Assembly: GCA_977020255.1 (NCBI GenBank)
Contig: CDROCS010000582.1
Span: forward strand, 62,001 to 126,000
Length of the DNA stretch: 64,000 nt
Reading direction: 5' to 3'
Source: Obrimoposthia wandeli
Lineage: Eukaryota
In this document: positions 1 through 64,000 of the stretch, piece by piece
How positions within the stretch are numbered: the first letter of the stretch is position 1
How the letters are laid out: every line of letters starts with the position of its first letter
Position numbers and translations under genes: made by a program
The notes under the pieces: model-generated
Seen by the model: the letters and a program-made list of their open reading frames with translations, nothing else
Databases searched by the model: none
What the model was told of the DNA's origin: nothing

Positions 1-470
1 ATAGCTTTTTTTTAAGTAATAATGTAAATGTTCAAGAATCACTGTTACCTGCTATGATTGCTGATAAACTGTTGGATACCTCGAAATTTCCAAAAACTCA
101 TCCGCTTTATACGACGCTTAATACAGCGATAGGAAAAGTTAAAGATGAGAGCAAGGGATTATTTAGCTGTATGCAAGGGATTTTTCTACGTCCAAAATCA
201 TATAGCCTAGAGACTACAGAAGGTGAATCTCAGATGAGAGCAAAAGGTATTAGTCTCCGGCAGACAAGTATTAGGCACTCTAATTACTTATCCGTATATG
301 AGAGTGGCGTTAGCGAGCGTGTACAACTTATAAGCTCGCTAAATCATCAACTTTTTAATGTAAGGTTAAGTAAAATTGCCTTAAGCAGTAGCGATGATAA
401 ACGCAAGTGGATGGAGAAAAACCGATCAGTCGTCTATGGTCACTTTTTATACCCGGACGATGTTTTATAA
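1..470 (+). CDS. polB: Polinton A protein-primed DNA polymerase B, C-terminal part (frame open from the window edge)
   Basis: Frame is open from base 3 (SFFLSNNVNVQESLLPAMIADKLLDT..., just after motif C DTDS). IGKVKDE, IFLRPKSY, RAKG and KIALSSSDDKR align with the C-terminus of the 60201-62228 PolB. Confidence 0.92.
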   Translation, partial: SFFLSNNVNVQESLLPAMIADKLLDTSKFPKTHPLYTTLNTAIGKVKDESKGLFSCMQGIFLRPKSYSLETTEGESQMRAKGISLRQTSIRHSNYLSVYESGVSERVQLISSLNHQLFNVRLSKIALSSSDDKRKWMEKNRSVVYGHFLYPDDVL

Positions 471-599
471 ACTATTTATATGTGTTTGTATATATTTTTA
501 CTCTCCTTTGTGATTTTAAGGAATATATGTCTCAGAAATACTTGTCTTTATTTTATGATTATTGGTATTTACATAAAGTTGCAGGTTTTTGCAATATAA

Positions 600-870
600 A
601 TGCAGTACGTGACTGTCTTTGTAGGTATTGATGGTTGTCTTTGTTAGACACTCACACACATAACTGTCTTTGTAGGTATTGATTACTGTCTTTGTTAGAC
701 ACTCTCTCACACACACACACGTGACTGTCTTTTGTAGGTATTGATTACTGTCTTTGTTAGACACTCACACACATACATGCCTATATAAGAATAAATGTAG
801 TACATGACTTGTTACTATTGATTACATAAAGATGCAAGTTTTCGCAATATAGATGCACTACGTGACTGTC
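600..870. repeat. Tandem repeat array (ACTGTCTTTGTAGGTATTGATT / ACTGTCTTTGTTAGACACTCACAC units) in the Polinton A subterminal region
   Basis: ACTGTCTTTG recurs about 7 times with interspersed (CA)n runs. Confidence 0.85.
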
Positions 871-1139
871 TTTGTTAGAGAGATACACGAACGTCTAAAC
901 ATGATTATCAAATTATATAATACTTTATTTTATAAGTAGATAGTTTAATTTAATTTAGTTTAAACATATTTATCAAATTTTATAATACTTAATTTTATAA
1001 GTAGATAATTTAATTTAAATAAATTATATAAGCTTGAACACACACACACACGAAATGTCTTTTGGTGAAGACCGCGTGTTAATACCACCTTTAGATAAAA
1101 ATATATATAGTTTTAAAGTTTGTTACTAAAAATAGAATA

Positions 1140-1493
1140 TGAGTCATCGATGAGTCATCTTTTTTACCTCACTGTGACCTTAAAGTACATTGTCCTCATG
1201 AAGTCATGACCTCCCCGTGACCTTAACTTGTCCTCATCGTGACCTTAAGCTGTGCTCAAGGGGGGTATGCTCAAAATGTCTTTGTCCTGAAAGACACACA
1301 TCCCACTACTGTATGTGTGTCTTTCAAGACAAAGACATTTTGTCCTGAGCATAGGGGGGTCATGACCTCATGAGGTCATGACCTACATCTTGTCCTCACC
1401 GTGACCTTAACTTGACCTAAACTTTTTGTACTCAACTTGACCTCAGCTTGTCCTCAGGGGGGCTTTGTTCCAGAAGTGCTACATCTACCTACT
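1140..1493. mobile_element. Polinton A right terminal (TIR) region ending ...ACATCTACCTACT
   Basis: 1481-1493 ACATCTACCTACT is the exact reverse complement of AGTAGGTAGATGT that starts element D at 58477. The region is GC-richer, rich in palindromes, and lies downstream of polB. Confidence 0.85.
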
Positions 1494-2269
1494 ATAAAGC
1501 TAATCAAAAATTTGAATTTCTGTCGCGAATTATGTTGTTTTCCCAAGTAGCGTCGAGTGCTACCATATAAATGTTAGGATTAGGATTTGATAAATATTAA
1601 ACAATTGATCTAATTTATATAGAAATAAAATCCTTGAAAGCAAGGTTATAATTAAAATAAAAAATTAAATATTAGTATTAAATTGTAAAATTACGAGTAA
1701 AATTAAAATATTAAGGACCACGAAGGTCGTGTGTAGTGCGCTGTATATATAGGAGTTTAAATTATTATTAAAGGCCCCAAAAAGAATTAATCAAGAAATT
1801 AGAAAACGAGAAGAAAAGGCAAAGAAGAAATTAACAAATCAATTAATTAAATTACAAGAAATTGACGAAGAAGAAATCTTGAATTTATCGTGGGAGCCAA
1901 ATCAGCCGCACCAAAGAAATCAAGTTCAACATCAAAGTAAGTTGAAAGTCATTAGCAGATAACTGTCATATTTTGACAGATTCCCATAGCGCCGCAACAA
2001 GTTCCCACAGTGTCGCAGAAGAAATCAGCAAGCAGTTATATCGATTTCTTCATCGCGCCAACTAGCATCGAGCCAGCAACAGTCATCGTCAGGATCGGAC
2101 CAGCGAGAGAAACAAATCTCCGCAAGTCAATCAACTCGTGCCGCAGCAAAAGCAATTAGCGTCAGGAGGTAGGAAACTATATAGAGAGAATAAAATTACC
2201 ACTATCTTGCAGTTCACCAATATAGCAGTCATTGTCGAGAGAAGAAACAGTTCGCCAATTCCAACAAGC

Positions 2270-2490
2270 AGCGCCACACAAATTGTTCGCAGAATATCTA
2301 TATTCTAAATTGTTGCAGAATCTCTCTATTCCAAATTGTTCGCAGAATATCTATATTCTAAATTGTCACAGAATCTCTCTATTCCAAATTGTTCGCAGAA
2401 TATATATATTCTAAATTGTCACAGAATCTCTCTATTCCAAATTGTTCGCAGAATATCCATATTCTAAATTGTTACAGAATCTCCCTATTC
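2270..2490. repeat. ~26-bp tandem array inside solo LTR 1
   Basis: ATTC(T/C)AAATTGT(TCG/CA)CAGAAT(A/C)TCT(A/C)T repeated about 8 times. Confidence 0.9.
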
Positions 2491-2770
2491 TAGAGAAGCA
2501 ATCAGTTGCAAACAAACTAGAGATTCGCGCCTCCTCTGACAAGTCGGAGCCAAACCAAGAAGGTAAGTTCGTGAGGTACCAACGTAAGTAGTTGACTGCC
2601 AACAATATAACCCAGGATCGAAACGGCAAATAGGATAGACGTTCAAGCAGAAAAATAAGAGATGTTACGCCTCTGGATTCGCGCCACCAAGTCGACGACA
2701 AGTACACCTCACCGTTCCGTCTCAGTCGGATCTCGTGGGAATCAGTAAAATCAAGAGGAGGTGAGCCGAA

Positions 2771-3360
2771 GTATTTCGACATTGAATTGATTAGATACAA
2801 GTTTTAAAGTTAGTATTTCGACATTGAATTAATTAGATACAAGTTTTAAAGTTAGTATTTCGACATTGAATTAGTTTAGATACAAGTTTTAAAGTTAGAA
2901 TTTCGACACAGAATTAATTTAGATACAAAGTTTTAAAGTTATCTCGTCCCCGAATTGATCAAAGATTTCGAGTGTGAAAGTTATTTCGACATTGAATTAA
3001 TTTAGATACAAAGTTTTAAAGTTAGTATTTCGACATTGAATTAATTTAGATACAAGTTTTAAAGTTAGAATTTCGACACAGAATTAATTTAGATACAAAG
3101 TTTTAAAGTTATCTCGTCCCCGAATTGATCAAAGATTCCGAGTGTGAAAGTTATTTCAACACCGAATTAATTTAGATACAAAGTTCTAAAGTTATCTCGT
3201 CCCCAAATTGATCAAAGATACCAAGCTTGAAAGTTAATTGCCAATTAATTTAATTAAGATACAAAGTTTTGAAAGTTATCTGGTTCCCGAGTTGATCAAA
3301 GATCCCAAGTGTTGAAAGTTATTTTCGACAGTTAACTTATAGAAATACAAAGTTTTTAAA
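2771..3360. repeat. Two-monomer (~42-43 bp) higher-order tandem array inside solo LTR 1
   Basis: Unit A is GTTAGTATTTCGACATTGAATTAATTTAGATACAAGTTTTAAA and unit B is GTTATCTCGTCCCCGAATTGATCAAAGATTCCGAGTGTGAAA, in the order AAAAB AAAB AB AB A. Confidence 0.9.
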
Positions 3361-4538
3361 AATTAAAGTTGACTTCAAAATCTATAAAGTTAAAGTCACC
3401 CTCATTCTTTAGAGTCAAGACTATAGCGATCCACCAACTCTGACCTTAAAATCGATACGTGGTTCATCCCCACTGGTGTAGAGACTTTCAGAAGTCTTAG
3501 GAATTTTACTACAGCTTTTTAGAAAATACGTACGTAAACGTATTGTTTCGTTTTAGTCTAGTGTGTTAACAATAAACGATTTCCTACATTAGAAAGCATT
3601 GTTCTAAACCCTTCAGATTAAGAGACATCAAAAAACAACACCTTCAGATAGGCATTGAGATAGGCAACCATAACATTAAGTAGGCCACAACCATCCCTAA
3701 GACCTGCTTCTATAGAACTCACGTTGGGGCCCTCCACCGTCAGAGGATCTATAAGTTTCATATAGAAACCCCAACATAAAGACTATACACTAGTTGACAT
3801 AGGTAGTGCTCAAAGTGATAAGGGACAGAGATTTTCGTGAGAAAATTTTGAATCTCAATAATTTTTCTCTAATTTAAAAACAACATAAAATAAAAAATAA
3901 AACTTCAAATAGATAAATTTTTTTCCAGAAATTTTTGAGAACGTGTTTTTGATTTTACTAAGAGAATTTGATTTTGAGTTTGACCAAATAACTTTTACGA
4001 ATATCACCGAAATCTTTTTAATTCCTGTACGCATTTCGCCTTTTTCATTTGTCACAATTTTTAAAAATATATAAAATAAAGTAATAACACAAACCCAAAA
4101 AACTATCACAAAATAAATAAACAAAAACGTAGCGCTAGTCTTCACTGGAGACGCATTCAAACTAGATTGGTAATAACTAACGCAAGCGAAACACCATCAT
4201 AAAGACCTAAGTCACAAATAAACTTCAGACATTCAACGAATTCTTCCCAGAACTTCCTTAAACACATAAATCAATTAAATAAATCAAACAACTCAGAAAA
4301 TCAAAACCTAACATCAAATTCGGATATAGAAAGTTTATCCTTACCACAAACATCTGACTCAGACAACTCATCAGAAACTTCAGAAACAGTGGCAGAACCA
4401 GTACCACATAACCTAGAATTAAATAACGAACAAATAAACGAAGTACCCCAAAAGGCAAACCATAGACTAAACATACTACTAGACGCATTTAATGGTGATA
4501 AATCGTCTTTGCCAGAATTCTTGATTCTTTTGCTCAAG

Positions 4539-6246
4539 TGTTAAGATTATGATTTACAAAATTAATTAATTATTTATATAGGAAAATAGAACCTTGAAAG
4601 CAAGGCTAAATAAAAAAAAATGAAAAAACAATTTTTTTAATTAAAATAAAGTTGGATTAGAATAAATTTAGGACCTTGATAGGTCATGTTTGTTGTGCAA
4701 GTATATAAGAGAGTTAAAATTATTAAATTACAAGAAAGTTAAAAATCAAATTAAGAAAATCCAAGAAAACGACTTACGCTGAATTATGCTGAGAATCTGA
4801 CAGCTGTAAATTGTCTGGATAAGACAACCCTGAAAAAAGAAAGCACTTAGAACAAAGAAAAAACACTTTAGATAAGTGAAGAAAAGCACTTTAGCTAAGT
4901 CTGGAGAAAAACTACTTAAAGGAAATTCCAGAGTCAAATTCACACAAGAATCACGCGTACAAATTAAGGAGAAGTGAGTGTACGAATTGAGAAGCTAAAA
5001 TCGAAAGTTGAAGACAGAAGATCCGAAACAAAGGGTGCGAGACAAAATACAAGCCATGTCAACTGCAATTAAAACCAGAATCTCGCAGGAAGCACCGTCA
5101 ACCGAGAGGATCAACAGAGCACGAGGATCTCAACGGAACCAGCAGCCGAACTCCGTGAACCGCCGGACTACTCGTGTAATCTCGAAGAGGCTTCTCGAAA
5201 AGAGATCACGGTAAGTTTCAGAGTGTGAGCGTGTTGTTGGGAGGTAGTAACATAGAAATCGATTGAATAGAAAACCATTTTGAAAGTATCTATTAGAATA
5301 CAAAACCATTCTGAAAATATCTATTTGAATGCAAAACCATTCTGAAAATATCTATTTGAATACAAGACCATTTTGAAATATATGTTTGAATATAAAACCA
5401 TGTTGAAAATATATATTTGAATATAAAAAGCATTTTGAAAAATAACGATTTGAATATAAAAGCATTTTGAAAGTATCTATTTGAATATAAAAACCATTGT
5501 GAAAATATATGTATGAATAAAAAACCAGTGTGAAAATAAAAGACTAAATCGATTTGAATATAAAACCATTTTAAACGTTATTTTGAATATAAAGTTGTTA
5601 CGTAAACGTTATTTTAGAAATACGAACTTTTTTGTAAAGGCTATTTTGGATATAAAAGTAGTTTTCGATAAACCTTGTAAAGAAAAAAGATAATAATTAT
5701 TGACATAGTAGTGACGTAAAAATAAAGTTATCATATCCACTAAAGGTAAATCATTCGATTCGGATTTGATGAGTTAAAGTTAAAATAGGAAACTAGTAAC
5801 TAGACAGAACATAAAATCCGTTCTCTAACCTACTAGACAGAAAATTAAAATCGATACGTTAAGTTAAGGACATCCTCATTTAGTGTGTGAATTTGAATAG
5901 TGTCTTAGGATTAGTTGTCTGAAATTTTAGAAAACATATTTAGTGTGAAATAAAGAATAAATATTTCCTACAAACAAGTAGCGTTACCTTGAATAAACCC
6001 ACCTAGGATTAGAGCGATACCAATCCTCTATACACCACACTACAATAAGGGAACCCTTTTCAGTACCTTGTGCATACAACTCTGTACACACCTCGCACTA
6101 CATTAACACAAAAAACCTTCAGATTTGAGACTAAACCGAGTAGGATAAAATCTAAATAGGCCAAATACATATGTAAGCCCTATTGCTACAGAACTCACGT
6201 TGGGGGCCTCCATACAATGATCTAGTTTAAAATAGAAACCCCAACA
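4539..6246 (+). mobile_element. Long solo LTR copy 2 (1708 bp), TGTTAAG...CCCCAACA, 4-bp TSD CAAG
   Basis: CAAG at 4535-4538 and 6247-6250; same conserved framework motifs as copy 1. Confidence 0.88.
5260..5600. repeat. ~30-bp tandem array inside solo LTR 2
   Basis: TGAATATAAAACCATTTTGAAAATATCTATT-like unit, about 10 copies. Confidence 0.88.
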
Positions 6247-6814
6247 CAAGCATTCGAATGGACAGACCCAGAAAAACTTAGAGTTTTTCCAGCATACCTA
6301 AAAGGCACTGCCCTAACCATGTATAGAGGACTAACAAATCAGCAAAAAGACACAGGGGAACATTTAGTCTAACATTTTCAAAATATGGTTTTAGGAGCAC
6401 AGTTGGACCAGAACTACCTAAATCAATTTACATAACGAGAACAACTAGGAGAACCCACAAATATATTCGCAGTCGAATTACGACGACTTGCTCTAAAATC
6501 TTTACCCGAAATAGAAGAAGCTGAAAGATAACGAGTACTTTTACATCAGTTTTTACATGGATTAAATAACAAAATTAGAGATTACCCAGCATAATTAGAA
6601 GTAGAAAACCTTCAACAAGCTATAGAAAAAGCTCAGCTAGTAGAAGCAAGACTAAATATGTTACAACAAACCGAGGTTTCAGCATTATATTTTGAAAAAA
6701 TACAACAACCACAAACTTCACCAAACTACAAATTACATCGTAAATTGAATTTGTTATAAATTAAAGTTATCAAAGTAACGATATTTGTGAGTGGGGAAAG
6801 AAGTTTTTTAAAAG

Positions 6815-7331
6815 TGTCGCCCCACTAGCTTAAGTAGTCTTACAGTGTTAAAACTTAGAAGCAAGTGTTAAAATTTTGTGTAAATAATAAATTCTTAAAA
6901 CAAATTTCGTGGATATAATTTCTAGTATTGTCCCTCACTAAGTTTGGTGTTGATTTACAGCAACTAGGATCAACTTACCGTTCTAGAACAAACCTATGAT
7001 ACGAAAGTATAATTTCTGACTATTCGGAAGGTTACCGTTAACACCGATTAAGTCTGGCTTACATTTGCCCAATTTCTTGGTCTTGGCTTTGCCAGACTAT
7101 TTTTTCAATATAAAATTACATTCGGCCTAGCCGGTTTACTGTTTCAGCCCACACAACATTATAATAGTTTTAGGAATATAACCGATTTCATTGCACACAA
7201 CGCATTCACAATATCACAAAAAACCTTCAGACAATATCAGGTAGGCCACATCCATCTGTAAGCCCTATCGCTACAGAACTCACGTTGAGGGCCTCCATAC
7301 GAGCATTCTAATTAAAAGAAAACCCCGACAG
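6815..7331 (+). mobile_element. 3' LTR (517 bp, TGTCG...CGACA) of the gag-bearing element, preceded by a polypurine tract
   Basis: PPT GAGTGGGGAAAGAAG at ~6789-6803 and 5-bp inverted ends. Its last ~130 bp (CCTTCAGA, TAGGCCACA, GCCCTATCGCTACAGAACTCACGTTGAGGGCCTCCATAC) match the 3' end of the long solo LTRs. Confidence 0.75.
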
Positions 7332-7749
7332 CTTTTATAAATTTTAGAATTTGAACATACTTAAAAATTCAACTATCTACTGTTAATTAGTTTATTTTAA
7401 TTTAATATTATTCTTTTAAATTATTTTATATTTTGCCTTTCGTTATATTAACTAATTATCCTGAATTTTATCATCCATTAAATTTTAAGAGATACTCCTG
7501 AAATTGAAAATCTGATATATAAGAATTTAACATATTAGATCATCTAAAAATATCATCCAGATATTACACGATTTAATAAAAAAATACATCTCACAATTTT
7601 TTTTGCAAAATACAATTTAAAATTTTATAAAGATAAAAATAAATAATTTTTTTAAAAATGATTATTAATTTGTTTTTACAATATACAATATAATTTTTGT
7701 CTGAAGAAATATAAAATTAAATGAAAAGAGAATTGTTTTTTACAAGAAA

Positions 7750-8500
7750 AAAGAAAAGTGAATGATAATATTATTTATTAGATAGAAAATTTGCACACAT
7801 ATTCATACATGTTAAACAAGCACATTGATGTCCATGAAATTGATAGACACTTGATATTTTTAAGGAAAATTCCCATCCACTAAAATCACATTGAATATTG
7901 ATACCCGTAAATGATGGACAAACTCATTAGTATATACATCTTTTAATTTATGAGTTAATGTTTACCTATTTTAGTTAAAAATATGGCTAATTTACCTTTT
8001 GACAAATGAGGAATTTCCGAATAGCCAAATAAAATCAAAAATAAGTAATTCTTTATAACTATACCACATCAGAAGAGGTATTGAATAGTTTGTTACCTCC
8101 AGTTATTGATTTAGACACATGTATGTTTGATGAATTGAACTGGGCATTTCTAGGCGATTATATGTTCGCATACCTAAAATTAGATGCTTATTTGCCTACT
8201 GATGTTTTGAAATAAAAAAATGAAATAGTTAAAGATGGTTCAGATACTGTGCATTTCCTTTCAGGCTAGTGCTTTAAAATCATTAAAGTATAAAAACGTT
8301 ATTGAAAGATCCTTAAAATATAGAGGTTTCTTGAAACTGATATGAGTGGTGGTATAACTTTTGGAAAAAGCACCATATAGAATCCTCAGTTGATGTAGAA
8401 TTGTTGTATATAGATGTAATTAACTAGTATGGATAGACTGTCAACCATTACATCATGCTGATTTTAAGTGGATTGATGACGTTGAATCATATTATGGCTA
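7750..8500 (+). pseudogene. polB: Highly decayed Polinton polB remnant
   Basis: Fragments YMFAYLKLDAYLPTDV, GGITF, ELLYIDV.N*YG and QPLHHADFKWIDDV match YMLYYMKLDIYLLADVF, IRGGMTF, EILYIDINNLYG and QPLPHANFKWVYDV of element D. Confidence 0.8.
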
Positions 8501-9530
8501 GTATGTATCTCTGAATTATCATGCACTGTTCTAATCGAACCACATATATCTATATTCATATTACTTATTATATTGATATTGATTTGATAAAATTGTTATA
8601 GTACTTGATTGTATTGTTATTCTAGTAATAAATTTGTTTTGCAAACAAACGTCATTATAGACCATAATTACGAGTCAAGTTAGATACAGCGCGCCAATAT
8701 ATTCGTATCTGAATCAAGTGTCGTTAACAACCGATAAACGTTATGTTTATCATGAATAAGCACCTGTGAGTTATCGTAGCCGTGTGGCATTGGGAGTAGA
8801 TTGTGCATACTTAAAGAGTGACCTTCAGATATGATACTAATTAGGGTATGCCCTTTGAAACCCCTACTCTGTTAATAACTCACAGGTCAGTGGTCAACAT
8901 TTTAGTGCAACAACTCTGACACTAACACGTGCAATTTTTTCCTTTTACCACTTTAAATAAATATGCCGATACAAAAGGTAGATTTCATGCAACCGAAATA
9001 AAAAGTAACCGATATAATAATACAAGTAAATCCTTATTTATTGACATGACAAAAATTATGAAGCGGTGCAGATGAAGTATTCTTATAGAGATTACATCAA
9101 AACAAGGCTCAATCAATGTACTTGTGGAGTAGTAAAGGTTTTTTAAAGATTCAAATCTTAGCAAAACCTTCCAACCATAAGTCCTAACCAAAGAACACAT
9201 TGTGCAGTACCTGGATTTCTTAAAATCTTAGCTGAATCTGCATCAGCAACGATGTGATTATCTTTCAGCAAGCTCAACACAAAATGTCGACCTCGGTGGC
9301 AGCCAGCTTGAGGACAAGTTTCATTGTTTAATAATGGTTCTCGATACCAGTGGCTATCACGTAAACTGGCGAAAATATTTTCGTATGATCAAATAAAGAA
9401 CTTTCAGAAAAATTCGTCGGACGGGAAAAATTATTACAAAATGGGCTGTTTGCTACAGAGGATTACCATGAGCAGCTTTGATTAATATCGAAAAGGATGA
9501 AATCGAGAAAAAAAATAATGTCAGAGATTA

Positions 9531-9694
9531 CAGTAATTATTCACCTATAAGGGGTCCCACCTATAAGGGTGTCCGGTCACCGAAAATTTCACGCTTCACC
9601 TATAAGGGTGCCCGGTGACATCTATAAGTGATTCGGTGTCGGTCTCTCTCAAAAACATGTTTTAATGAATACCCTTACAGGTGAATAATTACTG
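9531..9694. mobile_element. Tc1/mariner-pogo-type MITE (164 bp)
   Basis: 23-bp TIRs CAGTAATTATTCACCT(A/G)TAAGGG with 1 mismatch; TA duplication at 9529-9530 and 9695-9696. Confidence 0.85.
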
Positions 9695-9813
9695 TAGATG
9701 AAGAACAGTTTTCAAAACCCTCAATTTCATTTCATAAGACGGAAACCACAAAGTTCTACATTTTTAGAAAATGACAAATATTAATTGATATTACAGATAT
9801 TTTGAAAGCCCAC

Positions 9814-11942
9814 CTGATATCTTCACATTCAGTTGTATTTTGTTGGGCAAGTTCTATCATTCGGTTAACTGAAATTAAAAATAGCTTTAGGGTAAAATAA
9901 TATTTCTTAATATTAAACTATTTATGACAAAAAGGATAATTAGAAAAGATTCTTGGCAGAATAACATCAAATGTCAATCATTTGTTATTGCTTCCAACAA
10001 ATCTTTCAATGTTTATTTGAGAAAAATGGTTTGAAGAAGTGGATGATTAAAGGCTTTCAAAAATATAAGAAAAGAGATACATCAAAAGGGAAATAAATGA
10101 AGACTAAGTTTGGGAGATGACAAACTAGAATAATTAGGAAAATAATTACTTATTTTTCAAATTTCTTACATCAATCAAGTCAACGGTGATACATCATTAG
10201 AATTACACTGTAGTTATAATTGAATTTCTGGTATGTGATTATGTATAAAGGTAAAAAATATTTTGCTTATCATAAAATATGACACAAAAATATTAACGGT
10301 TAGTTTATGTTTGGGGTAACTTTAGGCTTTTGTTTCTAACTTAGTGAGTTTAATTTTAATTACTAAATAAATTAGCTCAGTGTATAATATGTCATCGCGA
10401 ACATTTTAAGGCATAAATTGTTTTTATACAGTAGTCCCTTTATTAGTAAACTGTATATTACCAGTGGTTAATGTTTGCTGTAACTCAGTTTTCGATGGAG
10501 CTATGTATTTTTCTTCAACATGGTCGACAAAGTGACATTAAATAGCTACATATTATTCCGTAAATTATATAACCAACCTTACGTTATTCATTCGTTTTAG
10601 ATGTCGGATACTCCCTAATAGATAATCATATAAGAATAAACAAATAAATAGTACCGCATTATCAAAGCTAGCGAAATATTCTCTTGCTGTTTAATTGATA
10701 TTTTAAAACATAACTATCAGCTGATGACAAAACGCGGACGTTGTCCTCTTTGTGATCGAGAAAGGGATAAGAAAATCATCCATAAATGTAAATATTGCAT
10801 GCAATTTACATGTGGAGAATATTCTAAAAAGGAATTTTTGTGCTTTTCATATCATTATTATATGTTTATCATTGTCATTTTATGTTATTTTTTTATTTTT
10901 CGTAAAATTGTTTGATAAGTTAAACAAAATGTAGTTTTTTTATTAATAATATTTATCAAAAAATATAAAAATTGTCAAAATTTGTTTACATGATTGTTGT
11001 ATTGTGATGATAATGAGAAAAAAGTCAGTAAATATAACATGAGTTTTAGTGAATATTATTTTGGTATAACCAAGTTACCCGAAACATAAACCACTACAAT
11101 ATTTTTTGACATAAACTAACCATTAAAAAATAGATGAACTTTATTTAAACAAAAGGTACAGAATGTTTAAGTCATCATTTTAAAGCAAAATAATTTACTG
11201 TAGAAACATATCTTCTCTTTCACATTTTGTCAGATTATTCGAGATTATTTTCGTTTTTTTATAGCAATTTCGTTTAAATGAAATAAAGATAGCTTCATAA
11301 TTACTTTTAAGAGTTTTTTTTTAAGAGTTCCTAAAATGATTAATAATTTATAGAAAGTAAAAATTAGAGTGTAACATCATTATTAGTCCACGAAACGTTA
11401 AATTCTTGAAAAATTCAAGCACCGTTCATTTTATGTATCACCGTCAGATTAAATATTTTTTCGATAATAATTAATACAGCTACCTCCACACAATACCTTT
11501 TCTGTGTATCTGCATGCATACATGTTATTATCACCGATGATTTGAAGTGTCAAAGTCCAGTCAGAAACACAATTATATTATTATTTAATATATGTGATGA
11601 TGATTATCACTGTTGAGTTACGGTAGTGTACAAATACGGTTCTTACGAGAAAAATATATTTTATAATTGTAACTTGAAAGATATTTAAAAAATTATTAAT
11701 TAAATGACGCACCTAATTCAATATGATTAGAATTCAAGTCTTTCGGAGTGGATACTAGATGCTTCTTCGGAATGACAAGGTAATGAATTGTTGATGCCGG
11801 CTTGATATCTTGGAATACCATGAAGTCATCATCCTATATTATAAAGTCATTTAACATATGTTTTACTAACTTCAAAAATTATATTTGCTTCCAATTCATG
11901 ATTAGATATTTTGCAAAATATACAGTTAGCATGTTCAGTCAT
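9814..11942 (-). CDS. HINT3: HIT-family (HINT3-like) host gene, first three coding exons: 11942-11871, 11833-11713, 9868-9814
   Basis: The GT-AG spliced product reads MTEHANCIFCKISNHELEANIIFE/DDDFMVFQDIKPASTIHYLVIPKKHLVSTPKDLNSNHIEL/VNRMIELAQQNTTECEDIR. CxFCxI and FxDIKPA..HYLVIPKKH are HINT hallmarks, and phases are consistent (0, 1, 2). The exon with the HxHxH triad was not found. Confidence 0.85.
10297..11122 (+). mobile_element. Non-autonomous piggyBac derivative (826 bp) in HINT3 intron 2
   Basis: TTAA at 10293-10296 and 11123-11126; TIR CGGTTAGTTTATGT / ACATAAACTAACCA plus a subterminal repeat. Contains the C-terminal Cys-rich domain KRGRCPLCDRERDKKIIHKCKYCMQFTC (10724-10915). Confidence 0.78.
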
Positions 11943-13744
11943 TTTCTTAGGTAACCTTCAGAATATGCTAAATAAGAAAAATAATTAAGTGTCCCTAATA
12001 TTGGAAAATTATTACACAGAAGTAAAAAACATTGTTATAAATTACATAATGTCAACCTGAAACAAAATAAGGCTATATTTCATTTATATTTTAAAATTCT
12101 TTACATTTATAAGATTTCAACTTTCAATTAAACTTTTTTTTTGTAGAATAAACAGTTAGCATATTCAGTCATTTTCTTAAGAAATAACCTTCACAAAATG
12201 CTAAAAGGAAGTATTATAAAAATTTATATAAAAAATCAAGTATCACCTATATTTATATATAATTGTAATTATTAATCGCATATTACCATGAATTACCTTT
12301 ATAATTATAAGTTTATAAAGAATTTAATATATTAAATATGAAAGGCAACCTCAATTTGAAAAATAAACTTCAAATTCAAGGAGTAGATTCTAATAATAAT
12401 GTTTCTACTATAACCATGTGGTTTTAATTTTAAAATATATATTATATTCCAGTTAAATTGTTACTGCTTCATTTAAAAATTATTTCTTTGGAATTATCTT
12501 ATTACAAAATAATTTAATTTAAAATAATTCCAATACATTTTTCAAAATTTAAATTCAAAAAGTTCATATAAAAATATAATTTAAAAAATAAATTATAGAA
12601 GTAAATTTAAATATCAAAATATTTAGAAAAAATGATACTATACCTTGAATTTACCGTGATATTTGAATTTAAAATTTAAAGTTATAGTGAAATATTTTTA
12701 AGAAATCTCAAAATTAGTTAGTACAAAATGAAGTATGAACGGTCAATTACTAAAATAGTAAAAATACTAAATTTATCATTAAATATAGTGGTTTAAATAA
12801 ATTGTGAATAAATAGACTGAAAACGTTTGATTACTAATAAAATTCATGTGACAAGAAAAGCAAGCTATGAAAGTATAAAACATATATATATATATAATTT
12901 TTCTTAAAATTTATAATAAAAATCCTAAATCCTAAATATATAAATATAATAAACTATAAATGTGTATTCAAATAAGACAGGTTGTTTTGTATCTTGGTTA
13001 CAATACAGTTTGAAACAATCATTTAAACAGCGTTTCTCAATCGGAAGCCATATGCCCTCTCCTGGGTAGGATGAAATATCGACGGAGGCCTCAAGTAAAA
13101 AATATTAGTTTGGGGAACTACAGACTTATTTGATTGACTACAGCAGCTTCCCTCAAAATCACAATAATGTCGTAACTTTTTTGTCAAATATTTCATCTTA
13201 TTTCAACACATTTCTAATTGTGTTTTTTTGTAAATATACAATATGCAATTTTAAAGATTACTATTTAACCTTTAATTAAAGGTCATATGGAAATCATAAT
13301 AATAAAATTTTAGTATTATTTTTCGTAAAATTGTTGTGTTTTTGTTTAATGATTAAATTATTTATTATTTATTTTAAAATTATCATAAATAAAAACAATC
13401 GCTTATGTGGAGAGTTACCGAAAGTAATATGTTGTGAAGGGGAACAATGCGCTAAAATATGTTGAGAATATTGTTTCTTGATCATCAATATGAATATCAG
13501 TGCTTTCACTTTCAAAGCAAGAATACTGATGATGATGATTTATCAAATATAGATTTTTCTTTTAACTGAAAATGATAAACTATTCAACGGTATTTGATTT
13601 TAAACACGTAATGAAATGGACAAGTCATGTCATTCACATACATTATACATAATTCTTTAGGAATATATTCTCCATTATTATCAATAAAACACTCTAAATC
13701 AATAAAAGCCATTGGAAAAAAAATAAAATACTAAAACAATTTAT

Positions 13745-14138
13745 TTGTTTATACTTGAAAATTATTTGTATTGAAGCTTCAACCATAAAAGACTCAGAGG
13801 TCTGCAGTTTTAAGTAAATGGATTCTGACATTTAACTCGATTATAGTAGACTGGAATCTTTTCTTTTTCAAGTGTAGACACCAACTTTGGAGGGTAATAG
13901 AATCCAAAATGATCGAACACTCGAATCTCGAACCTGTCAACGAAAAACTCTATTCAATGTTCACCTGGTAGATTTGAAGTATAAGTATTGATATATTAGC
14001 CTCCAGGTTTTAATGCGGAATTTTATCCAATGAATATACTCCATTTTATTTGTTATTCAATAATATTTTACCCGATTTATAAATTTCTAAAGTACTAATT
14101 TTAATTTTAAAAAATAATGTACAATAAGCTTTCTTCAT
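13745..14138 (-). pseudogene. Polinton B adenain-like cysteine protease, decayed, with a 39-nt intron remnant
   Basis: GVYSLDKIP..GG*YINTYTSNLPGEH*IEFFV..VFDHFGFYYPPK..YYNRVKCQNP aligns with the D protease. ATG-AA at 14138-14134 and the AG acceptor at 14096-14095 give MNTLEI. Confidence 0.85.
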
Positions 14139-15650
14139 ACAATCACAGTTTTATCTTTCGTAATCTATATTTCAGAATCAAATATTCCGTATATCAAAAC
14201 ACTGGTAGGAACAGCAAGAGGAGAATTAAATCTAATTTCAAGTCTTAAATGACCAGTTTTAGGTATCTGAGTAGTGTTTATATCAAAATCTGGAGCTAAT
14301 AGAAAAGTAAAAATTGAACTTCCTGATTTAAAATCAGAAAATCTGATAACATTATTCAAGTTTTTATTTGAAAGATTCATATTTCGAATAATTGATTGCA
14401 TGTATGCTAATGAAAAATTGTTATTATTTAGAATATAAGTCTCGATAAGCTGTATTTCTAGCTATTGATATTGTTGAAACATTAAATGCATTGAACGTAG
14501 AAGATGTGACTTTTTATTCCTTACCATCCTGAGTTGTAGCTTTGAAAGCAATCAAAATGACCTTACGATAGTCTCCGTATATTTGATCATTATTAATTTC
14601 CAAAGAACCCTGAGGAGTTGAATATGTTACTAACTGAGTTTTTCTAATTTGTTGGGGTTTCTATATGAAACTTTTTTTCTAATATAGAACCTCTGAATGG
14701 AGGGCCACAATGTGAGTTCTATAGAAGCAGGGCTTGTCGATGTTTGTGGCCTACTTAATGTTATGCTTGCCTGTCTCTAATTTTATCTGAAGGTTTGTTA
14801 TTTCTAAATTGGAAGGGTCTATAACAACGCTGTCTTGTTGTAGGAAATCGTTTATTATTAAACACACCAAGATAAACACGTTCTAATTACGTTCTAAAAA
14901 TTACAATACAATTCCTAAGACTTTCGCAAAGTCTCTACACAAGTGAGGATGATCCACGTGTTGGGGTTTCTATGTGAAACTGTGTTCTAATATAGATCCT
15001 CTGACTGTGGAGGGCCCCAACGTGAGTTCTATAGAAGCAGGACTTGTAGATGGTTGTGGCCTACTTAAGGTTATGCTTGCCTGTCTCAATTCTTATCTGA
15101 AGGTTTGTTGTTTTGTCTTAATCTGAAGGGTTTAGAACAACAATTTCTAGTTGTAGGAAATCGTTTATTACTAAGCACACTAAACTAACACGAATTAACA
15201 CGTCTAAGTACGTTCTAAAAAGTACAATAAAATTCCTAAGACTTCTGTAAGTCTCTACACAAGTGGGGATGAACCACGTATCGATTTTATTTTAGGGTTG
15301 TTTGTTTACTAGAGTCTTCACTCTAAATTATGGTTAATTTAAAGTATAGACTCCAGAGAGCCGGTTGCTCTAAATATAGGGCAAGTTAAGTTTATGGATT
15401 TTTTCCTAATTCTTCTACTCAAACTTCAATTTATCCCTTCCGAAAACCAATTATATCTTTGAATAAAATCAGTTATTAAAGATCCAATATTATTTCCAAT
15501 AGTCCGAAATTCGATACTATGTCAGTAACAATTAAAATTCAATATTGTATTCCTTCGTAACAATTAAAATTCAATAACAATTAAAATTCAATACTGTATT
15601 CCTTCGTAACAATTAAAGTTCGAGATTATATTACTTTGTAACAATTAAAA

Positions 15651-16089
15651 TTCGACTTTTATAAAATGTGGGCAGAGTCTGATTACTTGCTCTAAATAAT
15701 TCGACTTTATAAAATATGGGCAAAGTTTGATTACTTGCTCTAAATAATTCGACTTTATGAAATATGGGCAAAGTTTGATTACTTGCTCTAAATAATTCGA
15801 CTTTATGAAATATGGGCAAAGTTTGATTACTTGCTCTAAATAATTCGACTTTATGAAATATGGGCAAAGTTTGATTACTTGCTCTAAATAATTCGACTTT
15901 ATGAAATATGGCAAAGTTTGATTACTTGCTCTAAATAATTCGACTTTATGAAATATGGCAAAGTTTGATTACTTGCTCTAAATAATTCGACTTTATGAAA
16001 TATGGGCAAAGTTTGATTACTTGCTCTAAATAATTCGACTTTATGAAATATGGGCAAAGTTTGATTACTTGCTCTAAATAATTCGACTT
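15651..16089. repeat. 48-bp tandem array (~9 near-identical copies) inside solo LTR 4
   Basis: AATTCGACTTTATGAAATATGGGCAAAGTTTGATTACTTGCTCTAAAT; two units are 47 bp. It produces the 16-aa-repeat ORFs in the track. Confidence 0.95.
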
Positions 16090-16469
16090 TGCTTACCTCA
16101 ATTAACGGTGGCTTGCTGATATGAATTCCTCCTTCGATCACCTATGGTCAGTCGTCCTCAAAGAGTCCGCTTAGCTGGATGTACTTCCGTCCAGCGAATT
16201 CTCCAATATTAGGTGGTCCCGCTTGTTTGGTCTGATCAATCTTCCTGAACAAGCAATAATTGTTTCTTTTATCCTCTAAGTCGGTTTCGTTACTTATCTT
16301 GAATATCCTCTGGTAGGTTTAGACGGTTGAGCGTCTAATCGTCTTCTGTGGCGCTCGGACTTTATCGACGAGACTTCTTTATCACTTGATTAATTCTGTA
16401 TATCAAATAATTAACTTCTCTATTAGAACTTAATTACCTTCTTCGCGGATAATGCGGATACTTCTGGCA

Positions 16470-16675
16470 ATTCGCTCAACTTCTGGCAGTTTACTCAACT
16501 TCTTGTAATTCGCTCAACTTCTGGAAATTCGCTCAACTTCTGGTAATTTGCTCAACTTCTGGTAATTCGCTCAACTTCTGGTAATTCGCTCAACTTCTGG
16601 TAATTCGCTCAACTTCTGGCAATTCGCTCAACTTCTGGTAATTCGCTCAACTTCTGGCAATTCGCTCAACTTCTT
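16470..16675. repeat. 19-bp tandem array (~10 copies) inside solo LTR 4
   Basis: AATTCGCTCAACTTCTGG(T/C) repeated head to tail. Confidence 0.93.
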
Positions 16676-19026
16676 TTCGACACACTAAGTAATGGTCGCG
16701 CTCCGAGATCTCTCTTCTTTTATATATTCCTAAAAAATGCAGTGAATTAAATTTGCACTTAAATTAAGTGCTATTACCTTGTCTGGAAATCCGGCTGTTG
16801 ATTTCCCACTGTGGAATTGCGAGGGACGCCGTAGGCAGCTAATTGCTTCTTGTCTGGATCTAATGTGTCGCTAATGGACTTGATTCAATTTTTTTGTCTT
16901 CTCTGATTATCTCTTCTTCTTAATTGATAATAGCCTAATTAATTTTGTTCTGGCTAACTTCTTTTTTCAGGGCTTCCTCGTAATTGTAATTTTGATGGAC
17001 CTTTTGCTTAAATTTTAACCTCTATAAATACTTACGCATCATACATGACCTTCGTGGTCCTTAATATTTAAAATACCATTTCAATTTCGATAATTTTAAT
17101 TTTAATCTAAATTTTGTTTTAATTATGACCTTGTTTCCAAGGATTTTTATTTTACTATAAATTCAATTAATTATTTAATTTTACCAAAACCTAATCCTAA
17201 CACACGTATCGATTTTATTTTAGGGTTGGTGGGTTACTAGAGTTTACTCCAAATTGTGACAAGGTTAAAATGGTAGGTTTTTTGGAAGAGCTGTTTGCTC
17301 GAAAATAGGGATTGAGTTTATATTTTAGAGAGCTGGTTGCTCAAAAATTATGTGTAGATTTTAATAAGATTTCTAAATCAAAACTCTTTTATCTCAGTCT
17401 GATTTTCCAAATCAAATTCCTTACTTAAGACGGGGTCTTTTAGCAAATCAGTAATTATAAACAAAATCGTAAACTTGCTCTAATTTATAGAGTCTTCTAG
17501 TAAATCGGGAATAGTTTATAGAGTCTTCTATTAAATTGGTGATTTTAAAAAAATCAAAACTTGCTCTAATTTATAGAGTCTTCTAGTAAATTGGTGATTA
17601 TAACAAAATCAAAACTTGTACCTCCCCTTTTGACTTCTCACATTCCTCAAATGTGGCAGACTCCGGTTATCTCCGAATATATCGTACGTCCGGTTTCCTC
17701 TCTACGGTTGTGTTCCTCCGTGGGTTCTGATCCGTCTCTCTTTTGCTTGCTTTTCTAAAAAGGAGAATCAATTCGCCTTTCGCGTTGCAGACCCACTTTT
17801 TCTGTTTCTCCTCTGGTTGATTTTTAGCACTCCTTTAACTTCTTTTTCGAGCCAGCCAATTTGTGTTGCTCGGATTTTATCCACGAGTCTTATATATCCA
17901 GAAAGTGTTGTCTCGCTGTTTACTTTCTCCCTCTGTGTCACGACTCCTAAATAATTAATTAACTTGCACTTAGTTTAAGTGCTCCTACCTTCGTTGCTGG
18001 ATTCCGGCTGTTGCTTCGCTGCACGGACTGGAAAGCGGTGACTGAAAATCGATTGCGCTAATGGCGCTAATGTACTTGTCTGAGTGCTTTTGTTTTCGCA
18101 ATTCCGTTTTTCTTCTTAATTGGCCTTCTTTCTTTCTTAATTCTTCTTTTTAATTAACTTTTCTTTTTAATTTAACTCTTGTTTTTTGGGGCCCTTTTCA
18201 ATCTAAACTCTCCTTTAAATACTTACACACGCTTACACATGACCTTCGTGGTCCTAATATTTTCCCGATGGTTTTATTTTTATTTTTATAATTAATTTTA
18301 TCTTAATTATAACCTTGCTTTCAAGGATTTTTTATTTTAGTATAAAAATGATTAATTATTTTAATTTTATCAAAACCTATTCCTAACAAATTGGATAAAC
18401 TGCATTCTGACTTTGCAAACCCAACTGATGTCCAATCATTACTGAAGAATCAACTTTTACTCGTCTGAGAGACAATCTCGCATCTAGAATTTTAATAATT
18501 GGTTTTAAAGTTTCTGAATAGAGCGAAAGATTATGTTGATTTCTCATAAATCTCAAATAAACATTAATCCCTGGAATTAAATATTTTGGTTGATCAAAGA
18601 AATCTGATCTAATTGAATTACACAATGAAAATATTTTAGATTCCCTATTCCATTGTTTACGACTTTCTGCATCATCATCATACCCGACTCATTCATACCC
18701 GACTCTCACTTGGTATCACTACAAAAATTCAAAAGAGTATACGATCCATTTCCTCCTTCAATCTATATATTATCAAATGTTAGAATAACATCTCTAAACA
18801 AAGTTTGAAACATGTAATTCTCTGGAGTTACATCGCTATCTTTCATTAAATCAGTACCATCTTCATTTACAGCTTTTAATTTAATATTTAGCAAAGTATC
18901 ATTCAAATCCAAATAATCTTCTTCAGATGCATGAATATTAAATTCTATGTCATTTAAATTTCCACCAGTAATTGAATTGATTGGAAATCTTTCTTCAAAA
19001 CTTGAATTTTCAATCACTACTGATGA

Positions 19027-19175
19027 TATAAAAATTAAAGTAACTTCTCTATGTCTTGCAATTTTTGTAAATAAATGATTAAAATCAGATTCTTTGTTAG
19101 CCTCTTGATATAAATCATCAATAACAATTACATCACCTTTTACAAGTCTTGTCATCCAATTTTCATCAAAACCGT
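19027..19175 (-). pseudogene. Polinton B packaging ATPase (FtsK/A32-like) fragment, fused in frame to the capsid gene
   Basis: GFDENWMTRLVKGDVIVIDDLY...LFTKIARHREVTLIFI: Walker B (hhhhDD) followed by the LFTxxxRH motif typical of A32-like packaging ATPases. Confidence 0.78.
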
Positions 19176-19477
19176 TAATAATCTTGTAGTGTAAGCATAT
19201 ATTTAATTATATATGATATTATGTCTTGATTAAATTCCACAGTTTGAGTTTGGGTTTGAGAAGTAGTTGAAATAGTGGTAACTGCTGGAGATATAGTTTG
19301 GTAATAATTGTAATATAGTTCATTGGCATAAATAGACCATGCTGCCGGATTAGCTTGAGAAGTCGTTGTTGCAGCTGACCATGTTGTATTTGAGAGATTC
19401 ATCATGTAATTCAAAATTAATAAATTAAAATAAATATTAAAATTAAAACAAACTCTTTTACTCCATTTTGTTTTCAA
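19175..19477 (-). CDS. Thr/Ser/Gln-rich ORF of unknown function in Polinton B
   Basis: ORF track only; low-complexity TTTSQ and TISTTSQTQTQT segments; no recognisable domain. Confidence 0.3.
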   Translation of the reverse strand: MKTKWSKRVCFNFNIYFNLLILNYMMNLSNTTWSAATTTSQANPAAWSIYANELYYNYYQTISPAVTTISTTSQTQTQTVEFNQDIISYIIKYMLTLQDY

Positions 19478-21415
19478 AATTAATTAAAAACGAAATAAAA
19501 TAAAACGGTTTGTTTGTTGCGTAATTATACAATTTTATTGAATAATTATGCAACCAATTACTTAAAGTAATTAAGTAACTACAAAACATGAATTCACTAC
19601 AAATCTTAATGTTTTTTAATTTATTAAATTCTTGGTTTGTTAAACCAGCTTCTCCATCACCACTTTGATACCAATATATTTTATTAAATTAATTTTTAAA
19701 TTAATTTTTAAATATTTTGGATTTTAATAATCTACAAACAAATAAAGTTTTTCTTGAACCACTTGGACCTACTACTTGAAAAGTTGAATTGTTAGTTAAT
19801 AACATTATATATTAACATTAATATAAAATAAATATATAAGAATAAGTACATGTTTATAATAATAACAACATATTATTAAATATTTATTAAACATCAAAAT
19901 ATTCGGTTGCCGTATGAATCCTCCAGATGAGAGTTGTTTCATTCTTCTTATTTATTTTATAACCGAGAATTTTTATTTCAATCATCCAACTTCTTCCATT
20001 TTCTTGAATATCTGAAATCTTTGTTCCGGAACAATCATAAAATTTGCATTTATCACCGCGCATAAATATACACTCGTTCTTCGTCAATCTTCAAATATTT
20101 GATGACATCATTGAGTTGTTGGATGTCTTTGTTGTCAAAATCAGAGACTCGGTAATTGTACTAATTTTTCGATAATGTCACTGTCATATTCATTGGATGA
20201 TTTCATGCAGATGTCAGGAAGAACATATCGCACTCGTAATACTTTTGAAGTGCTTTATAAAACATTTTAAATTGAATGTTTTTATTAGAAATTGATTCCT
20301 ATTTATATAATTTAATTTAATTTATGGCATGATGTCATTAACTTGATTGTGAAAATTTCAATTTCCAAGACCTAAGATTACGACCTTTTCAGATGTGAAA
20401 ATATTCACACACAATGGATTGAAAATATTTAATCTTAAGCCTGGGAAAACTTTAGGGTCAAATGCGCATTTATTACGTAACATATTCTATAATCTGAATA
20501 GATTTATACTTTGACCTAAATCTTCACATACCGTAATTGATTGAATACTAGGTATATTTATTCTTAAAGGGTAAGAAATATTTTTAATAGGAACCTTACA
20601 TCCCATAATCCTACATTTCTTATTTCTAAAAATAAGTTTTGTATAATCTATAATAGGGTAAATTATTACATATGTCCTCAATGTTTAAGTACGGAAAATG
20701 TTGAAATGCATTTGACAGAATATAAAAATGGTGGTAAGAAAACATTATTTAAAGTACCAGTTTTAAGCAAAAGAACTGATATAATTAATGAACCATCAAG
20801 CATAGTAATTCCAGCTCCTACTCCGTCACGAAAACGTAAAATAAATGACAATATACAGACTAAAACATCGTTAGAAAATAGTTATTCAACGATATCCATG
20901 AAAGTTGATCATCTCAATCTTGTAAGTCTTAAGGTTCCAGATGCATTGTTAAACGAACTAGAAAGAATAGTACAGTTAATGGGAAATGCAACGATTCAAT
21001 ACATCATCAGGATGAGGTTTGAAAAGAATGATGGAGAAACTAACGAATGGTATGCTTCGCATCGAGCAATGATTTTTTCACATGCTATAATTTCGGAAAT
21101 GGAAGATACAATGGAATATAAAGTTGAAGAATATTCATTAAAAGGTAGTGGTGGAAAATTGGTGAAAATACATTAATACGCATTTATTGCTACTAAATAT
21201 AGCCAAATTTGTGCATTGTCAGGCCATTCATACATTAAATCAACAAATTTTCTTACCAAATCTAAAGCATCCATAAATATTCCAAACTCTGATAATCTTT
21301 GCTTTATTTATGCAATATTATCAATACTTAAATATAATGAAATAGAATCATGAAGAAATAAACCGAGTAACTACGAAATATTTTAAAATGATTTTGTATA
21401 TTATACCAAAGACAT

Positions 21416-22260
21416 CTTATATGTTTCCGGATCAAATTTTTGTAGGAACTTGTTGTATTTGAGATTAGTTTTTTTCGTAGTTTATGAATTGTTATATAAT
21501 CAAATCGTATAAAAAAAAAATTATAAATCCAATAATTTTTATTTTTCTCTGACGACATCGGCTTAAATATAACTGTGCAAGTGCACACATAAAAAATCGC
21601 ATGCATATTTTTTGTGCAAAGTGCACATAAACACACAAAGATAGCAAAGCACAATGAGGGAGATTTTGGCAGAGAGTTATTCAGGGTATAGCGACTAACT
21701 GAGCTGTCAAATCAAAGGTTAGGGAAAAATATTCAAATTGGAAGAGGAAAAATTCACATTTTACATTGTCGCAAACAGAGGGAGAAATGGTGATAAGGAA
21801 TGGGAAGATGAAGTTCAGAAGCAGCAGAGTGACAACAGAGGGAGAGTTTCGGATATAACTAAAGCCATCAGAAAACCCGACCCGAGCGACATCAGCAGAG
21901 ATTAGCAGCTGACCAATACCGTCACTGCAGTCCAGGCCACCAGCGGCTCAGCTGACAGGAAGTGCGCGTCCGTGTAGACGGATTGTGAAGTTGCCCATCC
22001 AAGAGACAAGACCGGCAGGGAAATGACACTACTGTCCTGGCTGGAGAAGAGAACTGGGAGGAGGAAACTCCTCGATAAAATCACATCACAGACAAAGTCG
22101 CTTCCCTGACGAGCCCGGTAGGGCGAAGTGGGGTTTATACTCCGTCGGAGGCTGATTAAGAAATACCTCCCTGATTGTGGGCATTTTAGTTGTTTATTAA
22201 ATGTAAATTTAAATGAATTGACTAAATTTAATTTCTTAATTTGGAAACTCTAAACCCAAC
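21416..22260. mobile_element. 845-bp GC-richer insertion in polB of B carrying a hammerhead ribozyme (Penelope pLTR / retrozyme-like or LTR-like)
   Basis: AGACAT direct repeat at 21410-21415 and 22261-22266. Excision restores DFVYYTKDMPI (cf. ELQYHGIDFPV in D). The right end AAACCCAACA resembles the long-LTR family end. Confidence 0.6.
22100..22152 (+). ncRNA. Type I hammerhead ribozyme (core variant at positions 15.1/15.2)
   Basis: Stem I GCUUCC(22100-05)/GGAGGC(22147-52); CUGACGA (22106-12); stem II GCCC-GGUA-GGGC; GAA (22125-27); stem III GUGGGGU-UUAU-ACUCCGU; GUC cleavage triplet at 22144-46. The canonical GAAAC reads GAAGU. Confidence 0.85.
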
Positions 22261-25119
22261 AGACATGCCTATCCTGGTATAATAATAAATGTATTCATAT
22301 TCAATGAGGTAAGTGAAAAAGAATCAAAAACTGATGTTATTAAGAATCCTTATATCGATGTTGCATACAAATCAAAAATTAAGGAAGGAACTATAGTTAA
22401 TTTATTGTTACTAGAATCCAAGAAACGGTTTCATTTTATAGAAATAAGATGTGTAAAACGACTATTAAATATTCGAACTGAAACATCTAGAATTAGCAGA
22501 AAATGGTGTAAACAGTGTTTACATGGTTTCAAAAGTGATTTGTCATTATAAAAACTCAAAGTTTCATGTGACTATAATCAAGAAAGCACTACAATGTATA
22601 CTATGCCTAAGAATAAGTACGTTAAATTTAACGATTGGTCAAAGACTATATCACCGAAATATGTCGTTTACTCTGATTTTGAATCTGTATTAGTACCAGA
22701 TGAGAGTTATCATCAAAAGCATATGCCTGTCACATCTGGTATGTTATTTATGAGAACAGATGAAATTTAAACCCAGTATCAACATAATGTTGGTGATGAC
22801 TGTATAGTTAAATTTTTTTCAGTTGAACTTGGATAAAAGAAAAGGTATAGTCATGGTATTTAAATGCGCTTAAACACGTAATGATTCCCTTAACAAATAC
22901 AGAGATTCATGCATTTAGCAATGATAACGAATGTTATTTATGTCACGATCCATCGGAAAAATATGTTAAAGATCATGATCACTTTACTGGCAAGTATCTA
23001 GGTCCTGCATACAATGAATGTATTTTATCAAGAAAACTTCGTCTAACTTTACCTTTTGTGTTTATCTCAGAGGTTATGATTTACATCATATGAATAAATT
23101 TACTGATTGGGATATAAATATTATACTTCAATCGACATAAAAACTTTAAGCAATGATTGTAAGATTAGGTCAAATAACTCTGATATTTATATATTCTTTG
23201 CATTTTTTTACAATATTTTACAAACATCTTTGGAGAATTTTGCCAGTAAATTACCAAGTATTCCATTAACAAGATCAGTTTTTCCATCTAAACTCATTGA
23301 TGGCAAAGGAATATTCTCATATGATTTTGCTACTTCATTGAATGTTCTCCAGAATAAGTTAAGTTTACAAGTAAAATGGATGAAAAAATCACAGACACTG
23401 AATATCAAAAAGCACAAGATGTTTGGAGAATAACAAATTGTAGAAATATGATGGACTATATGTTAGTTTACTTAAAAACTGACGCACATTTATTAGCTGA
23501 CGTTTTTTAAACCTTCAGAAGAAAAACTCTCAGCGAAGATGGTTTAGACCACTTAGCCTTTTTTAGCATTCCTAGGTTGAGCTGGACAAGTGCTCTAAAA
23601 CTGTTAAAATATAAGGTTGAATATTCAGGATCCTGAAATGTACAACATGATTTCTTCTGGTATACGTGGAGGAATGACATTTGTCAATAACTATCATGTA
23701 GTCGCTGATGAAGAAAAGATTCTTTTATATTTATATGTCAATACTTTATATGGATGGGCTCTTGATCAACCTTTACCAAAAGCAGATTTTAAATGGATTC
23801 TTGATGATATAAAGCTAAACGAAATGTTGCATGAAATGAAAAATGTGGACATGGAACATATTGAATATGGTTATGTTATGGAGGTAGACTTGGAAATATC
23901 TGAAAACCTTCATGACTTTTTAAACGATCTAACTATAGCTCCAGAAAAGAAATTTCCACCTAGTAATAAAGTTGAAAAACATTTTTAATGACACATTCAC
24001 CAAAAAGTCATTACGTATTCACGAGACTATTGCAGATGTATGTTAGTTTAGGATCAGTGATATTAATTATTCATCGAGCAGTAAAGTTCTCTCAGGCAAA
24101 GATATTCGCAGAATATATAGAATATAATTCAGAAATGAGGTCTCAAGCAACGAATAAATGTGATAAATATTTTTATAAACTTAAAATTGTTAGTTTTTAT
24201 GGAAAAACCGTTAAAAATGTTAAGAAACGGTTGAATCTTTGCATCTGCACTAGTTCTACAAAATTAATGACATATACTAGCAAACCTATATTTCGACGAA
24301 CATTGAAATTCATGATAATTTAATAACTGTTTTATTAAGAATATACTTTATTTGTCTCGATCGACCAAACTATATAGGCCAAGCTGTACTAGACCTTAGC
24401 AAATTACGAATGTATACTCTTCAGTATTAGGATTTACAAAATTACAGATCACTATTTAATTGTTCAATTAAAGTAGTTGCCAAAGATACTGATTCATTCT
24501 TTTTAGATTGTAAAGGTTTTAATTTAAGAAATTAGTTGTTACCTCAAATGATTGCAGATGGAGCATTATATACGTCAAATTATAATGTGAATGATCCATT
24601 ATATCCTAATGAATTTAATAGTAAAATAGGATTATTTAAAGATGAATCGGAAGGAAGAACGTATAAAGAATGGATTTTCTTACTTTTTAAATATTATTCA
24701 TTTAAGTTTGAAGATGACTTTGAAAATAATAAAGCAAAAGAAGTAAATCTTAAGGGATCAACGGTTGTACAAAAAACATATTTGGACGTGTATGAAAACG
24801 ATAATGCATATACTATACCACAAAAGAAGTTTGGAACAATAAATTATCAACTATACACAATCATAACACAAAAGACAGCTCTCAGCTCATCAGACAACAA
24901 ACACTATTGAATCGAGAAATATATAAACCGCGCTTATGGACATTATGAAATTAAATAATAAATTTGTTTAATTTTGTATTATTCTCTAACTTATTTCTTA
25001 TTTAATTTTTTTCTATGTATTTATTATGTAAATTGTATATAAATATATTTATTAATAATATTTTATTTTTATAGATAATATAAATTATTTAAAGAAATTT
25101 TACCCTAATCCTTTAGATG

Positions 25120-25480
25120 TTTAAGCCTGGAAAAACTTTGAACTAAATTTTCACATAGCGTAGTAGGTATTATTACGCAATACATTCCTTAACTGATAAG
25201 AGTGAACTTTGACCTAAATTTTAACATAGCATAATTGATTGAATACTATAGATGTGTTGGTCAACTATAGAGGCTCACAACCATAACTTCAAGTCATAAC
25301 TGAACCTGACCCTTTCATGTATGGACGACCACAACCCCTTGGGTATGTTGGTCGACCATAGACGGTCATGACCATACCTTCAAAACCTTTCTCTACCAGA
25401 CACTTATTATGTGACACCCTTTAACATTGTGTAGGCACAGACGGTTACCAAGTGGTCTAGACTCCATCCTTCTACCTACT
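25120..25480. mobile_element. Polinton B right terminal region ending ...TCTACCTACT
   Basis: 25471-25480 is the reverse complement of the AGTAGGTAGA terminus; GC-richer repeats downstream of polB. Confidence 0.8.
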
Positions 25481-25505
25481 AACTAATAAAAACACATGTC
25501 AGAAA

Positions 25506-25760
25506 CAGGACTCGAGTTTTCAGTGTCCAAATGTTCAGTAAAAATAAAATCACATGATTAAATACAAAAATTAATATATAGATCTTAAAATATCTTTAAA
25601 AATAAACACATTTAAACATTTATTGCTCAGAGACACGCGTCCCATGATAGCCAATTTTAATAAAACTATTTGCATTTGATATAACAGAAACCTTAAGAAG
25701 ATATTCCTTTCCAAAATAGACATTACCCTTAATTTGACATAAAATAAGATATATTTTCTG
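25506..25760. mobile_element. Isolated hAT-like transposon end (inverted copy of 30120-30373)
   Basis: CAGGACTCGAGTTTTCAGTGTCCAAAT plus ~230 bp is the reverse complement of 30120-30373; no TSD found. Confidence 0.6.
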
Positions 25761-26754
25761 ACTCAGAAATTGAATTTCTCAAAAAAATAATTTAAATGAA
25801 CTTTTTAAATTTTACAAGTATTAATTTAGAATTATCAATATAAAAGCCGTTGTTAATCTAATATACATATTCAGGATTTTATGAACAAAAACAGGAGTCG
25901 AGTTTTCACTGTCTAAAATTTCTGTTAAATTGATCAAACGAAAATAATTAATAAATTTACGTTAGTCATATGTTTATAATTATAATTTTTTTCATTTATT
26001 TTATCATTTAGTTTTATTAATAAAATTATTGTTAGGCAAACGTTTACAAATATGACATACATTTTTAAATAATATTAAAACAAATACTATCGAAAATAAT
26101 ATTTATTTAAATATTAGAATGCTTTTTTAATACGAATTTTTAACTTACTTTAAGAAATTTATTTAAAGTTTGAATATCTAAAATATTTACATTTAAAATG
26201 TATTTATTCTAAAAGTTAATTTTTAAATATTTATAATAAATATCTGTTGAATGTAATTAAATAATAATCTATTGACTAATTTTGACATAAAATTGCATTT
26301 CTGAAAGAAATTTTTCAAAAAATTTATTAGATTTATTTGTGTACATCATATTAAAGATGAAAATATTTTGTGTTCAGTTTACGGTTCGTAAATTTTTTAA
26401 ATGCTAAACCGGTTTAATTTTAGTGTTTAATAAGCTTTCTTGAATCATATAATTAGCTTTAACTATTAAAAAAATAGTATGCAAGATACTTCCTCAAGTC
26501 TATTACATTTTCATTCTAGACATCACCTTTTTATTAAGTATAAACATAAGTATTGTAAAACGTCGATTGAAGTCTATTTAAGTTTACCCCAGAAACTAAT
26601 TTCCAAGATTTTATTTCAGAATTGTTTCAAAAAATTTTAAACGTCAACAAATCAAATTTGAATTCAATGTCAGATTTTCATAATTCACTTAATTCACGTG
26701 AGGTTAGGATGTTTAAGCATTGGGCTTGGGTTTCTTTCACCCACATTGTTCTTA

Positions 26755-26815
26755 AGAAATTTTTGGTGACCAGACACCCTTATAGGTGGGACCCCTTATA
26801 AGTGAATAATTACTG
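26755..26815 (-). mobile_element. Solo end of the 9531-9694 MITE family
   Basis: Reverse complement of 9531-9589 (about 58 bp, 3 mismatches), followed by TA. Confidence 0.75.
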
Positions 26816-27128
26816 TACTAGATGAGTTATTGACTGGATTGCGGTAATTGTGGTTAGTGGCTTTGCGGCATTGAGAGGGTGTGTAGGTTATGTGTGTGCA
26901 TAATTATGTACATTGTTATATTATGAAATATATGTGAATTATGATTAAATAATGTTATGGATAAATGAATATGATTGGCTACTGTTGCTGAAGGTGTTAT
27001 AGAATTTTAATTAAAATTTGAAAAATTGATTGGATTCAGTAGTTCGTTTTTGGATAATGGAAACCCAACAATATGGAAGCAAGGCGTGGTAAATGAGTTC
27101 AGCACGCTTCCACTGAATTTTTAAGAGC

Positions 27129-28450
27129 ATGGATGAATACTACTATGAAAGTTACGCAGAGAAAGCTGCAAAGAGAGAATCAGGAACGAAAATGCTTATT
27201 GAAAACATGGAGGTCGAATTTGACATCAAAGTGGAACAGTCAATTTATGATAACTTGAAGTCCAAAAAGATCAACATATCCATTATGAATTTTATTATTC
27301 TGGACATGTTCCTCATTAAGAACTGCAATTTAGAAATGGAGGCCAACAATCGCTACACTGTCTATGGCCGCAACGGATCGGGAAAGTCGATGTTTCTCAA
27401 GAGCTTTATACTAAGAAAGTTGAATCTGATAGATGGACTCAGTATTGAGATGATCGAAGAAAAAGGATTGGTGATGAGTCGTCCGTGACGAAGTGTTTTC
27501 CTTATAAAAATAAGGATCATGAGGAGCTAATACTGGAACTCGAAAAGTATCTTTCTTTCCTGAACAAGAAGCTAAAGGAACCGAAAGTCATTTTGCAAAA
27601 AAGGATATGGAGTTGGGAGATAAGGAAGATCTATTCAAGCTGAGGTAGCCGGATATTCTTCTTCTAGATGACCCGGGAAGCATGTTGGCTGCAAAGAGCA
27701 AGTCATTTTTGACAGAATATATCAAACACTATCCGAAGTGTGTTGTATTCATTACATATAGTAGTTGCTTCCTAAATTCTGCCAACTGTATCTTCCATTT
27801 TAAGAATAAGTCCATATTTCTATTCTCCAACCCAGTAAATAAAACTATCTATCGGGAGTTTTTCGAGATAGTGAAAGTCACCAACAAGAAAGACTCGTGG
27901 GCTATGTCCATCAGTGAGAAGATAAAGTGCACCATGATCTAGACCAATGACATATTCTTCTTCTGTAAAACGAGCACAGATATTTTTCAAAACATCGATG
28001 TGAATGTCACCGAAGCCCTCGGGCGTGCATCCTTGGTAATAACGGTGCTGGAATGTCAAATTTACTTAAGTTGTTGTTGAAGCCAAAGCACGGAGATGTA
28101 TTTTTGAACAATAAAACCAAGGTCAGATACTTCAACCAACACACCGTAGATGGATTGAACTTCAAGCAGACTTGTCTATCGAATCTCCAGACTCTGCACC
28201 CCACCACCAAGGAGGCTTCACTGACCTTGGCCATTACTTAGTTCGGTAACTACGAAGATTCGATTCATCACCATTTGAAGTACATGTCGGCCGGCCAGAA
28301 GTCGCGTATCGTGTTCACGTCGCCACTATCATCGGTCAACATCCAGTTCTTTTTTGGTTTGGTTAGTGACCTTCTTGGTGAGAATGGTGTGGGTGGGGTA
28401 GACACCGGTCTTATCTTGATACATCTGATCTCACTATGGTGCCTGATGTA
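27129..28450 (+). pseudogene. ABCF: Intronless, highly divergent two-cassette ABC-F ATPase (GCN20/ABCF3-like) pseudogene
   Basis: Cassette 1: RYTVYGRNGSGKS (Walker A), PDILLLDDP (Walker B), FLTEYIKHYPKCVVFIT. Cassette 2: CILGNNGAGMSNLLKLL, KVRYFNQHTVDGL, signature MSAGQKSRIVF. Stops and frameshifts present. Confidence 0.85.
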
Positions 28451-28560
28451 GGAGGGGGACCACACAAGAGAGGGGTTTAGGACACGGATATGGGTTTTCA
28501 GGGAGGTGTCAGAATGTGTTTGTTAAGGGTTTTAGTCAATTTACTCAAATATTTACTTAG

Positions 28561-28728
28561 ATTCAAGACAATGAGGGCATTCCTTCCAATCAACAGCGTT
28601 TAATCTTTGCTGAAATGTAGTTAGAAGACGGCCAAACATTGTCAGACTACAATATTAAAAAATAATCAACACTTCATTTGGTTCTAAGATTGAGTAGTTG
28701 TATGAAGATTTTTGTCAAAACACTATCA
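28561..28728 (+). pseudogene. Polyubiquitin fragment (Ub residues 30-76 plus the start of the next unit)
   Basis: [54 protein letters not shown]; preceded by a TTAG acceptor-like site; two in-frame stops. Confidence 0.92.
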
Positions 28729-29019
28729 GCAAGTTGAAGGAGCGACTAGAAGCCTATGATGATATTTATATGGAAACGGTGATAAAAATGACCAAGATAA
28801 TGAATTTGGGTGTTGAAAACGAGAGAAATGCAAACTGGAGAAATTATAACACATATGTTAAGTGTGATAATAAATTAGATAAAACTCCAAGTCGATTGAT
28901 GGGTTTTTATTGGTGATATCCTTCAAAACAAAATTATGTTCATTATCTTTCGAATCTGTTTCCTAAATTGATCCATTAGACAGCAAAGACAATAATTTGT
29001 CAACAATTTTATTTTCTGT

Positions 29020-29105
29020 TAAATCTGTTTCAATTTGATTCTGTTTCAATTCTGTTTCTATTATGTTTCAATTTGATTCTGTTTCAATTCTGTTTCAATT
29101 TGATT
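29020..29105. repeat. Short degenerate tandem repeat (TCTGTTTCAATT)
   Basis: TGTTTC(A/T)ATT occurs about 7 times. Confidence 0.7.
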
Positions 29106-31724
29106 CTAAATGGGTAATTTCAACAATTTGATTATTTATAGCATATGATTTTCAAAATGCCTTACACATATCGCACTGAGAATCTGATTCCAGGTAGCAA
29201 ATCTGGGCAGAGGGGAAATTAAAATATTTATGCATGTACATACATAGGTAGTAAAACAAAAGGGAGTGAGCATGTAAAGTACAGTGAGTTAGAGATTTAG
29301 CATAGAATGAGTAAGGGAGTAGTGAGAATGAAAGATAGAAAAGAGTGTATGTTTGTCAGAATATGTGTGTGTGTGTGGTGAATTGTGCACTTGTGCACAT
29401 TAACACCATATGTCGACGATAGTCGTCGGCACATGAAAAAGGAAAATCTTCCCTTCTTATCTCTGACTTCGCGGGCAATTTTTATTGTTAACATTTGTAG
29501 AACAGTATTGTCGCTGGTTGATCTTAAGTTATATTTGTGACTTTTTACTTTTGTATTCTCCTCAGGTATTTCTCGACATCTGTTTAAATGTGTTTTTATT
29601 TCTTTTGATTTTGGTTCATTATCAAGTTTAGCTGTTATGTGGGTTCCGTATCGAAGCCCCAACAACCCCACCTACCGAGGATCCATGGAACTTTTTTATC
29701 CAAAGGAATAGAGAGGAACTCTTGAAACAACTTGAGGACAAAGATATACGGTCTTTACATGAGAATAAACCATATCCAAATCCACAATCTCAAGAAGACC
29801 GAAGTGACGCCATCAATATCCTCACGGAAAAAGCACCTCACAATGCTTTCAGTGTCATTAAGGTTGGATGGACCAGGACAGAAAATCTCTCATCAGATTT
29901 CATGACAATCGCATGCGTCAACCAAGAAAAAAAAATATATTTTTAGGTCAAATTACGGGTTATGTCCACTTTGGAAAGGAATATCTCCGTAAGGTTTCTG
30001 TTATATGAAATGAAAATAGTTTTATTAGAATTGGCTAGTATGAGACAAGTGTTTCTGAGCATAATATGTTTTAAATGTGTTTATTTATAAAGATATTTGA
30101 AATCTATAGAATGAAAATTTAGAAAATATATCTTATTTTAGGTAAAATTAAGAGTAATGTCCATTTTGGAAGGGGTTTCTCCTTAAGGTTTCTGTTATAT
30201 GAAATGCAAATAGTTTTATTAGAATTGGCTAGTATGATACGAGTGTTTCTGAGCATTATATGTTTAAATGTGTTTATTTGTAAAGATATTTTAAGATATA
30301 TATATTAAGTTTTGTATTTAATCATGTGATTATATTTTTAATGAAAATTTGGACACTGAAAACTCGAGTCCTGAACAAAAGAGCTTCACTTCATATTAAA
30401 ACAAGTGTTTAATATTTACTCAATATAATAGTTTAATTATATTATTACTATTTTTTGAACCTTGATCCAATAAAAAATCACAAAAATTTTACTGTTCACA
30501 AGTTAATGATATTGAAATTATATGGAAAATATCACTCAAATAGACTTATTGCATCGATTTATCATTAAAACTCTTGAATTGAATAATTCATAGTAGATAA
30601 TTTTGTAACAAATGAAATGACGTAATAAAAGCTTTATTGTGTTTAAGGTTTAGGAAATACAGTAACGATTTAACGTCCGAGACAATAATTTCAAAACTAT
30701 TGAAAATATTACCAGCAAACAAATGCTGAATTTGAACGAACATGGAAGATGTATAATTATCATTGTAATGTTGAGTCAATAAAATTAATATAGAGCTTGA
30801 CAACTTAAAAAGTTACAATTTTAGTGTCAGACATAACATTTTGTGTTGTTCTAACTCTTATCTTAAATAATTCTGGTACTATAATTAGATAAGTCAATTA
30901 TGAATAAGTTTTACTTTATAAAATGCCGCCGATATTTCCATAAATTATAAAAATATACAGAATCACGCTTTTAAAAACACACTATAATTTTTAAATGTAT
31001 TTTAAATTGTTCCAATAAGAACAAACGATGATGAAGTTTTTAAAAAAACAAAATAATCTTGGAAACTATGCAAACTCAGATTTATAAAAGTATTATATGT
31101 ATAACATTGTATACATTGTATATATAGGCATAGTTTGAAAAATTGGGGGAGAGGGATTGACAATGTGGTGGAACAACTGATAAAAAATATTAATACAAAC
31201 TTTTAATATTCTTATAAAACCCTTATTAGTATATAGTTGTTTAAAAAATTATTTTTTTATAAGTCTTATTTACTTAAGCTTCTTCGATATTTATCCGAAT
31301 TAATAAAACTTAATTGAACAGTAATCTTATCATGAACATCATAGATTAATTTCCTTTTTGCAGATAAAGCAAGTAAGGAAGTCATATTTACGAATCAAAT
31401 GGTAATAATTATAGGGAGTATCCTTAATGACTACCGGAAGATTGATTAAATTTTCGTTTTCCTTTAATTAAAAAGGAAGATGTATATCAGACTTTTGATG
31501 ACTTTACTATTCAATCGATACCAAAAATCCGTCTACATCAGTTGTTTTAATCACATCAGCTTAAGTTACCTATAAGAAAACATTTGACATACTACTTCGT
31601 ACATAAATAGTTCTTGTAATCAAAAATAAAACAACTATTTGTGACACGTTTACAAAAGTAATTATTTTTCAATGTGACTCAACTGTATTAATATTAAAAA
31701 ATCGATAATATATTAAAAATAAAA

Positions 31725-31842
31725 ACTCTAACCCCTAACTCTAACTCTGATCCTCTAACATCCAACATCCAACCCTATCTCTAACCCTAACAATAAATCT
31801 AATCCTCTAACTCTTAACCTAATTATAACTCTAGCCCTCTAA
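31725..31842. repeat. Degenerate telomere-like (CTAACC/CTCTAA)n tract
   Basis: CTCTAACCCCTAACTCTAACTCTGATCCTCTAAC...CTCTAACCCTAAC; C-rich on the + strand, with CCCTAA units embedded. Confidence 0.6.
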
Positions 31843-31995
31843 AATATATATTTTATTTATTTATCCATTCTATAGTATTGAATTGAGAATTGTTTTTTTA
31901 AATAAGGAATACTATAAGAGTAGGGTGATATGATCGGTAATTGTTATTGAGGTAAATTATTTGTATGTTTAAATTTTATTGATGTTTTTTTGCAG

Positions 31996-32896
31996 GAATC
32001 AATACAAGTAACTGAGGAGATGTGAGAAAAATTTCACCTTTCCTGCAGATAAAAATGAAGCGGGCATGGGTGCGGAAGACGAGGTGCTCTAAAAAGGTGA
32101 AATCTTGTCTGTTCAAACCTACCGAGGTATCGATGGAGCGGCAGGAAAAACTTCCTTATCCGATTATTGAGGTAAATATTAAAATTTTTAATACCATTTT
32201 TAAAATTTTATTAATGTTTTTTTGCAGGAACCAGTCCAGATAATTGAGGATACATGGGGAGAAATTTCTCCTTTCCCGCGGATACGAATGAAGCGAGAAG
32301 AGGTGCGGAAGACGAAGCGCTCCAGAAAATGTAGCACCGCAAAGCTCAATTCTTCTGAGGCGGAGATTGGCCGACAGGAGATTCTCCCATCTCCAGTGGA
32401 CGAAAGGCCAATTTTGTACGGGAGAATAGCAGTCTCTCCGATCGAGATTAGTCCGCCTCCCAGTCAACGACGTCTGCAGGAGATGGCACCGGCTTAATAA
32501 AGCATCTACAAAATTTTGGCTAGGGCTTGGGAGACTGATTCTCTTCTGCCAACAGCATCTACCAACCAGAACATGAAGAGGGCCTGGGATGAAGCTGGAT
32601 TGGACAAATGGCTAGCGGAACTAGAAACCCCGCAACCGACAGTGCTTCCAGATTCGCGAGGGCAGCAGGATGCGGTCTCACGTCAGCTTCAGTGTGAGAA
32701 GGAGGAGAAACCTAAGAAAGCTCCGCGGAAGAGGAAGGCTACAAAACTGACCACTTCTTCGTCGGGGCAATCTACATCAGCTGCACCTCTGCCCAAAAAT
32801 TTGCGGCAACTCCTTCCAAAACCTCAGGGAACGACAATTGCTGCACAGCAACCGGTGCAGCCGAAAAAGAAGCCAGGTCGACCAAAGAAAAATTAG
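31996..32896 (+). pseudogene. Decayed spliced gene for a basic, Pro/Lys/Arg-rich protein with a C-terminal AT-hook-like motif
   Basis: GT-AG introns at 31952-31995 (44 nt) and 32172-32227 (56 nt); duplicated ~176-bp exon; repeated (K/A)RAW motif; ends PKKKPGRPKK. Confidence 0.55.
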
Positions 32897-33474
32897 GGAG
32901 CCAGTCCCGCTTTCTCCTATACCACTCAGTCGGAGAGATATCGATGAAGATGATCCCAATGATGACTTTGTGAAGTGTTATTGGAATAATATAATTCATA
33001 AAAATAATTTTACGTGTTTTGTTTTAATTAAATTTTTTTAAAATATTGAATTCAAAAATTAACTTAAAAATTTAATTTTTTTTACGAAATTTATAATAGT
33101 AAAATGCAATCATAAGTTATCGATTTATTAAAATATAAAAACTCATTTGATAAATAAAAATATATAACTTATTCGAATGTGATTGATTTAATTAGAAATA
33201 ATATAATTCTACATGTCGTTAAATTTCTGTACGTTAATTTCAAAAAGATAGGTTTAAAATTTATTTATATAGAAATGCAATGATTAGTTATAGATTTATT
33301 AAACTCTCATTTGATAAATAAATATATATCATTTAATTGAATGTGATTGGATTAAAGATATTTCAAATTTATATAAATAGGTTCAAATTTATTTACTTCT
33401 TCATAAATAAAAAAATGGAATTAACTAAAATGTAAAGTCTTGTGACGAAAATATAAGAAAACATCAGAAGAAAT

Positions 33475-33768
33475 GTGAAGAATGGAGATTTAAGAAAGAG
33501 GGTCCTGAATCATAATTTGTACGGTGCTGTCGCGACCAAGTGGAATCGACGGATGGAGATTCAAGACAGGCGTCTAGCAGAACGACAACGGATCCTGGAC
33601 TGGAATAGGAAGGTAGAATTGGAGCACAGACAACTGGCTGAAAAAAGAAGAATGGATATGGAGGACAATCGGCGAGCTGCAAGAAAGAAAATCCTTCAAA
33701 CTAAACATGGAGAGAAATTGAAAATTATTTTTCTTTTGATTTTATTGATTATTTATAGTGTTACATAA
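33475..33768 (+). CDS. Charged coiled-coil-like ORF of unknown function
   Basis: GC-richer R/E-rich ORF (RRMEIQDRRLAERQRILDWNRKVELEHRQLAEKRR) within AT-rich flanks; no ATG at the track start. Confidence 0.35.
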   Translation: MKNGDLRKRVLNHNLYGAVATKWNRRMEIQDRRLAERQRILDWNRKVELEHRQLAEKRRMDMEDNRRAARKKILQTKHGEKLKIIFLLILLIIYSVT

Positions 33769-34153
33769 TTGATTAAATATTTTACAAAACCATACTAAAT
33801 ATAAACAATTTCATAAATAATGTTTTTTATAAGATGGATGATAGAATAAATTGGAATAAATTATACATTAAATTATCTCCAGATTTAATGGAAAATTATG
33901 AAAAAAATTATTTTTCAAAAAATAATACTTCGGAAATTGTTGCAGATAAAATATGTAATTTACTTTCAAAATATTTAGGTAGGTTTACATTTAATATAAT
34001 TTATTTTAATATTCATATGAGAATTGAAAATATGTACCAATCTTAACAAGAGAAATAAATCTGGAGTACTTTGATATTTTAATAAATTTTTATTAATGGT
34101 TTTTATTTTTATTCGTTATAAACAAAGGGATTTGCTACATATTTGAGTAATTA

Positions 34154-34540
34154 TGCAAGAATATATTAAAGATTTTGAGGTTTTCATTATCAAAAATGGA
34201 GATTATATTACAAAATAATTATGTATTATGGATATATGCGACGTTTTTCATCCGTTGCATTTCATATTTCATCTAGATATCCCGTTCAGGAGTTTAGATT
34301 ATAAGAAAATTTACTCATTTATATCTCACTAATTATTATCATTTATTTAAATGGAAAGAAGTACATAAGGCTTTTTATGAAATATGTATTTTCGATACAA
34401 TTAAATCTAATTTTGATATTGAAAATGGATTTTTTATGTTTTAGATGAAATGGATTGCAAAAAGTATAAGACTTTAAAAAAATATTTTCCTAAATTGAGA
34501 TTGAATACCTTCAGGAAATGTATGATATTTAAAAGATATG
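34154..34540 (+). pseudogene. Decayed ORF with a DEDD-exonuclease-like N-terminal motif, probably a Polinton accessory gene
   Basis: MQEYIKDFEVFIIKNGDYITK*(E)LCIMDICDVFHPLHFIFHLDIPFRSLD after one frameshift; DxE...KEL...HFxF pattern recalled from Polinton-linked ORFs. Confidence 0.35.
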
Positions 34541-34584
34541 GGAAACATAAATTAACAAGGTGTTTAGATTATTTGTGATATTTT

Positions 34585-35512
34585 AGATGATTTTCCAGTA
34601 GCACCTATTCATCAATGTCCACCTAATTCAAAGGTTAAGAAATTATTGTTAACACATGAAGACAAGTTGAATTATGTGGTGCATTGGCGGCTTCTTCAAT
34701 TCTACTTAAAGTTGGGAGCGAAAGTCACTCGAATTCATCGGGGTTTTAGTCAAAACTATGTGTTTAAAGATTATATTCAGAAGAATTCTAGAAAACGTAA
34801 TTTGGCTACTAGCAAATTCGATCGGGATTTTTACAAGTTAACAAGTAATAGTATCTTTTGAAAAACTGTAGGGTACTTGTGGAAACGTATTTGTATACGG
34901 TTTTGCAATGATGAGCGTAAACTAATAACATATACTAGGTCAAATATAGGTCAAACGGTTTTAGACATTTCTAAACTCAGAATGTACGAGCTTCAATACA
35001 TAGAATTAGAGAAATATCGACAAGAATTCAATTGTGAGATCAAAATCGAAGCTGGGGACACTGACTCTTTCTTTTTAGAATGTAGGAATGTTAGTTTAAA
35101 TAATCAATTATTACCAGGAAAGTTTAGGGACAACTTATTAGATACCTATAAATATCCAGTTAACCATATGGGTTTAAAGGATATTATCGGGAAATTTAAG
35201 GATAAAAGTGAGGGACAGGTTTCGTATGATAATTTTATTTTCCTACGCCCTAAATGGTAAAGTTTACATGCATCTAATAATATATGTTCAATGAGAGCAA
35301 AGGGTGTGGGAAGAAACAATATTATACATGAGGCCTACCGGAAAGTTTATGATACTGGGTGTATTGAAAGCGTTGAGCAAACTAGATTTATTTCAAGAGC
35401 TCATCAACTGTATTCCCATATGTCAACAAAAATCGCTTTGAGCAGTAATGATGACAACCGCTTTTGGGTAGAAAAGAACGTTAGCCTGGCTTATGGACAC
35501 TTCCAAATTTAA
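34585..35512 (+). pseudogene. polB: Polinton C polB 3' fragment (close relative of D)
   Basis: Near-identical by eye to ~61190-62228 (KLLLTHEDKLNYVVHWRLLQF, GDTDSFF, RAKGVGRNN), with deletions and frameshifts. Confidence 0.95.
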
Positions 35513-35659
35513 ATGATTTTCATTTTTTGATTTTTTTAAAATTTTAGATCTTTATGCACCTTGACTCTAACTTTTTGTTATTTCGATACTTTTATAGGTT
35601 GGGCCTTATCTTTGCTGACAGATTTCCATGTGATATTTTGTACCCAAAGAGTATGTTAT

Positions 35660-36379
35660 AAGTTTAGTTTCTCAAATAGGATAACAAGCATTGTTTTTTT
35701 CCATTCCCATATTATGTGCCATTAAAACTGATTGCTCGGTTTTAACTCTTCGGACATATAACTTTGCATCCAAAATATCAAGTCTAGGTTTTAGAATGTC
35801 TGTGCTTATCAAAGAAAAATTCCATTTATTACGTTTCAAACGAAGATGTACATTAACAGCCGGAATTAAATATTTCGGTTGTTCAAAAAGGTTCAATCTC
35901 ATAGACCCACACATTTCGTAAGCTTTAGATTCTGCAATCCATTCTTTGCGAGTTGCAGCCGTTTTATCAAATTCAATGGTTGCCAAATTAGTATTTTGAG
36001 TATCAATACTATAATTCAATATACTTTCAATCAAAGCTTTATGAGCATAGGAAGAATTTCCCCCTTCAATTTTGACATAATTAAGAGTAATAATGACTTC
36101 ACTAAATAAATAATTAAAAAGATAATTAGCAGGTGTTTCATCGGCATTTTCCGCTAAATTAGTACCATCTCGATTTAATCCTTTTATTTGAACATAAAGC
36201 AAAGTATCATTCAAATCTAAATACTCACTAATGGAACCATTAAAATTAAATTCTAAATCGGTTAAAGTGGTTCCTAAAATTGAGTTAACTATAAATATTT
36301 ATTCAAAGGAAGCATTATCTACAACTGCTTGTGGAAGTGGTTTATCAAAAATACACAATTCTGTTTTGGCGCAACTCAT
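35660..36379 (-). pseudogene. Polinton C major capsid protein, N-terminal ~240 codons (3' half and protease deleted)
   Basis: MSCAKTELCIFDKPLPQAVVDNASFE*...YLDLNDTLLY...QPKYLIPAV...MEKNNACYPI; near-identical to 63379-64000. Confidence 0.92.
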
Positions 36380-36579
36380 TTTGTAACTATTGTTCCTTAA
36401 ACTTTCTTACGTTTGTTTATATTAATTTTTTGCTTCTTTTTGCATTTAAACCCACCAGCTTCTTCGATTTCATTTGATTTACCTTTTTAAATCAAATAAG
36501 CAACGCCAGGTAAAATATTATCAAGTTCATTAAGTTCTTAAAATTTGGTATTATTTTATTATCCTTAGATAAAAGGTAT

Positions 36580-36715
36580 ACCTTTCCTAATGTTGATACA
36601 AATCGCCCGAGTCTCTTCTAAGCCAGCCGGATCCATATTGTTTACCATCAAAATATGGTAATTCTCCACCTTGTTGGCTTTGACTATAAGCTTTAATTAT
36701 TGCCGGATTCGCCAT
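36580..36715 (-). CDS. Small Gly-rich Polinton ORF between penton and capsid (putative core/maturation protein), frameshifted
   Basis: MANPAIIKAYSQSQQGGELPYFDGKQYGSGWLRR; overlaps the penton stop region. Confidence 0.55.
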
Positions 36716-37738
36716 TTTGTTGTCTTAAATGTAATTTTAAACTTGTCTTGGCTTCGAAAGTGAAATCTATTAGTTGTCCGGAATCATCTCTAATATTTAC
36801 TTCAATATTGTTTATAGAAAAAAGAGCAACTGGAAGATACATTGGTTGATCTATGCAAATACCGATAACGTCCCCAACTCTAGTTTAACTTTGAGATATC
36901 CATATTTTTCTCAAAAGTGGAACTCGTAGTCCTCCTACAAGCATTGGTTCTATTAAATTACTATAAATATATAAATGATTTATAGCATTTAAAAGTTTTG
37001 CTTTATTTTTTGCTTAACTGGTTTTTATTGTACGGGTTTCAAAGGTATTTCTATTTAAACTGAGATTTTTAGCTAGTTTATCATCATATGAAACCCATTT
37101 TACATTGCTCTTTACTGTAAACGTCAATTTACCATTTTTAATGTTACACATTTATCAAAATATTCCTTCTGTATTTACATAAATTCACTTCACTATCTAT
37201 TTTATAATATTTTGAAAACATTTTCAGTTCCACTACATTCTTTGGTCTCGTTTCAAGTAACAACACTCTTGCTACTCTACCAGAAACATTTTTAACAGAT
37301 TTAGATGAGACAATATCCGATCTCTTCATACCTACTACATGTTCACTATCAAAACCGAATTGAAGAGCTTCTTTTTCAGATTCAAATGTAATTTGAATAA
37401 CTTGAATAAATTTTAATCGATTTTTAAATCTGACTTTTTTTTAATATATTTTACTTTCACTTCTCTATCTATACAAGTGTAATAGAATTTTTCTTTACTA
37501 TCAAACAAGATCACAATTTCATTTGTTTTTTCATAATTAAATTATTTTGCAAACGAAACATGTGAGTTTTTTTATAGTAATTGGAGAATAATAAAAATAA
37601 AATTCTGTTTGAGCCACTTCCCATTCTCCTTGGAGATTTATAGGATTTTTCCCAATCGATAATAAAGCTAATAGCGTCATTATCCGGCCGAGTCTTCCGG
37701 CTTCCGTTACTAGGTAAAACCATATACATAGACTTCAT
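36693..37738 (-). pseudogene. Polinton C minor capsid (penton, single jelly-roll) gene, frameshifted
   Basis: MYMVLPSN..DN.A..F, PINLQGEWEVAQTEF, HLYIYSNLIEPMLVGGLRVPLLR, YLPVALFSINNIEVNIRDDSGQLIDF. Confidence 0.85.
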
Positions 37739-37794
37739 ATTATATTAGATGCTGATATCTAAGTTGGGTCTGAATAACCATGCCATTTAACAAA

Positions 37795-38610
37795 TTATTG
37801 TTTATGCTTACCTGTACCCTTAGATTTTAATATTTTTTGAATACGGAAAACACTAGGTTTATTTGATATTACTTGTAGTTCTTGCTCGTAAAATTTACCG
37901 TGAACGATATTATTGTCAGCATCTTTAATATTATACATTATTGGATTACTCTTATGATCAATTTTACTTATACAAAATATTTCATCGCTCCAATTCTGAT
38001 CAAAACTTTTAATAAATGGAGTAGAGCTAATTTTCAAAATTCGAACATATTCGTTTTTCTTATATTTAGCTTTTTTAACACTTTCTATTTTATTCCTGTC
38101 TATTCAAATATCCATAGAGATTTTATCAGTAAATCAACAGGTCTCATTCCCTTGAGACTTCTATGTTCAGAGTGATTTTAGACAAAACTTGGATCCATTT
38201 TTTATTTCCTTCTTTTGTGAAATACTTTTTATTCGATCTCTTAAAGTACGATTAAATCTTTCTACTACTGCTGCTTTGTACTGTGAAAACACAGAGTAAT
38301 GATTTATATTATTTTGTTTAAATAATGATTGAACTTGCTTATTATAAAATTATTTTCCTAAATCAGTTTGCACATTTTGTGGAATGTCCTTTTTTAATAT
38401 TTCTTTACTGGCTTCAAGCATAGCTATTGAAGACTTTGCTTTAACTGGAATTGCACGAGCCAACCTGCTAAATACATCAATACATGTTAAAATATATCGA
38501 TATCCCTTATTAATGGAAGCATATGGGATCATCTCCATCAAATCCATTTGCCATAAATTATTAGGACCGCTGGTTTTGTAAGCTCTAGTTGGAAACCTTC
38601 TTCTCATCGG
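37795..38610 (-). pseudogene. int: Polinton C retroviral-like (c-int) integrase with start of the chromodomain
   Basis: WQMDL (D1), ILTCIDVFSR, VQTDLGK*F (D2), KAAVVERFNRTL (E), FIKSFDQNWSDEIF, GKFYEQELQ. Confidence 0.92.
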
Positions 38611-38639
38611 CTTGTTCAGACTGTAATTATATTATACAA

Positions 38640-38935
38640 AACTTCAAATAAATCATCTACAACAAAAGATGGTAATGCTTTAAGAATACTCATTCTGTTA
38701 TGAGAAGAAGCTTTGGCCAAAGCTTTAAAATAGGGTATGCTTCATTGTATTTTCTTCATTTTAAAAAGTTCAATTTTAATATTGTTTATATTCGAAGCCA
38801 TTTAAGTTTTCTTTTATTTCGAACTACAGACTTGATTAATTTATTCACATATTTAAAATTTTTTAAATTTGATTTCTGAGGCTTTGCCTTTACTTTACGT
38901 TTACGTTTCACTATCAACTTCTTAAAAGGCATTGC
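38640..38935 (-). pseudogene. Two small basic Polinton ORFs upstream of the integrase
   Basis: MPFKKLIVKRKRKVKAKPQK.. (from 38935) and ..PYFKALAKASSHNRMSILKALPSFVVDDLFEVLYN (from ~38800). Confidence 0.4.
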
Positions 38936-40639
38936 AAATTAAAATTTTGTAATTGTTCTCTATTTGTTTATAAACAGTTACTCACTTAGATTTAAATATG
39001 TCGGTTAAAACACGTAAATAATCTGGGCAAGCTTGTGTAAAGTCCGCAATTGTTATGAAAATGAAGAAATTATTAATGTTAAGCAGTTCCGTAGAGCATC
39101 GGTTAACAATCAGCTTCGTACAACATTTACATCTAAAGTTACCTAAAAATGTTTTAATGATAAAAGGAGATGAGTTTGTAAGAAAAAAATCCTTGGTCAT
39201 TTTAGTTTAAATTAATAATTTTTAAATATGTTATCTAGTTTTGTTGTTGTTCTTTGATTTTTAATGTATATTATCATTTGTACACACACATTCATTCGTT
39301 TCTATATAATAATACAACTCTGTGTTTAATCGCTTTATTTAATATATAGAATTAATTTGATTATTTGACCAATTTTATAGAAGTTAGGTTTTTATATAAT
39401 CGAAACACGTTAGTTTTAAAATCATTTCATCATTATGGCATTAAGCACTTTAGACATGTTATGTGGTTTTCGAATCAAAAAAGACATTTTAAAAATCTAT
39501 ATATTACAATGTTTTTCATTATATTGTGCTCCGGAACTTTTCGAAGCAAGCATAGTAGATACTTTTCATTACCATCAAATTAAGGTTTTATTTAAAATAT
39601 TTAATAAACATTTATAGCTTTGGGAGACCTTCAATACCACTATTACCATGAGACGCAGTATTGTAATCATATGAACACATGGTTTTTATTAATCAATATT
39701 TTGAAATGCCAAAGGGACTGATCGGTAATCCAGGGCTCCCCTTTTAGGAGGCTCCGCAAGGGAGACTTTGGTTACTTAATATCATCATCCTTATTTGAAA
39801 CGATGGGAAATAGCGCAATAATATGAATAATAATGAAATAATGAATAATAAAAGTAAGAAACAAATGCTTTCATATATTTAACTACAAATGCATTAACAA
39901 ATATCCTATATAATATTTCCCGCAAAACACAAATAAGGAGGCAGTAATAAATGAAAATATGTAATATCGATTATAACGAGAAAAATAACATCAAAACTGC
40001 AGAAACTCATAAAGTTATAAAAATAACACAGAAAACAAATTCCTGATTAGAGGCCCCTAACCCGAATAATGGATCTAAATAAATAACCCGTTAAACACAT
40101 TTTCCAATAAAAGTTAGCTTTGAAAAATACACGAACAAAGAAAATGAAAAGGGGACGCATAAATGTATAAAACATCTGGATAAGACATCTGGACGTTGCG
40201 ACACAAACTTAGGCATATAAAACTTTACTCCGAAACTTCAGCATTTCAGAAAAAAACTGTTTTAATTGTAAGTACAACAATAACGCAAATACATCTTCAT
40301 TAAATACATAAGTTTCAGAGCGAATAATTCCAATTGTACAATTAGAGATTCCATAAAACAACAACACACATCTGAATACTGGTCAAATATGTGCATAGGC
40401 ACCACTCCCTTTAGCTCTCCAAATCTCTTCTACATATTAGGCCAAATTTCAGATAAAAAACACAAGTTAACGAAAACCAAAATAATTTTAAAAAATCGCT
40501 GGAAGACTTACATCCATCTTCTGACAAATCTCAAGTATAACATGCATGTTTCCCCATTAACTTGTTCCTATCGAAGCATACTAATACGGTTAGCAAATTT
40601 TGCTAGATGCATTAAAATAAAAAATCCATTTCTCTAAAA

Positions 40640-40897
40640 TATATTTCGACAAATGTAGCGCCATCATCCGTTAAAACGGAAATTTTCAAACAAAAAATCC
40701 GACTGGTTAATGAAAGCCACATAGGCTAGGATAATTTGAAAAGAATTGCTTTGATTAATTAATGGGATATTAAAGTATTTTGAAATGTTTTACATAATTT
40801 TTTCACGCTCTTTAGAAAATTGCATTTACTCGACGGATACATTTTGTTTAAATATTACCTTTTTAACAGATAATGGTGCTCGATGTGTCGAAATAAA
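40640..40897. mobile_element. Possible MITE (~258 bp) with imperfect ~35-bp TIRs
   Basis: ATTTCGACAAATGTAGCGCCATCATCCGTTAAAA versus the reverse complement of TTTTAACAGATAATGGTGCTCGATGTGTCGAAAT. Confidence 0.45.
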
Positions 40898-41160
40898 AAT
40901 ATGAAATAAATACACAAAAATGAAGCTGTATTCAACAAGAAAAACTCAAAAATAAATATTTAAAACGACAAAATAATCCATTTATTTAAAGGAGATTCTT
41001 CACTAAATTGTCTTAAAATTTGGATTTAAAACATATTTGATATAATCTTTAAATTCTGAAATTTAAACATCTCAAATAAATTAAAATCGTTATGAAAACC
41101 AATTCTGTGTAAATTGAGCGTTTCCGAACTTAGAGACCGAAAGTTAGCAGGACGGAACTA

Positions 41161-44100
41161 TTACTCGAATTTTGGAAGCGTCTGTTTGAAAGTAGAATTC
41201 ATTTTGGCGCGAAGCGTCTCTGAGAGATTCTTGACATCAGCTTTACTGAGACCCTCAGTGGATTCTGGCGGTAGACAAGTGATGACAACGCTGCCTGTAG
41301 GTGGAGAAACAGATAATTACTGCCTTACAAAACAATATTATAAGCTGCTAGAAGATCTCTACGACGTATTTTGTGCATTAACGTACTTTATTCCATGACC
41401 AAAATTAATCGAATAGATCAATGTACCATGGTTCCCTTGGCAAATTTGACTTGCATTGTATAAATATAATATTTTCGCGATTTTCAAAATTCTTTACTGT
41501 TAAATATGCCAGCTTCTTAATTAAATATCTCAGCGAAAATTTTAAACAAAACCATAACAATTATATTCAAAATAAAGAAAAGTGTTAGTACAAGTGAACA
41601 TTTAATAAAGCTCCATTGGTTACCGATCAATTCCAGAATTGAATTCAAGAATAAACTTCTATCACAAAACCGAAATATTTATCCGATCTTCTCGAGCCTA
41701 ATGCAGTGAACAAATATATATATATATATATCACTACTAACGATGATAAGTACAGCTTGGTCAAGAAATTCTCAATTAAGAAAGTGGCAGATTATTTGAA
41801 ATTTATGATCCGATTCTTGACAACAATCTACCGATGAATATAAACAGCTGTAACAATGTTGAAAAATTCAAGCAGCTGAAAACTTTAGTTCAGAAAATAT
41901 TAAGGATAATACATACCTCGGGGAGCATGAAGCGTTATATTAAATATATTATTGTTGTCGAAAATATAGAATTAATAGCAATTTCTACCGTATTGCAATT
42001 ATCCCATTAAATTACAATCAGCCAAACCAGAAACAGAAACGTGACTTGAAAGAAACAGTACTCTGACTTATGGACTCGATCAATGCTTACTGTGATTACT
42101 GACCAAGATTACCTGCGTGTTTAAAATTCTAATGTTTTCATTTCGTTCAAATATCAATTTATTTAATGTGTTCAATATTTTAACATCACGAATTCCAAAA
42201 TAGTAGAATACAAATTTACTGTCAAGGCTGCAAATTGAGGATTTTACTCTTCACTTATTTATAATCATGGTTTAATTACCTAAATACAGTGATGTGAAAA
42301 AACACTAACTATAAATAACAGTTTTATTATAAAATTGAAATAACTGCACTACTATGCTCTTTACCAATGATCTCAAACTAACGGCCAACGGTTAAAATTT
42401 TAAAAAATTAGCACGTTTTAATATTCTAACTAACTCTGTAATTATATTCACTTTAATGAAGTATATTAGTGCAATAATTAAAAAATTAGATTAAATTGTA
42501 ACCAATGTCTTTAACAAAAGATTATATATACAATGCGTTCTAAAAAAATGAAATTTTTCCTATCAATTTTAGAATAAGTTCCAAAAGGATAATTTAACTA
42601 AAATGTAACCTAACGTACTTATACTAAAGTCATTTATGATTCATAAAAATTTAATATTAAATACAATCACTTGATATTTATTACTATATTTACAATATAA
42701 TTTATTTTATTATTTTATTATTTGTTTTACTATTTTATAATTTATAAATGGCGGAATTTAAAATTGATATTGAAGCGACAATAATTAGACAATTTTTAAT
42801 ATTTATACTTAATGGACAGCCACCAATTGATATAGTTCGTCCATACAAAAAAGAAAATACAGATAGAGGAGCGCCATTTAATGCTATGATAGTATTTAGA
42901 ACTTTGAACGTTTGATTAAGATTAGTGAAAGTAGATAAGCGACAGGAAGTGGCAGAACCTTTAAAATTGAAAGTATTTACGATAAAATTAAAGATGTGAC
43001 TAAGCTACAAACCAATAATAATCGGAATGATTTGATATCAATATCATTAATTGAAAGTAATATGAGCCGAAGTAAAACCAATGTTTATATATTCCTGACG
43101 GACAGACTCTTGCTACGCCTGGATGAACTCTTGCTATTCCTTGCGGATGACAGACATGGCTTGGCAAATGCGATATCAAATCGATCGTCAAACCCATTCG
43201 TAAATCGGAAGACGTTCTTCTCTTGAGTCTCACTCTTTCTGTCGCAACATTTCTAGAGACTCAGTCAGGTGGAACGATGGCGGTGGATTCTGGTGAAGCA
43301 GTGCTGCGTACATTGGGATCCCGATTTTAATCCAAAGTCACTTACTTGACTATTTGAGTTGCTCATTCTCTGATATTCTTTTCCATGTCGAAGGTAGCAT
43401 TACACAAAGGTCAGATGTCCAATGAAATAGACATCAGTCCCACCACGAGTGATTGACATCGTGCACATCCGTGTCAAACGTTTACTATCATCGAAATATA
43501 AGATCAAAATAAACATTCAACTATAATGCCTCTGTCACAGCCGTGTCAGCCAATCATATTTCAATAAAGACTAAGGATTATTTAAAAAACGAAATTGTGA
43601 TCGATAGCATATTTAGACAATTTATTGACATTTTTGGTAATTGAATAAACAAACCTTCATTGAATAAAGTTGGAATTGTCACAATGTACAGCCTGACATT
43701 AGAAGTGAAACTGCTGTGGTGATTATATGTAAATACCGAGGCAACCAAATAAAGTTGATTAACTTATTTTTTTCTATTATCTCTGTAAATTGTTTACTAT
43801 GTAAATAATTATGGTAATTGATTTTTAAATTCGTGTTTTGGTTAGCAGCGCAGCTGTATCGTTAAGGTTGATTTGTATTGGATTCACAGAAATTAGTAAA
43901 GATATATATATACAGAAATATAATATTTAATCATTTTGAACGTTTGTTTTATGGAGCGGGTGAAAATGATTATGTTCAATTACAACGAATTTTAATTTAA
44001 AACTACTTAAAATTTTAATTCGAATATGTAAATATGTAAACGACTCACATTATAAAGACCTTTAAAAAATTTGAAGATATGAAAATAAATTCTACAAAAA

Positions 44101-47100
44101 CAGATTTGGAAAGTAATTTCAAATATCTCTAATAATACAGTTTTAAAATTTAACCAAGTTAGACAAAAGAGCGTTCATAAATCTTTTCATTTTTGGTACT
44201 TATTCAGAATTCCCCTCTCACTTTTAATTTAAAAATAATATAAAATATTTTAAAATTACTTAATCAAACGTATATTTAAGTTATTATATATATTTAAAAA
44301 TATAAATTTTCTCCATGTTAGCGCATTTAATGATCACATGGAATTTTTAAAACTAAGTTTGCTATATATTCAGATATGTTAATTAAAATGTAAACAAAAT
44401 AAAATTTCATATCTTTCACAAAACTTTAAAAAGTCAATTGAATTTTATTTCATTATTAAATTTGGAATGGAATTCTGAATAAATACCCATTTTTAGTAGT
44501 GTTTTGAAATTCCGTCTTCCTCTTCAGGTTTATCTTTTATTGGGTAATTTGAAAAGTTTAAGATTCAATTTTCGGCGAATAAAAGAAAAATTGTAGATTT
44601 GAGGTTGTAATACCGCAACGTAGGCTGCTAATTCAGAATCAGTAAATTATGTAATTTAAATGAACGTCTGTTGAATTTGTAAGGGTTTTTGAATATGTTA
44701 ATGTGGCTTTGAACCGTCTGCATATATAGTTTAAAATATATTAGCCTAGTAATAGTGAACTTTAGGTAAAGATTTAATGATATAGAAATAGATACCTCGA
44801 TTGAAGATCTTCTTATCTGGATCCATGAAAGATTTGTACGAGGAAATGACAATTGGAATGATGGGAAGCTGAAATTGAGGTAGAAACTGTTATTTAAAAT
44901 TTGTTTTTTAAAATAGTTCAAAAATATGTAAATCGTAAATTGTAAATTTTTAGACATAGCGGATTTGTTTTGAGTCATAAATATCAAATAAAAATTAATT
45001 TTAACAATAAAATCCCAATATTTTATGAAACATAATAATTAAAGATAAACTATTCAATATTTCAGATTCAAAATTAAATATTTGTCGAAAAATATTAAAA
45101 AATCTATATGAATATACACTTGTTTAATGTTCTTGAATTATTCTCTGTTTATATGATTGGCGCAATATGTGAAGGGTGTGGATCTAGGATTTGGCAAAGG
45201 GATAAGGCCTAGAGAGTAAAAGCCTCTTCAAAAGTTAAAACAGGTAGTTTACAGTACTACAGTTCTGTTTTCTATTGTAGACAAAATCCAAGAGTTAGAT
45301 TCCACAACACAATTTATATTATACAAGTTTAAATAGTAATGCTTAACCAAAGAAATGCAAATGTGGTTTCTGATTACATAACTACTGCATTTTTGAGAGA
45401 TATTTAGAATTAAAATAGGATTATGAATTATACCATCAGAATTTCAATTAAATGGTCAATATATTTGATATATATTTCCGTATAACATATAATTGATCAG
45501 TATAAAAAATATTGAACAATAATTTAAGTAAGTATTGGATATATTTTTAATAAGGGAAATGTAAATTAATTTATCGGTCAGTACAATAAATATTATTATG
45601 AAAAAAAATCCCTACGTCAATTTTGTTATATATTTTTGTTTCATTCGTAATATTAGTACAAAAAAGCGTAAACATTGAATAGGTGCCATTATAGCTGTCC
45701 GGTAATGTATGACTGATTAACTCGTTCGATGTCATGGTAACATGACTAATATTAGGCCACTGAAATCATTTAAATAAATATGAAATCATGTGATTTAAAA
45801 AAAACTTGAAATAAATTTGAATTAAAATGAATTGCACACAAAATAAATATCAACATTTTTAAAATTGCGCATAAACAAACAAAATATACAGTAAAATAAA
45901 CTCTAATTTTAGTAAAACAAAAATAACATTTTACTTCAGTAAAACAAATTTTAGATCAGTAAAGCAAACATTATATTGGCTTGTAAATTTCTACCGTTTC
46001 TCTTGAGTTATAAACGAGAACAGTAAAAAATAACAACTACTAGGTATCCCTTTATCTAAACGTGAATAGGGACATGTGCATTATCTCAAATTAATAAAAT
46101 CGAATTTAATACAGTATTTAGAATATTTCTATATCATTTATTTGAACTAATATGAAATAATTTTAGCGTCAGTTTTACCACGTAATATTTGTAATGCTAG
46201 AAACGTTCAATTAAATTTAAAAAAACGTTCAACCGTCAATAAGAAAAATTCATTTTTCACATCTACCGGTGTGATTTGTAATAAATTATATTGTAAATTA
46301 GAAGGTCACTTAATTTGAGCGTAAAAACGACTTGAATGGTACTTAATGACAGTGTCATTACATGATGAGGGTGATAGTCAGTAGATACGGAGCTTCTGAC
46401 AAAGCGTTGGATTAGTGAGACTTCGTGAATAAGACCGATTTACTGTTGTTTAACTAGCGTAATCAATACAAAGTCGTTTCAACGGTCAATTCTCTCTATC
46501 CAGTCATTTTGTATCACACATTGCAGAAATCGTTTTCTACAAAAGAATTAAAATTATAGCTACATTGAATTTTTTTCGATTTAATGAATAAATTGGTAGC
46601 CTTTTGTTTATTTTCAATTCAACGCGATGCATCGACTGATGTGCACTATGTTCCCACTTTCCATTCGCAAGGTATGTTCAGTAAGATTCTCTTAAATAGG
46701 AGTTTCTGTTTTATTCCTCCCTTGAACTATCAAGAAATCAGATATTTTGGAAAGGTTCTCACTTTCTTTGAATCAGAAAGTCTTGTGGGATTATGTTTGT
46801 TAATGCTGTACATATGGAGCATTTGCTATGTTCGAGAAATAAAAAGAACCAAAAGTGAAATGCACTTTCTAAACGATATATCGGCAGGTTCTGGCCTCAT
46901 AAGCATCTTCAGATCCACTAGGGACGGTTATGGATTGAACACTTAAAATTATGTTTCTTGTCAAAGGAACTTTCAGTTCATGACTCTTTAAGCTGTTATG
47001 TATTAACTTAGGGCGATGTGTATCTTTCGGAACAAAGACACTTGGAGCCCACCCTGGCACTATTTTTTAATTTAAAATATTTGTGAAATGATTTTCAAAA

Positions 47101-50100
47101 GAGGTATATGGCGTGGCAATGAATATACTGGAAAGGGAGACATAATAGAGGAAATACACAATGAAAATGTGTTGGATAATGTTCAAAGGTGTAAAATAAT
47201 ACGTTGTGAAAAAAACAAAGATTTAAAGAGGTTTACTCAGTTAGTAGCAATTATCTGAATAAAGTTAACATGACATAGGAAGCTGTTATACCAGACGTTG
47301 CTAAAAATGTTACCCCGAATCTAGAGGTTTGAGATTCAAACCTAATAAAAATACAGGCAGATTCTATTGAAACAATGCTGAAATGAGCCCAATAAAGTAC
47401 AGAGTAAGAAGATACAAATGAAATAGTCCGAATGACAGATATGAGGATGAATAAACCAATTAGGTTTATACTAACATAAGCCAAGCCAAATAAATGGCCA
47501 AAAAGAAGTTGATATAAGTGAAAGTAAACATTAAATAATATGAAAGTATTTTCAAAACTGTACCATTCAGTGCAGTGCGCTTAGGAAACTGTCTGTAGAA
47601 AACCGATAGAAACTGGTAAAAGACAAAAAGTTATGTAATAAATGCTTAAAGAAAGGCCATTTGGGGAAAATATTGTAAGTGTCATGAATATGGATGTAGT
47701 CAAAAGCATCATTGGCCTGTAAAAATACGAACGAAATATCAAGACATTTTAGAAAAACAGAGTAATCTGATGGACCAGGCGCATTTGAAAGTTCAACAAA
47801 AAATGATGGTGAATATGAGAACCATTCTGATGATTACAAATGGAGAAAAGGATATGTAAATTAATGCTTAATTGATTGATGCCAGCACTACTAGTCTCTG
47901 TGTCAGATTGTTTGAGATTCTACAAAATTAAAAGTAACATCCCAGCGAGTAATTATGAGAATATTGAAAGAAATGGAATGTAAAAAGATATATAATACAT
48001 CACAGTTTAAAATCAATAAAACTCAGGATAAACGATTTATCGTTAAAATTTCGTGGAAAAAATGATCAGAGGAAATTAAAAGTAAATGAGGAAATGGCCA
48101 TGAAAAGATTACAAAGTTTACAAAAAAGGTTGACTAAAAATAAACAAATAAAAGAGGAACATGAAAAGAGACATCGGGAAAAGTTAAAAAAAACAAGTAT
48201 ATTCGATTATTGAGCAAGGGGAACCGACAAATTACTCATTCGTATCTACTACATTTTCCTATAATACTATAATACAAGATTCAATTGCTTTTGACGCAGC
48301 AGGAAAATGATTGACTGACATAATTCATTGCATTGTTGGTCAAAGTTACAAAGTGACATGACTAAGATACTTATAAGATTCAGAGAAAAGAGGATTACGG
48401 TGGTATGTGATATATCAGATATGTATCATCTGGTAAAAGTTTTAAAAAAAATCAACCGTGGTTGAGATTAATGCGAGTCAGAAAAATAACAGTGTCATGG
48501 CTTATGAGTATGAAAGATTGGTATTTGCCATAAATGCTTCTCCATTTTGGCACAGTTAGTGATGCATGAACAGGAATATCCAGCAAGCGCAAAACCCATA
48601 TTGGACTCTACGAATATGGACGATACATTGTTTTCAGTAAATACAGAAGTAAAATAGCTGTAATAAAAATTCAGAATCGAAGAAGATCTGGATAGAAACA
48701 GAAATGCAAGCTAAAAAGTGGATACCGAACAGTAAATGATACGATTCCATTGTGCGAGGATATTGCAAATTAAAGATGAGATTAAAAAGATAAGAACGTC
48801 GGGAATAATATGGAATGTCGAAGATGACTATTTCATATTCAAGTCATATAATAAATTGTCAGAATATGATAAAATAAATTTTCTAAGAATCTATCCAACT
48901 ATTTTTGGTCACTTGAGATTTAGGAGTCCATTTATAATACGCTCCAAAGTTCTGATACAAAATATTTGGTTAGATGGAATGGATTGGGATGTTAGTTATT
49001 AAAGATGTAATGGAGAGAAATGTATTGTGGAAACAAAATATGATAATCGAGTAGTACCTGTGTTCTTATATAAATCATGTGACGCATTTGAGACTCTAGT
49101 CTATGTCAGAAGTGTCCTCCAAGATGGAATTGATGTATTATCAATAATGGCAAAAGGTAGAGTAGCCTCATTGAAACCTCGGTATTGTAAGGCTAGTGTT
49201 GGTGGCATATTGTGATGATTTAAAGTTGGCCCAGATGCTCATAGACACGACGTTTTGGTCAGACTGTGAAAATGTTCTATGATGGGTCAATAAAAAACAG
49301 GGAGATTTTATAAACACTTTGTAGTAAATCTAATGGGGATCATTCAGAAACAAATCAATGGGGTATGGTATGTTCCAATAAAATAAAATCCTGTGTCGAG
49401 GATTGGAAACAGTCGAGCTCTTTGAGAGTAAATGTTTATGGATTGATGGTCTGAATTCTTAGTTAAAACACCAAAAATGGGTCAAAAAGTCCACAATTTA
49501 ATGAACGAGATAGCAACACGACTAAATGATATGGTAAGACCAATTTGTCATTTCTGTCGGTTGACTTAATATATGAACTGTTTTCTTGTAGTTTGGATTG
49601 GTACAACAGGACCCCGGGTGGTGGTTGCTTAGTTGTTGGCTTGGGTGAATTTGTGTTGTTTTGGTTGATGATTAGGTTTGATCATAGTAGATAATTATGT
49701 TAAATTATGAGTTGTTGCCAGTCAATGAATTTGAATATAATGATGATTTGTAGATTATTTGAGTTTGAAAGAAAGAAATGAGTTTCTGTCAATATAGTGT
49801 TATTATTTAAGGTCTATCAAATATTTCAGACAATATTTTTCCTATTAACCAAAGGATAATTAATGATGTTCTTGTCACCAGGCATCAAACTCTTTGTCAC
49901 CCCGTGGTCTACTGTGGTTCTACTGTCCTAAAACAACAGAAAACAGAGGTATTTTGTGTTACGTCCTTGTTGGCTTAACATAAAGTTACCCATTTTCAAA
50001 TCTACACAAATTATGAACATGGTATTACAAGCTCTTCAGAACAAAATTGATGTTAGTATACTCTTCTTTCATTTTACAGAATGTTCTTTGGGATTGAACC

Positions 50101-52347
50101 ATATATTTTACTGTTGTGAAGTAAAACACGGTTCAAGCTCATTTTAGAAATGTCAATAAAGTCTCCAATCACTTGAATCATATGCCAACCGTTCAATAGT
50201 GAGATGAAGCCCTTCAACATTATTAGAATAAAGAAGCTGACAATCTGAAAAAAAGTACTTTCGTATATTAAACAGGTAAAAATACAACAAAAACAGTAAG
50301 AGGTTGTAAAAAAAGATTTAGCAAGATATTATTTAAGATCAGCTTGACTATTACAATCAACAGCCAAAATGCCGCTAGCACACAAATGTGATGAGATAGA
50401 GCAAATATGCTTTCAGATTTGAATTCAGCACCACAAAATAAGTACCCATGCTAGATATTTTTACCAGTGTAATATTTATGAAAATTTTATTTAAAAAATC
50501 ATATAAATTGAAAAATCAATTTGCTTCTTTTGTCACCTATACAATTATACAGTTTCAAATGTATCTTTACCTGAGCTTCGACTGCTATATTGAAGGCCCC
50601 CAACTTGAAGGGTAGTAGCTCCGATCCCATACTGCGAGTGCCCTCCGGGAATATGATGATCTTGTACTGCACCGTAAGTTACTAGACTAAAGCATAAATG
50701 CGTATTCAAACATTAATTCCCTCGAAATCATTAATTTATTTTTTGGCTCTTTCGGTTATAGTTCCACCACTAAAAAATTATACTAAACTTAAATAATATG
50801 ATAAAACTTTAATCAGTTGACCAATATCATTTTCAACGGTTAAATTGGGCCTCTCAACAATGGTAAAATGATTCATTCGATGTTTCTGTTCAAATATTCT
50901 ATGGACGTTATTTTATAACTCTATGAATAGATAAATATAACTACTGTAATGATCATAATCGAGATCCAGCCAACCAGGTCTCTTTGCGTATTCCAACATC
51001 TTTCCTGTACTCGCTTTGAACATTACTCTTTGAAAGAACTCTTTTATTAATTGTCTAACGCAGTTTATTTATGGAACTTTTTCAGAATTCAGATGGATCA
51101 TGTTATATAAACCGCCACAGGAACAATAAACTTTATCCGTGGATGAACGCGAAATCATCGTGCACGAACTTCTAGCTCTTCTTGAAGTTGAAAGTACGGA
51201 GAGATATTGTATTTATATAATAATGTTAGATGGTTAAATCAAGAAGCTGATTTATAACGTTTATTAATGAAATCAAAGTTTTCATCCATTAAAAATCCGG
51301 TCCAATAGCCTTATAATATATATATAATGACATATCAATCTAATATAAAATAAAGAATCTAAATGACAGTGATTGATAATGACTTATTTATCTGACAGCA
51401 ACAGAAAATAGTGTCAAAAAGTACAATGATACTCCATGAATAATATCTCAATCAAAATGAAACATAACATATTCAGCGTGGGGCCAAAAGATCCCTCACC
51501 CTCTCGCGCCTGATTGAATAAGCTATCTGACGCATTTTGTCAAGGGCATTTGCGTGATTCTGTCGGTCAATGAATATGGCTCCACACAGCCATAGCGCCA
51601 CACCAAATGGACCAGTGCTATAACATATCTCTTTTTTAGACAAGATCGTTGTGTTGTCTGGCCACAAATGCGAGGCACCTGTATAACAAAAGAAATAAAG
51701 TTTTGAAAAAAAAAAATTTGTTACCAATCAAGCAGATGAAAACTAAAAAAAGTTTCCATTACATCTTTCAAATTTGAGTTCAATAAATTAAAATATCTGA
51801 TAACGTTACTATTTTAATATAACTACTAAGTTGTCACTCAAACGTTGAAAATATAAAACCAAATATGTCCTTGTGTCAGGTTGACAAAATTAATATAGAA
51901 TATTTCTCATCCGTATCTTATTTTCAGAACCTAAATCAATTTTAATAATCTACCAACAAATTTAAAAAAAATAACTATACTATTTTACACAATGTCTTAA
52001 CTTACTTAATACATCGAGTGCACTCTGATGATTAACAATCATAATTGCTCCCTGATTATTATGTAAATATTCATGATTGATGATTGTATAATCTATTCCG
52101 ATTAAATTTCCATAGAATTTTGCACATTTGAGAGGTAACCTACATGTATAAAACATAAAATCTAATAATATTACCGAAAATTCTTATTATTTCTGGGTCT
52201 AAAGAGAAATAAAAACATACAGAACGTTCCACTGCATATACAACAAAATGCATAAAAGAAAAATTTTCCATAATAACTAAAACTAGGTGTAGTATATATG
52301 ATAAAAGCTACAATCACTATTAAAAAAAATAAAACGATTAAAAACAT
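41161..52347 (-). CDS. AGPAT: Intact host 1-acyl-sn-glycerol-3-phosphate acyltransferase (AGPAT1/2, PlsC family), 6 exons, 262 aa
   Basis: Exons 52347-52175, 52139-52006, 51678-51500, 50666-50571, 44868-44796 and 41294-41161 total 789 nt. All introns are GT-AG with consistent phases and there is no internal stop. Motifs NHQSALD, IFIDR, FPEGTR, LLPFKLGAF and LPIIPIVISSY; hydrophobic N-terminus. Confidence 0.95.
47150..49560 (+). mobile_element. Decayed BEL/Pao LTR retrotransposon in AGPAT intron 4 (antisense to the gene)
   Basis: Gag zinc knuckles LCNKCLKKGH..C..GCSQKHH; RT SKLQSDMTKILIRFREKRITVVCDISDMY, YERLVFAINASP, NMDD; RNase H WLDGMDWD and IMAKGRVASLK. LTRs not resolved. Confidence 0.88.
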
Positions 52348-53918
52348 TATTAAAAATATTAAACATTTAAATTAAAAAGTATGAGTTTCATTCACTATTA
52401 CAAAAACAAAAATATATTTACAGCTTTACTATTTTAATGATTAAAATAAATTACATAATTTGAAAGATGTGTAAAGTCTATTTTAAAATTAATAAAATCA
52501 CAATGAATCTTTCTGGAGAATTATAAATGAAATTAATTTATTTATATTTTTAAACATTCTTATTATTATGTAAATAAATAATTAAAAATTTCAAAGTTCC
52601 TTTCACAATAATGAATAATTATGAAATAAAAAGTGTTTCAAATGTTTTTTTTTCATAAAAGTACGTTTAATTTCATATTGTAAAATTGTTTGTTTATTAT
52701 TCACAATATTCAGATTTGTGACATATAAGTATGTCTAAACATAAACATTATTATTTATTATAAATAGTTTTATATTTGTTTAAGAGCTGTTAATTGTTTG
52801 TTACAATGTAAGTTTGATATCAAAATAACATATAATATGTAAATGTCGTGATCATCTGAGAAGTAATTGACCGGCTTCAGTGGCGATTCATAGTGACGTT
52901 CCTGGATAATCATACATATTACCTTTTAATCTCATACGTTCCGGTTAATCTCAGCCTGGTGCCAGCTAAGGGTAAAAAACTGATTGTAAAATATTAATTC
53001 AGAAAAACCCGTAAAATTAACAAATAATATTTCCTGTATATGTTTATTATATTATTAAAATACAAATTCAATTCCAAGAAAAATCAAAATATCCGTGATT
53101 CCAAAGTTTTTTAAGTAATAACAAATAGTTTCGTTTTTGTGATTAACAATATAATTTAACAATTTTCGTACAAACATTTGTATATGTACGTGATTTTAAA
53201 CTTTTAAATAAATAATTATTAATTTATGTGTAACATTCATTACCAAATATTGTGAAATTAGATCTATAAATTTAATTCAAGTCATTATCAAAAGTCGTAA
53301 ATTAAATAAAAATACCATCGAAAAAAAAGAAAAATTTTATTTGAAATAAAATTTATTCTCATTATTGCTTTAATCCGTTTTGATTTTATTCATAAATGTT
53401 GCAAAATTGTACAAAACTTATATTTAGAACTTGTTATTATAATTTCCTTTAGAATAATGATTATTTATTTTGTTATTCTTTATCTCCCCTTTAATTATAG
53501 TAATATATATGTACTATAATTACATTTTCTATTTAAAAAACTCTTACGCTTTTAGCAAGTCTTAGAAACAAAATTTGTTACATTTAAATAAATTTTAAAT
53601 CAATAATCTTTCTCTAATTATTATTTAAACAAAGATTTAAATATATATTTTTGTAACATTATATGACTACAAAGCTTTTAACTATATTTTCTTAGTACTG
53701 CATATATATTTTCTGTGTATATGCCCTGTGTTAAAAACATTTATGGAATAGTTTAGCAATCATCAGATGAGGAAGTACTAGTAAATTTTTATGTTTGCCC
53801 ATTTTTATATGTTATGTGTCTAACAGTCCCAAGAAATCATTCCAAATATTTATATAAATAAAATAATTTAGATGAATTACAGAAATTTCGTTACTGTGTT
53901 TATCGTAATATATATAGT

Positions 53919-56900
53919 TGTTGTATAGTGATAATAATAATAATAATAGTAATAATAGTTATAGTAGTAATAATATAACAATAACAAAAATAATAATAAT
54001 AATAATAGTAATAATAGTTATAGTAGTAATAATATAACAATAACAAAAATAGTAGTAATCATAATAATAATATATTAATTAGATAATTAGTCTAATTAAC
54101 ATAATTGATATTGATCGAATCGGAAAGCTACTTTGTCGCAACAATTGATATTATGTTACTGTTTGAATTTAAATGGATTGCCAAGTGGACCTTACTTAGT
54201 GATAGTGGATGATTTGGGGCTGTACAATTTTATTGGAATAAAGTCCCATATTTACTATTTGATATTGCGCCGAGCAGTAATAACTGACTAATTACCCTCA
54301 TTGAGTTACAATAACTGGGACGAGTTACCGAGGATATCAGAAGCGAGGACCCAATTGTATTATTATTATTATTATTATCGCTGTTATTATAATATTGTTA
54401 TCATAAAATTGTTACATTATTATTACTAGTGCCATGAGTTTAAGTGCCATAAATATCTATTAGTTTCAGCGCTTTTAAGGCTGCGCCTAAGGTTAAAATT
54501 TTATTTAAATTAGACAAAGTACCTTTAATTTCTCTATTACTGTTAGATTAATATTTATTATTTTCAGCACTTCAAAGGCTGCGACTAAGGTTTTAAACGT
54601 ATAATTATACGTAGTACCTTGCGTTCATAAAGGTTAATATTCATAAACCTCGCAAGAATTGCTTCCATTCCTCTAGAGGAGATCGCTAGATATCAAACTC
54701 GAAAATCAATAGAAGGATAATTCCAGTCAACAACAGCCGACACGCTGCCGCAAGCCGGTAACAATAACATCCTTGCCATAACAGAAACTGCACAACAGCC
54801 CACTGAAGAAGATAATGCAGCCATTTTTTACAATGACTCCGGTGGCTGGCAAGAACTCAGAAGACAGAAGGAAAGGTACAAGCAGCCAAATCAACCAAGC
54901 AATTTTTTTTTTCAAATTTTCAGATGCTAACAGATTATGAAGATGTCGATTTTGATGGCCGAATGCACACTATGGCAAGGGTTCGGTACAGATCAGTCAC
55001 ATCACCCTCTACCTACCATCTACAGATTCCTTATGAAATGTCTGAAATAATAATCCAGTAGTATATGTATCAAGAAATTTACTTGATGTGGAAATCCGAT
55101 ATTCTCAGATTGAGAAGGAATGCCTAGCTGCGTTATTCGGAGTGGAACAATTAAAGATGTATCTAATAGTGAGGAAATTTACTTTATCGACTGATAATAT
55201 GCCACTCATATCTTGATTTACGAAGCCAATCGACAAGTCGAATACTAGAATACAAAGATGGCTTTTACGTGTGCAAGAGTATACATGCGATATGCGACAC
55301 ATACCAGGTAGATTAAATGACATTGCAGATAATTTATCACGACTTCCAGTATCATTAAATGAAAGATCGTTGAAAGAAGATGATGCAAGTATGATATTTT
55401 TAGTTATGAACCATAGTTTAGTAGCTATTGATGATATTAAAATAGCAAATACAGAATATGACTTGTTTAAAGAACTAAAAGTAACATGTACTACACTAGA
55501 TAAGAGTAAATATAAAGCTATAAGGAGTAATTTAACATTCGAAAACAATTTAATTGAATTTGATGATCGACTTTGCATACCAGTGTCACTAAGAAAACGA
55601 GTATTGGAGACAGGACATAGTGGTCATCTGGGAATTATAAAGACGACTGAAGTGATTAAGAGTGTTATTGTTGGTAGCCCATGATGGGTGAAGAGATTAA
55701 AGATTGGGTAAATCGTTGCAATGTATGTCAGCATTTTGCTATGGACCAGCCAGCACCACTTAAAGTAAATGAACCAATGTTACATGAAGTGTCGGATACA
55801 ATATTCTTAGATTTTCTCGGTCCTTCAGAGCGTTTAAAATTAGTATAATTTCTAAGTATAATTGATTGGTACTCAAGGTTTCCTTTTCTGTTTAAAGTCA
55901 GGAATTCAAATGCAAAGAGTATTATTCATAGTTTGAATCAGTTATTTGCATTATGTGGTATGCCAAAACGAATAGTAACAGACAATGGCTCATCATTTAG
56001 AAGTGAAGAATTAGCAGAGTACCTGAAAAAGTTAGGCATTAAACATACATTCTCTAGTGTGTACTCTCCACAATCAAATGGAATAATTGAGAGATTTCAT
56101 GGTACTATCAAATCAAGAATGGATAAACTATTGTTTGACGGATATGTGTAGATGATGTTGTCCAACAAGCTCTTTTTGATATCAGATCGACCACTGCGGC
56201 TAAGACAGGCAAAACGGAGTTTTGTTTATTTTATGGGTGAGAGATGAGCAACAATTTTCATAAATTTAATGAACACAACCATATTAATGCTAAAGTCAGA
56301 AATTACGAGACGGAATATATGAAAAAGAGAAGCACATGTAAAGATTATATATCAGGTGAAAAAGTAGTGGTGACATTCAAGAAGCAACATAAATCATTAC
56401 ATGGTGTAAGTATGAAGATAATTAGAAATTACTCTTGGTTGATATTATTATATGATAGTAATAGAGAGATTGTGGTTAATCAGCATTTAATTCATAAATT
56501 AAATAGTTAAACTTAATTTACTGTTCTTGTTTATCAGCTGAATAATAAAAGTAAGCATTATAATTGGTATATATTGATGATACGTGGAATAATGAAAGTA
56601 CACATATTAACACTTAATAATCAATAGTAATGTGATTTAAATTCAATAAACTACACAATTAAAATAAAGTTGTCGGGAGATGTTGTATGGTGATAATAAT
56701 AATAATAGTAATAATAGTGATAGTAGTAATAATAGTAATAATAGTGATAGTAGTAATAATAGTAACAATAATAGTAGTAATCATAATAATAATATGTTAA
56801 TTAGATAATTAGTCTGTTTAACATAATTGATATTGATCGAATCTGAAAGCTACTTAGTAGCAACAATTGATATTATGTTACTGTTTGAATTTAAATGGAT

Positions 56901-57041
56901 TGCCAAGTGGACCTTACTTAGTGATAGTGGATGATATGCGGCTGTACAATTTTTGGGAATAAAGTCACATATTTGCTATTTGCTACTTGCTATTACGACG
57001 AGCAGTAATAACTGACTAATTACCCTCACTGAGTTACAATA
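53919..57041 (+). mobile_element. Internally deleted Ty3/Gypsy LTR retrotransposon (3123 bp), 5-bp TSD ATAGT
   Basis: LTRs 53919-54313 and 56681-57041 (TGTTGTA...TACAATA) with (TAA/TAG)n microsatellite; PBS-like TGGGACGAG at 54316; PPT GGGAGA at 56675-80; TSD at 53914-18 and 57042-46. Confidence 0.92.
55105..56300 (+). pseudogene. pol: Gypsy pol remnant: RNase H, integrase zinc finger and core; most of RT deleted
   Basis: SQIEKECLA, FTLSTDN, RIQRWLLRVQEY, NDIADNLSRLP, HSGHLGIIKT..CNVCQ, IVTDNGSSF, PQSNGIIERFHGTIK. Confidence 0.92.
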
Positions 57042-58854
57042 ATAGTATATGAAATATGAAAAGTAATTTAAAAATGACTATCAATGTAGCGAATGATTTT
57101 AAATTAATTTTAACATGGATATTTTAAGACCCATTTACTTGGTACAGTTTTAATTGAATATTTTCAAAGTGTATTTATGCTTCTAAGATATAATATTCAG
57201 TGTATATCTTTCAAAGTTCAAATCTTTCATTATTATTATAGTCATTTCATTTTTTACCGAAAAATAATACTTTTTTGTTAGATAAACTAACATATAAACA
57301 GCTTTATTCATTGTGACAGTCTTTTATGGATGCCAATCTAATCTTATTTGAGGAAGTGCCACCATTTGAACAAATATTTTAAAATCATTATGATAAAGAT
57401 ATTGAAGGCAAAGTTGAAGTGCAAGATATTCCAAACGACCAGTGATGGTGACGAAGGACATATATCAATTGATGAAGAATTAGAAGATGATCAGTTAATA
57501 TTTATGCATGTTATCAATGAAGAAATTAGCAACGAGGATGAAAACATCAAAAGTCGTATTTCTTCAGACCTGAGCGGCCTATAATTAATATAATGGAATA
57601 CAAGTAAACATGAATATTGTGTATGTAATTATGTAAATCAATAATAGAGTAAACACAAAAATGTCGTTTGGCTGCTTCTTGATGTTTATTGGAGAAGCAA
57701 CCAATGGAATACATTTATATAAAAATCTGCAAGGTTACTGCCTAATATCTGAATTCAAACGTAATGTATACAAACTACCATAGAAAATAGAAAGAAGTGA
57801 CTCAAGTGTAATAAATCTGAATTCAGTTCATTTGAAAAAGTTAGGTTGATTAGATACGGCCATCCCGTTTTCAGAGCACGATGAGTATTCATAGATTTTA
57901 TCATTTGCGTACAGCCCTGCATTTTAATGATCCTCGAAGAAGGAATATAAATAATTCATTGTCTCCAATTCATAATGTGTATAAATGGATTCGATTAAAG
58001 CTCAGTTAATTCAAGACTATAAAAGAAAATCTGTGGATGTAACGTTGATAAAAAATTGTAATATTTTAAGGACCCATACAGCGTTGTCAATAAATTTTAA
58101 GTAAGCCAGGAATGTTTGGTAGTAAATATTTATGATTGTGCAAAATATCTACTGATTTCTATCTCGATGGCCTGGTTTATATCAGTCAAAGTCGGTAAGT
58201 TAAGATATTTTTGACCAATATTATGATGAAATTACTTACTTATTATCTGGACAAAGCTATAATGTTGTTGGTGACTATTGACTTTTCAAATTCAAGTTTT
58301 ACACTTAATTAATTTGCCAGGTGATTAAATCTAATATTAAAAGTAAATAATGATTAAATTACTTTAAACAAAACTTATTGTAGCAGCTGGCAACTATGAA
58401 CTTTCAAGAACGCATGAAAACTTTCTTTGTTAAAATTAAAAAAAAAAAAATCTTTACGAAATTGAGAGAAAATATAAGTAGGTAGATGTGTCCGGTCTAA
58501 TCCACACTCCCCCTCCCCCCTACTGTCCTTTAAAACCGTGCATGTGTGTGGAGTGAAATTTCGTGCAGGTGTGTAGAAAAAATTTCTACTCCCCCTCCCA
58601 AAAAATCAAAAAAATAATTAACTCCATATAACACCCTTTAAATTTAAAAATCTCATAATGCTCCCAAAAATTTGATTAAGGTCCTGAGAGGCCGTAAAAT
58701 TGGCCAAAGCGTGCCCTCCGGGCCCGTGGTGGATCAACGAGTAATACATACAGCAACATCGGCAGCATCACCAATATCAGCAACTTCAACCTCAGCTGCG
58801 ATTGTCTCAACTATTAATATAAATAGTTGTCTTCCCGTTTAATTAGGGGGAGGT

Positions 58855-61800
58855 TTGTCACCGACAAACGGAAGAAAGAGGCGAGGCCAATTTCTTAATA
58901 AGGTCCCACCCAAAAAACGTAGAGAAAACGGTGCTACTATAGAGTATCACCTAAATAATAAATATGTTATAGTTAAGGTGTCATTAGGAAATGAAATTTT
59001 ATTAAACGTAGGTGTAGATTCAAATATTGAAAATCTTTTAAAATCAGAAGTGACTAAATTAGGACAGGCTAAGGTTCAATTTTGCGCAACAGTGCAGTTT
59101 AAAAATGTCAATGAGGAAACTAAAACTTGGGTAATTTCCCATAAAGCAACTGTTTTTTTATGATAATTTTGTAACTGAAATTGGAAGAAACCTGGATGAA
59201 AAAATTGCTAATTATAGCGAGTTAAGTAGTGGATGGACTCTAGTTAGAATTCACGATGTTAGCTTTGTTCTAACAAAGTTCAGACATGATATATCTTTCG
59301 GGGAGTTCATACATTCCTTCACCTAGATCTCTTCAACTTTCACGTTCCATTGTTAACGTACAAAACAGTGATAACCTTTGCTTTCTGTATAGCGTGTTGG
59401 CCATCCTCAAAAGGGATGTAATTACTGAGCATAGAGAGCGTGTCAGTAAATATACCCTTTTTTTAAATGAATTGCAGTATCATGGAATAGATTTTCCTGT
59501 TAAATTAACTACGATATCAAGATTTGAACATCTTAATAACTTGAGTATTAATGTATTCAAATATAATACTGATATCCCAGTTAATGTAACAGATGAAGAA
59601 ATTTTTAAAAATCCTTTTGTAGATGTAATTTATAGGAGCAAAAATGAGGGGACTCAGGTCAACTTAATTTTGCTCGAACATAATAAAAATTCCATTATGC
59701 TGCAATTCCCAATTTAGATCGTCTTATAAATTTAGATAATGGAGCCTTACCGGTTAGGATAAGATGTAAGTGGTGTCATAGATGTTTGCATGGGTTCCGA
59801 TCCGAGCTCTCTTACAGCAAACATCTAACATTATGTTCACTGAATCCTGATGACAATACGTTATACACCATGCCTAAGGATAAGGATTTAAAATTCAGGG
59901 ATTGGGCAAAATGCATACCCGTGGAATTCAGGGTGTATGCAGATTTTGAGTCAATTTTAGCATTGCACAACCAGTATGAGAGTATTCACCTACCGGCTTC
60001 GGCAGGACTACTATTCTTAGGCCCCAATATTACCCAGTATCATAAATTTTCCGGTCCAAATTGTATTTTAAATTTTATGTTTAAATTAGAGGAATTAGGA
60101 ACAACAATCGTCAAACTGTGGTATGATCTCAATGCTCATCAAGCAATGATCATGACAGGCATAGACTGGGTTAATTTTATTTTCTTGTAGATTATGTTAT
60201 TTGTGTGGAACCCAGTCTAAGTTAGTCAGAGATCACGATCATGTTACGGGGCGATACTTGGGAGCGGCGAGCAACCTTTGTAACCTTGGCCGTCGTCTCC
60301 CTAAAAAACCACGCATTCCCATCGTGTTTCATAACCTCAAAGGATATGATTTGCATCATATACTTAAATACGCGTTGGGTACATTAAGCTCTTGGGAAAT
60401 TTCATGTATACCTCAAACTTCAGAGAAATATTTATCTTTAACTGCATATACTGAATTCTGCAGTTTAAGATTCATAGATTCTCTGCAGTTTTTGAGTGGT
60501 TCTTTAAAAAATTTAACGGCATCTTTAAATGCATGGCCAATTACACAGTCAGTGTTCCCAGCTTCGGTTAACGATAAGGGGATTTTTCCGTATAAATTTG
60601 CGAAAACATTTGCAGTTTTAGAAAATACAACTGAAATCCCACCCATAACTGAATTTGAGGGTGTAAGTCTTCAAGACTATAATGAGGCCCGTACATTTTG
60701 GGTGAATAATTGTCGAAATCTTCTCGAATATATGCTTTATTATATGAAGTTAGACATTTATCTTTTAGCTGATGTTTTTGAGTCCTTTCGTGTAAAGTCT
60801 TTAGCAGAAGATGGGCTAGATCCCATGCATTTCTTTAGTTTACCTGGTCTTTCATGGGCAACAGCAATAAAAACTCTTAAAATTAATATCGAGTTACTGC
60901 AAGATCCCGCGATGTATCAAATGTATGATTATGGTATACGCGGTGGAATGACTTTTGTCAACAAACATCATGTTGTAAAAAATCAATCCACGGAGATTCT
61001 GTACATCGATATTAATAATTTGTATGGGTGGGCGCTTACTCAACCTCTACCTCATGCCAACTTTAAGTGGGTTTATGATGTGGATCAATTGAATAAGTTG
61101 ATGACAGATTTGGCTACTGTTGATACAGTTTCATCCGACGTCGGCTATTTGGTTGAGGTGGACATAAAAATCCCTCCAAATGTGCATGATAAATTAGATG
61201 ATCTTCCAGTAGCGCCTGTTCATCAATGCCCACCTAATTCAAAGGTTAAGAAATTATTGTTAACCCATGAAGACAAGTTGAATTATGTTGTGCATTGGCG
61301 GCTTCTTCAATTCTACTTAAAGTTGGGAGCGAAAGTTACTCGAATTCATCGTGATATAAGCTTCAGTCAAAACTTTGTGTTTAAAGACTATATTGAGAAG
61401 AATTCAAGAAAACGTAATTTGGCCACTAGCAAATTCGATCGAGATTTTTACAAGTTAAAAAGTAATAGTCTCTTTGGAAAAACTGTAGAGGACTTGCGGA
61501 AACGTATTTGTCTACGGTTTTGCAATGATGAGCGTAAACTAATAACATATACTAGCAAGTACAACTTCAAGCGTAGTTTTACAATTGCAGATGACTTGGT
61601 AGCAGTGTTATTAGGAAAACAGAGTATTTGTCTCGATCGACCGAGTTATATAGGTCAAACGGTTTTAGACATTTCTAAACTCAGAATGTATGAGCTTCAA
61701 TACATAGAATTGGAGAAATACCGACAAGAATTTAATTGTGAGATCAAAATCGCGGCAGGGGACACTGACTCTTTCTTTTTAGAATGTAGGAATGTTAGTT

Positions 61801-62228
61801 TAAATAATCAATTATTACCAGCAATGTTTAGGGACAACTTACTAGATACCCATAAATATCCCGCTAACCATCCTCTACACTCTATGAGTTTAAGGGACAT
61901 TATCGGGAAATTTAAGGATGAAAGCGAGGGACAGGTTTCGTATGATGATTGTATTTTCCTACGCCCTAAATGCTACAGTTTACATGCATCTAATAATACA
62001 TGTTCAATGAGAGCAAAGGGTGTGGGAAGAAACAATCTTACACATGAGGCCTACCGGAAAGTTTATGATACTGGGTGTATTGAAAGCGTTGAGCAAACTA
62101 GATTTATTTCAAGAGCCCATCAACTGTATTCCCATAAATCAACCAAAATCGCTTTGAGTAGTAATGACGACAAGTGCTTTTGGGTAGAAAAGAACGCTAG
62201 CCTGGCTTATGGACACTTCAGAATTTAA
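58855..62228 (+). CDS. polB: Polinton D pPolB (~1120 aa if four slippage frameshifts are corrected)
   Basis: SSGW, NSDNLCFLYSVL, DHDHVTGRYLG, FHNLKGYD, RFIDS, KGIFPY, DIYLLADVF, IRGG, YIDINNLYG, KLKSNSLFGK, GDTDS, RAKG. Confidence 0.96.
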
Positions 62229-62502
62229 GCGGTTTTCATTTTTTGATTTTTTTAGTTTAGTTTTTTAAAATTTTAGATCCTTATGGCACTTAGACTCTAA
62301 CTTATTTGTTATTTCAATACTTTTTTAGGATGGACCTTATTTATTATGCCTTATCTTTGCTGACATATCTCATTGTGATGTTGTGATTAATAAATGTATT
62401 AAAAAAATTGTCTTATGTCTTTTATTATTTTACTCTTATATTTTTAGAAATTTAAAAAATAATTCAAAATAAAACATTTAAAATTTTTATTTTTATAACA
62501 CA

Positions 62503-62883
62503 CTAATTGTTTTGCAACGATAACCATAAAATACATAAATGTCCACAGTTTCTCGTCGCATGATCCTGATATTGTATCTTGTTGTAAAATACTCTTCTTC
62601 GTCCTTTTTGAATAGTTGAAACAAGTTTGTGTGGATAATACATTGCAAGTGGATCAAATACATGTATTGTCCACTCTCTAACATAAATAGCTATCCAATG
62701 TTCTCCTGGTAAATTCGAAGTATGAGTATTGATAATGTAACCTCCATATTGAAAAAATGGAATCATATCAATAGGATAAACTCCATTGAATTTATCACCC
62801 AGGACCTTCTCTGCTGATTCTTTTACTTGTTTTGAACTAAATAAAAATTAATAAATATAAATTTAAAAAATGTCTTACTTCAT
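62503..62883 (-). CDS. Polinton D adenain-like cysteine protease, two exons (62883-62879, 62836-62503), 112 aa
   Basis: ATG AA|GTAAGA..TTTATTTAG|T TCA gives MNSKQVKE...GVYPIDMIP...NLPGEHWIA..VFDPLA..QYQDHATRNCGHLC (His, Asp, Gln and Cys of the adenain fold). Confidence 0.9.
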
Positions 62884-62884
62884 T

Positions 62885-64000
62885 CTATAATATGACAGTT
62901 CTGTTTTTATTGATTTGTATTTCGGAATCAAACACTTCGAAAATAAGCACCGTTGTAGGATATGTTAAAGCTGCATTGAACTTAATTTCTAGACGTAAAT
63001 TTCCATCCTTTGGTAGTTGGCATTGGTTTATATCAAAGTCTGGTGCCAAAACAAATGTGAAGAACGTGCAGCTACTTTTAAACTCAGTGAAAGAAATACC
63101 ATTGTTTATATTTTTATCTAGTTGACCCAAATTCCGAATAATAGATTGGGTATAAGCCAAAGCATAAGCGTCACCTTCGAAATCTGTTTTATATGTTTCG
63201 CGATAATCAGTATTTCTTGAAAGTGTCACTGAACCTACATTAAGATTGTCAAATTGAGTTGCATCTGTCGTATAATTTCCTAGAAACTTTGCAGTTTTTT
63301 GAAAAGAAATTAAAATGAATTTCGGTAATCTTACATCACCAAAAATTTGATCCTTATTAAAAGCTTGTGTACCCGTACCTAAAGAATAAGATATAAGTTT
63401 AGTTTCTCTAATAGGATAACAAGCATTGTTTTTTCCATTCCTATATTATGTGCCATTAAAACTGATTGCTCGGTTTTAACTCTTCGAACATACAATTTTG
63501 CATCCAAAATATCAAGTCTAGGTTTTAGAATGTCCGTGCTTATCAAAGAAAAATTCCATTTATTACGTTTCAAACGAAGATGTACATTAACACCGGGAAT
63601 TAAATATTTCGGTTGTTCAAAGAAATTCAATCTCAAAGACCCACACATTTCGTAAGCTTTAGAACCTGCAATCCATTCTTTGCGAGTTGCATCAGTTTTA
63701 TCATAACCAATGGTTGCCAAATTAGTATTTTGAGTATCAGTACTATAATTCAAAAGACTTTCAATCAAAGCTTTATGAGCATAGGAAGAATTTCCACCTT
63801 CAATTTTGACATTATTAAGAGTAACAATGGCATCATTAAATAAAGAATTAAATAGATAATTTATAGGTGTTACATCGGCATTTTCATCTAAATTAGTACC
63901 ATCCCGATTTAATACTTTTATTTGAACATAAAGCAAAGTATCATTCAAATCTAAATACTCGCTATTGGAACCATTAATATTAAATTCTAAATCGGTTAAA
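62885..64000 (-). CDS. Polinton D major capsid protein (5' end beyond the window; one homopolymer frameshift near 63430)
   Basis: YLDLNDTLLY, SYAHKALIESLLNYS, QPKYLIPGV, FTFVLAPDFD, GNLRLEIKF, VFDSEIQINKNRTV. Confidence 0.93.

Follow-up and report, generated by a model that had tools for sequence, protein, structure and literature searches.

An antisense type I hammerhead ribozyme motif in the LTRs of an envelope-bearing Ty3/gypsy family of Obrimoposthia wandeli

The window, a stretch of 64,000 nucleotides from Obrimoposthia wandeli (contig CDROCS010000582.1, positions 62,001 to 126,000 of the forward strand), contains a type I hammerhead ribozyme motif at 22100-22152 of its plus strand, antisense to the long terminal repeat (LTR) in which it lies. 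Stem I is open and 6 bp long (22100-22105/22147-22152). It encloses the core CUGANGA (22106-22112), stem-loop II with a 4-bp stem and a tetraloop (22113-22124), the GAA (22125-22127), stem III of 7 bp including three G-U pairs (22128-22145), and the GUC triplet, which places the predicted cut after C22146 of the plus strand. Two short flanks on the same strand hold predicted tertiary-contact residues: 22097-22099 on the 5′ side of stem I, which reads GTC in the window and GCC in 23 of 28 aligned copies, and 22153-22155 on the 3′ side (TGA in 26 of 28 copies, TAA in two), which starts with U1.7, the predicted partner of an adenine in loop II. The CUGANGA and GAA segments, the NUH triplet and three stems with an open stem I are those of a type I hammerhead, and every element is in register, as had been claimed in an earlier note made from the sequence without database searches. 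The motif is the single match of a hammerhead motif scan over both strands of the window, and none was returned from 100 locally dinucleotide-shuffled windows. Two results count against the motif taken alone: the minimum-energy fold of the 53-mer closes the hammerhead core (z = −1.70), and the Rfam check that the note had proposed, applied to the window copy, gave no match at E ≤ 1 between 18000 and 26000. The motif itself is real.

The note had also pointed to two changes at positions 15.1 and 15.2 (22128-22129, plus strand), and these are genuine departures from the canonical core, which is kept there in 25 of the 28 aligned copies. As a result, the canonical 15.1-16.1 pair is missing from the window copy. 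A change at position 15.1 is strongly damaging in hammerhead mutants, and the window ribozyme is therefore likely to be weak or dead as far as its sequence can tell.

The motif lies in an insertion, described before as 845 bp between AGACAT repeats. The insert is in fact a solo LTR of 847 bp (21415-22261, minus strand), running from a TGTTGGG U3 end at 22261 to the U5 end at 21415, and the target-site duplication is the 4-bp GACA (left copy 21411-21414, right copy 22262-22265); AGACAT is too long because its outer letters belong to the element's own ends. The LTR has TG...CA ends with one U5-terminal base drifted. What the earlier note had taken for a right end resembling that of a long-LTR family is indeed of LTR type, but it is the 5′ (U3) start of an LTR on the minus strand. 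The predicted cut is 116 nt from this U3 end. Between the ribozyme and the end lies a U3-terminal segment common to all LTR subtypes (22153-22261, plus strand; 72% mean identity), of which 22165-22170 can form an alternative helix with the 3′ strand of stem I. The same ends and 4-bp duplications were found at 8 of the 30 loci of a first search, most of the others being without one end inside the scanned range, and a complete type I fold was present at 17 of the 30.

The sequence split by the insert is a decayed protein-primed DNA polymerase B (polB) of Polinton type, located at 21201-21413 (plus strand) upstream of the insertion and at 22285-24952 (plus strand), with many stops and frameshifts, downstream of it. 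Residues 2-72 and 91-137 of the window frame at 59277 match 21201-21413 and 22285-22425, respectively, and the PF03175 frame at 60165 continues matching as far as 24952. An insertion into a Polinton polymerase gene, as proposed before, thus holds in so far as a decayed polB is split, whereas the Polinton-type assignment is a putative one made by the polB only. An empty-site version, in which 21406 is joined to 22271, is present in one public-run contig and comes from a paralogous copy. The decayed polB appears as a very abundant repeat of this type. Thousands of variant contigs of the stretches at 20600-21400 and 22280-23100 were seen in public runs, and polB sequence of this type also adjoins 4 of 29 other ribozyme loci. 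Elsewhere in the window, a better-preserved protein-primed polB (59277-62228; PF03175) has a 687-residue frame with a weak endonuclease VII-like match at its N terminus, and further partial polB copies are found at 34577-35500, 8033-8486 and 3-446.

The U5 signature of the window LTR is common to six copies that are 82-90% identical, namely five solo LTRs and one truncated copy (L006) that adjoins a primer binding site (PBS) and a leader stub of about 80 nt. No full-length element with this LTR subtype was found among the six copies, and pattern searches returned no match for a polypurine tract (PPT) or an exact PBS junction of the subtype. The U3 module of the window LTR is 73-78% identical to that of full-length LTRs over 145-230 nt. 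Because of this shared module, and because L006 abuts the PBS and leader, the window subfamily is assigned to the family described below, and the window insert is classified on sequence grounds as a solo LTR of an envelope-bearing Ty3/gypsy family of about 14 kb. It is an old copy with a drifted core. Internal-region fragments of the envelope-bearing family (leader, gag and pol end) were noticed in the window at 3775-4608, 6247-6731 and 29364-29649, interrupted by other repeats, and a relic RNase H-integrase region at 55070-56121 belongs to a different gypsy family (27-31% identity).

Sibling copies with a canonical core and compensatory changes, which the earlier note had suggested looking for, do exist in the genome. 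Sixteen of the 30 first-search loci have the complete fold with a canonical core, and a 25-nt pattern of the intact core recurs without mismatch at 6,045 places in the 1.35-Gb genome, its reversed control at none. Among the first 100 listed matches, 17 same-strand pairs are 12.6-14.2 kb apart and a single opposite-strand pair is spaced at 12-14.2 kb. Thirteen of 15 retrieved pairs (12.6-13.9 kb apart) proved to be elements of the form LTR-PBS...PPT-LTR. These clean elements are about 13.5-15 kb long, have LTRs of 0.7-1.4 kb that are 94-100% identical, and carry matching 4-bp target duplications in 12 of the 13 cases. Two pairs, on contigs C14 (12.9 kb) and C35 (13.7 kb), are not clean two-LTR elements and lie outside the count of 13; a 6.7-kb pair on C46 is no clean element either and was never part of that count. 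A 5′ flank repeated ahead of the second LTR was seen at G000:C14:220900-235899, C46:4700-13600 and C46:28800-37700, which suggests tandem duplications or assembly repeats instead of normal two-LTR insertions. A count of 2,713 for an LTR-PPT junction pattern was set aside, since besides true junctions the pattern hits, by coincidence, a site within the exonuclease frame described next.

The domain order of the elements is gag, a fusion protein (env), protease, reverse transcriptase (RT), RNase H, then integrase, followed by a frame with PF00929. The gag match is weak (PF03732, 20-27 bits). The fusion protein is a Monjiviricetes-type glycoprotein (PF24664, E down to 6e-91) encoded between gag and protease, and this position of env between gag and pol is the one that characterizes GAG-ENV-POL errantiviruses. 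The PF00929 frame is separate, codes for a DEDDh exonuclease of ~380 residues just upstream of the 3′ LTR (for example L033:1893-3032, minus strand), and is detectable in all 13 full-length elements; among solved structures it is most closely related to ISG20, ISG20L2 and SDN1 (E 2e-5 to 9e-5), and the alignment shows catalytic-type residues. Most full-length copies are broken by stops or frameshifts, and the RTs of the unbroken ones are 93-100% identical. The LTRs that occur twice around the PBS, gag-pol and PPT of these elements are of sister subtypes, which share the U3 module with the window LTR. Proteins of the same GAG-ENV-POL layout were found in public assemblies at 52-61% identity, where they are known as protein only, without DNA. 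Among metagenome and viral contigs (820 kb), 101 related loci at 29-53% identity gave no env match and no hammerhead.

All element frames lie on the strand opposite the ribozyme. Read in gene sense, a short purine tract precedes the TGTTGGG that opens the LTR, and a PBS follows its other end. This PBS is the complement of the 3′ terminus of the host tRNA-Trp(CCA), which ARAGORN identified in a tandem array. At three loci (L179, L180 and L181, on G000 C407, C1006 and C1708), one of which sits between two LTRs, a ~35-40 nt 3′ piece of tRNA-Trp with CCA is joined, on the strand of the ribozyme, to the U5 end. These pieces are unremoved primer copied into the genome, and they identify the ribozyme strand as the tRNA-primed minus strand. 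The array itself (L058 and L059, G000:C5734:142500-151200) consists of tandem tRNA-Trp(CCA) genes with a period of ~206 bp, 21 of which were called in the stretches analysed, and is about 7 kb from a truncated element of the family. Another tRNA locus, L056 (G000:C1622:120367-120630), is a tight tRNA-Ser/Pro/Arg cluster of bacterial appearance, possibly a contaminant or a transferred piece.

The predicted cut is 105-185 nt from the U3 end across the element LTRs. The ribozyme is present in all 26 LTRs of the 13 clean elements, which were themselves found by the ribozyme pattern. A sample chosen independently of the ribozyme was taken from the first 20 usable RT matches, two being skipped (one near a contig end, the other the query itself); 14 of the 20 copies reach an LTR within 2.5 kb and six have none there. 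Eleven of these 14 LTRs have a complete antisense ribozyme, two have a single core change, one has lost it, and none has a ribozyme on the sense strand. Poly(A) signals on the sense strand could not be placed. The earlier note's ribozyme-bearing module is thus mobile and has LTR-type ends, but it is a solo LTR of a protein-coding Ty3/gypsy family and not a retrozyme; a retrozyme cycle, in which a self-cut circle carries the PBS, does not apply because the ribozyme is opposite the PBS-primed genomic RNA.

The note had made its reading depend on other genomic copies keeping the fold, and they do so: in the 28 aligned copies, 95.5% of stem cells are paired, compared with 33-54% in slid controls. 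Changes on both sides of a pair occur at five pairs across all three stems and amount to 23 cells. None of 500 shuffles had as many such cells, although 166 of the 500 had at least as many covarying pairs. Covarying cells overcount events because the copies share a tree, and the 23 cells perhaps correspond to five to six independent events. Across 21 LTR types, identity is 81% in the ribozyme, 54% in the adjacent interior and 72% in the segment up to the LTR end. The pair between U1.7 and a loop II adenine is described as the minimal tertiary contact (PMC11875169); U1.7 is found in all 28 copies and 27 of them have A as the last residue of loop II, so that the predicted contact residues of the stem I flanks and loop II are retained. 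The minimum-energy fold is not a hammerhead in three of five intact siblings, and in 22 of 26 copies a segment farther downstream is able to sequester the stem I 3′ strand. Taken together, the pattern of substitution argues that the antisense hammerhead fold is kept under selection in the family. Part of the conservation may reflect recent ancestry or recombination at the U3 end, because the ~110 nt from the ribozyme to the LTR end are also conserved (72%) and the RTs are nearly identical.

A ribozyme on the non-template strand would act only on antisense RNA. Our main reading, to which we give a probability of roughly 0.55, is that the window holds an antisense ribozyme near the U3 end of a solo LTR and that intact copies of the family cut antisense RNA before it reaches the element genes, a function that the position and strand of the ribozyme make likely. 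The antisense RNA would arise from divergent firing of the LTR promoter, or from transcription of a host gene or piRNA cluster that enters the LTR through its U5 side, and the cut would fall 105-185 nt short of the LTR edge. In the 3′ LTR, cleavage would detach this RNA from the antisense of the coding region; the downstream piece, uncapped and with a 5′-OH, is predicted to be degraded, and little antisense RNA would then cover the exonuclease, pol, env and gag. The result would be less double-stranded RNA and fewer precursors of antisense piRNAs. In the 5′ LTR, cleavage would stop read-through that leads outward. Counting against the antisense-cutting role, pairing with genomic RNA would remain open to the U3 part that lies upstream of the cut. 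A more specific proposal, which we put forward tentatively and think somewhat improbable as it stands, is that of a counter-defence in which the antisense hammerheads destroy antisense or piRNA-precursor transcripts together with the element-encoded ISG20/SDN1-like exonuclease. If true, it would have no precedent, either as a ribozyme of an autonomous LTR retroelement or as a ribozyme directed against host RNA silencing.

The position and strand of the ribozyme also fit a different product, for which the cut would define where a capped antisense RNA without a poly(A) tail has its 3′ end. This RNA, several hundred nt long and made from the GC-rich U3, would itself be functional, for example as a regulator of the LTR promoter or of host genes. 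The U3 upstream of the cut is GC-rich on the ribozyme strand in all 10 LTRs profiled, and the sequestration of the stem I 3′ strand would favour product release. The body of such an RNA would be poorly conserved between LTR subtypes (the 54% given above), however, and we consider this reading unlikely. Less probable still is a passenger without current function that entered the U3 end in a single capture, with a Penelope-like element as one conceivable donor, and multiplied in a recent burst of the family. The similarity of the RTs and the conservation of the neighbouring 110 nt would agree with such a history, but compensatory changes in all three stems and the 11 intact ribozymes among the 14 LTRs chosen by RT speak against it, as does the preservation of all core and tertiary residues in LTR types that can otherwise hardly be aligned.

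We give little credence to an antisense RNA that is cut in two LTRs and circularised in the manner of a retrozyme (~13 kb or of tandem-LTR length) to feed retrotransposition. A ribozyme in both LTRs and the one LTR-tRNA piece-LTR junction would suit it, but the antisense RNA is without the PBS for tRNA priming, and the two closely spaced ribozyme pairs that were examined (808 and 620 nt) are LTRs nested in one another that differ in subtype, and not repeats. The least probable reading, that the 847-bp unit is a non-autonomous LTR-type retrozyme, draws on its LTR ends, 4-bp duplication and internal hammerhead and on a window subfamily known only from solo or truncated copies, but faces a single ribozyme per unit, the absence of a non-coding internal region between two LTRs, a ribozyme on the strand opposite the PBS, and coding elements to which this U3 module belongs as well.

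Control of antisense RNA by intact copies, the reading that we prefer, would set the family apart from the ribozymes of retroelements so far, which have been tied to the processing of the elements' own template RNA (R2/LINE 5′ ends, Penelope pLTRs, retrozyme circles). A hammerhead kept by selection on the strand that is not the template, in an autonomous, envelope-bearing LTR element, calls for some other role, and control of antisense RNA would be the simplest. The family also supplies a single animal genome with some 6,000 sites at which RNA might be cut, and it suggests a possible route by which LTR retrozymes arise from autonomous parents. The predictions are a single cut position, a step in antisense or piRNA coverage, and an orientation bias of intronic copies.

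Among known elements, the GAG-ENV-POL errantiviruses that Chary and Hayashi report from Platyhelminthes, Nematoda and Bryozoa (PMC13524379) are close in coding content; they are described as having a Ty3/gypsy pol and, placed between gag and pol, a fusion gene of class III type. In that account Smed_errantivirus_1-4 span 14.5-14.9 kb and the PBS of the Macrostomum element ends in TCACCA, as in the family here, with which these elements are compared by their description; the main text mentions no hammerhead, ribozyme or exonuclease, and the paper gives neither a PBS nor an LTR for the planarian elements. The planarian gypsy element Burro/GYPSM1 is likewise described with an env of mononegavirus-like fusion homology in frame between gag and pol, but it exceeds 30 kb and has BIR, MATH and ankyrin domains, whereas the family here is of 13.5-15 kb and has a separate DEDDh exonuclease (PMC6431247). 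In the same review by Arkhipova and Yushenova, as far as its text was available, hammerheads are tied only to Penelope-like elements and Terminons.

With respect to the ribozyme, animal type I hammerheads are described from tandem non-LTR retrozymes and Penelope-like elements (PMC7229834, PMC4209133, 10.64898/2026.07.22.740005), and these share with our family the type I topology, an animal genome and a high copy number. The non-LTR retrozymes, however, are given as 150-450-bp tandem repeats without LTR, PBS or PPT, and we rejected this candidate, since there are no tandem units here and a PBS, a PPT and a gypsy pol are present. The Penelope hammerheads are in pseudo-LTRs of RT-endonuclease elements, a feature not found here. 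The partner RT that the earlier note had proposed to look for is of gypsy type, and 18 frames of linked elements contained only gypsy, fusion or exonuclease domains or nothing, with no Penelope RT or GIY-YIG, so that a Penelope-like pLTR was rejected too. A DNA transposon (Ginger-like) was rejected on the absence of long inverted ends and the presence of PBS, PPT and gypsy pol. Type III hammerheads with a stem-loop II identical to that of the LTR ribozyme were found in four IMG/VR phage contigs (L074-L077); their loop-1 residues are those that flank the open stem I of the LTR ribozyme, but loop 1 is closed (a type III permutation) and the context is phage. The shared residues may reflect convergence on one tertiary motif rather than descent.

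A similar architecture is that of the plant LTR retrozymes, in which hammerheads lie in the LTRs of non-coding elements (Cervera, Urbina and de la Peña, PMC4918200; PMC7761336). According to the former, these have a hammerhead in each LTR, a PBS, a PPT, a 4-bp duplication and gypsy-type ends, as seen here, but they have type III ribozymes, use tRNA-Met and form a self-cut circle that carries the PBS (PMC4918200). The present family is autonomous, and its internal region codes for gag-env-pol and an exonuclease; its ribozyme is of type I and lies, in all LTRs examined, on the antisense strand, which is not the template of the RT. Our literature search, whose coverage did not extend to subscription papers, returned no hammerhead in any autonomous LTR element, and the accessible text of PMC3088659 makes no mention of LTRs or planarians. 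An autonomous, envelope-bearing Ty3/gypsy family with an antisense hammerhead under selection in each of the two LTRs is a new combination of known parts.

Follow-up and report, generated by a model that had tools for sequence, protein, structure and literature searches.

A probable spliceosomal mini-intron in the protease gene of a Polinton/Maverick clade in Obrimoposthia wandeli

In adenoviruses, a very small exon located further upstream supplies the first codons of the E2B polymerase and pTP mRNAs, and the protease reading frame is uninterrupted and reached via the choice of a 3' splice site from a distant leader. Polinton genes, as the first-pass annotation of the DNA studied here had noted, are usually described as intronless, and the available text of two studies says so: in vertebrate Mavericks the genes of intact elements lack introns (Barreat & Katzourakis 2021, PMC8097293), and in nematode Mavericks the core genes are intronless and introns occur only in cargo genes (Widen et al., 10.1101/2022.07.12.499685). 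As far as the available text of the respective papers goes, dinoflagellate Polinton-like proviruses carry introners, mostly acquired after integration (Gozashti et al. 2025, PMC12166617), and cryptophyte PLVs carry self-splicing group I introns, 309-376 nt long, in a small gene without annotation (PMC12220804).

Here we describe a very probable spliceosomal intron in the protease gene of Polinton/Maverick elements of Obrimoposthia wandeli. The window, that is, the whole stretch of DNA that was analyzed, comprises 64,000 nucleotides at about 30% GC, from a genome of 1.35 Gb.

Elements and protease genes in the window

The window contains copies of two diverged elements, D and B, both of them decayed insertions. 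Element D is a Polinton/Maverick. It encodes a protein-primed B polymerase (58843-62228, plus strand; PF03175 at 60165-62225, E 3.7e-30), and a further locus that continues it (L061) encodes an rve integrase (PF00665, E 2.8e-13) and an A32/FtsK-like packaging ATPase (PF04665, E 5.8e-7). A profile built from 18 protease homologues matches the adenovirus protease (1avp, E 6e-6, starting from adenain residue 7) and ASFV pS273R (E 3e-4); the single D protease sequence had no match in Pfam. The major capsid protein gene is present with its 3' part (62885-64000, minus strand) in two frames, with a break near 63379-63445, and the polymerase gene of this copy likewise runs in several frames. No match to the capsid protein was found in Pfam or among PDB sequences. 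Its atlas neighbours lie at 0.97, and one set of them carries PF21738 (DJR-like) on 15% of its members, with a recognition value below threshold. The position and size of the gene fit a major capsid protein, and there are weak signs of a double jelly-roll fold. Terminal inverted repeats are present: those of B copies are roughly 1-1.2 kb long, and those of one 18.6-kb D copy measure 1,154 bp at 97.6% identity; both B copies examined have AGT ends and a 6-bp target site duplication.

On the minus strand of element D, the capsid stop codon (62887-62885) is followed by one base, an ATG (62883-62881) and two further bases, which complete the coding part of exon 1 (62883-62879). A 42-nt stretch comes next (62878-62837; GTAAGA...TTTATTTAG), bounded by GT and AG and in phase 2, and exon 2 extends from 62836 to a stop at 62503, with one base and then 110 open codons of the adenain-like cysteine protease. 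Judged from the sequence and the sibling copies, this stretch is very probably a true spliceosomal intron. It has a GTRAG-like donor and a YAG acceptor behind a T-rich tract, as expected of a U2-type intron; its excision restores the conserved frame, and its position is kept while its interior diverges. These coordinates and this layout agree with the first-pass annotation, which had also given AA as the two bases after the ATG; this holds for the copy in the window, but GA is found in 46 of 54 D loci.

The same annotation had seen the layout again in element B, with the ATG overlapping the capsid stop and a decayed donor, and we find it so. On the minus strand, the ATG (14138-14136, within an exon 1 coding part of 14138-14134) overlaps the capsid TGA, the homologous 39-nt stretch lies at 14133-14095 with a non-canonical donor, and exon 2 (14094-13762) is decayed, with stop codons, and is 53% identical to the D protease over residues 31-108. 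The length of 39 nt is that of this copy; 38 nt is found in 22 of 25 B siblings.

Some further features of these elements and their surroundings were recorded. A conserved gene with an F-I-D-x-E motif, presumably nuclease-like, comes after the protease gene in B and in most of the related elements (window 13716 onward, minus strand; L116 527-1030) and lies on the polymerase side in D (L063 9251-8715); it had no match in Pfam. In many cases, D copies form closely spaced inverted pairs or lie inside B copies (the D copy of the window together with L062/L063 on C582, and on C969, C4755 and C4557), and on contig C88 five B protease units follow one another at intervals of about 1.8 kb. D and B have at least 7,023 and 2,322 protease starts, respectively; if many of these belong to almost complete copies (18.6 and 13 kb), the two families would make up a large share of the genome. 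Decayed LTR-retrotransposon remains lie at 55050-56510 (plus strand) and 48270-49690 of the window, with an integrase zinc-binding match and, by eye, RNase H/integrase-like and Pao-like frames.

Conservation and probable inheritance of the intron

The protease 5' ends of sibling copies and relatives were aligned, and the GT..AG boundaries proved to be conserved. The sibling sample consisted of 60 D loci, taken as the best genome matches, and 30 B loci. ATG-NN-GT..AG was found at the anchor in 54 of the D loci (42 nt in 48, 41 nt in five and 36 nt in one), and the other six have copy-specific damage of the ATG, donor or acceptor. In family B, 25 loci have the layout (38 nt in 22, 39 nt in three), the misses including the copy in the window; in some B copies the exon-2 frame is open through the intron, which speaks against splicing. 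The donor is GTAAGA in 53/54 D loci and GTAAGC in 24/25 B loci. Thus, the sample did not yield the intact siblings, equipped with an in-frame ATG but lacking splice sites, that would have refuted the intron. Genome-wide, exact patterns gave 7,023 matches for family D and 2,322 for family B, with none for the reversed controls; all 100 listed matches per pattern stand in protease context, by design of the patterns. A D junction without the intron had no match at up to one mismatch, versus the 7,023 with it. Searches of the genome for further families with two other proteases (P0001 and that of L118) returned, as top matches, D (30/30 loci read) or sequences that are B- or D-like by frame length.

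Outside this genome, the layout was present in 10 of 47 metagenome loci (L114-L121, L123 and L126), with introns of 37-43 nt and proteins 43-55% identical to that of D. All of the other 37 have an in-frame Met at a distance of 17-26 codons ahead of the conserved Gly, whereas none of these ten does; two of the 37 (L158 and L160) were assigned to the intronless group from one of two comparisons only. The layout exceeds chance: it occurs at 0.45-0.63% of positions when random anchors are taken in the window, and at 0.2-1.7% in four metagenome loci. A scan of viral contigs for the intron pattern yielded 10 pattern matches and no relatives, and a word-index protein search yielded one match.

Across nine lineages, the ATG, donor, acceptor and phase are kept, while the length varies between 37 and 43 nt and covers all three classes modulo 3. 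Donors across the intron loci are GTAAGA, GTAAGC, GTAAGT, GTAATT or GTGAGT, and acceptors are TTAG, ACAG and, in two cases, TAAG. Intron interiors are 0.59 identical, against 0.57 when shuffled, and exon DNA is 0.66 identical, against 0.48 (36 pairs from the nine lineages).

In a protease tree of 49 rows, the 12 intron rows fall on one side of a branch with support of 94/91, recovered in 92% of bootstrap trees; the value of 94 is just below the strong threshold. In a capsid tree that kept 36 of 44 rows (at least 110 aa), the 10 intron rows stand on one side of a branch with 100/100 support, nested among intronless rows; both trees were midpoint-rooted. A single gain followed by inheritance would be the simplest reading of this clade among 37 intronless relatives. 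The comparison of siblings, metagenome loci and trees thus lends good support to the earlier proposal that the position is common to D and B and inherited. As the ATG lies at or beside the capsid stop in both the intron and the intronless group, the intron appears to have entered an existing gene junction.

Splicing, the start of the protease and alternative readings

We propose a single gain of a U2-type GT-AG mini-intron, inserted behind the second base of protease codon 2 when the common ancestor of a Polinton/Maverick clade existed, and its later inheritance by families D and B and by related elements elsewhere. The element would be transcribed in the host nucleus, and the host spliceosome would excise the 37-43-nt intron, joining the ATG and two bases to exon 2 and so producing the usual M-x-S/T-x-x-I/V start of an adenain-like maturation protease. 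The available sequences make it likely that this is an ordinary phase-2 mini-intron whose removal is probably constitutive. The sequences show the layout, its pattern of conservation, the reading frame and the single clade; from these we infer splicing in vivo, its constitutive mode and a transcript start at a TATA-like box in the capsid 3' end.

The predicted start fits the protease family. The spliced Met stands 19 residues ahead of the conserved Gly in all intron loci but L123 (17); among the 145 homologues with an initial Met and this Gly (149 rows were aligned, two long proteins being left out), a spacing of exactly 19 is the commonest (27/145), and 91/145 fall within 17-21. Three columns of exon 2 are conserved in the aligned homologues (His 149/149, Asp 145/149, Cys 141/149). 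The first-pass annotation had held that the D protease has no in-frame ATG. This is the case for typical B copies, with no Met at all in exon 2 (L053), but not for D, whose exon 2 encodes a Met at index 23 and another at index 64. The internal ATG of D is too far downstream: the Met at index 23 falls after the conserved G-V-Y-P-x-D strand, and in L119, as in D, the internal Met is placed just past the conserved N-terminal strand. In seven of nine listed intron loci, the first exon-2 Met is absent or beyond the catalytic His. Several close homologues in the databases have an internal Met as their first residue, or open with a run rich in F, L, I and Y resembling translated intron, a reading taken from the proteins and not from their DNA. 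ORF-based annotation would thus truncate these proteases or translate the intron as protein (P0001-P0006, P0013, P0014).

The first-pass annotation had gone further and suggested that the intron gates protease expression. In that reading, which we consider improbable, transcripts would normally keep the intron and lose it only late, so that protease is made only at capsid assembly. Retention would indeed switch the protease off fully, as unspliced reading from the ATG ends after two codons in 12/12 loci; moreover, the intron is kept across a deep clade, with the absence of precise loss among D copies noted above. However, this stop is a by-product of any phase-2 GTAA or GTGA donor, and since any phase-2 GTRA donor yields it, it gives no hint of a purpose-built switch. 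The donors are canonical and consensus-like in both families, no conserved element was found in the intron interiors across the nine lineages, the fold of the intron region is not unusual (z 0.49), and other genes of the element carry similar introns. Nor does the absence of loss call for selection, because DNA-replicating elements would rarely pass via cDNA. The gate thus finds no support in these data, and constitutive removal is the likelier reading.

A second alternative, which we regard as quite unlikely, is that the acceptor serves a distant leader, in the manner of the adenovirus late unit or by spliced-leader trans-splicing, and that the local ATG-NN-GT is secondary. T-rich acceptor-like tracts do occur ahead of other ORFs of these elements, and the adenovirus protease mRNA is made through 3' splice-site choice. 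Against this, the ATG lies exactly 5 nt before the donor in 12/12 loci, and it is not part of the donor consensus. The flatworm-type spliced leader ends in AUG; such a leader was rejected for its wrong phase, as at a phase-2 acceptor it would be out of frame and meet a stop after 13 codons in D.

That there is no intron at all, and that an AT-rich spacer precedes a protease made from an internal or non-AUG start or as a capsid-protease fusion ("Hexain"), is very hard to credit, even though the available text of Buck et al. (10.1101/2024.03.25.586562) predicts such fusions in some adintoviruses, D has its internal Met, and two metagenome intron loci have an in-frame upstream ATG in open frame (L117 at -29, L123 at -42): an internal start would cut off the helix and strand matched to adenain from its residue 7 onward, typical B copies offer no Met, and a spacer would not hold ATG-NN-GT..AG-N in register. 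The frameshift fusion was rejected on its own account because the relative frames vary: capsid stops lie at -4, +1, -6, -5, -4, -7, -2, -5 and -45 from the ATG, thus in all three frames, and in 8/9 lineages a stop in the protease frame occurs within 20 codons upstream of exon 2.

Returning to the locally spliced, ordinary mini-intron, a candidate promoter was noticed in front of exon 1. An AATAAA/ATAAA box lies in the last capsid codons of element D (62911-62906, minus strand), 27 nt before the ATG, and could be a TATA-like element. Comparison of L114-L159 indicated that the capsid 3' end keeps such a box at synonymous positions. At a first site (about -70 to -80), it is present in 19/24 intronless rows and 0/9 intron rows, and the Ile codons there are ATA in 19/22 against a background of 0.29; at a second site, 14 codons later (about -31 to -35), it is present in 6/9 intron rows and 0/24 intronless rows. 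It should be noted that these counts were made after dropping 13 near-duplicate loci, that the rows are related, so that p-values are not independent, and that the shift counts as one event. The boxes at -27 in D (48/53) and -16 in B (26/26) are both outside the second-site codons. A poly(A)-signal reading of the box was rejected, as it would lie some 70 nt inside the capsid frame in intronless relatives. If ATAAA is a TATA box, the protease would have its own promoter and exon 1 would measure only about 10-15 nt. It is conceivable, though we hold it to be rather doubtful, that the TATA-like box moved 14 codons downstream when the intron was gained, that the mRNA starts a few bases before the ATG, and that splicing of this cap-proximal micro-exon sets the ratio of protease to capsid.

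Further introns and comparison with known systems

The protease intron is one of several in these elements, as the polymerase leader and a gene of two metagenome loci have more. The polymerase leader of family D contains three more GT-AG introns (47, 75-79 and 40-47 nt), and in L100 the frame is open into a 609-codon ORF. The three upstream exons (L063 8418-7540, minus strand; L100 1693-2472, plus strand) seem to extend the polymerase considerably at its N terminus, adding a Cys/His motif and a stretch rich in Ser, Thr and Ala. A gene downstream of the protease region in L116 (1687-2243) and L114 (1580-1993) has three to five candidate GT-AG introns of 41-45 nt, and its long exon found no match in Pfam. 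Near one D copy, L095 (6976-9897, plus strand) holds an intronless 974-codon ORF resembling transportin-3/importin-13, possibly a retrocopy and unusual in an intron-rich host.

The first-pass annotation had likened the intron in size to the 35-44-nt introns of host genes in the window. Host mini-introns do exist. The acyltransferase gene (PF01553; 52400-50500, minus strand) has one of 35 nt (52174-52140) beside longer ones, and at modelled myosin loci 17/33 introns measure 34-58 nt, in a heuristic open-frame model made without a reference protein, in which long entries are unreliable and one duplicate locus was left out. Part of that comparison does not stand, as the pair of 44 and 56 nt at 31952-32227 is not in a host gene: it belongs to a high-copy repeat linked to family D. 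This is a GC-rich gene (31952-32900, plus strand) with a duplicated unit and two similar introns, with 5,585 candidates, situated at the polymerase-side end of D copies; its high copy number and this placement suggest an accessory gene of the element. The earlier idea of a long adaptation to the host spliceosome is supported by the saturated intron interiors and by the further introns in the same elements.

The literature searched had no description of a spliceosomal intron inherited within a Polinton protease gene, although mentions may exist in Repbase records or in the supplements of papers. The available text of Jeong et al. and Starrett et al. has nothing on core-gene introns, and that of PMC11296320, PMC11244446, PMC6431247 and 10.64898/2026.10.13.758929 has nothing on an intron in a Polinton protease. 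An inherited intron in a core virion gene runs against the standard intronless description of Polintons, and the clade has a clean intronless outgroup. One clade of Polintons would have gained a spliceosomal intron in a core virion gene and kept it while the elements multiplied (more than 9,000 pattern matches). The intron would bind the clade to transcription in the nucleus and to hosts able to splice introns this short, and may limit host jumps. In practice, filters that equate intact elements with intronless ORFs would throw out this clade, and the intron position offers a simple marker for it.

The elements share with vertebrate and nematode Mavericks, as these appear in the available text, the pPolB, the rve integrase, the A32-like ATPase, an adenain-like protease directly behind the major capsid gene, terminal inverted repeats and, as seen in the B copies, a 6-bp target duplication. 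They differ from them by the inherited GT-AG introns in their protease gene and polymerase leader; intronless core genes, which PMC8097293 gives as a descriptive trait and not as a formal criterion, are thus not what is seen here. With the dinoflagellate proviruses they share spliceosomal introns within Polinton-like elements. The dinoflagellate introns, as far as the available text goes, are young transposon insertions (PMC12166617), whereas here we find one old intron with a fixed position, a saturated interior and no repeat character that we could see. As in cryptophyte PLVs, the intron sits in a gene beside the major capsid gene, although theirs is a group I intron in the text available and ours is spliceosomal (PMC12220804). 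Finally, as in adenovirus, a homologous protease (1avp) is encoded behind a capsid gene. Unlike the adenovirus protease, which depends on a distant leader, the protease of these elements has its donor and its ATG close at hand.
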